DNA of 60,545 bases, filler included, from Sphacelaria rigidula (Eukaryota): assembly GCA_964200075.2 (NCBI GenBank). It is 9 parts of 9 records of this genome, joined end to end, with 100 filler letters (N's around TTAATTAATTAA, not from the genome) between each part and the next. Parts side by side here need not be neighbours in the genome. Positions count along the whole stretch, not along the records: positions 13,479 to 20,117 come from CAXNAA020018905.1; 8 more parts are not named here. The stretch is one strand, 5' to 3'. Positions 1 through 60,545 of the stretch are shown here, one piece after another. The first letter of the stretch is position 1. Each line of letters begins with the position of its first letter. A program made the translations under genes and the position numbers. Below the pieces are notes generated by a model. That model was not told where the DNA came from. It saw only the letters and a program-made list of their open reading frames with translations, and did no database searches.

Positions 1-24
1 AGGCATCCTGTATACAACTTGTCA

Positions 25-340
25 GTCCCGCATTAGCCCGAAGGTGGGAAAAATGTGCGGGCGCTCATCCCCAACAAGTTGGCCAAGCAAGTTGTACATG
101 ACGTTCCCGACTCATGATAAAAGGAAATGCGTGACATGTACAATATATGCATCCAAACTTTTAGCGCAGAGTTGACCTATGTGCCCATTATTTACCTCGG
201 AAGTCATGGAAGGTATGAAGCGAGAGCCTTCGGGTTATTCTGAGCCACGCACAAGCTAAGAAGCTGTATGAATTACAAATGATGTACGACTAGTATGATC
301 TATTCATTGAAATGATGGCTCTGAGTTGACTAAGAGTCAA
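25..340 (+). repeat. Diverged interspersed repeat, copy 1 (copy 2 at about 1430-1620)
   Basis: The blocks ccgcatt..ccgaaggtgggaaa and gaattacaa.tgatgt.cga...tattcattga.at...tgagttgact occur in the same order in both places. Confidence 0.55.
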
Positions 341-1429
341 CATGTCACATCGCCAAAAATTCTGAAACCATCGTGTGCGCAGTCGGTACCGTTACCGTTC
401 ACGGTACGGTAGGGTATCACAGTAATGTTCCATGTTATACGCCGCTGCTCTGCGTTGGGCTTATTCTGTTGTGGTAGGTGTAGTGAGCCCGTGAGTGTAG
501 TGTAGTGCAGCGTACAGTGTTGTATTGTGGGAGCACACAGTACGCTGCCGTGCTGGTTTGTGCGGAACTGTGCCATGATGTGCTGTAATGTGTATTGTAG
601 TCTAGTCTGGTGTAGCGTAGCGTAGCCTAGCCCAGCGTAGTGTATCCGTGTTGCTGTGCTATGCTTTGTTGGACCCGGACAAGGAAACTCCGAGTGGGTT
701 CCGTCAAGGTCTGTTTTTACACAGCAATTGCCAACTGCGGTGAACCACCGTACACCACTGCGCAACTTTGTTCACGATGTGCAATCTACAATATCCTCGA
801 TGTTTTTCCCCCGTACTATGGTACTGGCCACATCCCCTTCGCTGTCGATTAGTCTAAAGCAAAAAAAAGTGAATGGTGCTTCGCGACCCGGCACGGCGGA
901 GCAATTCGTACAGGTGCTTTCAGTACAATATTGCGTGTTTCCTTCCTGTGAGGTCCCAACACAACAGCATACGACCACGCCGTCGATGGTTCTTGGTTGG
1001 AAGAACGCATCTTTCCACCATTACGCAGAGGTACCGCTCGTGCACGGTACTAAGTACCGCTCGTGCACGGTACTAAACACCCGCGGCGAACTGCCACGCC
1101 TCCTTTTACCTGCCGGGTGTGGTGTTATGTTGACTCGCCATGATATGCAAGCAGTCATGCTGTATATACCGTTGGTCCGCTGAGTCGAGAGTGGATAACA
1201 CATATGCAGCGCATTACCGATGGGCAAAAAATACGCGTGATACAGGCCCCATGAACATGAAATGGCAGAATTCAACTCTTTGCTGAGTGTTGGTCCCACA
1301 TTCACTCGAGGGTGGATAACATATAACACGTTGTGCAGTGCAGGAATCTTGCGCGCATTACAGGTTTGAGAAAAGTGTGTGTGGTTCAGGCCCCATGACT
1401 GCAGATTAATTAACCTTGTTGACTTACGT

Positions 1430-1620
1430 AGGTGCCGCATTCATCCGAAGGTGGGAAACACATACCGGCGCTTACGTCGAACTTGCCGCACATGGCGTGC
1501 ATGTACAAGCCATTCACGCCTTGAGTCATGAAGAAGGGTTGACTGCGTGAATTACAACTGATGTGCGAACCGCATTATTTATTCATTGAGATTGTGACTT
1601 TGAGTTGACTCACGAGTTGA
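1430..1620 (+). repeat. Diverged interspersed repeat, copy 2
   Basis: Colinear similarity to 25-340, with internal deletions. Confidence 0.55.
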
Positions 1621-2455
1621 TTTGCCCTAACCGTGAACTTGTGTCAATCGATACTGGCTTTGGATGTCGCTTCTGACGTTGCCTTTGGTCGGGCCGATTC
1701 CGTTCTTCATTCAACAATTTTTGTCAAGGCTTTCTCTTTGATTCATAGCGATTTCCGGGAAACAATGTTTGGGGCACATTATTTGGCGCATATTGAGAGG
1801 CGCATATTGAGATGCAAAACAGTAGCCGCCGCGCCGTGGTGGTCCAAGATGTAACATACACCGACGACCTGCTAGAGCGGAAGGTGTCAAGTCAGAGCGC
1901 TGACAAATGTAGGCTTTTGGGGAATAATCTCGTACGCGCCGTTGAATGAGCGAGTGCTCGAGTTGTAAAAACAAGTTCGGCGGAGTCCATGGGGCGCGGA
2001 TGTGCTGATTTCTAACCCTTGATGGCATACTGTCTGGTATGTATTTTGGGGAGACATGGGTTGACCCTTGAGAGTACGGACTTGTCCCGAGGAGGGGTAG
2101 GGACTGGAGTCACGACATGAAAACATTGAATGCACACTGTCCTCATCAGATGCCACGATCACGAACAACTGGAATGAACCTCTTGATGCAATCTTTTTCA
2201 CAATGTCATTGTCTACCGATTCTGAAAGGTTGCCTTTATTTCACGACACTTCGAGGCTGCTCGACCTAGGACATGAAGCGAAACAGATCTCTCGAATTTC
2301 TTACTGAGCCGGGCACTGTGCTGTACATTCCGTGTTGACACAAATTGGGCTGATACTGGTATTCCTCCCGAACACACAAAACATTCATCCCCCCCCCTCC
2401 CGCCCTCCCCGGACGATTTTTTTGCATCTATTCTGACACTCACAACGCTCGAAAG

Positions 2456-3955
2456 ATATGCGGTGGTATAGCGAGTATGATCCACCCGGAAGTGACCAAC
2501 CGGCCATCGGCATCGGAAGTGGCCTTCCTTTTTAAATGCTGGAGTTTGCGGGCAGGCGCAGGCGACCAAGATGTGCCCGCCCATTTAGCCCTCCACATGA
2601 CCACGGCGGCAGGAGAGGAGGCCACGTCACCGTCAACGGTAGCGTCAGATTCTGCGGTGGCGAGAGCGGCAACCAGGATCGCCACAAGGTGGCGGTGCTT
2701 TAAGGAGCGTCACTTCCTTCGCCGAGATCCGAAGTGGGTGGAGTACGATGCAGCCTTCACCCGCGACAACAACTCGTCGGCGGCTGCGGCATTGCCGGCG
2801 GTGACGACGGCGACCAAAGCATCATCAGCTGCATTAGGGACGGTCATCGCCGCTACCGCACCGCCACCGTCGCCGCCACCACCACCACCGCCCACTGCGG
2901 TAATACACGTTACCGATCTTGAAGCCGAGTTCTTTGCTTTGGCTGTGAATCAAGATCAAGCTGAGCTGAACGCCGCTGATGGCGCAGGGACCCGGGCGAC
3001 GAGGGCAGCAGAGGCTGCGCTCAAGCGCATCTTGCGCATCGGCATCCCGTCGCGCGAACGTGGGACAAACTCGAACGTCCAGTCGACGCCGCCAGGCGCC
3101 GATGAGGTTGTCTTGCGGCCGGCACCCGTGGCGGGAATCACTCGGACCGGGGCGGCGGCGGTGGAAGCAGCGGAGATCAACTTGAAGCGGTTGTTGGGAA
3201 TCGCTCCGTACTGCCGAACGAATCCGACGCCGCCAGCCTCTCGTGGCTGTCCCGTACCGCCGAGCGGGCCGGCGGCCGACGCAAGCGGTGACCAGGGGTG
3301 GAACGATGATGAGTGGGGACATTTTGTCTTCATTAATTCCCCTTGTGAGGAGAAGAGGGGCCCCGAGGAGGTTTCGCTGCCGCCTCCGTCAGCATCGCCG
3401 GCTGCTGGTCGCGGGCTTGTTGATGAGCGACTGTTGTCACCGCTTCCATCGCCTTCGCACTGTAAGGGTGTGAAACAACAGCAGGACAGTAGAAGGGCAG
3501 AGGTGTGCCTCAAGACCGCCCTCGGCAAGCCGCCCGCTACATCCCAGCCGGTCACCAACATCATGTCCAGGAGTACCATAACCGCGGATCTCACTCCGCC
3601 GAAGAGCGGGGGCGAAAGCTACAAGCCGAAAGACACGGCAAGAGCTCCAGTTCACGCCCGGGTTCCCTGGTTCCAAACAGTGGCCCCAGCCACGCGTCGC
3701 GAGATCCCTGGCTCCCAGCCGGTGGCTTACGGCCCGGGTCGCTCGAACGCAATGCTGTACCGCGACCCGAACGCCGGAATCGAAAGGGAGGGAGGCGGGT
3801 TCGATGACTTCGGCTTAGGGCGATCGGAATGGGGTGAGGGCGGGGGCGGGAGCGGGGTCAGCAGATTCTACCCTTTCGGGATGTTTGGGGCCGACCTGCG
3901 CATTTGGGGAACTGGTTGGGGTGTCGAAGGACCGTTTCATGTTGAACGGTGGTGA
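2456..3955 (+). CDS. Probable terminal exon of a protein kinase: subdomain XI end, IQ-like motif and long low-complexity tail
   Basis: 1.5-kb GC-rich ORF preceded by a pyrimidine-rich tract, a CTGAC branch point (2433-2437) and an AAG acceptor (2453-2455). It starts ICGGIASMIHPEVTNRPSASEV, resembling the kinase XI pattern ML.PDP..RPSA.E, followed by AATRIATRWRCFKER (IQ-like). No upstream kinase exons were recognised in this contig. Confidence 0.55.
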   Translation: MCGGIASMIHPEVTNRPSASEVAFLFKCWSLRAGAGDQDVPAHLALHMTTAAGEEATSPSTVASDSAVARAATRIATRWRCFKERHFLRRDPKWVEYDAAFTRDNNSSAAAALPAVTTATKASSAALGTVIAATAPPPSPPPPPPPTAVIHVTDLEAEFFALAVNQDQAELNAADGAGTRATRAAEAALKRILRIGIPSRERGTNSNVQSTPPGADEVVLRPAPVAGITRTGAAAVEAAEINLKRLLGIAPYCRTNPTPPASRGCPVPPSGPAADASGDQGWNDDEWGHFVFINSPCEEKRGPEEVSLPPPSASPAAGRGLVDERLLSPLPSPSHCKGVKQQQDSRRAEVCLKTALGKPPATSQPVTNIMSRSTITADLTPPKSGGESYKPKDTARAPVHARVPWFQTVAPATRREIPGSQPVAYGPGRSNAMLYRDPNAGIEREGGGFDDFGLGRSEWGEGGGGSGVSRFYPFGMFGADLRIWGTGWGVEGPFHVERW

Positions 3956-4039
3956 TTGGTCTCCGCCCTGGGTGCCGACCAACAGGATGCGGGTGCGTTT
4001 CGGAAAAGAGTCGTGTGATTGGATCCCATCTGTGTAGAG

Positions 4040-4678
4040 ACAAGACGACCTGGTCAAGGTTGCAATGAGGGCTTGCTTGTGTGAGAGATCTTCTCCACCG
4101 AGGGTATGAGCACGCCACAGTGAATGTTCGTAATCGTTGAGGGCGTGGGTGGTGGTGGGGGGGGTGTAGACGTCAGCATTGGTGTGCTTGATCTTTCTTC
4201 GGCAAGAGAAACACAAGTGGGGTTGTACGTGCCGTGCCCACAGAGTGGAGATATAGGGCTTGAAGTCGGTATCTAAACTGCGGCCGTTCAGTTTTTCCGA
4301 TGGAATATAAAAGGGGAGATGGCGTGGGATTGGGCACCCACATGACCTAAATAGCCTACGTTATTGTGTACAGAAAAGACCGCCCGGTCAGGGTTGCAGT
4401 CAGGGCTTGCTCATGTCGAAGATCTTCTCCATCGAGGGTATGAGCGCGCCACAGTGAATGTTCGTAATCGTTGAGGGCGTGGGGGAGGGTAGGTTGTAGG
4501 TGTCAGCGTTGGTGTGCTTGATCTTTCTTCGGCAACAGAAACACACGTGGGGTTGGACGTCTCATTTCCCGAAAATTGACGACATGGGGTTTGAAGTCGG
4601 TATCCAAACTGCGACCATCCAGTTTTCCCGATGGAATATGAAAGGGGGGGTGGCGTAGGATTGGGCACCCACATGACC
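4040..4678 (+). repeat. Diverged tandem duplication, about 330-bp period, 2 copies
   Basis: 4040-4347 and about 4372-4678 align throughout, e.g. gatcttctcca.cgagggtatgag, gtgaatgttcgtaatcgttgagggcgtggg, ttgggcacccacatgacc. Confidence 0.9.
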
Positions 4679-4859
4679 GCATCGGAATTTGAACTTCGCT
4701 AAGGTTAGGGTTGGGGTTAGGGTTGGGGTTAGTGTTGGATTGTGATCAGGGGCGTGGTCCCTGCAGGGACTGGCCCGATTGGTTTTGGAAAATGTGGATC
4801 GTGAGGTATTTCAAGCCACGGCGCGGTCCTCTAAGCACGCGGTCCTCTCACGCATTACA
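4675..4859. mobile_element. TG..CA MITE with telomere-like repeats; left TIR mostly deleted
   Basis: Reverse-complement homolog of 21344-21542. The TIR aagcacgcggtcctctcacgcattaca is intact, and there is an internal ggttagggttggggttagggttggggttag tract. Confidence 0.8.
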
Positions 4860-6574
4860 TAATCTGCGTCAGGCTTGGCTTCAGCACGCCGACAACCCTC
4901 ATGCCATAGGGCAGTTGAAAGAGATGGTGAAAGACACACGCGCCGATCGAGAGACAGGGGGGTACGAATAACGATACTGGGGCGTCAACATACAGGCTGG
5001 GAGATGGCAAGGAGGGCAGAATATCCTTGTAGAGAGTACGGGCACATCTTACAGATAGTAATGTCACGGCTTCAAAACTTTAGAGAGCATGTGGTATTTT
5101 TTTGCGTGGGTGGATGTGCTGCGAGTGGGGGCGGGAAGAAGCTTCTGAGATTGAGGGCATGTTCTCGGAATGATTTCGTTCGCCACGCGGTCGCGACGCT
5201 TAATACGCATGTTGCGTGTGGTCGCGCTGGCCACTTGTGTGAGTCATTTGCGACAAGCCAACCGTTAGGCACGACTCATCACTCACGAACGTCGACCGCA
5301 ACGTCTGACTGTACATGGTAGAATCAAGCCGGCAAGGAAGCCGCAGCGATTGAGCAGTTCTCTCGTCATTGCAATCAAGGTTTGTGCCGTGAAGACTTTT
5401 TGTGGACCCACAGGAACGTTCCCTGCCGACAGAATACATAAATAACGATCGAACGATCATCTCCCATCATCGCGATGGAGCATCTTCAGAGCTTTGCTTG
5501 GGGTCCAGGACGCGTTTGCTTGCGATAAGCAGATAATGACATAATCCGTGATTCCTCCCACTCAGCACACGAGCCTGTCATCGTTTGTACGGATGTCACT
5601 GCCGCCTACATGTCGCGCCAACAGTGCTACATCCACCTCACAGAATTGAAAGGCGCCGCACCACATGGCACCATAAATGCAACGCTTGACCACACGACAA
5701 CTCAGAGGTTCCTTCAGTGGAGGACGTGAATTGCTGGCTGAGATTATATGTAACTCCCCACGAGTTAGTCTTCGTCTCGAACGATTCAACAACAGTACGT
5801 CTATGGTCGTGCTCATTGCTCGCTTGAGCCACGAAGGGACTTGCTCACCTATCTTTCTTGAATGGTCAAGATTGATGAAAGCTAGCTCTGGCTCGAGTGC
5901 CGTCCGAAGTCAAACGATGTATCCAACACCCATGGGTTGAGCATGTCGGATGATGAGATTTGCCCCATCTCTCTCTAGTGTTTGGAAGCTGCGCTGTACT
6001 GCTGTAGCATCGAGGTTTTGGCCCACTTTTTTACGAAGAGATCATGGTTTATTTACGAAACTCTACCCATTCGTCTGCCATGCTGTCCCGAAATTTGAAC
6101 GAGTTGCGGACTCACTTGCCGGTCACCAAGGGTCCAGCTGGCGCACATCTCCTGCATCGAACGTCGTGCTGGACCGCATCAATCTCGGTCGAGTTTTGTA
6201 ACGATTCTGGTTGAACCGAGGTTTCCAACTTCAAGGATGGAGTGTGCTGTTATAGGAGCGAAACGGCAAGAGATTCCGCTACTCTCTAGCGATGTTTCGA
6301 TGTTTCGGAAGCTAGTTTTGAATTGAGAGTTTGTACTTTTCCGAGGAGGGCGTTTGAGCAGCATCGAGTGATGGATCAGATCATCCAGACACGACAGACA
6401 CCAGCATGGTATACGTTCCCCGAACGGCGTTTTTGCTCCGGATCAAACTCGAACAAGATGAAGACTGGCCGGCAATTTCGGGTCGGGACTTCTGCGCTTC
6501 CTCGGCAATGACACTCTGTGGGTACCCCTCTGGCTCGAATCGATCCCACTTGCATTTGTGACTCATTTAGATAA

Positions 6575-6639
6575 TAACAACAAATTGTGAGAATTGAGGT
6601 TTAACTTCGAGATGAGGCTCAAGCCTAAAACAGTGCTTT
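6575..6639 (+). mobile_element. Diverged terminus of the foldback MITE family seen at 7737-8152
   Basis: gaattgaggtttaacttcgagatgaggctcaagcctaaaacagtgcttt resembles taaaatgaggttcatcaataaaatgaggtttaagcccaaaacaatacttt. The contig ends here. Confidence 0.5.
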
Positions 6640-6739
6640 NNNNNNNNNNNNNNNNNNNNNNNNNNNNNNNNNNNNNNNNNNNNTTAATTAATTAANNNNN
6701 NNNNNNNNNNNNNNNNNNNNNNNNNNNNNNNNNNNNNNN
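6640..6739. other. Artificial contig spacer
   Basis: N44-TTAATTAATTAA-N44; gives stop codons in all six frames. Confidence 0.98.
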
Positions 6740-7736
6740 GTTCTTGCAAGTCCAAGACTCCTTTCAATGCACTTTTAATTTGAAAATCGTCCAGAACATC
6801 ACACTTCCATTCCCCCGCCGACGAGGACGCCAGCACTGAGAAAGACGTCCGAGGGGCACGGTCAAACATCACGTGATACGGCGTACTATCGTACCGACGG
6901 CGATATGCTGTATTTAGCGCCCATTGCACAGCAGGCAACACGTCCACCCACTCGGTCACCTCTCGACGCTTCTCGAGAAGGATGGAGCGAAGAGCACGAA
7001 CTACATATTTTACCATGCGTTCGCACGTACCGTTAGACCACGGAGAATACGCTGCCGCAAACCCGTGCCCAACAGCGGAGAGTGACTGCGTCGTGGGTAC
7101 ACAAAAGTTCGACTTGGCGATCGACGAAGGAAACGGTTTACTGAACCCTCTCGCGATAAAAAAGAAAGGCAAGCATACCTATATTTCGGTCGTCGATATC
7201 ATAAATTGTATGACGTGTAGTAGTTGTCAATAGCTACCACCAGTAGGGATCAACGCGCAAAGCCTCTCGCAACCGAGCCAAGATCGCATTCTTAAAATGC
7301 GTGGCGGTATCACTCACTCACACACGGGGCACCCCCAAACTTTTGCACCAATTCAGCAAAGACGCGGCAGTCGATTCGGTAGTACACACGGCTACTGGTT
7401 CCAGAGCCACAAAATTGCTCAAATCATCCCTGATGACCAAAATATATCGGAACCCAGCATCCTCCGACAAACCTTGGGAAGCTAGCGGGCCACTCTCGCC
7501 CACGTGCAAGAAGTCAAAATGAACGATTTCATTCGGCGTGGTCCCATGGACCGTTTCACCGAGCGGGCGGGGAACAACATCGCCCGCCCTCGAGTCGGCA
7601 CAGTGAAGACACTGGCGGACAAATTTGCGCACATAGGCTTCTATCCCCTGCCAGACACAAAACTCTTGCAAGCGCACGAGCGTCGCAGCCACACCACGAT
7701 GTCCGGCATCGCGCATGTGCGCACAAATCATCAAAC
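6740..7736 (-). pseudogene. pol: Gypsy integrase (HHCC plus catalytic core), interrupted by a 181-bp insertion
   Basis: AHMRDAGHRG...CLHC zinc finger; VHFDFLHV; SDTA; AAYSPWSNGTCERM; WVDVLPAVQWALNT...TPYHVMF. Confidence 0.92.
7068..7248. mobile_element. 181-bp insertion with CCC..GGG ends and no TSD
   Basis: Removing it rejoins the integrase as LREALRVD|HGFAAAYSPW. Ends are cccaacagcgg and ccaccagtaggg. Confidence 0.7.
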
Positions 7737-8152
7737 AACAGACAATTCTATAAAATGAGGTTCATCAATAAAATGAGGTTTAAGCCCAAAACAATACTTT
7801 CCCCACACTTTCAGCGATGGTGCCCAATGACTTTCTTGTTGGCCTAATGCCCCTTGATCGCGTAGATACTTCTTCAGCGCGTTTTACCGACTCTGTGAGC
7901 TAACAGCGCTGCTCGAAACCGTCATTTCCCCTGATGTTTTCAGGGGGGGTGATATCAGGGGAAATGACGGTTTCGAGCAGCGCTGTTAGCTCACAGAGTC
8001 GGTAAAACGCGCTGAAGAAGTATCTACGCGATCAAGGGGCATTAGGCCAACAAGAAAGTCATCGGGCATCATCGCTGAAAATGTGGAGAAAGTATTGTTT
8101 TGGGCTTAAACCTCATTTCATTGATGAACCTCATTTTATAGAACTGTCTGTT
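7737..8152. mobile_element. Foldback MITE: 199-bp arms, 18-nt loop, 4-bp TSD AAAC
   Basis: 7737-7935 is the reverse complement of 7954-8152 with about 6 mismatches. Removing it plus one AAAC restores QLQVRLMICAH in pol. Confidence 0.95.
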
Positions 8153-9066
8153 AAACGTACCTGCAACTGCTTGTCAGAACTCGGAATCCACAAACCGTTT
8201 CGGCAACGCACATGCACACGGAACAGACCTTCATTGTCCAAGATAGCAGTACCAACGTCCGACTCGAAAGATTGCACATCCGCGTCTTCGGCCCCAAGGT
8301 CTTTTCGTTGCGCTTGGCGGACAACAGATCTGGACGGCATCGAGTCATCAGGTTCGCACGGACCATACACAGCCACAGCGCGCGCAGGAAAAGTGAGAAT
8401 ATTTACCCAGCGCGACAGCGAGTCACCCCACGCGTTACGCTCACCCGAAATATGACAAATTGTGTACCGATACTGTCCTAATACTCCTTTCCACCCCTCC
8501 AATCGCTGTGCCAACGCCTCCGACACAGACGTCACGCATGCCTCCGGGTTGAAAATGTACACTAGATTTCGGTTATCCGTGAAAATGTGTACGCCATTCC
8601 ACAATAGATGCTCGAGACGACGAAAAGTGCTCACGATAGCAAAACCTTCCTTGTCAATGGTTGTCCAACGCATCTGTGAACCTTTGAAATTACCATTCAG
8701 AAAAGCCAGCGGTTCATGCGTCATGTCTTCAACCGGCAACCATGGTTGCATTTCTGCATCAGGCACCTGCGTTACAAAACTACCCCAATGGCAGTCGGAT
8801 GCATCCGGAAACATCAGCACCTGGCGACCGGGGCGGGGATGGAACAGCGCCACGGCATGAGCCACCAGATCCTTCGCTGCGGCCCATGCCTGCAGCCTGT
8901 CCTCCGTCCACGAGGCGGGTGGAATAACACGATTTTGTGCCACTCGCTTCGTGCGCCTTGCAGCCCCCACCATGAGTTCCTCTAGAAAACCGCGTAAGGG
9001 CGCCACTACTTCGGACATACGTGGCAACGAGGAACGCAACCAGTTCATTGCGTGCAGGAAAAACAT
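8153..9066 (-). pseudogene. pol: Gypsy RT connection and RNase H
   Basis: MFPDASDCHWGSFVTQ, TTIDKEGFAIV, IFTDNRNL, HISGERNAWGDSLSRW. Confidence 0.92.
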
Positions 9067-10274
9067 TGCATTAATTCTGCAGCTGTTTCTGGACGCCGCA
9101 TGTCAGACAAACCTTGCAAGCGAACCGGATCATGCGAGACGCGGCCGTGTGAGTATACTTTCCCATACCACACTAGTTCACTAGCAAAAAAGGTACACTT
9201 GTGGGCAGCTGGAAACAGACCAACACTCTCTAAGCGAGCCAAAATTACATCAAGCGTATCCAACAGTTCGTCTTCCGTATCCGCGAAGAAAAAGACATCA
9301 TCCACACAAATCTTGCATTTCAAGCCATCTAAAAGGTCTACCATGACACCTTGAAAATAGGAAGTAGCGTTCAACACGTCTTGCGATACTCTTTGCGGGG
9401 TAAGCATGCCAAACAGAGTCGTGATTGTGAATATCTCTTGCGCCTCTTCGGTCAACGGCATCTGCCAGTACCCCTGTAGGAGGTCCAACTTACCGAACCA
9501 TCGCGCACTCAACAGGTCTATCATGTCAGATTCCTGATTGGGCATGACACCCGGCGACTTCTCCACCTGATCGTTGACGGCTCCGTAATCGCTGACAAGA
9601 CGGAAAGAGTCCTTCTTCGGCACCGCCATTGCTGGACTGGACCACACCGCCTGTAAATTCCTGAACATCAACCCAAACGCCACAAGAGCTCCCATGTAAG
9701 AAGCTAACCAACTGGACTTTACCACATCATACCTCCTCGGTTTTGCCTTCACCGCGGCCGCCCCTGGCTTCAGTGTAACCCTCATGGGTTCCACGTGCGC
9801 AGGAGGATCACCCCTCAGCGCACGACGAAACCCGTTAACGTGGCGATACAGTATGCCACGTAAGCGCTCCGCTTTTGAGACGTCGAGGCCATTTTCCACA
9901 GCATCCGTCACGCTTTCCTCAAGCGCAGCCTTTCGCGCGGACTCTTCCTCCGCCGGCTCCATAAACATATCGGGGCCACGCTCCACCAAGCGTTCCACTG
10001 CCTCATCACGCTCCTCGGACACCTGCCCCCCCGCCTCCTGGAGAGCATAAACCGACAAGCTCACTCTGCGACTTGCCAAAAAAGCAGGCGTCTTGACACT
10101 CGAACCGGGCGACGGCATTTGCGTTTTCAGGGACTCCAACAACCGATCATACGGATCGACTCCGAGTTCCCGAAGCGTCGGTAGGCCCAACAGAACGACA
10201 CCATCCGTCCCCGGCGTGATCGCGAACGATATTGGGGATAATTTTGCTAGCCCCCAAGTAGTCAGGAACGCCAA
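9045..10274 (-). pseudogene. pol: Gypsy reverse transcriptase
   Basis: WSSPAMAVPKKDSFRLVSDY, KLDLLQGYWQMPL, ICVDDVFFF (degenerate YxDD). A frameshift leads into the RNase H ORF. Confidence 0.93.
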
Positions 10275-10528
10275 GTGGGAATCGTACGCTCCGTCACATT
10301 TATACGTGGCCCCGATGCGGTGATGGCCTGCCGCGCCCCGAGCGAAAACGGAATTCGGATTCGCTCACCGGGGAGTAGACCCTCCAGCATCTCCACAATT
10401 AGCACCCATACGCCCGTAAAGTAGGCGCCTAAATCTAACACCGCGTTGACCGATATAGCGCCCCACCCCCGTTGATCGGGGAGATATAACTCGGCAGGAA
10501 CATAATTGTCTTGGTCCTCGAGCGGCAA
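10262..10528 (-). pseudogene. pol: Gypsy aspartic protease remnant
   Basis: VNAVLDLGAYFTGV is a degenerate D-S/T-G-A motif in the expected position between gag and RT. Confidence 0.75.
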
Positions 10529-11024
10529 TTGCTCCGCCGACTAATGGGTTGTAATCCCCACTTGGCGCCTCGGCTGCGCGCTCGGTGCAGGCAGAGACGC
10601 CCCCGCTGGGGTCACCGGCACCGCCGGCGGGTACGAAGCCCCGCCCGCAGAACCAAATTGCAGCGGTACCCCGGTCGACGCAGCAGCCGATCCAAATTTC
10701 AGCTGAAAACCGGCCGGCTCCGCAGCCGGCGTCTCGCCTTGCTCTGCTGCCGGCGGCACCGGCACCGAGCCCGACACTAGAGAGGTCGGGCCCACCTGCA
10801 CCGCCCGTTGTGGAGTGGCGGCTCCTGCGGCAGAGCCGGACCCAGAACCAGACCCCTGCTGACGCCGCTGCCCCTGCTGCTGCTGCTGCTGCTGCTGGGA
10901 ACTCGACTGTGCACCTCCACCGCTGGAGGATTTGCCGCTGCCGCCACCACGACTACCTCGTCTTTTGTGATTGCGAGGGCGCGCGGCACTCGTCTGCCCA
11001 GACTCCCCCTCAGAAGGTGATGGG

Positions 11025-11827
11025 CACTTCCGTGCGATGTGATCGACCTGGCCACACTGAAAGCAAATAAAATTGGATGCGGCACTGCCTGCGGATTTTG
11101 ATCCGCGGTTACGCGAGCTCGAAGACTGCGGCGACGAAGTGGATAATTTTCCGAATACTTCGACCCGCCGCTATGCCTGAGCTTCAGCCACCACGGTATC
11201 CATGACTAAATACGGGTCCGACTTCCAATTTGTTTCGTGCTGTAACTGTACAAGCACGGCCTGCTTAAATTCCGCCGGTGCCAGACCCTCCACCATCGCT
11301 TTGGTGACCACCGCAGCGGGCCCTGGGCGAAATTTCCCATCGGACGAACGATAAATCATCTCCACGTTGGGATTTTCCGAAAAATACGTTTCCAACTTAC
11401 CCATTATGGGCTCCACCCTCTCACGCATGGTCCTCCCCTTGTGGTTCATTGCGACAGCCTTTGCCACGGCTGCGGACACCTGAGTAAGCTCTACCTCCGC
11501 GCCTGCCGCATGCCCTACGTGCTTGTTTATCGCTGCGGCAAACTGCAGCGGCGTTATGGTATGCTTTTCATGGAACCGTCTCGCGAAGATGCGTTGCAAG
11601 GGTGTTGGTACAAATTGCGCCATCGAAACCACCTGATGCCTCACCGCACCCCCTGCATTCGCATGCGCCACCCTCCTTTTGTATTCCATGTATCTCGTGT
11701 AAAACGATCGAGAGGCACCCTCAGAACATAAACTCCCGTAACTGGGCGGTCGCAACTCTTCCCTTTGAACGACTGGGGTTACAGTCGTTTCTGCTGGCTC
11801 TATTGTCGGTACCTCCATAGTCGACAT
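11025..11827 (-). pseudogene. gag: Gypsy gag with CCHC zinc knuckle; premature TAG at 11171-11173
   Basis: Reading through the stop gives CFQCGQVDHIARKC (CX2CX4HX4C). Homologous to the gag at 19466. Confidence 0.88.
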
Positions 11828-12139
11828 TCTTGAGCCTAAATCGAAGGTTTCTCAAACCTTCTGGAACTTCAGTTCACACCTGCCTGCTTCGCCGCTCCAA
11901 CACAGCCCTGGGGTCGTATAATCACCCGCTGTGCACAGCTCCAGCAAGTCTCCAGCCTGGGTCAAGCACGGGCCAGCCGCCTTTTCAGCTACCTCAGCTT
12001 GATGCCTCCTCACGCGTCCGTGAAGCTCTGTGCCCAAAGCTAATCACTAGTCGTCCAGAATCTCCCTGCTAAATGTTTTAAGCAGTTGCAAACGATAGCA
12101 TCTACTATAGCACGCCAGCACTAGCACTAATATCGATAT

Positions 12140-12372
12140 TGTGACGATATCAGGTTTTCTAGTACTGCAGCGTCTAAATGCTGCTGAGGGACTCCCTAGC
12201 TCCACTGGCCTCAAGGTCTCAGTCGTCAGCCTTTACAACACCTTACCAATATTTCGGAGTAAACACCTGCAGCCTACCATCAGGCCTGGGCTATACAGCA
12301 AGGGTCATCACCCACAGGATACCCTTGTCCCCTGATCATCATCCAGGATCCACTATATACTCAACCGTGACG
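12140..12372 (-). repeat. Candidate 5' LTR
   Basis: Termini tgtgacg and cgtgacg fit a TGTnAC..GTnACA pattern with one change, upstream of gag. There is no second LTR to confirm it. Confidence 0.4.
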
Positions 12373-12384
12373 GCGTGATTTCGC

Positions 12385-12706
12385 CACAGGCTACACACCA
12401 AAATGCCCCCGGAGGAATGCGCGGCCCTCCAGGGGGAAAACAAGCCTCCGGAGGCCTTCCATCCCTCTAGAGGAGACCAAACTCTACCGACCCGGAGGGC
12501 CGCGCACCCCTCCGGAGGAATTTGGGGGTATGCGCGACTCTCCGGAGGCAAGAATAAGCCTCCGGGAGAGTTCAGCCCCTCTGGAGGGAACCAAAAAATC
12601 TCCTCTGGGGGGCCGTGCACACCTCCGGAGGCGTTTAATTCCTCTGGAGGCTCGAAAAGTGTACCCACCTTGAGGAAGTTTGGAGGTAGCCAAATGGCCG
12701 CGTGTG
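12385..12706. mobile_element. CACAC..GTGTG MITE (CMC/CACTA-like) rich in CCTCCRGAGG; left TIR partly deleted
   Basis: Inverted homolog of 12972-13307, ending tagccaaatggccgcgtgtg. Confidence 0.85.
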
Positions 12707-12711
12707 GGGGG

Positions 12712-12876
12712 TACGTACTAAAACAAATAAAAAAGAAAAAGTTCCTGTGTTGACCTTATACTTCTCCTGTGTGACTCCGGCCGCTGCGCCCACATATGCC
12801 GAAAGGTGTAGACCGGCGTCCAGAATAGATGGGAAGACAACACTATGTTTGCTACAGGATTCACACTGTTTCTTTT
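12712..12876 (+). mobile_element. SINE 3' body fragment (family of 29891-30267)
   Basis: cctgtgttgacc..ctcctgtgtgac..gcgcccacatat.ccgaaaggtgtagac.ggcg.ccagaat matches the reverse complement of 29915-30035. Confidence 0.8.
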
Positions 12877-12971
12877 ACAGTAGTAGTGGTTGTATATTTA
12901 CTGAGGAGCGTATTTTGCACTTTTGGGACATTTGACACAGTTTTTGGCCCGCAAACAGGGAAGATCGCCAT

Positions 12972-13307
12972 CACACGCGGGCACTTGGCTAACTCCAAAA
13001 TTCCTCCAGGTGGGTAAACTTTTCGAGCCTCCAGAAGAGGAATTAAACGCCTCCGGAGGGGTGCGCGGCCCCCCAGAGGAGATTTTTTGGTTTCCTCCAG
13101 AGGGAATAAACGCCCCCGGAGGCTTACTTTTGCCTCTGGAGGGCCACGCATACCCCCAAATTCCTCCGCAGGGGTGCACGGCCCTCCGGGTCGGTAGAGT
13201 TTGGTTTCCTCCAGAGGGATTGAAGGCCTCCGGAGGCTTGTTTTCCCCCTGGAGGGCCGCGCATCCCTCCGGAAGCATTTTGGGGGTTAGCCAAATGGCC
13301 GCGTGTG
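12972..13307. mobile_element. CACAC..GTGTG MITE (CMC/CACTA-like)
   Basis: TIRs of about 30 bp (cacacgcgg.ca.ttggctaac.ccaaaa) and many internal cctccggagg palindromes. Flanks are cat and cac. Confidence 0.9.
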
Positions 13308-13312
13308 CACGT

Positions 13313-13378
13313 GAGTCATCCTACGATAGGCGGGGGGTATTTGGTTGCACGAAAAAAGAGGCTCATAAGTGTGTCAGA
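13313..13378 (+). mobile_element. Left end of a GAG..CTC (Sola2-like) MITE, cut by the contig edge
   Basis: Matches 16047-16115: gagtcatcctacgatagg...ttgcacgaaaaaa.aggctca. Confidence 0.8.
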
Positions 13379-13478
13379 NNNNNNNNNNNNNNNNNNNNNN
13401 NNNNNNNNNNNNNNNNNNNNNNTTAATTAATTAANNNNNNNNNNNNNNNNNNNNNNNNNNNNNNNNNNNNNNNNNNNN
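13379..13478. other. Artificial contig spacer
   Basis: N44-TTAATTAATTAA-N44. Confidence 0.98.
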
Positions 13479-14422
13479 CATATCGACATTGGCACCTCCG
13501 CCCCGTCGGCCGTTCCACCGCTCCCTGAGCCACAAGGCCTGGTCGGCTCTCCGGCGGAAGGCCAACTGCGCGAGGTCCTCTCCAGGTGCTTCCATCGTGA
13601 TTGGGCTCGTGAACAACAAGCAGAACCATTTTGCCGCGCAACCATGCGGTACCTCCATGCTGGCTGCCCTGCCCCTATCCCGGCCAATGCTCTGGCCCCG
13701 GTTGGTACACTGCCACCACCAAACGCCTCTGAGGTGCCCTCTGAGGTGCCCGAACTCGCACGTAAAGGTACTATCTTCACAACTCATGACGGTATTCAAC
13801 TGGTTGTTCACGGCCCTACGCCTCAGCCGGGTGTAACTTCACCCGCGACCCCAGACGACATGCACGCCTACTCGATAATGATCCCACTCGAATCTATGTC
13901 CCATTTTTGATGAGACCGGGGGTAATGAAAGGCTGCTACACTGACCTGTCTTGCCGCCTTCGTGTCACGCGCACATGAGCGCTACTCAAACGTTTCTATC
14001 GGTGGATCGGTATGGAAGTGTCCACCCGCTTCTCGATTCGGCGATGCTTCCAGTGTCAAGCTCGCAAAACCTCACGACAGACAACATGTTGGCCAATCAT
14101 TCCAATGGTACTTCCTAACGCCCCTGGTCACCTCGTGTCTTTCGACTATTTCGGTCCTTTACCGACCACTGACCGTGGCAATACCTACAGCTTACTTTTT
14201 ACGGATCGCTTCAGCCGTCATGCGTCCATGTACGCAGTTATCTCTGGAGACTTAATAGCAGCAGGCACAGCTGACACCTTAGTTCACGACTATATCAAGC
14301 ACTATGGTGGTCCGAAACGGCTCCTCTCCGACAATCGTCAGCAATTTTGCTCCGATCTCTCGGATGAACTGTATACGCTCCTGGGCATCCGCAAGATAGC
14401 ACACCCTGGACAATACAATATG

Positions 14423-16345
14423 TAATATATATTGCTCGCTCAATATGTCGACGCGTCGGGTGGTCAATATATATTGGGCAAGCAATATGATGGCACGAGA
14501 GAGGGTCAATATATATATATATATGTATATATTGCGCCATCAATATGTCAAGGCTCGCGACGGGCAATATATATCGGTTGAATAATATATCATGACACGC
14601 GCCGCCTCAGTATATATTGGCCGAGTAATATGTTGGTGCGAGAAAGCATTGATATATATATATATTTTGGTCAAGTAAAACACCAGCTGTCACACGAGAT
14701 CAATATATATATATATATATATATATATTGACGATTCAACATACTCGACACCCGAAGCGGCAATATATATTGCCGCCCCAATATGTCGTGCGTTAATGCG
14801 TCCAATATATATTGGGCGGACAAAACACGAGGGAACCCACGATCACAATACATATTGGTGTAGCATTATATACTGTTTTTCAACATGTAGATTGGAAATT
14901 GTATTATAATTAGTATGGTGGGCAACTCTATGTTCGCGGGTGCTATTGAAAGATGTATCACCACATGCCGAAAACGCTCAAGATATTCCTCCGCAAGCGT
15001 GTTCAATGTATATTGGCTGCACAAAAGCTATGCGATGAGCGTGCGCAATATATATTGGAAAAACAATACTTCTGCGTGGTTTGCGTTCAATATATATCAC
15101 GGTAACAATATGCTTCGCATCGCTTCGACTCAATATATACTGACGCGTCAGTGCACACACGGCTGGCATGCACAATATTTATCGAACGTTTCATTCCCGG
15201 AGCAGATGCATGTCCAATATATGTTGTCATACATTAGTTCATGATCATGACACAAGCAATATATGTTATTGCTTCAATGTCTCCGAGGACATCTCAACAC
15301 AATATATATTGAAAGGGCAATATTTGAGCTGGCCTCAATACAAAGTATTGGTATCATATCGGCACATATTATATTGTCTGGGGTATAAGCAACACAGCCC
15401 CGGTGATCGCAGGGGTACCGAAAGGCGCATATCGACCCACTTTCTCGGTCATCGTGATGTTTAACCAAGATATGTTAATTACATCCTGGGAACAGGATGG
15501 GCGGCCCCGCACCGGTGGCCAGATAGGTATCAAGAGGCGTATATACCGGGTCGCCTTTTCTGTCGCCATATTTTCTGACCAGTATATGTATATATATATA
15601 TATGTATATACATAATATATGTATACGTCAAACGCATTCGACAACTCTCCGTAGTAATTCACGCGAATTTCTGCGGCTCCCTTTGGACCTTTCCCAATCT
15701 GCACGGGCTCCGGCATTCATCGCGTCCGGATCTTCCTTAAAGCGTACACTATATTTATAATACCTAACATATATTGGCCGACCAATAAATTGGCACCAAC
15801 GCAGACCAAATAAATATTGGCCGGTCAATATGTTCTCATCAATGCGACCCTAATATATATTGGTCGTGCAATATGCTGTCGCTCACGCTGCCCTAATATA
15901 TATTGATGGGACAATATGCGTTTAACCCAATAGTACCAGTATACATATATTGGGCGGGCAATATATATGCAGTTCCACAACATCAATATATATTAGGCGC
16001 GCAATACGTGTGCAGTCTCAGGGCACCAATATATACTACACCGGCAGAGTCATCCTACGATAGGGGGGGGGGGGGGTTGATTGCACGAAAAAAAAGGCTC
16101 AAAAGCGTGCCAGACGACCTACCACACTCGCGGTGCGCTTGTATTCAGTTCAAATCGGTGTCGATCGGTATGAATGAGCGCTATATATCCATAACAAGCT
16201 CGTTCAAGCAAGCGTTTCTCCTTTCAAGGACGATTTGACTTGAAATTTCGTGCAAGAAGTGGTCCAAAATGCCCCTGCCCCTATCGTGGATTGACTCGGC
16301 AATATATTGCAAAATTCCAACATGATCGACTAATATATATATTGG
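14423..16345. repeat. Phased 42-43 bp array: CAATATATATTG-N6-CAATATG-N17/18 with non-repeating spacers, about 26 or more units in three blocks
   Basis: Unit starts at 14423, 14465, 14507...; 15004, 15046, 15088, 15131, 15173, 15215, 15257, 15300; 15765, 15808, 15851, 15894, 15937... Confidence 0.9.
16047..16297. mobile_element. 251-bp MITE with GAG..CTC termini and 4-bp TSD GGCA (Sola2-like)
   Basis: TIRs gagtcatcctacgatagggg and cccctatcgtggattgactc, with ggca on both sides. It is nested inside the 14400-16371 element. Confidence 0.9.
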
Positions 16346-18521
16346 AAACACATTGTATTGTCCAGGGTGTGCAAGATAGCCACGAGTGCTTACCACCCCA
16401 ATGGTAACGGTGGTACTGAAAGAGTTAACCACACCATGGCCCAAATGCTATCTATGATAGTCAACGATCGCCAAAACGATTGGGATCTTCATCTTTCACA
16501 CGTCATGCTGTATTGTGACAACTCGGTCAACGCTGCTACCGGTCTCTCTCCGAACGAGTTAAATATCGGCCGCTACCCTCGTCTGCCCATCACCGTGTTT
16601 AAGAGACACACCTGTGATGGCCACCAAGGCTTGGATCAGGATCAGATATCCTACCATGACCTGGCGTGCACGCCAGCACAAAGCTTTCACTCTCGTGGGT
16701 GAACAACACGCTATCAACGCTTCGCGCCTTGAGATATCTAATAATGCTCTCTACAACTTACTTGATAAACAAATGCCCTACTTGGAAGGTTGGCGATTGG
16801 GTCTGGGTTCACAACAATTGTCGACCATCCGCCCAGGTGCCGACGGAGCTGCCAAAGAGACAGTTTTGAAGACAAGGTTATCCCTTAACTGGACAGGACC
16901 ATTTAAGATTCTGACCGTAGGGCCCTCGCCATCGTCACATGATGGCAAGTCTCTTGATGACAAGCTTCTTTATCTCGATCTCCCTCGCGATCTTCAGGGA
17001 GATGACGCCAAATCTCGCGTCTCTGTGCACCGTTGCAAACATTGCACAAACCCGCATGACACTAGCGACATGCCCAAATATCTGCCTGCCGGTCTTACGC
17101 AATACGTGCTCAACAGCTATTCGACCAAGTCACCGCCTCATCACGTTACCACTAACGACGTGACGGAACAACCCCTTCGCCTTGTTGTGTCCCATACCTC
17201 TGGTTACCAGATCACTCACGATCGGGGACGTAAAACTGCTGTCATGTACAAACCTCACTGGCAAGGCCTTCGCAGAGTATCCTGGGAAGATGAGTTCGAC
17301 CTTCAGTTGCACCGCTGAGCTATTCTCCTGTATTAGACACAACCCCAGCGACGACATTATCCTAACAACAAGAGATATCGCAACATGCACCGCGGCGCAG
17401 TAGTCCGCATACTTCACCGTGACAAAGATTTGCGCTCTGTCGCCGATGGTTATAAGTTGGAACCCACTAAGCATTGGGAAGTGAAGATCCGCGCAAAACA
17501 GGGAGTGCTCCCCAAAGGCGCCTATCTGTGTTACAAAGGCAGCGACAGCCTCTGGTGGCTGGGCCAGACCCACTCCGCCAACCTGAACGCGACTGACTCA
17601 TCCGTTGTGTGCTTCATCGATGACCCTCGACCCTTGCAGCTCAAGCTCCGCTCAGAGCTATATACCACCAGTCCATCCGCACCGCGAGTATCTTGGTGTC
17701 TTCAGCGACTCAAGTCCAAAAGCCTTCGCCGCGGAATCCAACATGACATCGATTGCACACATGATGTCAACACACCGCTTTGAGCTTCCACCGATCTCCT
17801 GCTTTTTGATCCACAATATTTTCCTCTTTTCTCCTTCCCCTATCGTTTAGATATTTCCCCCTGCTTCCATCATTCAGGACACACCAGTGCCACCCACCGA
17901 CTTCTTCAACAGTCTGCAACCGGGGTTCGTTCGGCGCACAACAATGGACCACGAATGGAACTTGCCTGGAGCACCTTCATCTTCGGCTACTGGAGCTTTT
18001 CATACCCTCGCTCTTGATTTGTATGACTGGCGCTGGACCCCTTGCAGTTTTCGAGTTGCTGATTCCTTTGCTTTCCTCAGCCACCATGCGCTCGCCGCAT
18101 GTGACTGACCTTTTGGCGGCTGAAATTGGTATCAACTACGTAGGCGTTGTGCCTCTGGCATGTCTTCCCTTTTGTCTCTTTACTTTGGCTAGCGCGTCGA
18201 AGCATTCTTGTGTTCTTCCGTTTGAGTTCGCTAGCCCGCAACAGCATTGTGTACTCCTGCGTCTCCAAGCGCACTTGCGCTTTTGGTAGCAGGTTCTGCT
18301 TCTCTCTATTGAGGTGTGGGACAACCAGGCAACGGAGTGGATGTTGCCCTCCTGGTCTGGGGGGCACCTTTTCATTTCAGCCACTACGGCCGAATGCTTT
18401 GACAGCGTTTGAGGTTGCCTTCCTCGCTGTTCATGACTTCGCGTGAAGAAAAACCTCGGTTTTCGTTGCTTTATGAGACTCCCCATCGCAACTGTAATAG
18501 AGGTTCGTCTGGGTGGGCTAG

Positions 18522-19004
18522 TGTCATGAAGCTAGGAGGCGTTGATGATCAAACCGGGGATTTTATAGTGGCGAATCTGATCAAGCTCGACTAGGTCAGA
18601 TGTGAGTTTGATAAAAGGGAATAGGCAACATTTCTAGCTGCTCTCCCGGTTTACTTGCGACGTGGAGCTGAGCAAAGCAGCTATATTTCGGTGAGCGACG
18701 TGAAAGGGCATTGAACAGAGCGATAACGAATACGGGTGAACAAGAGTCTTTCAGATCAAGTGGATGTAGCTTACCGTGTGAAGCCATTGAGGTGTGAGCT
18801 ATTTCGGACACGAACCAATACACTGTACCCCTGTGGGGACTGTCAAACTGACTCTTTCAGCGTGCGTTGAGGTGCACGTATCGCAACCCTATCACATAAG
18901 CCAAAAACGGATTGTTCACAGCTGTTTCCAGCCAATAATAAAGGATATAGCTCGCGCAGCCCAGGCAGCGCCAAGGCATACATTCTCTTCTTTTTTCGAT
19001 TACA
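18522..19004 (+). repeat. 3' LTR (483 bp) of the chromodomain Gypsy
   Basis: Starts TGTCATGAAG directly after the purine-rich tract, where homology with the contig-4 element ends, and ends TTACA. Length nearly equals the 484-bp LTR at 22931-23414. Confidence 0.65.
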
Positions 19005-19013
19005 GGTAGGTTC

Positions 19014-20117
19014 TGTAGAGTAGTCCACCTCCAGTACACGTACGTGCAGGTTCATGATGATGTACAAGTGGAACCTGCTGTAGGCGTTTTCTATTGGTTG
19101 ACGGACTTGCGGGTCTGATCGGCAGACTATGTGGATTTGAACATCACATGCTTCACGCATGTGGTTACTTCTGATAAGGAAGGCCGTGTGTTTATGAATA
19201 ACAACTGTCGTGAAGTCTCGAGGCCCTACCTAGTGAGGGAGGAAGCCCTTGGAGCAATCTTGTGACCTTGTTCTGAGTCCAGGAGGGCTCTTTAATAACC
19301 GTTTATTAAGAGGAACCCGCTGGTTTCTGGAAGAGGTTTGTCAGCTGTGGGCAGCTGCGGAAAAATTATCTAAACCTTTTACACAGGAGTGTGCACTCTG
19401 TAACGTGAGAGAGCTCACTGACAACGGAGAGACGGCTAGGTTGGCTGGAACTGTTGCGTGCAGCTATGGCAACGGGCAAGGGAGTGGGTGATGGCGATGC
19501 AGGTGAAGAGGTGAAGTTTAAGTTTACTGAGCTTATGCCTGCAGGATCGCTGAAAGCCCCAGAGTACGGACGGCATTTTAGTGAAAATACGTCCCGACGT
19601 TTTTATCTGAAATACGTCGAGTATGAAGAGGCGGTCAAAATAAACAACAAAGGACGTAGCATGCAGCCCGTCTTACTGACTGTTACTGAACTGGTGCCGA
19701 AGCTCATCCGTGCGTGTTTGTCACGCGCGATTTTTGACGGATCCGTGCTTGACGAAGATGATCTCCAGGAGGCACTAGGCCGACACGCGAAATGTTGGCA
19801 AGATAAAGAGATTGAACCTTCAGTTGCTGCTGCTGCTGTGCGGAAAGCGTTGGCGGCCCGCAACGAGCAAACTGCAATGGGAAAAGTAGAAGGGCAGTGA
19901 GGTGCCCTAGAGGAATTGCTTGCGGAGAATACTAGCGCTGAGCGTGCGTTCCGCGATGATGCAGATTTCAAGCCAGGACCCGCTCGAATCATAACTCGGG
20001 AAATGTTGAATGGACTGACCCCCCCCCCCGAATTCAAAACTGAAGTCCTCAAGTTGAACATGAAGGGGGGGTGGAAGGAGGACCCTGGGCTTGTGTTAAA
20101 CTTGAGGACTTCAGTTT
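19014..20117 (+). mobile_element. Second Gypsy element: 5' LTR (about 19014-19383) and gag; cut by the contig edge
   Basis: The LTR starts TGTAGAG and is homologous to the LTR that follows a purine-rich tract at 42122 on the minus strand. gag follows it. Confidence 0.8.
19466..20117 (+). pseudogene. gag: Gypsy gag with an internal stop at 19898-19900
   Basis: LKAPEYG..SENTSRRFYLKYVEY and FKPGPARIITREMLNGLTPP.EFK..WKEDP align with the gag at 11171-11827. Confidence 0.8.
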
Positions 20118-20217
20118 NNNNNNNNNNNNNNNNNNNNNNNNNNNNNNNNNNNNNNNNNNNNTTAATTAATTAANNNNNNNNNNNNNNNNNNNNNNNNNNN
20201 NNNNNNNNNNNNNNNNN
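20118..20217. other. Artificial contig spacer
   Basis: N44-TTAATTAATTAA-N44. Confidence 0.98.
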
Positions 20218-20308
20218 CAACATGATCTAGCTCCACTACCATCACGGTTACCGCAAACAAAACGCAAGCGCGCAAAACAAATCGGTAACCTGGTTGCCTA
20301 GCTTACGC
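20218..20308. repeat. Interspersed repeat; inverted homolog at about 57748-57843
   Basis: gatctagctc.ac.accatcacggttaccgcaaa...cggtaa.ctggtt.cctagcttacgc is shared. Confidence 0.75.
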
Positions 20309-21343
20309 AATGAGGGATGGGGGGGGGTTTTAGGAAGTGCCACAAGCGACATATTCAGCGCCCCGCGTGTCCTGCCGCACCACTCCCCTCACTCGGATCT
20401 CGCGTTTGCATGATTCGGTTACAGTAATGGCGCCTACACCATTCCGTTCCATGTTTCGTGCAAGAAACACCGGACGGGACGCAGATCAAGTTTGGCTCAT
20501 TACCCCGCGCCTCGCCGCGGGCATAGGGTAACTGCCTTTGTGCAGCATCGACTGCTTCGTGTACTGTGAAATACGGTGTGTTCCGGTGTGTGCGCATAGC
20601 AAATTTTGACAATGTAGTATGTTGGCCCCAAAAGATGCTTCGTTGTGCCCCCTGCTTTGTGCACACATTCTCCTCGCAAAGCTGAGCCCTGGACTTTTCA
20701 GCTGTGATTTCAAGTGACGTCATCCCTTCGGTCCTTCCATTCTGAGGGGTGGTCTTCACGACTCATGACAAAGTGGGAGAGCACAACAGATAGGCACGAC
20801 GAACGCCTTTCAGCCGAGTAAGGAAAGGCTAGGGTAGGACATCGGTTTCGAAAACGGCGTTGTCGAACACCCAATATATCAAGATTTGTGAAACGTTGCT
20901 TCAAATCCATTACCCACCTGTTGTTCATATGAATGGTACTCTGCCCTCACCTCAACGAGTGACCCCAAGCTCCCCCGTAAAGGCATCGCAGTCACCTCCG
21001 CTTTTCCACCGTCCGCGGAGGTACTTTTGGTGGCCCCGGTCGCCACCGGTGTCGTACCCTCCTCACCTTCGGCATCACTACCTCCGGTCTCGGAACTTCG
21101 TGCGCCTACCGCTTCCGTCTCACTCTGCTCACCACCGGTGTCGACGGCGGCCTTCCCAGCGGTTACACTATAGTCGACGCTTCCAACCGATCCTGAGTCG
21201 TCGTCATCCGCGACACACTCCTGGTTCAAGTCGGTCGCGCCCTCACCAACGATATACGGCGATATCTTGTAGACATCGTCTTTGCACAGTTGCAATTCGG
21301 TGAGTATTAGAGCAACCGCACATGTCCAATCCTTGATGGGCGG

Positions 21344-21542
21344 TGTAATGCGTGAGAGGAGCGCGTGCTTAGAGGACCGCGCCGTAGTCCAGATCACCTC
21401 AGGATCGACGTTTTTCAAAACCAGTCGGGCCAGTCTCTGCAAGTACCACGCCCCTGACCATAGCCCTAACACTAAACCTAAACCTAACCCTAACCATAGG
21501 GATATTCGAATTCCGAAGCACGCGGTCCTCTCACGCATTACA
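21344..21542. mobile_element. 199-bp MITE, TGT..ACA termini, 27-bp TIR, 5-bp TSD GGCGG, internal telomere-like repeats (Ginger-like ends)
   Basis: TIR TGTAATGCGTGAGAGGA(G/C)CGCGTGCTT with ggcgg on both flanks and an internal ccctaacactaaacctaaacctaaccctaacc tract. Confidence 0.92.
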
Positions 21543-21837
21543 GGCGGCGCATTCCAGTCGAACAAACCATCCACCGCCACTTCGTCGGGAGAAGGCAAGT
21601 ACTACTGTGAGACCTCCAAGAAGGCGTTCGCCACTTGAAGTGGGATATTTGTCGAAGTTGTCTCCATCTCGTCCGAGTAGAACAACTGCGAAGGCGGTCA
21701 AGCGTAGGCATCAGTGGAACAATTCAAAATCTTGGACAGGGATGTGGCTTTGCAATCAATTAGGCCGCCTTGTTGCCATGCCGATATTTGGGGTTACATC
21801 CCCGCGCGAAATGCCCCGCACCCCCTCTATTCTTACA

Positions 21838-22625
21838 AGCACAGATAAATAAAGTAATATAAAAGGGGAAGGCATAGGCAGGCAGGATGTACGTGATGCT
21901 CAGATACTCGCATCTAAACACTGAAGTCAAGATACGTATCGTGATCAGCGTAAACGCACCAAAGATGGAATATGCAGGAAGAGTATGGGAGGGGAGCGTA
22001 AACTTGGTGGAGAGGTCGGGAACAGCACAGATGGCAGTGGCTACGAAAATGCTTGGATGATCGAAAACGACGAGTATTAAGGCATCGAGAGCAGAGTTGG
22101 AATTATGCTCACTTGAAACTAAGAGAAACATGACAAAGTTGCGATAGCAGTGTAGCTCTAAGAACAGGCAGAGAAAGAGACCTTGCCAGCAGAAGGTTTT
22201 GAGGCTATATTGAAAAAATCACGATTGGGCAGGCTGGAATAACGTGGGATAGAAAATTTGAGAAAGTATCTAAGAAGATAGGAGGAAATAAAGACGAAGT
22301 ACTGTCCGTAGGTGAAGGCACGGGATACAAGCCAAAAGGAAGAGACATAATCGAAAAAAAGGGAAAAATAGCTATCAGACCCAAAATAGACGAGGAAAAA
22401 CACCGGAAGACGTCTAACGGGTTGAGTGAGGGGATAGGGATGGGGAAAATATCTGCATGGCCCGATGGGTGCGGCGAACGTTTGGAAACTGCGATTTCGG
22501 AAGGGGGGCGTGGACCTGCCTGAAAGAAGAGATATGCCAGCAGTCGAGTGTTGGAAGAAGTAGATGGACAGCATTGCCCCTGTAGTAAAGCAATAGAGAG
22601 AAGAATTCATATGATGGCAGCGTGT
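21838..22625 (+). mobile_element. Decayed LINE ORF2 3' fragment (family of 55892-57115)
   Basis: Colinear nucleotide similarity, e.g. accaaag.tggaatatgcaggaga and tatctgcatggccc.atgg. Confidence 0.85.
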
Positions 22626-23735
22626 CATTTTTCAACGAGCTAGATTTCACTAACACGTCCGAGGCACGTCGGTCCCTGCTCCATCACTCTCTGCCAGCCA
22701 CCCAGTACCCCCCCGCGAAGCATTTTTCAAAACATGTGGTGAGTGTGTCGTTTCGTGTAGTATTTTGGATAAGCATATATCCAACATATGAAGGTAACTC
22801 ACAATCAAACGAAATTTGTACGGTGCTGCCGTTCAAGCGCTTACTTCCTTGATTGACGGGTGAAGATCTCGCATGTTGCACAACACGGAGGGAAGAGCAA
22901 ATCATGCTGTTCCTGACGTGTGCCGGGTGGTGTAATGAGGAGCAAGCGGTAGTATAATGCAAGGACACAGCTTGAAACTCAAGGCACAAGCTTAGCAGGT
23001 AAGTGTACAACAGTCAGGCTGGCACAGCTCTGCACACTGCTGAACACAGCTCTGCACAATACATCAGACAAGTTCTCACGCAATAGGTTCTTCACTTCTT
23101 TTTAGCTATCTTGATTCTAACTCCAGTACCCAATCAACCAATCCAACCCAAACCAGTCAATACGTCTCACCGATGGTTAGACTTCTTTTGCTGGAAAGCA
23201 GTAGGGGAGCAGTTGGTAGTGATCGATGGTGTAAGCTTTGGTCGTGTAACACGACCTAAGCCAGTATCATTCCTGTAATTATACAAGTTCACATTCGCAC
23301 CCGACCAACTCTGAACAGACCTATAGTCTTGGCTACCGAAACAAAGCAAATAGCCAGACTTGACAACGGGTCTGAAGCGGCATGGCAATCAGGCTAATAT
23401 GCGTCTTCATGACACTAACCCACCCAGACAAACCTTTATTACAGCTGTGGGGAATTTATCCTCAAATGAGCGAAAACTAAGATTTTTCTTTACTCGTAAA
23501 GTCATGAGCGGCCGATAAAGCATACCTAAAGGAACACTCCCGTACTCAACACTCCCGTACACAACAATCCTGTACCACTCCCACACCTCAAAAGAAGGGA
23601 AGCATACACTGCTTCGAGGAGCAGAAAAACTGCTCCGGAACGCGGAAGCACAAACTTCTTCGGCGTGCTAGCTATCAACGAAGAAGCACAAATTGTTTCG
23701 GCGTCCTAGCAAACGTTGAGGGGAGAAAACAGGGA

Positions 23736-23902
23736 GGTACAACAGGGAGCAGAGCTCTATCCTGGGGGAGGCCAAAGGTACAACAGGGAGCAAAGCTTCG
23801 ACCTGAGGAAATTCAAAGGTACAACAGGGAGCAAAGCTTCAACCTGAGGGAATCCAAGGGTACGACAGGGAGCAGAGCTTCAACCTGGGGGAATCCAAAG
23901 GT
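23736..23902. repeat. 41-bp minisatellite, 4 copies, in the Gypsy 3' UTR
   Basis: ggtacaacagggagca.agctt..acctg.gg.aat.caaa repeated. Confidence 0.9.
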
Positions 23903-24144
23903 GCTACAACTGCAAGATCGGAAATCTGAAAGTTGGTGATCCGACGAGATCGAGCGCCAGTTGAAGGGGATACTATAGCTCCAGGAATCGTCGGTAGTGG
24001 TCGTCTCAGTAATTCTTGATCGTCGTTCGATGTAGGTCGCGCTGTTGTGGTGTCGTAGAAGAGGATCCTTTTGGAGAAGGGAGGGCAGATAATGCTTACG
24101 GGAAAAATCGAGGTGGGGCAACAGTCGCGACAAAGCAGCGTGGT

Positions 24145-26855
24145 TCATAGCGGGGTGTGGACGTCGTGGGTGTGGTCGATGTTGCGCTGGAGACCACGGC
24201 GAAGTCTTTTGGACTTGAGTCGCTGGAGACACCAGGATCCGCGTGGTGCAGATGGGCTGGTGGTGTATAGTGCTGGCCGAAGCTTGAGCTGTATGGATCC
24301 AGGGTCATCGATGAAGCGCACGATGTATGTGTCGGCCGAAACCAGATTAGCGGAGTGGTTCTGACACAACCACCAAAGGTTGTCGCTCCCTTTGAACTAA
24401 AGGTAGCTGCCCTTGGGCAGGAGTCGCTGGTTCGCGAAGAACTTCGTCTTACAAGTCTTGGAGGGCACAAGTTCGTAACCATCGGCGACAAAGCGTAATC
24501 CCTGATTGCGGTGAAGTTCGCGGGCTGCTGCGCCACAGCGCATGTTGCGATATTTCTTGTTGTGAGCAAGATGCTGATGTTGGGATTGCGTCCAGTGAAG
24601 GAGGATTGCGCGGCGGTGCAATTGCAGGTCGGATTCGCGTTCCCAAGACGCTTTCCGGAGACCGTGCCAGTGTGTTTTATACATGACAGCGATCTTGCTT
24701 CCTCGACCACGGGTTATCTGGTGGCCGGAAATTGATGACACAGTCAATCGACGGGGCTGTTCCGTCATGCCTTCGGTTGTACCGTGGTAGGGCGGGGACT
24801 TGATCGAGTAGCTGTTGAGAAAATACTGTGTGAGTCCGGCAGGCAGGTAATTGGGCGTGTCACTTGTATCATGCGGGTTCGTGCAGGGTTTGCATCTGTG
24901 CACGGAGACGCGGGGCTTAGTTTCTTTGCCCTAGAAGTCGCGAGGCAAGTCGAGATAGAGCAGTTTGTCACCAACAGGTGTTTGATCCGGTGATGATGAC
25001 GGCGGTCCGACGGTCAGGATCGTGACTGGTCCTGTCCAATTAAAGGACAGTTTTGTCTTCAAAATTGTTTCGTTGGCTGCCTTGCTGGTGCCTTGGCGGA
25101 TGGTCAACAAACTGTTGTAGATCCAAACCCAATCACCAACTTTCCAGTTAGGGCGTTTGTGCATGAGGTTGTAGAGAGCAGTGTTAGATCTCTTCAGGCG
25201 CGAGGCGTTGATAGCGCGTTGTTTGCGCACGAGGGTGAACGCTTCGCGTTGTTGTGCATGCGCTAGCTAGTTGTAGGTTATCTGATCCTGATCCCATCCT
25301 TGGTGGCCGTCGAACGTGTGTCGCTCGAACACGGTGATAGGCAGCCGAGGGTAACGTCCAAGATGGAGTTCGTTCGGAGAAAGGTCTGTGGCGGCATTAA
25401 CCGAGTTGTTGTAGGACAACATGATGTGTGAGAGATGTAGGTCCCAGTCATTTTGGCGGTCATTGACAACCATAGAGAGCATCTGGGCCATGGTGGGATT
25501 AACGCTTTCGGTATCACCGTTACCGTTCGGGTGGTAGGCGCTCGTGGCAATTTCGCGCGATGCCCAGAAGCTTGTAAAGCTCGTCAGAGAGGTCTAGGCA
25601 AAATTGCTGACCATTGTCTGAAAGGAGTCGCTTTGGGCAACCGTAGTGCTTAATGTCATCGTGGACCAGTATGTCGGCCGTTCCGGCGGCAGTGAAATCT
25701 GCGGCGGATACCGCGTACATGGACGCATGGCGGCTAAAGCGGTCAGTGACAAGTAGCATGTAGGTGTTGCCGCGACCTGTGGTCGGTAGAGGGCCAAAGT
25801 AGTCAAAGGACACAAGGTGGCCGGGATCGTCGGGGAGTCCCATAGAGATGACAGGCCAACATACTGTCTGTCGTGAAGTTTTTCGGGCTTGGCATACAAA
25901 GCATCGCCGAATCCAGGAGCGAGTTGAAATTTCCATGCCAACCCACCAGTAGAAGCGTTCCAAGAGCGCTAGGGTGCGGGTGACATCAAGGTGGCATGAC
26001 AAGTCCGTGTGGCAGCCTTGCATGACCCAGGGGCGCATTAATAATGGCACATATATGCGCGTTGGTTCGTCATTGAGTAGTCGTGCGGTGCGTCCCGTAG
26101 TTGAGGCGGCAATTGCGCCTGTCAAAGGCGTGGGCCGACGTACGAGTAGTTGCACACCTTCATCCGTAGTAAGAAGGATGCCTTCACGCACGAGCTCGTA
26201 TACGTCAGAATGACTGGTGGTGGCAGTGTGCCAACCGGGGCCAGAAGTGTGGACGGAAAAGGGACTGGATAGTCGAGTTGTAAGTACCGGATGGCTGCGC
26301 GACATAGCGGTTCTGCATTTTGTTCGCGAGCCCAATCACGGTGGGAGTAGCTGGTGAGAAACTCGCGTAGTTGACCTTCCGCTAGCGAGCCGGTCAAACA
26401 TGGTAGGGCAGGCGGCGGGGGAATAGGCAACGGGGCAGAAATGCCGACGTCAATATATGTCCCGGGAGCAGGAGACGAGTCGTCAGTTCCGTGCTCGGGG
26501 GTAAGAGATGTTTGCGGCGCCGTTACTGGCGGCGGGGTTGCATCAGTGCACGGCGAAGATTGTTCGCGGCGCGTGGCACACGGTGCAGGAGCTTTCGCGG
26601 AGCTTTGCGTGTTGGACCGTGGAACTTGTGCTGGGTGGCTCATAGAGGTTGCAGGTGTTGTTGGTGGTGGCGGGGCACTGGGTATGGTGCGGGCGGCAGA
26701 CCGGGAGCGCGTGTTGTCGGAGATAAGGTGGGTGACTGGAGGTGTCTCCGCGAAGAGTTTCGCGCGAGTACCGAAAGTGCGAAAATCGACAAAATCGGAG
26801 GTAGTGGGCTTTAACCCACCCAAGACGGCGTCATATGGTAGAGGGCGAGGTCCTC
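24145..26855 (-). pseudogene. pol: Gypsy integrase + chromodomain + Tudor-like domain, frameshifted
   Basis: CHTDLSCH..RFYWWVGM..CFVCQARK; VSFDYFGPLP; LLSDNGQQF; NWTGPVTIL; ISGHQ..MYKTHWHGLRKASWERESDL. Confidence 0.92.
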
Positions 26856-26955
26856 NNNNNNNNNNNNNNNNNNNNNNNNNNNNNNNNNNNNNNNNNNNNT
26901 TAATTAATTAANNNNNNNNNNNNNNNNNNNNNNNNNNNNNNNNNNNNNNNNNNNN
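26856..26955. other. Artificial contig spacer
   Basis: N44-TTAATTAATTAA-N44. Confidence 0.98.
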
Positions 26956-26989
26956 GTCGCCCGCCCCTGGTGCCGCGCCCGCGGGCGGG

Positions 26990-27021
<32 letters not shown>

Positions 27022-29890
27022 ATAAACCGTTTTCCAGTCTGTAAGGCCCCTTGGAGGGGCAGACATCCTTGAACGGGAGGTCTCCACATCAGCATACCTG
27101 GCGCTACAGACCAGCTTTCGCGCGTTTGACAGCCGGATAGGAAAGGCTGCGTATCAATACGAAAGTGGAAAGCGTATATTGCACGGTAATACCCGACGAA
27201 GTTGACACCGCGTGTTCCTAGTGCAAGTACAACGAGTACTGTAGTACTGACTGTACGATGCGAGCCACGCCTCTACTGGGCTAGAATATGCCATTCGTGA
27301 AAGAAAATCAAATTGCGACTTGCACTCTGTCCTGTTGTAGAACCAAGTGAAAACTCTGCACAGGGGTGATCACGCGCCTGCCAGAGAGATAATCTTGTTT
27401 TTTTTTTGGGTACGTCCATCATGAGGCCGCAGTTGGACTCCCGAGGGTTCAATTAAAGTACAACAATCACTCAATCAATCAGTAGTTGTGTATGTTATTT
27501 TCTGATTTTCATTTGGCAAAAAAATCGAGTATCTTCTTCAATGGTGGGAGTCAGCGACGGAACTGCACGGTGGGGTGGGTATGCAATCCTCATGTCTTCA
27601 CTAGAGACTCGCTACCGTGCAGTGCTGTGCTGACCCATGAATGTTCGGCTCACCTCCCACAGATGAGGGTAGCTCGAAGTTGATGAAAACAATCGCGCGA
27701 AGCGCTATTATGGCCGAGCGTTTAAAAATCGGCACTCGGCGAAATGAAGGACCCGTCAGAAATGAGGGGAAAAATATCACATGGGACATGTCCTGTTTCA
27801 GCGTGCTGGAGCACAAACACGCCCACGCCCTCTCTCATGTGCTGTAGCCGTCACTGCCTTGTGGTGTGTCCGGACCTTTACTGAGACTGGTCTCCGCTGG
27901 GGCCGCGTCAGTTCCCTTACTGTCACTACCTCGGTCTATACAGGAATTGAGGAGGATAATCTTTGTCCGCACGCAGTGCTGTCTACACACTGTTGTGTGT
28001 TGGTTGTTTCGTCTTTCGTCGAACGAACAAGGCGCTTCCTACACCCATCATTTCTATGCTGTAGTTGTCGCTGTGCTGTTGTGTAATTAAACACTCTACG
28101 ACCAACATGGTATGATTTTCTGTGATGGTTTGGCAGATCGAAAGCCTGGGAATCGAACCGCGGCTGTTGGAAAAATGGAAGACGAAGAAGGAACTTCTCA
28201 AGCAAGAGGCAATGTCTGGCGGCGGAAAAAATCACAAAATGGTCAGCCGAGGAACCGTGACGCTCGTCATAATTGGACTATTGGAAGGGTCGTACGCGTG
28301 GATGAAATGTAGGTCCCGGCGGTGGATGGAGAAGCACGGGATTGTTCTGGCGGCGTTGATTGTGGCGCTGGCCATTAGCAGATGTTGCATGCTAATTTTG
28401 GATCATTGTACTTGACCTGAGTTCTGCAGTTCTACGTGAGTGTTGGTTTCCATCGGGTAAGGGGTCGTGCATTTGTTGAAAGGGGGGGCGGGGGGGTGGG
28501 CACGCTTATATATGCGTACCGTACGTGTAGAAGGGAATGTTTTTTTATTTATGCTGTGTTTCGAGAGTTAGTGCGGTGTTTGTTTTGTATATGTTAGTAT
28601 ATGCCGCGTTTACGAGATGGGGAATGGAGAATAAACTCGAGAGAAAACGTTGGCGTCGCGTGTGCTCGTAGCGTGGTGGTCGCGAGAAACGGGGAGAAGG
28701 TCCAGCACAGTTTCCTGAAGGGGTCACCATTTTTTGTTTCAAATCCGGGCAGGACTTGCTGTTCGATGAACCGGATCAGATTTTGTTCCTCGTGACCAAT
28801 TAGGAGACTGCGCAGGCTCCTTCCCCCCTATCTCATATTCTCCGAGGGGCGTGGGTGTCGAGTTTGGTTCACATTTGCACCCACCCCCGGCCAAACTGCC
28901 AGCGTTCTGCGCTAGCAGACGTCGGTGTGTGGGGAATCCATGTACTATACTCGTAGATGCACCTCACGCGTATCACACATGTGAAAACGGGACACTTCCT
29001 TCTTTTTTCGTTTCGCCGTTCATATCGTAGATATCGAGGGTTTCTCTATACATTCCTTCGCTAGTTTTTGCGGAATTTTTCTCATTTGAGCGGACTCAGC
29101 CAAGAGATGCATTTCGTTGTGGCGAATGAGTCTAACAGGCTTTGGGTCCGCCCCTGAGAGCGAGCGGTGTAATCATGTCTTGCATTCCTTAGCGATCAAG
29201 ACCGCTCGGCCACGCTACCTCTGCAGGACGGAGCATTGCTGCCAGTAGAGCGATTGCCTGTGATCCAATCGCTTTTATTGGTTTTGCCACAAAAATAGTT
29301 ACCTGAAAAAGGTTTGTCCTATACATTTCATCTGAAGTATCCGGGTAGGGTAGAGAGGGGGAGGCTTGTTGTATCTACCCCTCATCCTCTCAGTGGGGAG
29401 TTTCATGGCGCATATGCTCCTATTTACGTGTTTTATGTCGATTCATTCCGGCCACGCGGAGTACGGTGTGCGCTACAATTTTACGTTTGTCGTGAGGGGT
29501 GCCACGTGAGAACAATGTTTTTCTCTCACACCCTCGAAGGTTGGAGGGCTGGTCGGTTGATTCGCTAGTTTTCTGTTTTTTCATCCCAAAAATGGGGGTG
29601 GTTCGATTCGACTCTGCTTGGGTGTGAGAAAGTGGTGATTCCTGTACAGTAGGCAAAACATGTCAGAGTTGGACTTGAATGGCTAATCGCTGTATTCTTC
29701 TCTGGCGTGGGAATTGAATGTTTCCCTTGCATGCTTGGTGGAAGTGCGTGTGTGTTATCTGGGTCTCGCCTATACATAAATTCAATCCGTACGTTGCCCA
29801 CCCACTCTTTGTAGGTAAGTGAAGTTGATTTGGGAAAGGGTTCCTGGTCGGCCTTGCGTTGCGCCGGAAAAGGAAAACGAAGGGGAATAC

Positions 29891-30267
29891 GTGTATACTC
29901 CTGTGTGTGTTGTGTGTTGTCGTCCCATTCATTCTGGGCGCCAGTCTACACCTTTCGGTATATGTGGGCGCATCAGCCAGGGTCACACAGGAGGAAGGTC
30001 AACACAGGACTTTTTATTTATTTGTTTGTTTTTAGTACCCCACCTTCCTTCTCCGGTGCTTGCCTTTTATTTTTTATCGCGGGAGGGGTTCGGCAGTCCC
30101 TTTCCCTCGCCGACCGTCAAGTCGAATGTTGTGTACCCACGACATACTCGCTCTCCACTGTTGAGCGTGGTGCAAGAAAAAATCCCAGATTGCTCCGGGA
30201 ATCGAACCCCACTACTTAACCGTCAGAAGGTTACGAGGTCACCAACTGAGCCACCGGGGCGACCGGC
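29891..30267 (-). mobile_element. tRNA-derived SINE, near full length
   Basis: Minus-strand head has a Pol III A box (TGGCTCAGTTGG) and B box (GGTTCGATTCCC). The body recurs at 12712 and 53040, and the tail is CA-rich. Confidence 0.8.
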
Positions 30268-31494
30268 TTGTGTCGGGTTTCATTTTGCTCTCGAGGAAGC
30301 TAGTGTGGAAAGGTTGGCACTCGGGTGCAGGGTATGGTCGTATGTTCGTGTCGAAGAGCGAGCATGTGTGAATTGATGAGGCAACTGAAAGGTCTGAGGG
30401 AGTGCACGATAAAGGGTAAACGTCAGGCTACACTTCAGGCTTGGGAAGTTTGTTGCTCCAAACATGGTGGATTTTACCGCAATTTTTTCCTGTGGAAATC
30501 CACGGACAAATGTATGACGTGGTTTTGAACGTGACTGCGCTGTTGATGCGAAGGAGTCGCTCAAACATGTGCATTCTGATATCTTGTTCCATTAGATGAT
30601 GAGTATTATGTGTAGGCTTTTTTGTAGTGCGTGTTCCGTTCGATGGGAGGTGTCCGTCGATGTCATGTCTGTTCGTCTGTCTTCCCAGGGTTCATACGAT
30701 AACATGCGACAATTCTTGGCGGCATTTTGTGTGCTTCCGCCTGCAGACGTGTTGAGTGAGATGGACGTGACGAAAAGTGTTCTCTATTCTGATAGATTTG
30801 GATGGTAAAAATGAACTGTATTTCTAGCGTTGTGTCACTCTCATGGTCTAGAAATTATTATTCGTTTTCAACCGGTTATTATTCGGTTTTAACCGCAGAT
30901 TATTTTATTCGAATGATCGTTTCGCATGCAAAGTGTCACCCGTTGACTTGAATTCTGCAATCGTCAGTGATGTGCACATTCGCTTCACTGGTAATCACGA
31001 TCACGTTTGTCTACATGGCACAATCATTTCGTCGTGCTTCTAGTATTTTTGACGGTGCTGTTCACCCCATTTTCACTTCAAGGAGGACTGAAGATGATGG
31101 CGATTCAACGAATGGTCATGTGCAGTAGTCAGCGTCAGAAGTACGCATAAATTGTAATTTCTTAGTTTCTCAAAAATTTTCTAAATTTGTTTCGCTCGCC
31201 ACCGCTCTTCACAGTGACTGTTGGATGCCAAAAGTGGGCACCTAGAGGTATTTTAATCCTCTTGACAAATATTGAAGAAAAATGTATCGGCGATCATTGA
31301 GTGACTTACGGGCTTGACCGATCTTCGGGGGTCCTGCGAACGTCCAACCCCAGGTTCTAGCTTTTCGGTATTTTCGGTGGACTGATTGGATCCCGATCAT
31401 GTAAGTGAAGACTCAAGAATGATTATTTTTTTGAATTCCACCTATTCACACTGCGCTAAAACCGGAAAACTACATTTCTTAGACCATTTACGGT

Positions 31495-31947
31495 CAATAA
31501 CACGCCCCTGATGAACGGGGTCTTTACTCCGTGTCACCCCCACAACACCAACTTGGGCATCGTGATTTGAGCGCGGTCTTCTTACTTTGTCGAAACTATC
31601 GACGCTAGCACTTTCCAGTGCTCAAGGAAAATGTTATGCGAAAAACACACGAAAAAAGGTCATCCGCAGAAAATGCTCGACTGAGGTCTGTGCAGTTCAG
31701 GAGGGAAACACAATCTCAATCGGCTTTGTTGTGAAGAGTTGTATGCCTATTCATGTAACAGAATATTTACCGTTTCGTTGCGGAAGAGCCGGAAAACTGT
31801 TTTATTTTCACCAAAAACGGGCAATAACACCATCCTGATAAACGGGGTATCCAGTCCGTATCGCCCCAAAAACACCAAGTTGGACACTGTAGTTTGAGCG
31901 CGGCCTACGCTTTCCCCTAAATCTGCTGGGCCTAGCACTTTCAAGTA
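31495..31947 (+). repeat. Diverged direct repeat of about 125 bp, 2 copies (31495-31620 and 31822-31947)
   Basis: caataacac..cctgat.aacggggt...aacaccaa.ttgg.ca..gt..tttgagcgcgg...ctagcacttt is shared. Confidence 0.75.
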
Positions 31948-33329
31948 GTAATGAAAATTAATACTCGATAAAAACTCAAGAACTACAAGAACTACGAATT
32001 CTAAAAACTTCTGATGTTCTAATGCTGACTAAAATACTATAGCGCCGGAGGTGTACATTTTCGGAATCGGCATCTGTCACTTGACAGGAAACCGCGTGAC
32101 CCAGATTGCCAACTGTGACGCTAGCCAGTGGAACAACAAACGGCGTATTTTCGTCACACAACCCTGGCGGGTAAAAGGGGTGACATTTCGAATACTATGT
32201 TTTTGGATTGAGCCCATTATATAATCCGAAATCAAACCATTCACCCACGTATCATTCTTTGAAACAGCGGCGGTTTGATATAACACATGAAAAAAGTCCC
32301 CCTGTTTGGGCGGTGTTTTGACGAAACAAGGAAAGTGAGAATCATTAATCATTTCGTGATGGTGACAGTGAAATGACGGTTCACAGCTTCATTATCACGA
32401 GATATCACGCGATGTTCCAATCTGGGAGGGAAAACAAGTGAGATGTACTGAAAATGCAATGAAGGTGACAATAATACGCGATCAGACCAGCGACTCGCAC
32501 CAACCCACAACCATTCGGAAATACACGAAAAGTCCCATAGCAAGCCTTCCGAATCACGATCACACCCCCGTCACGTTTGTCACGTTTCGGGTTTCGTTAA
32601 AACGGTGCCTTTTCGATCCCACACTTGATCAAACGCTAGACACTGAATCTGGCGACTAGGTTGTCACGGTGAAATCTCCCCCGTTGCGCTCGTTCAGCAC
32701 GAACCAAAACAAAAACAAAGTGTGGGGAGGGCACACTAGGATTATATGTGCATAACGATTACCGGTAAACACAGGTAAACCGGAGATTGGTAGCGGAGGT
32801 ATATCTCAAACTCGAGGTTCCCGGGTTATTTACCCCGGGGACCGCGAGGTTAGTTTTCTGTTGAATCAGCATTAATTTCAAGTGAAAAAAGTATGCATGA
32901 TCCAGAAAGACTAATCTCGCGGTCTAAGGGTTAACAGTAAATGTGTATCAAACGTTGTAACGAGAGCCTCGATACCTTTAGTACGACTACATACAGAAAA
33001 TTGGTCTAGCCGATAGATAACAGAGCCCGAGATCAGCCCTGCAAATACCATGACACCAAAACCACATCCGAAACGGTTCTCAACAGGTGAGAGAAGGAGA
33101 ATGCTTTCGTCGGCTTCCTTCGGGTTTCATCAACATTGTTCCGGATTTTTTTTTCAACTCTCAACTCTCTCGAAATAAATGATAAAAGGGGGAATACCTT
33201 CATGAGAAGTAAAGCGCCGCCTGTGGTGTTTGGGGAAAGAATTCCCGTTGCTGAAAACGTGTTACAGATGTGATATTAAGAAATTTCATAGGTGAGGCCG
33301 GATGTTATGGCACACAGGTTTTTGGCCCA

Positions 33330-33490
33330 CGGATTGTTCACTTTTATGGCGTTTGAGCCCCTTTTCGACCCCCAAACAGGGAAAATCGCCAACAGACGTC
33401 TTGGACACTTTGCATCACCCCACAGACAGGAGCCTAGCCCACTTTTCAGATTCGCTTGGCTCCAAGGTTTATCGAGAACGGCCGCTGAAC
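33330..33490. repeat. Interspersed repeat family (also about 12900-12971, 35840-35995, 36915-37075)
   Basis: Shared motifs cccaaacagggaa.atcgcca, catcaccccac.ga.aggag and gattcgctt.gctc...tcgagaa.ggcc, in either orientation. Confidence 0.7.
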
Positions 33491-33593
33491 AAAAATCTGT
33501 GTGGAACAAAATCTACAGCGATCTCCACAGATTTTTGGGCAAACTGGCGGGGGTCGGCAAGCGCGGATTTTCACACACGAACTTTTGTTCAGC

Positions 33594-33693
33594 NNNNNNN
33601 NNNNNNNNNNNNNNNNNNNNNNNNNNNNNNNNNNNNNTTAATTAATTAANNNNNNNNNNNNNNNNNNNNNNNNNNNNNNNNNNNNNNNNNNNN
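33594..33693. other. Artificial contig spacer
   Basis: N44-TTAATTAATTAA-N44. Confidence 0.98.
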
Positions 33694-33714
33694 CAATTCG
33701 CACAATTTGTTGTT

Positions 33715-34541
33715 AAACCCTTGTGGAGGCCTTCTTGACATGCAGAATGAAAAATGATACCTATGGTGGTGACCTAACTGTTGCTAGCGTGGTGCAGAGG
33801 GGTACTTCAGCTGCAATCTGGAGCTTTCGTTGCTCTACTCTACTGACTCCCGTCTGCAGAGCGTCTGCCGACAGAGGGTCACACATGGTAACAACATGTT
33901 GTTGTGTACCTATATTCGGAACAGCTATGGAAACGAAACAGTTCGGTTTTTCAAAGTACGTCCACATGATTGAAATGACTCTTGTTCCCCGAAAGAAGGA
34001 GTTCGCTTTGGGTCCGTTGAAACGTTCGAAGATACTGTCGAACAGCACTATCAAACTTTGCTGGCATTGGCATCCGCCAACCAGCACTTGCGGAACACAA
34101 ATCGACAGTTTAACGTTCTTATTAGAAAGGAATGGGCATAAAACTGTTTGCAGGTAGGCAAACGATGGTTTTCATACACGATGAACTCTGTGTTCCCCCG
34201 TGGCCGTTACATGCACTCCCAATTATTGTGTCGTCTATTTTCATACCTGGCGGGGAAACAGGAAAGCCGCAGTTCCTCAGATAACAAGAGTCATTTCAAT
34301 CATGTGGACGTACTTTGAAAACCCGAACTGTTTCGTTTCCATAGCTGTTCCGAATATAGGTACACAACAACATGTTGTTACCATGTGTGACCCGCTCTGC
34401 AGACGGGAGTCAATAAAGTAGAGCAACGAAAGCTCCAGATTGAAGCTGACGTACCCCTCTGCACCACGCTAGCAACAGTTAGGTCACCACCAAAGGTATC
34501 ATTTTTCACTCTGCATGTCAAGAAGGCCTCCACAAGGGTTT
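33715..34541. mobile_element. Foldback element with about 265-bp inverted arms and a spacer of about 296 bp
   Basis: 33715-33986 is the reverse complement of 34283-34541 apart from a 13-bp indel and a few substitutions. Flanks are ttaa-like and ttga-like. Confidence 0.9.
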
Positions 34542-34754
34542 GATCTCTCTCTCTCACACACACACACCAACTGGCCTGTGTCAGGCTCTTGTGGTCGGGT
34601 GCCATGATGGTCAGATATATCACGATGAAATCAACGATGAATAAGACCCCCCCTGGTTCAAATTGGACCATCTGTTATTTTTGCCGCAGCGCACCCTCCT
34701 TGCTGACGTGTGTGACAGAGAACAGGAGTAGCGGTGACGGGAACATTGCCCTGT

Positions 34755-34955
34755 TTTTCAGCGTACAGAGGCGCGTCGTGTCCAAAACGAGAGGCAGTGA
34801 GAAATCGATCTTCGCATTGGTGACCTCCAGAGACAACAAAAAAAGACGAACTCTCTCCACAGCTTGATGTCATTTTGGGATACCTACCGGTACATGAGAA
34901 ACTTGGCACGCTGATAACATGCATGATGCCAGTGTCTCGAGCGATTGGCAATCAT
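34755..34955. repeat. Interspersed repeat; inverted homolog at about 38780-38965
   Basis: agaggcgcgtc.tgtccaaaac.agaggcag and accggtacatg.gaaa...catgatgc.agt.tctcg are shared. Confidence 0.65.
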
Positions 34956-37900
34956 CCAACGAAGGCACACAAACGATACGGGCGGAGAGTATCGTTGTTT
35001 CTTTCTCTGATGGTATCGTCATCGACACTCGCGTACACAGCAGTCGTTCGGTTCATTTAGCCACAACTGATTATTCACAGTTGCAGAGAATCGGGGGGAA
35101 ATACGGTATATGTCTGTGTTACTGTTTCGCGTCATCTCTGCAAAAACGATACGTCACCTGAACCTCTTTTCCGAGATCAACCCCATTTTTCAGGATCTGC
35201 GTTCATCTGGTGGTTCACGTGTTGTCTAGGGGTTTGATGGGCGAACTCCAGAGGTAAATTCACACCCTGGAGAGTTTTGTTTCACCAAATTTACTCAGAG
35301 GTACCCTCAGTAAAATATGTGCTCAAAGGAATCATGTACCGTCTAGCGGCTTTGTTTCTGTCCACTCCAGAGGCGTCATGAACGACCAGATGGTATTTCA
35401 TCCAAAGAGAGGGCCATTCGTCCCTCCACAGGATGAAAATCACGATAGAGGATTTTCAAGCAGGAACCAAATGGCCGCGTGTAAAGCATGCGTCCAAAAT
35501 CGGGCTTCACATCCCGAAGAATAGACATTTGGATGGAATTCGTCGCATTCAACTGAAGTACGTAAACCAACGATCATTGTTTGACGCTTTGAAGAGTACG
35601 AAATCTACCGATGAATAAAAGCAGCTGTGATTTTGCGCCGACCAAGTGGAAACATATCTCTTCATATACGAAGAGTTCAGCAACCATCCACGTCCTGAAT
35701 GAAAGGCCTGATCATGAACGAAAGGTGTAATCCACCTGCCGTTGTCCATCGCGATGACGTTTGACGTGAATATCCATCTGAAGGTGGAGTGAATGCTGTG
35801 CGAGATCACCGCACTTGATCTTCCACCCACTGTTTGTCCAGGCCGTTCTCGATACCTCGGAGCGAAGCGAATCAGAAACATGGTCTGGACTCCTCGGTGG
35901 GGTGATTCAAAACGTTTCCAAGACGTGAGATGTCGGTTATCCCTGTTTGGGGCCCAAAACGGTGGCAAAGGCCGCAAACGTTGGAAATACGACCCAATTA
36001 GGGCCTTTATGATTGACAAAAACCATATTTGGGGGAAGGTCCGAAATTTCGGCAATCGCCGGGGCTCATTATTATATAGATCTACTGCTGCTGCTGTTAG
36101 ATATCTCATTACAGATTGTGCTGATCTCGTCGTTTGCTTGCGTTCGCCAGCAAAACAAAGGACAGGGTTATACTTCCTGCCTGTGTATGGCGTTCATACC
36201 TGTGGTAACCATCTTTCGCACAACCTCTCTGTGACACGGTAGGGGCAGGCGGATAGGCTGCGTGATCGACCGGCTCTCTCGCAATGTTGCAGCAGCACAC
36301 ACGAGCAAAAATACCGACTGCTGAAAGCCCCGTGCATAGGTTGCAGCATGCTTGCTTTCTGTGAGTTGTATGCGCAGATACACCCACTAAACCCACCAGC
36401 TATACACGTTTTAGATGGTTCGGTAGCGCACGCTCGTAGCAGCACTGCAGGCAAGTAGGGAGCTACTGTAGTGTTTCTGCTCTTCACTTCGAAAGTGCGT
36501 ATGTCTGCAAACAACAACGACCATGGTGCTTGACCCTAATAACAGCGCCAACACCGCTGCCGGGGCACACACCGTCTAAGGAGATAAATACCGCCAACCC
36601 GCGGTGCGTTTCGCTCTACGACATAGCCCAGGGTGTCATTATTAAGGTTTCTGATGATTTGCGCATGCTTGCGAGCGCCACGGTGTGCTCCAAGGGCAGC
36701 CGTGCAGAGTAGTGCGCTACGGTCCGAAATACTCGGCGTTCACCAAACATGAAGGACTGGCGGGAAAATGTAGTCGCTTCATTTTCGGAGAACGCCAAGC
36801 GGCAGGTGCGAAAACGCCTAAAATCTTGGCGATCCCGAAAAAACTGTGTACATAATAACGGCCCAAATACCCGCAGACACCGCATTTTATTTTCCAGTCG
36901 CACTTATTCTCCAGAGGCCATTCTCGAAATCCCTGAGCCAAGCGAATCGCAAACGTGAGCTAGACTCCTCTCGGTGGGGTGATGGAAAGTGTTCACGACG
37001 CATAATGGCGATCTTCTCTATTTGAGGGCCCGCAACCGTGTTACATGCCCCACAAATGGGAAGTACGACCCCTCCAAAATAGAAACCTTGAGAAACAGTC
37101 AAATATCGCTTCTTACGATGAACGGAAACAATATATGTTGAACGCGGTGTTGAACATCGAACGGAAAAAAGGTTCTATACGATATTTCAAAATATCAACG
37201 GACAAGCGTCGATACCAATATGTTTTTCCATACTCGGAACATGAAGTGATACGTGTTGAGTATCGATACTCGATACGGTACTGCAACTTTGGTAGGGACG
37301 CAGCTTGCAAGACTTCACGGTACTACTCTGGCAAACTAGCAATCTGACGTGAAGTGGGATGCACGCCTGATTGTGTGCAGGTGCAGCAGCAGAAGAGTGT
37401 GATTTGATATTGGACATCATGGAAGTGGCGGCATCACACGCGGCGTGATGCTCTCGCCTAACAAACTCATTCTTCATCATGTAAGACAAGAAGCAAAAGA
37501 GGTCCTTGATCACAACGCCAGGTGCGATCTGTGATGCAGTGTTGTTCAAGCTGGTGATGTACATAGTACATCCCGCGGCCACGTTTCTGTAATGCTTCGA
37601 TCGAATGATTGCTTTCACCTTGAATCTACGCACTGCGCACTGGGAACACTCTCCTCATTACTTCAATGACAAACGCGCCAAACCTCGAACCTGCGCCATA
37701 AACGCAAATGCTCGCTCTCGCTTTTTCTTTCATTCGAACTAAACAAGGGAAAGCGTCGGCAGCATACGTCAATTTTCTTCATTGGTGGATGCCCAACGGA
37801 GTGGAAACCCCAGGCCCCAAGCAGAGAGCTGCTTTCTTATCGACTGGACGTCTCCAGTTCCCGTACTTGTACACGTAGGTGTGCAGGGATGGGTTGTGGG

Positions 37901-38303
37901 GAAAGTCCGAAGGATTTGCTACCTTCGCGGGTATTTTTGCTTTCCCGTTCTCTTGATTCTCGGGTGAGGGCACTGGGGCGGCCGCTGGTGCAGCAGCAGC
38001 CGCTGTACCAGACGACAGCTACAGACTATTTGACAGAAACGCCCACAGCAGACTCTTCGGTATGGCCGGCGAAAGAGTCGAACGTCCGAAGGCTCATGTT
38101 GCAGACCGGTGTGGTTCGCATCGAGTGGATTCCCAGTGCGCAGATGACGACGTGCTTAGTTTGTGGCGTGGGGGGTGTGGTAAGTGGTGGGTGGTGGGGT
38201 GGTGGGTGATGGGGTGGCGGGCGGTGGGCGGAGGTATGCGAAAAAGCGGGGAAGATATGCTGCCTACCTCCCCCGGTAAAAATCAACAACAACAACAACA
38301 TAT

Positions 38304-38431
38304 CGGCAGTATCGATATCCGATATCCGGCATCGATATTGATACGTATCGACGAATATCGACTTGGAAACCGGCGATCTCGATATGCTGTATCGACGACT
38401 TTTATCGAAGTCGTATCGATTTTCGATACCC
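38304..38431. repeat. ATCGAT/TATCGA-rich short element, probably a DNA-transposon subterminal region
   Basis: About 10 (t)atcga motifs in 130 bp. Confidence 0.5.
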
Positions 38432-40274
38432 TATTTTCAACAATGGTGATCTTCTGCGTCGCTTTACGTTTTAACAATGAGCTAGGTAGACTTGAATAGC
38501 TCAGGATGCCTTGCAGCAAGCTGTCGAATCAACATTTTGGGTTTCACACTAAAATGAAGTTTAAGCGGCATATCGTCTTTGCGGGAAGAGCGCAAGACAG
38601 TAAACCAAGGGAAACCATTCATTTTCGCCTCCGAAATCGGCAGCAGTGGAGCAGTAGGGGCTAGGTGCACCGGACGAATGTAGTGTACACTCGGGTCGAC
38701 GACGATACCACCGTAGGAGTAACGGCAGAGAGGATGCTCGTCGCCCGTATCATTTGGTATATCCTCGCTCGGCGATTTCCGATTGCCCGAGAGACTTGCA
38801 TCATGAATGTTACCAGTATTTACCCCATTTCCCATGTACCGGTGCGCAGGTTATTGCTGCGCAGCCGCCCAAAAAAGATCGAAGTGCCTTTTTGTCTGCG
38901 GAACTTACTAATGCAACAATATGTTCCTCTCTGCCTCTAGTTTTGGACAGGACGCGCCTCTTGTGAAGACAGTCTGCCTACTAGTGTAACGCAGGTCGCA
39001 GGTTATAAGTGATGCGTCGATGTCGGCATAGCGCACAAGGTATGGCTTGTGGATCAAGCCCGATCATGAGCAGTTCAGCGCTAGAAAAGACGTATAGTAC
39101 AAGGAATGAATTAATATTCATGTCTACAGAAACAATCAGCCATGCAATACCTATTTTTCTGCATCTATGTACAGATCATGAAGATCCACCTATACATGAC
39201 GAGTACCACGACAGTGGCTATACTTCAGCATCTTGAATTCATTTATCAAACTAATAACATTCTCTCACCTGGAATATATCTGCTAATAAACGCAACACGA
39301 TCAAGATGCCAACAACAAAAAGTACATTACGACCAAATTAAGCGCTGTCAATGTTTCCATGATTCGCGGTGGAGGCCTACTTTCGCCTAGTAAATCCTGT
39401 AACTCTATTTTTCATAAAACAACCTGAAAATACACCTTGTGAACAAGCTTCTCAAAAATGCCACCTGCACACACCGTGCGTCGCACTGTTTACGAATGTA
39501 CATCACAAGATTGTTTCTCTGCTATATAAACCGGGAATGACAAAATCCGATACAAGTATCTATTGAGTATCAACTACTTCCTCCCTGCTCGAATCCATCC
39601 AGTTTATACCGCAGCATCTTATGCTTGGTCAGGTTAATAAATCATTCAGCTGTTCTTTCCAGCTCTGATGACAAACTCGGAACAATGATCGAGTATTTAA
39701 TACTAAAAAGGATCATAACTACCACAACACACAGTCCCTCTCTCCTTCCAAAGATCCTCCATAGGTCTAAAAGTCCAAATATCTGGGCACAGGGGCAGTA
39801 CCTGCCCATATTTTAGCCCACCCAGGGAGAATACGTACATGATGCAATAGTGAGGTAAACTGTCCCCGCATAAGCTACATCCGCAGTCACTTTACACGGC
39901 ATACCGCTTCATGTGTGTACTTCGTGACTTGAAACGACCAATTTACCATCAGGTTGTGCATATTGCATGCACCCCCCCTTTCGTGCCACCAACAATTCAA
40001 AATGGCAGTACAGTATTGCACTCCACCACGCCCCGCTTCGAATGCGAGCCCCGTTTCGACAAACGTTTCTTATCTTTCAATCTACGTACAGCGTAGTCTA
40101 TAGTCTGGCGAGTAGTTTTGTCAAACATTCCCATCCCCAAATGTTAGCATCACCCGATTTCTCCACAAATGCTTTCCATTCAAGCTAGGATTTTCTGGCA
40201 CAGTTCAATCCTTTTGGAATGCAGAGTGTAGATTAAACTCACGTCGAACATGACTTTGCCAGACCTACCCTCAA

Positions 40275-40331
40275 GAGCCATCCTACGATAGGGGGGGGGG
40301 GGTACTCGGTTGCACGAAAAAAGAGGCTCAT
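40275..40331 (+). mobile_element. Left end of a Sola2-like MITE, cut by the contig edge
   Basis: gagccatcctacgataggggg...ttgcacgaaaaaagaggctca matches the element at 16047. Confidence 0.8.
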
Positions 40332-40431
40332 NNNNNNNNNNNNNNNNNNNNNNNNNNNNNNNNNNNNNNNNNNNNTTAATTAATTAANNNNNNNNNNNNN
40401 NNNNNNNNNNNNNNNNNNNNNNNNNNNNNNN
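40332..40431. other. Artificial contig spacer
   Basis: N44-TTAATTAATTAA-N44. Confidence 0.98.
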
Positions 40432-40989
40432 CACAATCCCGGGGAGCGGTTGATTCTCATTTCAAAATACGTTCTCATTTTTCTGGCAACCCTGTTAAAA
40501 GTGGAAACAATCACGCCGTTTCAAGGAGCTAGACCCTCAAATTTTGCGCAGCCGTGCTATGGGTTATTACGCAGCTTCGAATGAACGAGGTTTTTCGATT
40601 TTTGTCTTCTCGATCGTTTTACGGGGGTCCGATTGGATCGATATTTCCCGGACAAAACTGGAACCCCCGAAAAACGGTGAAAAAAATCAAGAAGTCGAAT
40701 AACCTCGACTTTCGAAATTTCCGTGATGCCCCATAGACCATCTGTGCACAATTTCAGAGTCTAACTCCTCAAAACGGTGTGAAAGTTTGCCGATGAGTGT
40801 TTTTTGGGTGATACGCCTGAACCAGCCCGCAGGATACGTTCTTTTGTTCCACTTGTCACTTACACTGGTCTGAAAGACACGCATTGGGTGAATGTTGTTG
40901 CGTCTGAGCTGTAAACCATCAACCAAATCTTGCTCAAAAACCGCCAATCGAAAATGATCAATTTTCCATTGTGAGTTCCAAAAGGGTTA
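40432..40989. mobile_element. Possible piggyBac-like MITE, right portion
   Basis: Ends gttccaaaaggg|TTAA, an AGGG terminus plus TTAA target. The left end is missing, so this is unconfirmed. Confidence 0.35.
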
Positions 40990-41542
40990 AGATCATGTAG
41001 TAGTATGTATTAATTAATTGTGCACGTATCTTTTCATTTTCGAAGTAGCCGCAGAGCGTGCATTAGCACGTTGGTCTGCATTCGCAGCGATACACCGACA
41101 TCAGGTTCATTCGGGAAACTGGAGAAGTTATCGGGTGCTGGAGAAAAGGCAGCTGTTGAGGCGGGTCCAGCTCGGATCCCGCTGTATGGATGCTAATTGA
41201 CACAACAGACATTCGTTTTCATCTGAAATGGAAGATTTTTGTAATCTTCGTCCGCGATTTTCAATGTTTTTTTCTCGTGCCACCGCTCATCCTAGCGAGC
41301 GTTTGGTGCCAACGTTTGAGAGTCGGGAGGTACGAGGCATCCGATGCACATTCCGAAACAAAAATCGTATCTGCGCTCAATGTTGAACGACTTCCGAGCT
41401 GAATCGACAGGGGGTGTTATCCACCGTTTTTGTTCCAGAACACATTTCTGTTCCGCTCTTGCGCAATGAGTAGGTGAAAATAGAAATAAATGGCTTCGTG
41501 AAGTCATTCATGAGAACGACCAGAATTGGGTCACCCCCGCCT

Positions 41543-44117
41543 GTGCTATGCAGAGCTCGATCGGGCAACCTTAGTTTTTGGGTGCTTTTCTGAATTTTCT
41601 AGAGTAGTATCTGTCCTTGGCTCTGAAAGGTCCTACGTAACGTTGATAAATTTTGGGAAGAGGAGCAGGTCGAGCTCAACTCCATTGGGCAACTTTAGTT
41701 TTTGGGTGCTTTTCTGAATTTTCTGGTGTAGTACCTGTCCTTGGCTCTGAAAAGTCCTACGTAGCGTCGATAGATTTTGGGAAGAGGAACAGGTCGAGCT
41801 CAGACCACAACTCTCAATTGGTGTTGTCTGTAGACCCCTCCTGGACTCAAAACAAGGTCATGAGACTGCTCCAAGGGCTTCCTCCCTCATTAGGGCTTGT
41901 AGACTTCAAAACAGATGTTGTTCACAAACACACAGTATTCATTATCATAAATGACCTGCTGCACCTCGGTGGACACATATAATGTCAAGCAGTCATGTTG
42001 ATGCTCCAGAGAATACCTCATGACGTGATATCATGATGCAAACTTCGTATCCAAACCTCCATGCATCAACCTGCAGCTCCTCGTGCACATGGACGTGTAC
42101 TAGAGGTGGACTAAACTCTACAGCACCCCCAAACCTCCGCACTGCTCGAAGTAGAAAGCGAGTTTGACAAACGGTAGATACCGAGAATCACGTTGATGCT
42201 ACCTTTGTCCGCTTGTTAGTGACGCACGATCATGCAATATCATGTTCCACAAAGAAAGCGATAATTAGCAAAACGCTGAACATCGACAGTTGATGACAAC
42301 GTCTCAATCGAACTCAGTGAAGTCGATAGTTCAGTCACCGGCAGTTTCCAGTCGTGGCATACACACACAAAGCGAACGCGCCAAGGATAATACCATTTCA
42401 AACCGTAGCATTCGATCATATCATGCACTCAAAGCTTGATACCGCACTTTGCCTACAAACGTGTCCGCACCCTTTGCCTCAGTCCCAACTGACGCATCTC
42501 AAACCAAATATGCGGTGCTCCTTCCAGACAAATGAGCACACTATCCACATGTCCCTTTCATTCAGATGCGAAACGCTATCCATATACTTATCCAAACACA
42601 TAGCAAGCCATCGAAGACGTGCCACAGTCAAATATCACTGTATTCGCGCATGATTTATTTATCTTCAACCTCTGGAAACACTCGCGTTACCCTGCTCACA
42701 TGCAAGCCAAAATATGTCGTATGTTCCGCTTATTTTCACGCCAACAGCATCAATTACCATCCCCTACAGTCAACAGCATCAATTACCGTGTAAAGATGAT
42801 TCCACTTTCTGCTCGAACAAGATTATACGAACTTCACTTCATTCAGCATACAGTAGTATATTGAAAACTGCCTTACTCTGACTCTCCACCAGACACCATG
42901 CATCTCAGTAACTTTCAAGCGAAAATCCACATATGCATTCTAAAACTTCACTCAACGGCTTCTTTCTTTGCAGAAATCACCATGTGTTATGCGTGCCAAC
43001 CAGAGCAGCACAACACACAGATCCAGAAACAACGCCACAACCAACTACAGTCGTCCACAAAAAGATTCAGGTATACAAGTGATAGTGCGCTTCCTCAATT
43101 TTCAACAAGCAATTACACCAGTACTTGCTCCTCAACATCACCCAACCTAGCGCTCACCAAAACATCGAGCACCTCAGGAAATTCCTCCTTTGTTGTTCGC
43201 CTGCGCTCCTGGTGAGAAACAGCAGAACTCCGGCTACAGTCTCGTCTACACCGTAGTGCGGCATTTCCACTCGAACAGTCGCTCCTCGCATCATAGCCAC
43301 AGCTACAGCTCTCTTTGCTCTCCCGGAGATCAGTGGTCAATGCCCGCTGCACGCCAGGTACCAAACCCACCCAGGTATTAACATCGCGTCTTCCTCCCGA
43401 CATTATGACATTCAAGGTGTAAACAATGTCACGCATCGTTCGCTCAAGTTCAGGATGTGACAACGGCGAGTTAGCCACCACGAACCTGCGATCCACCAGT
43501 GCTTTCTCAAGCACTCTCACCACACGGTTCTTATATTGCGATGCCGTATCGCTGACCCATCCGTCCGGCGGCCCCAGCGCTTTGCACCATGTCAACAGAG
43601 GCTTCACCGTCGTTGCCGCTCGGGTCATCCATCCTTAACAATATGTACTTGAACCGATCTCCTTCGTCACCCCCCCTATCTCTCCGCGGACCACTCTCGC
43701 CAGCACTGAAAAAATTGAAATGAAGCACCTTCTCTAGGCGAGTACCATGCACTACCTCCTTGTGGGGACGGGGAACTTGCTCTCCCGCCTTGTAATCCCG
43801 AATTTCTTGAGCGTTGCAATTGCATCTCTCGCCCACACTACCTGCAAACTGCAGTACACGAGCCCGAGCGCTACCAATGTCGCGATGCAGCGTGCCAACC
43901 ACGCCATCCTGACCGAAAAGTATGCCCTCGGCCGAGCCTTTGCCTCCACAGCAACAGGATCGAATTTCACCTTCAAGGGCTCGGCACGAGCAGGCGGGTA
44001 ACCATGTAGCACTCGCCGAAAAGCGTTCGCTCTGTTCCGTACAAGCTCACGAATCTGGCTCACGCCGCTCTCCGATATACCGTTATCCGCGGCGGCTTGT
44101 ACCGCCTCCTCTGGCGC
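41543..44117 (-). mobile_element. Internally deleted Gypsy remnant with 3' LTR starting at 42122
   Basis: RT N-terminus (AFRRVLHGYPPARAEPLKV..LVALGLVY) joined directly to integrase (VPRP..VHGT..VLHFNF, WVSDTASQYKN). Purine-rich tract then TGTAGAG, homologous to the LTR at 19014. The far LTR boundary is approximate. Confidence 0.8.
41563..41802. repeat. Tandem duplication, 124-bp period, 2 copies
   Basis: gggcaac.ttagtttttgggtgcttttctgaattttct...caggtcgagctca occurs twice. Confidence 0.92.
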
Positions 44118-46901
44118 CACCCGTGGACAGATAGCACCCTGTGGGGCGCACTGTGCAGGGTCCGTGCAGGGTCCTCCGCAGTCTTTGTGGAAAAACCCTG
44201 ACAGTGAAATGCAAAATCTGTACCCATCGCAGCGTTTTGATAGGGTTTTCCCCAGGGTTGGATTTGCAGCCCTGTGTAGGCACGTCAGCAAAGCCCTGCA
44301 CAGTCATGTGGTAGTGTGTTGGTGAAAAAACCTCAAGTTTTGTTTTCGAAAATTCCGAATATTTTGGTACAAAATCTGTGAATTTATATATCTTCAATAC
44401 CTTGTCCTCCTGTCCGAGGTAAATTCCTCTTCATCCGATTTGAATCGAGCGAAAAGGAATTCAGTTGGGACAGAAGGACAAGCTAGATCCAAAACAGATC
44501 CTCTTCTCGCCCAATTGATTTCGGCAAAGAAAAATTATTTATTTAGAACAGCAGAAGAAGCTGTTCGAGATCGATCTTTTTTTCGCCCATTTTTGAGATG
44601 AGCGAAAAAAAGATCTGTTTCGAACAGCTTCTTCTGCTGCGCAAATCCCATGCACACCGGCAGATTTGGAATTTGAACAGCAGAAGAAGCTTGAAATAAG
44701 TATTTACTTCTCCCTCCAATTCCATCCAGAGATTGGGGGAAAAGAAATTATATTGCGAGCAGAATCAGCTGCTGGGCAAATCACGCATACTGCATCGTCA
44801 CCGGCGCATGGGATCCGACCACCGGAAAAAGTTGCTGAAAGGTATTCATCCTTTTGCCCCCCAGTCCATGTGTACATGGGCTAAGGGATGAATAGCTCTC
44901 AACCGCTTTCGCTGAATAGAGATCCCACACGTTGGATACGTGTGTATGTCCACACCTGTGCTTCGTCTGAAGCCCTCGGGAAGGTGGGAAGAGGCCAGGT
45001 GATCGGGTATACCTCGTCAATGCATCTCCATTTTTCACAAAACCCCGTCTTCCGTCGTCTACCAACACGAACCATGTTTAGAAAATATCACTTAATCAAT
45101 CGTATATGAATAGTATATGTGGACCATCACTCCGTATATTTATCACCGCACACAAATCGAACATCAACAAAAGCACCCGCCCGCACAACAATGTTATTAT
45201 TCTGCCCAGCTATACCACCACAACCCGATACACACAAATCGAACATCAATAAACGCACCCGCCCGCAGAACAGTATTTCCCGCCCAGCTATACCACCACA
45301 ACCCCGCAGCAAAGAGCACGGGTTGGGCACAGGGATATAGACACATACACACTGCCGTGCGGGTGGATATGATGTCTTTCTCGTTGGTGGAAACTTGAGC
45401 ACCTACTTCTTTCATGGTCGCGACATCGCGCGGCGACGACATACGCGGGGTGCGTATATACAGGCACGGATGCGAAGAACAATATTCAACCGGCCGCCTA
45501 TGGTATGCATATACACACTCACCATTATATGCATGCTGCGGATCGCGGACGCACCGCGATATAACATACTGTAGTGCAGCATACAGGCCGCGCGTACGAT
45601 TTGCTGCACGTTGTTCAAGTCCTTTTCACGTCGCACTGTAGGTAGAGAACATATATATACACATTGTCCTGCGCTGTCTGTACTATATACTTTCCCCCTT
45701 CCCTTTCACGCCCTACTTACTGTGCTTCGGCAGCTGTGCGCGCAAGAATATGATGTGGAACGGGCGTGAAAAACTGGATTTCGTGACGGTATTTAACACC
45801 CGCCCCATATATCAAAATAAGCTGCAGGCATCTATACATTGTATTTATAGCCAACCATCTGCAGTACATGGCGCCGCACGTACAAGCACGGCGGTATAGC
45901 GCACTGTCCCGCATGCAATGGTATTGCACAGTCCAGTATAGTTATTGTTGTGACTATATATCCCGATTATGCAGTATGCGATAAGATCGATGTTTCATTA
46001 TCCCCTGTATATTGTGTTAGTTTCGTCGACGCGGGACTACGGGGTTTTCATCAGGTGTGTGCATCTATGAGCGAGATCAATTGCTATCTGTTATCATAAA
46101 AGCTTGCGTGCAGTAAATAGGACTTGAACAGCTGAAGCTGCTCGCGAGCAAGTTCGTTCTCCACCCAATTTCAGGTGTTCTTGGTGGTGTACAAATTCCG
46201 TCTGCGATATACAGTGTATATGGGATTGTCTGTACAGCTGAAGCTCCTCGGAATGAATCCTTTCTCAACTATATTCCAAGTTTGGAATTAGGATTTATTT
46301 CGAATGAAGCCTTTTTGCTCTATTCCAAGTTTGGAATTAGGATTTATTTCGACCAGCAGCGGCTGTCCAAGTTCCAGATTTCCATTACACTTGTGCCTCT
46401 AAAAACAATCCGGGGGATTTCAGTGTTACTGACACGGACCTTCGAGGGCCCCAAAATTCAAAAGTACAAAAAACTGCACCAATCCTTAACGACTACCACG
46501 CGTCGCTCCGTCTGTAAGACAGAGATTGTGCAACGACAAAGGTCCGTGATCGATTCCCCGTCCAACCTAATCAGTTCCTTTTTCCGCCAGTACCTTGCGC
46601 CCGCAGCTGCATGTGAAGAGTAGTGTTTGTGCGAAAACACACTGCACAGCATTCCCAGCAACGATGAACTCTTCACGGGGGGACGGAACCCTGTGGTGCA
46701 CACTATTCATGATCACTGTAGAGAAGCCCTGTGGAGAGGAACCCTGTGATGCACACTATTCATGACCACTGTAGGGAAACCCTGTGGAGCGTCCTGTGCT
46801 ACGCTGAAAAACACTGTACGGTAAAATTCCCGCCAGAGACACTGCGCAGGGTGCGTAAACCCTGTAGACCCCCTCCACAGGGTGCTATCTGTCCACGTGT
46901 G
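44118..46901. mobile_element. 2.8-kb non-autonomous CAC..GTG TIR element (CMC-like)
   Basis: TIR of about 28 bp, CAC(A/C)CGTGGACAGATAGCACCCTGTGG, at both ends, with ccctg(t)-rich subtermini. Internal duplications at 45150-45305, 46250-46352 and 46685-46790. No TSD was seen. Confidence 0.8.
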
Positions 46902-47069
46902 TTCTTCGTTGTTTGACGCCCTAAAAGAGAGCTAGGCGGCTAAGAACAGTAGTTTCGTGAGATTGAGAGTGGATGGTGCGATTGAGAGTAGGCTTTTCGA
47001 GGCTCTCTGCGGCGGGTTGTGCCTGCATTAATGGACACAACGCTTATCTCGTACAATGGTGCAATATTC

Positions 47070-47169
47070 NNNNNNNNNNNNNNNNNNNNNNNNNNNNNNN
47101 NNNNNNNNNNNNNTTAATTAATTAANNNNNNNNNNNNNNNNNNNNNNNNNNNNNNNNNNNNNNNNNNNN
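47070..47169. other. Artificial contig spacer
   Basis: N44-TTAATTAATTAA-N44. Confidence 0.98.
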
Positions 47170-47504
47170 TGTCTGATGACGTTTCGTTTCACGAAATGCG
47201 GTGGAATAACGGTAGGGAATTTCGCCGCACAGGCACGCGTACAGTAGACTGGTACTGGTGCGAGTACTGTAGTGCTGCAAGATGGCATCAGGGTCGTCGT
47301 CAACAGCGCCATCATGGGAAGCGCCATCATGGGAGAGAACCTCCCAGCCAACGGTCATTTACCACCGTAAGAGGGAGAAGTACTATTGATACCTCAAACT
47401 GTACAATACACCCCCAAGATGCAAGACCGTCACCAACATGTCGAAACCCTTCGCACTTCGTGAGGAATTATGCACAAAAAAAGCCAGATTGTGCGTAAAA
47501 ATAA

Positions 47505-47580
47505 AATGCTCGTGTCGGGATTTGAACTCGTGACCTCTGTAATAAGAGGCGGTTCTACCAGTTTGACCACCGGGTGCCAC
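47505..47580 (-). mobile_element. tRNA-like SINE head
   Basis: A box TGGTCAAACTGG and B box GAGTTCAAATCC; no complete cloverleaf. Confidence 0.5.
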
Positions 47581-47581
47581 A

Positions 47582-47880
47582 CGAAAGAGTGGATGCTGTG
47601 GGTAATTCGAAGAGTTAGGCGCTGAAATTTTGACACAACATGTTCATTATCACTGCGCACAACATTTCTCGGATGCATCCGTATATTTTTTTCTTCACGG
47701 TGTTATATAATTTTTTTAGTTTTTACAAAAAAAACTAACTTCCTGTTTTTGTTTTTTTGCGAATGCATCTCGAGAAATGTTGTGCGCAGTGATGATACAA
47801 ATGTTGTGTAAAAAATTCAGTGTCTAACTCTTCAAATTATCCACAGCAACGCCAAAATACATTCAAAAATCACTCTTCGC
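47582..47880. mobile_element. MITE with inverted arms of about 90 bp
   Basis: 47594-47681 is the reverse complement of about 47759-47850 (atcactgcgcacaacatttctcg.gatgcat), around an AT-rich centre. Confidence 0.8.
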
Positions 47881-48414
47881 TGGCTTAGCCTGTACTTGAT
47901 CCGGATCTTACGGGTGCGGAAAAGTGTTTCTTGGATACTAGATTCGAATTCCACGGGCAAGGGGCAGCTTTTGGTATACATGAGATTCGAATATACGCGG
48001 GTCGACAAGCTGCTGCGTTGGCCTGAGCCGTGTTATATAAGTGACAACTACGTAATGTTGTATAGACGACACAGTTCTGCAGATTAGTTGTACATGGAAG
48101 CGTGTGTGAAGCGGGTCGTACAGCTCGCCGCTCGGCAAATATGTACAGATCAAGCGGGTCCTACAGATAGATCACCATCGGACAAACGTGCACGGGTAAC
48201 AGCACACATCGGACAGATCACGATCCATGCCCGCAATGAGCTGACCCGGATCTGTCACGAGCTGATCTGTCCAACGTGTGTAAGAAACGTCCGATGTAGT
48301 GGACTTCAAGATTGTCATAAGCGACCATGGTGGTGGCCAACCGAGCGTTGAACGCTTGGATGAGGACGCCGCGATGAACGCGATGCCGAAAAAAATAATA
48401 TCGTATTGCTTTTC

Positions 48415-49070
48415 AAGAAACAGGACCAGCACGAATGCGACGAGTGCCGCGGTATTTCTCTCGGGTCCCACGCGGGCAAGCTGGTACTCAAGATAGTTGC
48501 GACTCGCTTCAGCGCCTACTGCGAGTAGAAGGGAATCCTCCCAAAAGCGCAAAGCGATTTCCGACCCGGCCGGTCAACAGCCGACATGATTTTCGTCGTG
48601 CGCAAGCTCGAAGAACAGGCCAGATAGGAGAATCTACCACTGAACACGTGCTCCATCGACCTCCCGAAGGCATACAACTCAGTGGACCGCTCTCTTCTCT
48701 GGAAGTTCTAGCACGCTACGGTATCCCCGCTAGGATGATTTCCATCCGGCAGTTCCACGACGACATGCGGGCATGCCTGCGCCTTGGCAGTGGAGAGACA
48801 TCTGAGTGGTTTAACGTTAACCAGGGCCTCCGCCAGGGCTGTGTGCTTTCCCTCGGTTTATTCAACATCTTTTTCGCAGCGGTGCCGACGGTGACGTTCG
48901 ACAGCTTCTCGATCAATAAAGAGCGGTGGTGCAGGACTGCATCCGCACCGCTGAAAAGGGGCGGGAAGATCAGGGACGAAAACTCAGCAAAGTGCTCTGG
49001 GCCATGCTATACGCCGACAACGCTGGCATTGCATCGCCCTGGCCACCAAGGTTCGTCTCCTGAATAATGA
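48415..49070 (+). pseudogene. RTE-type LINE reverse transcriptase fragment
   Basis: Across frameshifts: [80 protein letters not shown]. Confidence 0.92.
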
Positions 49071-50959
49071 TGTGATCGCCGAACAGCTTTGGTAGTCGTC
49101 TACGAGGATGCCTGTGGCTGTTGAGTTGACCCTCACTTGCTGGCCGTGCTGATCAGATCGGTTGTTCTCGGCCGATTCTTCATGATGAACGAACAGAACG
49201 GAGAGCGCACCGCGGTCACCCGGGTGTGAGCATGCTATTAATGACCAGAATAAGCACAAGAGTAAACGCTACATAGTAGCACGTTGATTACAGGGATGTC
49301 ACAACTCTGGGGCGAAGCGGAAGTGCGATCCAAAGGGTCAACAGCTTGGACGGACACCGATATTAACTCTTGTCAAATGTCACAATAACCAGTGAGCGAC
49401 TCTGTCAGCGCTGACCGAGTGATCCAGTGGTTATTGTGACGTCTTCCCAGAAAGTGCGAATGTTCTGACACAACTAAAAGCATATATAAACAGAATATAT
49501 TGGTGGGTGAGCAAGGTACCGCTCACTTCACGCAGCTCTGCCGAGCTTCACTTCATTTTTGCACCCCAATCTTCTTCCATAACTTATCGGGCGTCAACCC
49601 TTCGTCAACCCTTTTGGGACCGGACCTCTAGAACGACCAATGAGGATAGTCAGGAATGATGTGTCTCGCGTCTGCACGAAACAGTGGCTTCATGTTGCTG
49701 AAAATCCACGTATGTAACCGCAGGGTTAGGAGGAAGACCGAAAGTTTAATTCAATCTGATTTCAGGTGCAGATACAAACTGTAGTTTGGGTGTTGTGCGC
49801 ATTATAATAGGTAATGTACAGATGTAACAAGCAGTATGGGTCGACGTAGAGAGCTTTCAAAAGGATGTGGCGACCGGCGGGCCGCCGGCCACTTATGGCG
49901 TTGGATTATATCATTGTCCCCATCACCTTGCCACACAGCCTTTTGTGGTCGGGGTGGGCCGCGATTTCCCTCTTTGTTTTTTTCATTGATTTGTTGCGAG
50001 CGGCAAATTCTCTTCGAAGGGCATGGGCGTTTCAGCGCACACACAGTGCAGTACGCCTTTCCGACTGCAGCAGCCGCTGCTGCTGCATACTCCCTTACAC
50101 GTTCTGGGCAGTTCTCAGCTGCGGAGATCAGCTGCCTATACACAGCTTGTTCGTCCCCGCTCACCACGTACATCTTTACTACACACTGCAAGGTATCAGT
50201 AGAGGGATAGGCGGAACTCATGACTATAGCTCCTTCTCTCGTTCCACGGCCCAGCTAGATTGAGGTGCTCTCGTGAAAATGACCACAATGTGGCATGTAC
50301 ACTTTTTCCCGATCTTTGCCCCTCGATCATGTGTTACTGTAGTTACTACGTTTTAGTAAAGTATGGCGATCCAAACGAACATCTGCGCAATCTCGGGAGC
50401 GCTATACTGAATGTAAGTAAAACGAGATATCGTTTCCCAACCATCCGTGCTGTGGATACCTGGGAAGTCGTTTACCTGGGCCAGGAACAGGCCCCCCACA
50501 CGATCTTGATAGTGACATCAGATTCGGTAACAATCCCCGCACTGGTCGTTCGGGTCTGATCGACAGATTTCGCCTCGCCGTGATTGGGCATGTCGCACCC
50601 CGACTTTAGCTTTATTACTTTACGAACACATGGTCAACCCGAGGGTGCCCAAAAACAAGTTCCAGACCCTATGTCCATTTTTTTAATCCTGGATTTTTTG
50701 GGGGGGAAGGAGGTTACTAAATCCCATACATGAATAAAATAAATAAAAAACTAGAAATAAAAAGTACATGACAAACAAAAAATCGTGTCAAGGAAGCTTT
50801 AATTCTTCGGACGACTTCGGAGCCAAGTAAGGCCAAGTTATATTTTTGGGCTTCGGCAGTACACTGTACATCACACTTGCACGACAGGAAGAAGACCAGG
50901 CTAATACCACAATGCTCTGCAATGCTTGCTATATCAAGCTAAACGCATCTATCTGCACC

Positions 50960-51300
50960 CACACGCGGCCATTCGGCTACCCCCCCAAATTCCTCCAGAG
51001 CGGTCAACTTTCGAACCTCCCGAGGGTTTAAACGCCTCCAGAGGAATGAAACACCTCCAGAGGTGTAGTTTTTGGTTTCTTCCAGAGGGATTAAACGCCC
51101 CCGGAGGCTTGAGAGGATCACGCATCCCTCCGGAGACCTTTGCTACTCCCAAGTTCCTCCGGAGGGGTGCGCGGCCCTCCAGAGCGGTAGTTTTTGGTTT
51201 CCTCAAGAGGGATTAAAGACCTCCAGAGGCTTGTTTTACCTGTGGAGGGCCGCTCATCCCTCCGGAGGCATTTTCGAGGGTAGCCAAATGGCCGCGTGTG
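50960..51300. mobile_element. CACAC..GTGTG MITE, third copy, 2-bp TSD CC
   Basis: TIR cacacgcggccatt.ggctaccc with cctccggagg internal motifs. Confidence 0.9.
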
Positions 51301-51449
51301 CCGCCAATTTGCGTCCACTGTACGTCGCATCTTGTGGTGGAAGATGGGGTAACAATCAAAGGCGCTACCTCACCCAAGTCACCCCAAAAGGGCTATCCAT
51401 TGAGTGTTTCTTAATATGGAAAAAAATTCCTACGACCGCCGGAGGGGAT

Positions 51450-51533
51450 GGGGGGGGGGGAAGGCGTACTCATTTGTTGCTTGCCTTGGTCGTGTGACCA
51501 TTGACCACGCATCCCTTTCGAGACGGAGCACCG
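51450..51533 (-). mobile_element. 5'-truncated LINE 3' end inside a poly(G) tract
   Basis: Reverse complement of 57035-57115, with G runs on both sides. Confidence 0.85.
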
Positions 51534-53039
51534 GGGGGGGGGGGGGTACATAGGATGTGGGATTTTTTTGGGCACCCTTGGTCAACCCTGTGTTAGTTGG
51601 GGGGTCGGTCCCAAAAGGGTTCATGAGCACAGCCTGTTCGAGGCCGATATCGTTAGCCAACATCGTCCAACGCGGATCTGTACGATGATGTTGCAGGGGA
51701 CTGCTCGTCTCGTACTACATCAATTCTTACGTAGGTAAGGCGACGTCTGTAATTCTGGGATCATCAGCGTTAGGTTGCAAAAGAGCTCACACAAGTACTT
51801 TCACACCGCCGTCGTATCCTGTCTTCGACCGGGGGTGTGCATGTGTCACGTTGTTTACCACCCTCCACACAAAATCCGCGGCAACTGTCTGTTGACAGAA
51901 TTTTGACCGGTTATACAACTTCAGATGAGAATTTTGATGAACAAGACGCGGAGAACCCTGCACAAGAGAATCGTAAGGGGTGTATTCAGCCCTATCATAA
52001 AAATAGGAGACGCATAAAAATCATTCATTCGGGTCGGAAGCTCGTAAGTGACGGCATTGTCGGGAGGAATCACACGGCATCGCATGTGAATGCAAAAAAG
52101 AGAGATACAATATCCACGACCTTATCATGTATCGAGCCAGGGCACCCGCGGGCAACTGTGCGATCTGCTCCATTCTTGCACAATCCAGTTTTGATGACAA
52201 ACCTAGATCAATGTGGACGACACAAGCAAGCTACCGGTTAAGCGTACCGGCGAACGCGTGGGGTACGGAGCTTCACTGGCGACTCGGAAACCGACCAAGT
52301 GCTGATTCTTGTTTACGGGGCTATCTGCCCGCACCGACTTTTATCGTTATCGATCTGCAGCACGATATAAAAATCACGGAACTTGAAAGTACAGCAGTCA
52401 GTACAGTACGGCTGTGCAAGACGTTCGCTCTATCGGCCAGACAGTGTGCCATGACACCACTCCGAAAACCGTGTATGTATGCCTACCGGGTGCATTGTTT
52501 GCCCTTGTCTGCTGTTCAACTTGAAGTTCCGACGGCGTTCTCAACAATTCAAACACTCGTCTGTACGCTGCTACGACTACTCAGGACGTCTCCCTGACTC
52601 AGTCGATGCGCCATTCACTCACCCTACACACTGCGCACACCGTTATTACCCCCGCACCTAGAGAAACTCCTGAGCTCCTCCGTATCTAAGCTAGAGCTCC
52701 GCAACGCCGTTAACAGGTACCATGTAGAGAGTGGAACGGACAGGAAGCGCGTAACTTTGCGTGGGATGTGTCATGACATAGAACCGTCATTTTCGCCTGC
52801 ATTTCGATCGATCACGTTCAGTGAGTCACATGGAATCAGGAATATTGAACAATCGTACTCTTGTCGTACTCCTTCCCAATGCATTTCCAGTGTTCAAATG
52901 TGCGGGCGTAGTTTATTCCAGTGAAAAATGTTGATATCAATATTAGCTGCGTTACACTATGTATTGTTTAGGAGGGGTTGTTTCGTTACTCTCCTAGCAC
53001 GAAGATAACCACAACGCAACATCACGCCCCAACGCGGAC

Positions 53040-53298
53040 CTGTGTGTGTTATTGTCGTCCCACAATTCATTCTGGACGCCGGGCTGCACCTTCCGATATA
53101 TATATGTGGGCGCACCAGCCGGGGTCTGTGACCACAGAAGGCATCCGCATCAGATGCCCAGTACGAATGTACCGCGCAGATATCGGAACGGTTTTTAATT
53201 TGAAGGCAACAACAACAACCAGCCGGGGTCACACAGGACAGGAGGACGGTCAACACAGGACCTTTTTATTTTTTATTTGTATTAATACCCCACCTTCT
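53040..53298 (-). mobile_element. SINE body fragment carrying a nested insertion
   Basis: Matches 29905-30050 once 53127-53217 is removed. Confidence 0.8.
53127..53217 (+). mobile_element. Short retroposed insertion with (CAA)n tail and 13-bp TSD
   Basis: accagccggggtc occurs at 53114-53126 and 53218-53230; the insert ends ggcaacaacaaca. Confidence 0.8.
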
Positions 53299-53807
53299 AC
53301 ACCCTGTACAAAGGAGTACATTGCCAAAAAACTTACGAGCTGGGCCAGCCTAGAGGCCGTGTCATATCGAGACAAGAAAAAAAAGCACGAAGGAGAAGAA
53401 GCGTTCAAATCAGCATGTTAACCCTTGGATAGCGAGAGTACGAGCTGGGCCAGCCTAGAGGCGGATTTGAAGTTTGCAGGCCCATGCTCTTTTACACATT
53501 ATTTAGAGTTGGGCCCTGAAATTTGGTATGGACAGTGCATAGGGCATAAAACAGTGTTTTCGTGAGATTGAGAGTAGATGATACGATTGAGAGTGAAAAG
53601 CGGTCAATCAGTGAATGAATCGTTTCAATTCCGAAATGCACTACCACGAGGCCCAACATGCTTTCTGCAATAATAATAGCTGCTGGCCACTGAGGCCCTT
53701 GATATCCCTGGGTAGGATATCGACGTGTAGCTGAAAGCACACGCAAGTAAGTGATGGAGGTGAAGAAAAACACACGTGGAATAAAAAAATGACTAACTTG
53801 AAGCGAA

Positions 53808-53907
53808 NNNNNNNNNNNNNNNNNNNNNNNNNNNNNNNNNNNNNNNNNNNNTTAATTAATTAANNNNNNNNNNNNNNNNNNNNNNNNNNNNNNNNNNNNN
53901 NNNNNNN
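53808..53907. other. Artificial contig spacer
   Basis: N44-TTAATTAATTAA-N44. Confidence 0.98.
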
Positions 53908-53968
53908 GATGCATGGTCAATGGTCAAACGACTAAGGCAAGCAACAAATGAGTACGCCCCCCCCCCCA
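53908..53968 (+). mobile_element. LINE 3' end followed by poly(C)
   Basis: ggtcaatggtcaaacgactaaggcaagcaacaaatgagtacg followed by a C run, as at 57061-57115. Confidence 0.85.
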
Positions 53969-54237
53969 CAAACCAGCTCAAACGTGTCACGAAAAAAATG
54001 GCCATGCAGCGCCTGGTGTGTGGGTTCAGGCTGCATAAAGCGACTCATATTGGCAACATTGGCTAGAACAAACTCACGCGTGGAAATTCCCAGCTTCTCG
54101 TTTTGCTCGGCTTTTCCCATTTCGATTTACGGGAAGGTTTTGCCTCCAGAACCACGCACTTTGGGGGGGGAGGCTATCGCAGAAAATGTCTATTGCGGTG
54201 TCCAGCAAAAGTCGTGTTCTTATGTACACAGGCTGAC

Positions 54238-54336
54238 CTGCATGTACCAATTACGGTGGCGCAAGGGGTTCCCGTTGGAGCTGTTGAGGCCAAGTTTCTC
54301 GATCATGAAGCTAGTGTTCACGGCGTTCGGCAAATC
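54238..54336 (-). CDS. Arf-family small GTPase, downstream internal exon (33 codons)
   Basis: Pyrimidine tract..cag|[33 protein letters not shown]|gtcag. Completes the G4 motif NKQ|D in phase 0 with the exon at 60223-60412 and resembles Arf1 DLPNA..KLGL..LRHRNWYIQ. Confidence 0.93.
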
Positions 54337-54774
54337 CTGCGGGCGGCAGATGGGGGGCAAGGGGGGTAGGGGCGGGAGTAGCGCGATGAACGTGATGAAC
54401 ATGATTCAGGAAACGAAAGTGTTCGGAGGGATATACAGAATCTCAATCTATTATTATTCCCGAGTCGCCTGGAAATACTGCTACCGCGTGCCAGCGTTTT
54501 ACCTAGAATCTGGCTCACCCAGCCTAGCAGGCAGTTAGTTGATGTTGTTGAGGGTGCTTACCTTGGTTCAAATCAAGGTTACCGTGGTGCATGTAAACAT
54601 TGGTATCCAGGGTATAATTTGACAACCCGCGTTAGTACACGGTAGCAAACGATATACTCCGTACAATACAGAGCAGGGGAGCACTTCAAAGAGCTCAGCA
54701 TTCAAGTACAGTTAGTCCACGCGGCAGTGTACGCACGCTCAGCGATGTCATCCCGGTAGCTGCACCTGCTTCTC

Positions 54775-54886
54775 AACCTCTTGATCTCCAGGGTGGGCTG
54801 GCCATCTACTGGATCGGCCCTTTAGCTTGACACATGGACAGACTATATATATGACGATGGCCCACCCTGGCGGTCAAGGGGCTTAA
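54775..54886. mobile_element. Small hairpin MITE with a TTAA-like flank
   Basis: cc.cttga...ccagggtgggc and gcccaccctggcggtcaagggg are inverted arms. Confidence 0.55.
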
Positions 54887-55891
54887 GTCTCTGTGACTAG
54901 GAGTATCTGACTCGCACAATAGATTACAGACAATACCACCACACAATCAAAAGCCGCCGCGTCCGGATGGTCTGAGTTAAAATGGTAGAAGCAACACCAT
55001 TAGGGCGGAAGAAACGCTGCCTCGATTCCTGCCAGGTGGGTCTGGTCTTTTTGTTTTCACAAGTATCTGATTATCGCCGTTACAAGCGTGAGGATATGAG
55101 TGGCAAAACGAGGCTGTCTGAGTATGTTAGACGACGGTCGACGCGGTGAAGGAGTGCCGATAGTCATGACCCAATCCGCGAGACTGAAATGTAACGAGGG
55201 GTTACTGAAGGAGATTGGATTATCCCCTGAGACCACGGACTTCTCCCGAGGAAGGGGAGGAGTTGGAAGTAAGTATGGGGAAATATGAAGTACGTAATCG
55301 ACAGGAAAGCTGAAAGTATCGCATGTTCGTCACATGCAGCATTACAAACGTTTTTTTTGCCAATGTAGCTTTCACTATCTTCAGCTAGCGCAGTACGTAC
55401 AGAGATATAGCGGAAACTCGTTTGTGATATACAGCTTGATAGGAGAGTGAAGCTCCGAGTGAAGATCGTCCTATCCCGACGCGTCGCTCGCTACTGCGAT
55501 ATTCGTGGTCACCGCAAGCAGCAACGAGAAACATGTTCGCTCCACACGGGGTGAAAATCCCACCCCAAAAATAATCCCTGTCACTCGCCGGCCTTGGAAC
55601 GATCGCTGAATGTTTCTTTTACAGTACACCACTCTAATGGATGTTAAACTACTTTGTTTGCCTCTTTCGTTGTGTATCCTATTGTTCAGTTTTTGTTGAA
55701 ATTTTGTACGGCAACCATTGACGAATCAATCGTGTCGTTCGTAGTGCCCAAAAACGGTTCAATTTCTCGATCTCCGTATATCTGTGTCGCTTGTTTCGTC
55801 TGGTGTTTATCTTACTTTTTTGCTTCTCGTGCTACTAGAGCCATCTTTGTTCACGGGTGCTCCCCCCCCCGCCCCCCCCCGCCCCCCTCCT

Positions 55892-57115
55892 CCACGTGGA
55901 AGTGGGGAGAAGAGGAACTGCTGATTGTAGACCAGTATACATACCTTGGTGTGGAGATCTCAAAACACTGTTCTTGGGATGCACACACAGACAAAGTAAC
56001 AGAAATGGGTAAGGCACAGATAGGAAGGATGGACGTGATCTGTAGAGATTCACACCTGGATATTAGGATCAAGATATGTATCCTGATGGGCGTGATCGTA
56101 CCAAAGCTGGAATATGCAGGAGAAGTGTGGGAGGGGAGCGTGAAATTGGTGAAGAAGTTAGAAACAGCAAAGATGGCAGCAGCTAAGAAGATACTTGGAT
56201 GCTCGTAAACGACGAGTAATACAGCACTGAAAGCAGAGTTGGGAATGTACTCACTTGAAACAAACAGGGACATGGGGAAATTGAGATGGCAGTACAGCGT
56301 AAAGAAAATGCAGAGGAAGAGGTTGCCAGCTAGAGTTGATAGGTCTGTTTGGAAGAAAAGTACGAAAGGACATGCCATAAGGTGGGATAAAGAAGTCAAT
56401 AAAACATCGAAGGAGATAGGCGGAAACCAAGACGAAATCCTGTCCATATAGGTGGAGACGCGGGTACAAGGCAAAAGTGAGAGATATGATAGAAATACGG
56501 GGGGAAAGAGCGCTCAGACGCAAGGTAGACGAGGAAGGACACCTGGAGATATACGGGTGGTTGAGAGAGGGGATAGGGATCAATACATATCTGCATGGCC
56601 CAATGGACGCGGCGAGAAATATGAAACAGCGATTTCGGGTGGGGGATCTGGATCTGCCAGGGAGAAAAAAGAGATATACCAGTCGTCGGAAGGAGGAGGA
56701 AGTAGATGGACGGAACTGCCTCTGCGGCAAAGCAATAGAGTGCAGAAGTCATATAGTGGCAGAATGTGAGCTATGCCAGGAGAAACGGGACGTGCTAGAG
56801 AGGGAAATGCGGGACGTGAACGAAGGTGGCATGAAATCGTTTGATGCATCATTAGACAGGAGGGAGAAAACGATGGCTATACTAGGGGATAGATGGTGGC
56901 CACAGACGGCGAAACGGGACTGCGATAAGATATGTAAAAGGTTCTTGTGCAATGTGTGGAAGAAACGTAATGAGCTATGGAAGAAATATAATGAGCGCCG
57001 GAATGTCGAAGGTGGCTCTGTTAGGAGTAGGAACGGTGCTCTGTCTCGAAAGGGATACGCGGTCAATGGTCAAACGACTAAGGCAAGCAACAAATGAGAA
57101 CGCCCCCCCCCCCCA
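55892..57115 (+). mobile_element. 5'-truncated LINE (ORF2 thumb plus C-terminal zinc finger) in the Arf intron, antisense to the gene
   Basis: VDQYTYLGVEI..W..H; IVPKLEYAGEVW; ILGCS*TTSNTALKAELG; CLCGKAIECRSHIVAEC. Contains stops and a frameshift and is flanked by C runs. Confidence 0.92.
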
Positions 57116-57474
57116 TCTGTTGACCGCAGTTACGTCCATCATGAGACCGCCGCTACATTCGCAGCCGGTTAGCTAATCATGCGGAAATGTTTTTTCTACA
57201 GTACTGGGTAGTCAGACGTTTTTCAGTGCTTCGGTGAATAGATAAACAGCATGGCTGTGCTGCCTCCGTCCCCCTCGCCCTCCCGTGCTCACAGATGGAG
57301 CAGCAACGTTAACTCGATGAAGGACATTGTTTTGGTTGGAGGTCTTCGTCACAACTGTTGAATGGCCCCACCCGGAATGCGACGGAACGGATCATGCAGC
57401 ATTCGTTTGCTCTTTTGTTTCTGTCCTATAATAACAAAACACCGGATTCCACTTCCTTCCCCTTCCCCCCTCCA

Positions 57475-57628
57475 AACTCTTTTCTGTAGTGTATGGAAGC
57501 AATGTATTGAGCGCCCAAATGCTGGGGGTGTTTCTCTTGGGAGTAGAAACGATGCTCCGTCTCGAAAGCGATGCGTGGTCAGTGTTCAAATGACTACTGT
57601 AAGGCAAGAAACAAAAGAGTACGCACCC
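57475..57628 (+). mobile_element. Diverged LINE 3' fragment of the same family
   Basis: Aligns to about 56935-57105. Confidence 0.8.
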
Positions 57629-59195
57629 TACAACCCGTCACCAGCCACCAGCCTGGCCCGGCGAAAGCCCGGTGTGCTTCGTCCCGGACGGATACCCTGT
57701 GGGGTTGGCGTCGGTGAGCAATGACGCTGTGAAGCACGTCACTCACGGCGTAAGCTAGGGAACCAGATTACCGTTATTTTCACGCGCTTGCTAGCGTCTG
57801 TGTTTTGCGGTAACCGTGATGGTGGTCGAGCTAGATCGTATTGTGCGCAAAGGGGATGATCATACTACGTAGTGTCTAAATGGTACGACATCCACGAGGC
57901 AGCGTGTAACCCGTGGCTGTCTCTGGATGTGGTGACACCAGAAAATGAAGTAACTCATCGGAGACTGTCCCCCACGTGCAAGATCATCAGCACGCTTTGA
58001 GCCAAACAAGTTTAGCAGGGTGCAGCTCAGATTTCACACGACTCGCCGAACACGTCATGGCGCCTCGCGTTTTGTGGTTGATTACGAGACTGGTCCGGCG
58101 AAACCCCGGCGTGCTCTGTCCCGGCTTTGTAGGGATGCAAGATTAACGGTCATGTGATTACGGCATGCAAGATCATGAGAACCCCTCCGTACAACCCTTT
58201 CGAGCGTGAAAACGCACATGTCCCTCGTATAAGTGACTCCCCATCATTTCGTACTATACGTCTTTGAAAACCCAATGATATTTAGACAAGCCGAAGACGG
58301 TCAATTTTTGCCCCTCGTGCCGCCGACGCTGGACCGAAAAAGCCGGCGTGTTATGCAAGAATATTGTCCTTGCTCGTTGGATAATAATTCCCAACGGCTA
58401 GTCGTCGTCTAATGTCTGCAGTTGTCAGATCACCCATCATTGTTGCTTTTTTTTTTCTCGCTCACTTGTACTTCTAACCCGCCACTTCTTCGTCGGGGCG
58501 AGTCCGTAGTCTCCAGGGATCGGCCCATTTCCCCGGCGGCACTTGCCTGGTCATCTGCTATCGAGCATTGGATTACGACTGCTCGCGCAGTCCGTCGGGT
58601 TTCGTCGGATTGTCATTTCGCTAGCTACGTCCTCACGCTTCAACGGAGGCGAGAAGGAAGAAAACGAATTACTGTTGCCGGGAAATCCACTCAAGGCCGA
58701 CCCTTGCTGTACCACTTCGGCCGTAGGTGGTCTGACTTCAAGTGATACGCCGACGGCCAGTTAAGGCTAAAGGCTGCAGCTTTGCATCCCGATACGTGCG
58801 GTTTTCGAAGCGAAAATTGGATTTCCGTCGTTGGGATGGTGGGAGGTCGAGTAAAAGAGAAGGAGTCGACGAGAGTGGACTGGGTGCAGGAGTGCTGGTT
58901 CCATTACCGAGAAGAAAAAATCGGGCATTTACCGTACCGGGTGAGAGAAGGGTTGATGATCGCTTGAGACTACGGGTCCGTCTCAAGGAAGGGGAGGGAT
59001 TCAAAGTGTGGCGAAAGATATACAGTAAAGCAAATGATTACACGCAGGTTTTGTGATATCCGTCGACAAAAATAGTGAAAACGAGAGTCGGGGAAAAAAC
59101 CTCGACGGAAGTCGACGGGCTGCAGTAGTGTTGGTCAAATGTATGCCCTAGAAGGAAGTGCAAGGTAGGTACCGGGGAGGATGTGGACTGTGTGA

Positions 59196-59570
59196 AGATA
59201 CCGACTGATTGCTGAGCTAGTCTGCGAGCTCTGGATGACTAGGTCAGCAGTCAATTGGTTTCTCAACGACAGTTAGGTTGCCATGTTCGAATCCCTGTGC
59301 AAGCAAAAATATTCTTCGATGTCGCGCGGATGTGGTCGAAAGAAAAGGAAAAGCATAGTGAGAGAACTTAACTTCGACGTTGAGCACCGGGTGCGATCGA
59401 AGTCTACCGATTAAACTTAATAGTGTTGGTGACAAGGATAGCAACCGTGGAATGTGTGTACTCGGAGTCATGCGACGGATCCACCGAACGTAGCTGTCGT
59501 TCAGAAACCGATTGACTACTGAGCTAGTCTGCCAGTGCTGGCAGATTAGCTCAACAGTCAATCGGTATCT
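59196..59570. mobile_element. MITE-like element whose TIRs (about 68 bp) are each a 60-nt hairpin
   Basis: 59200-59259 and 59507-59566 are each self-complementary and match each other. Confidence 0.7.
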
Positions 59571-60222
59571 CGCCAAATGCTAGGTTCATTCCTTGAGGCT
59601 ACGGCTTCGCCCCAAGGAAGGGAAGGAGGGGGGGGGACTGTAAGTAAGATAAACCATAAGAAATGAAATATTGGGATAGGCCGTTTTTCAAGGAGCGGTA
59701 TCTCACCCCCCCATGCTTTATACGAAACATAGACTGAGAAATATTTCCCGAAACACATCTGGTGGGGGATGCACTCATGATCATGCATACCGTAGTCACG
59801 TGACCATTGACCTCGCATTCTCGCAAAGCTGGGACGGAGCACGCCGGGTTTTCACCGGACCAGGCTCGTAATCAATCACCAAGCACGAAGCGCCGTGATG
59901 TTTTCGGCGAGTAGCATGAAGGGTTACCTGCATCCCGCTAGATTGTTCGGCCCAAAGCGTATTGATTACCTTGCACTTGGATGACAGCCTCCAAAGAGCT
60001 GCTTCATTTTCTGGTATCGTTACTTCCAGAGATAGCCACGGGTTCCACACTACGTCATGGGTGCCTCACTACCTTTTTTTATGGGGGGGGGGAGGGTCGC
60101 ACGTCCTGTGTTGTGCATAAAATAATATTAAAAAAACTCGCTTCGCTACAAACGATCCCAGGTCGTCCGTCGTCGGTTTGGTTCTCGATTAAGAAAAACG
60201 TTCTCCAAGATAAGTACAGCAC

Positions 60223-60412
60223 CTGCTTGTTGAGCAGAATGAGCACCGTGCGGCCGTCGTCCATGTTGGGATCCCTCAGGACGTTGAACATCTCGTCCCT
60301 CGCCTCTTCCAGACGATTTGTGTCAGCAGAATCCACCACATAAACCAAGGCGTCGGTGTTGACAGAGTAGTGACGCCACAAAGGACGCAGCTTCGTTTGC
60401 CCTCCGATGTCC
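60223..60412 (-). CDS. Arf-family small GTPase, internal exon (switch II to G4)
   Basis: cag|(W)DIGGQTKLRPLWRHYSVNTDALVYVVDSAD..RLEEARDE..LNKQ|gtgc. Contains G3 DxxGQ and the Arf signature WRHY, with canonical AG/GT boundaries. Confidence 0.95.
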
Positions 60413-60545
60413 CTGTCGAAGAAATGGGGAAGGCCCCAAACAAACACGAGACGCATCCATCACTCGATCGATCACTCAATGAAACGAATACCAGTGTTGG
60501 GGGGCGTACTCATACCAGTGTTGGGGGGGGGGGGCGTCCTCATTT

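Follow-up and report, generated by a model that had tools for sequence, protein, structure and literature searches.

Results

The window, a 60,545-nucleotide stretch (filler included) of Sphacelaria rigidula DNA made of nine parts joined end to end, holds at positions 14400-16371 an element of 1,972 bp bounded by 24-bp terminal inverted repeats (TIRs). The left TIR (14400-14423, plus strand), which starts with CACAC, and the right TIR (16348-16371, minus strand) share 23 of their 24 bases in this copy, and the family consensus is perfect across 24 bp. By analogy to a sister family and to the related transposase genes described below, the left TIR probably corresponds to the 3′ end of an element read in transposase-gene orientation, and the right TIR to its 5′ end. 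Both ends are flanked by the 8-bp target-site duplication (TSD) CAAGATAG (14392-14399 and 16372-16379, plus strand), identical at 8/8 positions in the window, and 25 of the 35 full genomic copies show a TSD that matches at 7 or more of its 8 positions. Moreover, read contigs carry empty-site joints that skip 1,980 bp at the insertion, and paralogous empty sites were also seen.

The element splits a decayed LTR retrotransposon, whose integrase region lies upstream (13979-14399, plus strand; Pfam rve, E 1.6e-8; Integrase_H2C2, E 0.008) and whose reading-frame region picks up again past 16371; a Pfam search with two frames downstream of the element gave no match. The window copy has itself been lengthened by (AT)n expansions and by an unrelated nested MITE of 251 bp (16047-16297), with GAG...CTC termini and the 4-bp TSD GGCA, which we take to be Sola2-like. 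In read runs presumed to be RNA, the cover of the element is low and that of the nested MITE is high, which gives nothing firm on expression.

Inside the element, the palindrome CAATATATATTG was matched 27 times with at most two mismatches, against four times elsewhere in the window and a mean of 0.89 (maximum 3) in 200 dinucleotide shuffles of the element. Twenty-six consensus palindrome sites could be mapped onto the window copy, and 22 consensus units are spaced by 42 or 43 bp. Each unit consists of three copies of the half-site CAATAT, two of them back to back to form the palindrome and the third 6-7 bp further on. The initial annotation had described a TIR element of about 2 kb with about 26 units of a single polarity, and both descriptions are borne out. 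It had also seen the interior as mostly filled by the array; instead, the units fall into three blocks, all with the same orientation (plus strand), with unique DNA between them. Block 1 (14423-14863; 10 palindrome sites, 42-43-bp period) contains (AT)n expansions in the window copy and is followed by an AT-rich unique linker (14864-15003). Block 2 (15004-15342; 8 sites) adjoins an inner TIR-like site at 15356-15391 (minus strand), a feature absent from that annotation, whose consensus tip reads TAT against CAC and which is decayed in the window copy. A second unique linker (15392-15764), with an (AT)n tract inside and no ORF of at least 120 aa, separates it from block 3 (15765-16345; 8 sites), where the period is mainly 43 bp. 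The inter-block distances (157, 443 and 49 bp) do not all keep the phase. In the 100 matches listed out of 239 in the genome, the palindrome unit is nearly confined to the family of the window element (family A), and the unit pattern had no match in metagenome and viral collections.

Across units, the motifs are 94% identical and the spacers only about 30%. Nonetheless, the spacers resemble each other more than expected by chance (identity 0.298 against 0.256 ± 0.007 in shuffles; none of 2000 shuffles was as high), and this likeness is greater within blocks (p 0.0004) and stronger also among neighbours. This kinship points to an old tandem duplication of units; two neighbouring units are near-duplicates in C4634, a candidate partner locus described below. 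Thus, the spacers had rightly been described as divergent in sequence, but they are not unrelated; likewise, the unit is not homogenised as in an ordinary minisatellite, but the units appear to descend by tandem duplication as in one. When the 35 full genomic copies were aligned unit by unit, as had been proposed, the same spacers were found in the same order, and no new unit was present among insertions of at least 25 nt: units were lost, never gained. Such losses occurred in all three blocks, whole units being absent from many copies (one unit is missing in 7/34), and 24 of 30 large deletions are unit-sized. The fixed order of identical spacers and the lack of new units in these copies refute the idea of a spacer-capturing array. 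In 0.92 Mb scanned, including 23 viral matches to the TIR pattern, spacer matches outside the family amounted to seven at two places plus family remnants, against three for shuffles, which is chance level. No match above the gathering score and no known repeat family was returned by Rfam.

We then separated changes that were inherited, defined as columns whose change is common to at least 5 of 34 copies, from private changes that arose after insertion. Inherited changes affect 3 of 396 motif columns and 42 of 517 spacer columns (Fisher p 4e-8), and the difference holds for AT-only columns (2/328 against 17/214, p 7e-6). It is found in block 1 (0/162 against 17/210), block 2 (2/126 against 13/163) and block 3 (1/108 against 12/144). 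Likewise, the diagnostic changes on five supported clades, each of at least five copies, comprise 1 in motifs, 27 in spacers and 33 in unique DNA. In contrast, private changes do not spare the motifs (rate 0.052 in motifs and 0.046 in spacers; 0.75 and 0.64 singletons per column, respectively). Since inherited changes avoid the motifs and post-insertion changes do not, the motifs mattered to transposition and not to the host: they were under constraint for transposition during the spread of the family. The chromatin-organising role previously put forward is unsupported, as motifs decay as fast as spacers after insertion. In sister family B, the same signal is weak (13/333 motif against 70/1017 spacer columns, p 0.049).

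The element is linked by its termini to hAT transposase genes. The first 16 TIR bases are identical to the 5′ TIR of L201 and one base off the 3′ TIR of L298, two hAT-homologous genes (clade C) whose alignments run along a common set of full-length proteins. Their relatives match PF05699 (P0009, E 3e-12; L102, E 6e-15), but for L298 Pfam gave no match. The exact variant of the 3′ TIR occurs 18 times and only one of these contigs is in the transposase clade list; the 3′ link thus comes from a single locus. These links and the 8-bp TSD uphold the hAT family, which had been the conservative explanation, and the CACTA alternative fails since the TSD has 8 bp against the 2-3 bp of EnSpm/CACTA (2 bp for Ectocarpus EnSpm; PMC12477816 supplement 1). 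The array had also rightly been judged unusual for a hAT element in its length, its strict period and its single polarity. Family B shares with family A the TIR start, the inner site and the 43-bp period, has the half-site CAATAG and is otherwise unalignable. This switch of half-site between the families is mirrored by the half-site that each of them carries in its TIR and its inner site.

As a candidate partner, we found one broken hAT locus, on contig C4634, whose upstream array is 74% identical to block 3. Its zinc-finger exon, 35% identical, lies 4.4 kb on, with an inserted repeat between the two, and the TIR of the locus has been lost to an insertion. In the zinc-finger exon, C-x5-C and H-x4-H are invariant in eight aligned rows; Pfam gave no BED match for it. 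With a zinc-finger model of pLDDT 59, Foldseek ranked Hermes and its BED domain top at non-significant E values (0.63 and 0.67), and the fold match to the BED domain of ZBED1 was also non-significant (Z 2.4, rmsd 5.2, 64 aligned). The clade exons yielded nothing in a longer-protein search, PDB sequence searches or Pfam. Other loci considered were rejected: of the TIR-like matches near two hAT loci, that of L056 belongs to a MITE of the 170-bp type and that of L069/L102 has an identical outer flank in two copies, and the long copies L041 and L043 owe their length to nested insertions (LINE-like in L043) and not to autonomy. MITEs of 103-176 bp with the TIR core and few half-sites are far commoner than the long elements (1,834 TIR-variant matches), so that mobility in this clan does not depend on a long lattice.

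In the consensus, the inner TIR-like site and the right TIR are about 700 bp apart. The inner site is kept in both families A and B, with an altered tip in each; it never served as an actual element end among the copies checked. In the transposase genes, the same inner site and a 43-bp array follow exon 2 in 7 of 13 exon-2 matches, which would place them within an intron, and block 2 of the window element is the counterpart of the clade C array in this presumed intron. In the six other exon-2 matches, the inner array had no counterpart at the DNA level; for these, we can only guess at contig ends, deletion or divergence. A pattern for the inner site of an autonomous family A element had eight matches, none on zinc-finger-exon contigs. 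Two metagenome matches to the inner site were discarded as chance matches inside prokaryotic genes.

Discussion

Altogether, we consider it probable that the element is a non-autonomous hAT that depends for its mobilisation in trans on a CACAC-TIR-clade transposase with a spliced gene, and that it carries an unusually long phased lattice of putative transposase-binding sites and a conserved internal pseudo-end. The protein-binding lattice of the initial annotation would thus stand as regards the transposase, to which the selection on motifs and the hAT link point indirectly at the level of sequence, and not as regards a host chromatin function. We propose that the autonomous layout comprised a 5′ TIR with an array, an intronic pseudo-end with an array, and a 3′ array with a TIR, and that the element would be an internal deletion product of it. 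The array units would have arisen by tandem duplication, after which the spacers drifted; half-sites and period would have been retained through more frequent mobilisation of the copies whose sites were intact. The units would most likely be read by the N-terminal zinc finger of an oligomeric transposase, as for the palindrome and third site of Hermes. Once inserted, copies would decay neutrally, slippage removing whole units.

A bolder proposal, which we put forward tentatively and consider rather doubtful, is a three-site transpososome in this hAT clade, in which two ends would be joined by a required but uncleavable intronic pseudo-end with its phased array, kept by non-autonomous derivatives and acting as a Mu-style enhancer, the 42-43-bp period being the footprint of one transposase oligomer. 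The internal enhancer of the bacterial phage Mu is bound by the transposase through a separate domain, lies hundreds of bases from one end and may aid synapsis. The analogy would be partial, as the inner site of the window element copies the TIR itself.

Among known systems, Hermes is close in design: its three BED domains bind a subterminal palindrome and a third site in exact phase, and it shares with the window element short half-sites, one of them within the TIR, the palindrome plus third site, asymmetric ends and strict phasing (PMC10368747). However, Hermes has such a module only once, within the initial 35 bp of its left end, with scattered sites beyond, and its transposition was not much impaired when the inner putative sites were mutated (PMC10368747), whereas the window element has the module about 25 times, with a fixed period and one polarity, and one block far from both ends. 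The brown-algal hAT-2_Ec32 of Ectocarpus (hAT-2_ESi in Repbase) has CACAC-GTGTG termini, as does the window element, a TIR of 21 bp against 24 and a spliced gene (PMC12477816 supplement 1); as far as its annotation note goes, it differs in that there is mention neither of a phased array nor of an inner TIR-like site nor of a non-autonomous family derived from it. Galileo, Foldback and Sleeping Beauty/Bari also have secondary transposase sites in tandem repeats (PMC3688188), but these sit in long mirror-image TIRs of the P or Tc1 superfamily, while the window element has 24-bp TIRs and direct arrays with spacers diverged to about 30%.

The constraint measured during spread does not tell which protein imposes it, and the lattice might be read by a host cofactor, such as a DNA-bending or AT-binding protein, during transposition. 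The AT-rich motif and the host bending proteins proposed for Hermes (PMC10368747) speak for this, but between families the half-site varies in step with the one in the family's TIR and inner site, which would be expected if the reader were encoded by the element, and the unit is nearly family-only among the 100 listed genome matches; we therefore regard it as unlikely. It is equally true that tiny MITEs are mobile without arrays, that the spacers share common ancestral units and that most large deletions are unit-sized, as for a functionless decayed minisatellite within a hAT MITE in which conversion or palindrome self-repair keeps the motifs uniform. Such repair should cut post-insertion change in motifs, where singletons are as frequent as in spacers or more so; together with the disparity between motif and spacer identity across units and the recurrence of period and geometry in family B, whose interior is unalignable, this makes a mere minisatellite quite improbable.

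The location of the inner array inside the transposase gene, in the presumed intron, would also suit a brake, that is, an operator repressing the gene or a sink for transposase, with a precedent in the inhibitory subterminal DNA of piggyBat (PMC11707139). A purely inhibitory site should vanish from non-coding families, yet A and B retain the inner array, and the block 2 motifs are constrained in the spreading lineages of A, so that we find a brake very unlikely. The resemblance to CRISPR arrays, a constant palindromic repeat with variable spacers of constant length, is the sole argument for a spacer-capturing or small-RNA guide array; against it, there is no acquisition and no spacer polymorphism among the 35 copies, the spacers are akin and match other DNA at chance level in the 0.92 Mb scanned, Rfam gave no hit, and the array lies inside a TIR transposon flanked by a retrotransposon integrase and by frames free of Pfam matches, with no adjacent cas gene among them. 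We give it almost no credence. Hardly any weight can be given either to a KDZ (Zisupton-type) element or another superfamily with 8-bp TSDs and tandem-repeat termini: 8-bp TSDs do occur in Ectocarpus KDZ families, along with complex tandem-repeat termini (PMC12477816), but the termini listed for them differ from the TIR of the window element, whose termini match hAT-2_Ec32 and whose TIR and inner site border coding DNA homologous to hAT genes.

A search of the published literature returned no paper on a comparable array or intronic pseudo-end in hAT elements. Little is understood about hAT transposases besides Hermes, and it is an open question why the DNA requirement at hAT ends extends far beyond the TIR (PMC10368747). 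Families A and B form a natural experiment, as they share the period and the palindrome-plus-third-site geometry with different half-sites; they offer a direct test of how spaced sites are read by a transposase oligomer and of whether the pseudo-end helps or restrains transposition. Our data also show that a selection signature can be measured site by site during spread. Finally, a CRISPR-looking array can stem from tandem duplication and selection on a binding motif, which calls for caution in genome scans.

A hAT family with a phased internal array

The element at 14400-16371 has 24-bp TIRs with an 8-bp duplication on both sides and contains 27 palindrome matches, compared with 4 elsewhere in the window and no more than 3 in any of 200 shuffles. 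It is inserted in a decayed LTR retrotransposon, within the integrase region. Its continuous context is the piece 13479-20117, since the window strings contigs together through stretches of N that enclose a 12-base linker (at 6640-6739 and at eight further junctions of this kind). Read contigs include empty sites lacking exactly the element and one TSD, and both element ends border many unrelated flanks. The element is genuine and belongs to a known superfamily, hAT.

The first 17 TIR bases have 311 matches in the genome, the reversed control none, and therefore this non-autonomous family (family A) counts at least about 155 copies, probably several hundred once decayed copies are considered. 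The first 15 paired-end loci fetched are all collinear with the window copy (74-86% identity), with a perfect TSD in 12. The consensus (1,646 bp, 14 copies) comprises 22 units with a spacing of 42 or 43 bp in three blocks (14423-14863, 15004-15342 and 15765-16345 in the window). Mean divergence from it is 7.1% for 35 full copies, which are retrieved loci with one locus counted twice, and 8.6% for the window copy.

The TIR core defines a larger clan, two variant patterns giving 935 and 899 further matches. At the 60 loci read, most members are MITEs 103-176 bp long that have 8-bp TSDs and carry CAATAG half-sites. MITE families measuring about 103, 138 and 170 bp (L143, L145, L142, L159, L167 and other loci) are abundant; they share the TIR core and paired CAATAG half-sites, and their 8-bp TSDs are biased to nAAnnTTn. 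Family B, a non-autonomous sister family of about 1.8 kb (consensus from 12 copies; seen at L199:7955-9712 and L204:282-2107), has the same TIR start as family A and a lattice of 43-bp period, whose unit combines CAATAG half-sites with a gap of 7 bp. Families A and B can be aligned only at the TIRs, at a TIR-like inner site and at (AT)n tracts.

Constraint on motifs and fate of spacers

Among 34 family A copies, columns with a change common to at least five copies are rare in the motifs (3/396) compared with spacers (42/517) and unique DNA (51/425), a deficit that persists in AT-only columns and in every block. Diagnostic changes of supported clades of at least five copies number 1, 27 and 33, respectively; the deficit is weaker for two-copy clades (18, 45 and 43). 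As alignment columns are not independent events, the p values overstate the significance. Private change rates are 0.052 in motifs, 0.046 in spacers and 0.045 in unique DNA. This pattern implies constraint on the motifs as long as copies were multiplying, and none thereafter. Few shared but normal private changes therefore indicate a role in cis in transposition and no host role, and the chromatin-organising function envisaged in the initial annotation is not supported by the private rates, which reveal no post-insertion constraint. In family B, the selection signal on motifs is weak (p 0.049).

A spacer-capturing array had also been considered. Spacer identity and order are constant in all family A copies compared, and no new unit was found among insertions of at least 25 nt in 35 copies; these insertions consist of nested elements, microsatellites and a single duplication of sequence already present. 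Spacer capture is thus refuted. Spacer matches outside the family do not exceed chance in the 0.92 Mb of sequence compared. Unit order is fixed, and of the gains and losses that had been thought possible only losses were seen: 24 of 30 large deletions take out between one and three complete units (4 in block 1, 6 in block 2 and 14 in block 3). The spacers are related to one another: identity between them is 0.298 against 0.256 ± 0.007 in shuffles, and likeness is greater within blocks (p 0.0004). Units of the family B 3′ block are still alike over their whole length, which suggests that family B shows this process at a less advanced stage.

Transposase genes and polarity of the array

Transposase genes of the same TIR type lie at loci L201 and L298; named homologues of the transposase are brown-algal, with one further homologue in a green alga, which points to a brown-algal host. 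The two loci are separate contigs, placed in one clade by shared homologues and by contigs matching both queries (C9129, C13455). The order in L201 is 5′ TIR, array, zinc-finger exon, second exon, inner site with a 43-bp-period array, and catalytic-region exons. A full-length homologue aligns contiguously over a 1.36-kb gap bounded by GT and AG, which would place the inner array in an intron. It follows exon 2 in 7 of 13 exon-2 matches, at 68-100% identity. Family B matches L201 at its 5′ end (75%) and inner array (70%). In L298, the 3′ end lies about 1 kb beyond the C-terminal region, relatives of which match the hAT dimerisation family. The L201 and L298 arrays share sequence and direction, which accounts for the single polarity of the units, correctly noted in the initial annotation and evident in the three same-facing blocks of the consensus.

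The TIR is thus linked to hAT-like genes (with a one-base TIR variant in L298); the only candidate for family A's own partner is contig C4634. Its order is an array (74% identical, with two extra near-duplicate units), an inserted repeat and a zinc-finger exon 35% identical to that of L201.

A second, near-complete hAT clade (L102:4067-8360 and L270) is devoid of the inferred intron; downstream, two copies share a decayed TIR of MITE type. At L201:831-1247, a family B 5′ end fragment lies immediately next to the 5′ TIR of the element that carries the transposase, so that the ends stand in tandem. In several transposase copies (contigs C17833, C13950, C24705, C11565 and C10231 of G000) the zinc-finger exon occurs on both strands, close together, which suggests local inversions or fold-back rearrangements.

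The inner site

The inner site (15356-15391, minus strand, decayed in the window copy) is a TIR copy with its tip changed from CAC to TAT. Families A and B carry it in the same orientation, at distances of 702 and 737 bp, respectively, from the same end. None of 39 left-end copies checked uses it as an end with a TSD. Apparent exceptions proved to be copies shortened by deletion, whose end is the true TIR. In family A, clade-diagnostic changes number 1 in the 34 columns of the inner site and 76 in the 425 columns of unique DNA (p 0.03), which is only suggestive of constraint. The site could act as an enhancer or a brake, or be carried along as a passenger; a positive role is favoured because two non-coding families that otherwise cannot be aligned both keep it, and because block 2 is constrained. 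Phage Mu has an internal enhancer. Also described are internal sites in the P-element (PMC7776569), inhibitory ends in piggyBat (PMC11707139) and, in Galileo, secondary transposase sites within tandem repeats (PMC3688188).

A possible mechanism

The N-terminal zinc finger of the transposase, a putative BED domain whose cysteines and histidines are invariant in the sequence alignment, would most likely read the half-site, with two domains occupying the palindrome and a third the neighbouring site, as shown for Hermes (PMC10368747). The multiplied module would form a lattice giving a non-coding element a larger share of scarce transposase. That transposition strictly needs the lattice is harder to reconcile with the tiny clan MITEs, mobile without one, with the dispensability of whole units, and with the little importance of inner sites in Hermes.

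The initial annotation held hAT and CACTA subterminal repeats to be the conservative explanation: hAT membership stands, but the architecture exceeds the repeats described. The annotation of hAT-2_Ec32 in PMC12477816, with CACAC-GTGTG termini, has no note on arrays; the sequence libraries of that study may already contain such architecture. In the literature searched, no phased lattice or intronic pseudo-end is described for a hAT.

Other repeats

A Sola2-like MITE, 248-252 bp long and with GAG...CTC termini, is nested in the element at 16047-16297 and recurs in L086, L220, L275 and L052. Its 4-bp TSD is clear in three of five copies, matches at three of four bases in one and is absent from one. 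In two runs guessed to be RNA, its cover is far deeper than that of its host element. Short, degenerate telomere-like GGTTAG/CCCTAA runs occur at 4703-4738 and 21452-21495, and a similar run sits within a small palindromic insertion in L298. In addition, a 41-bp sequence is repeated four times in tandem at 23735-23902, and 124 bp are tandemly duplicated at 41556-41802.
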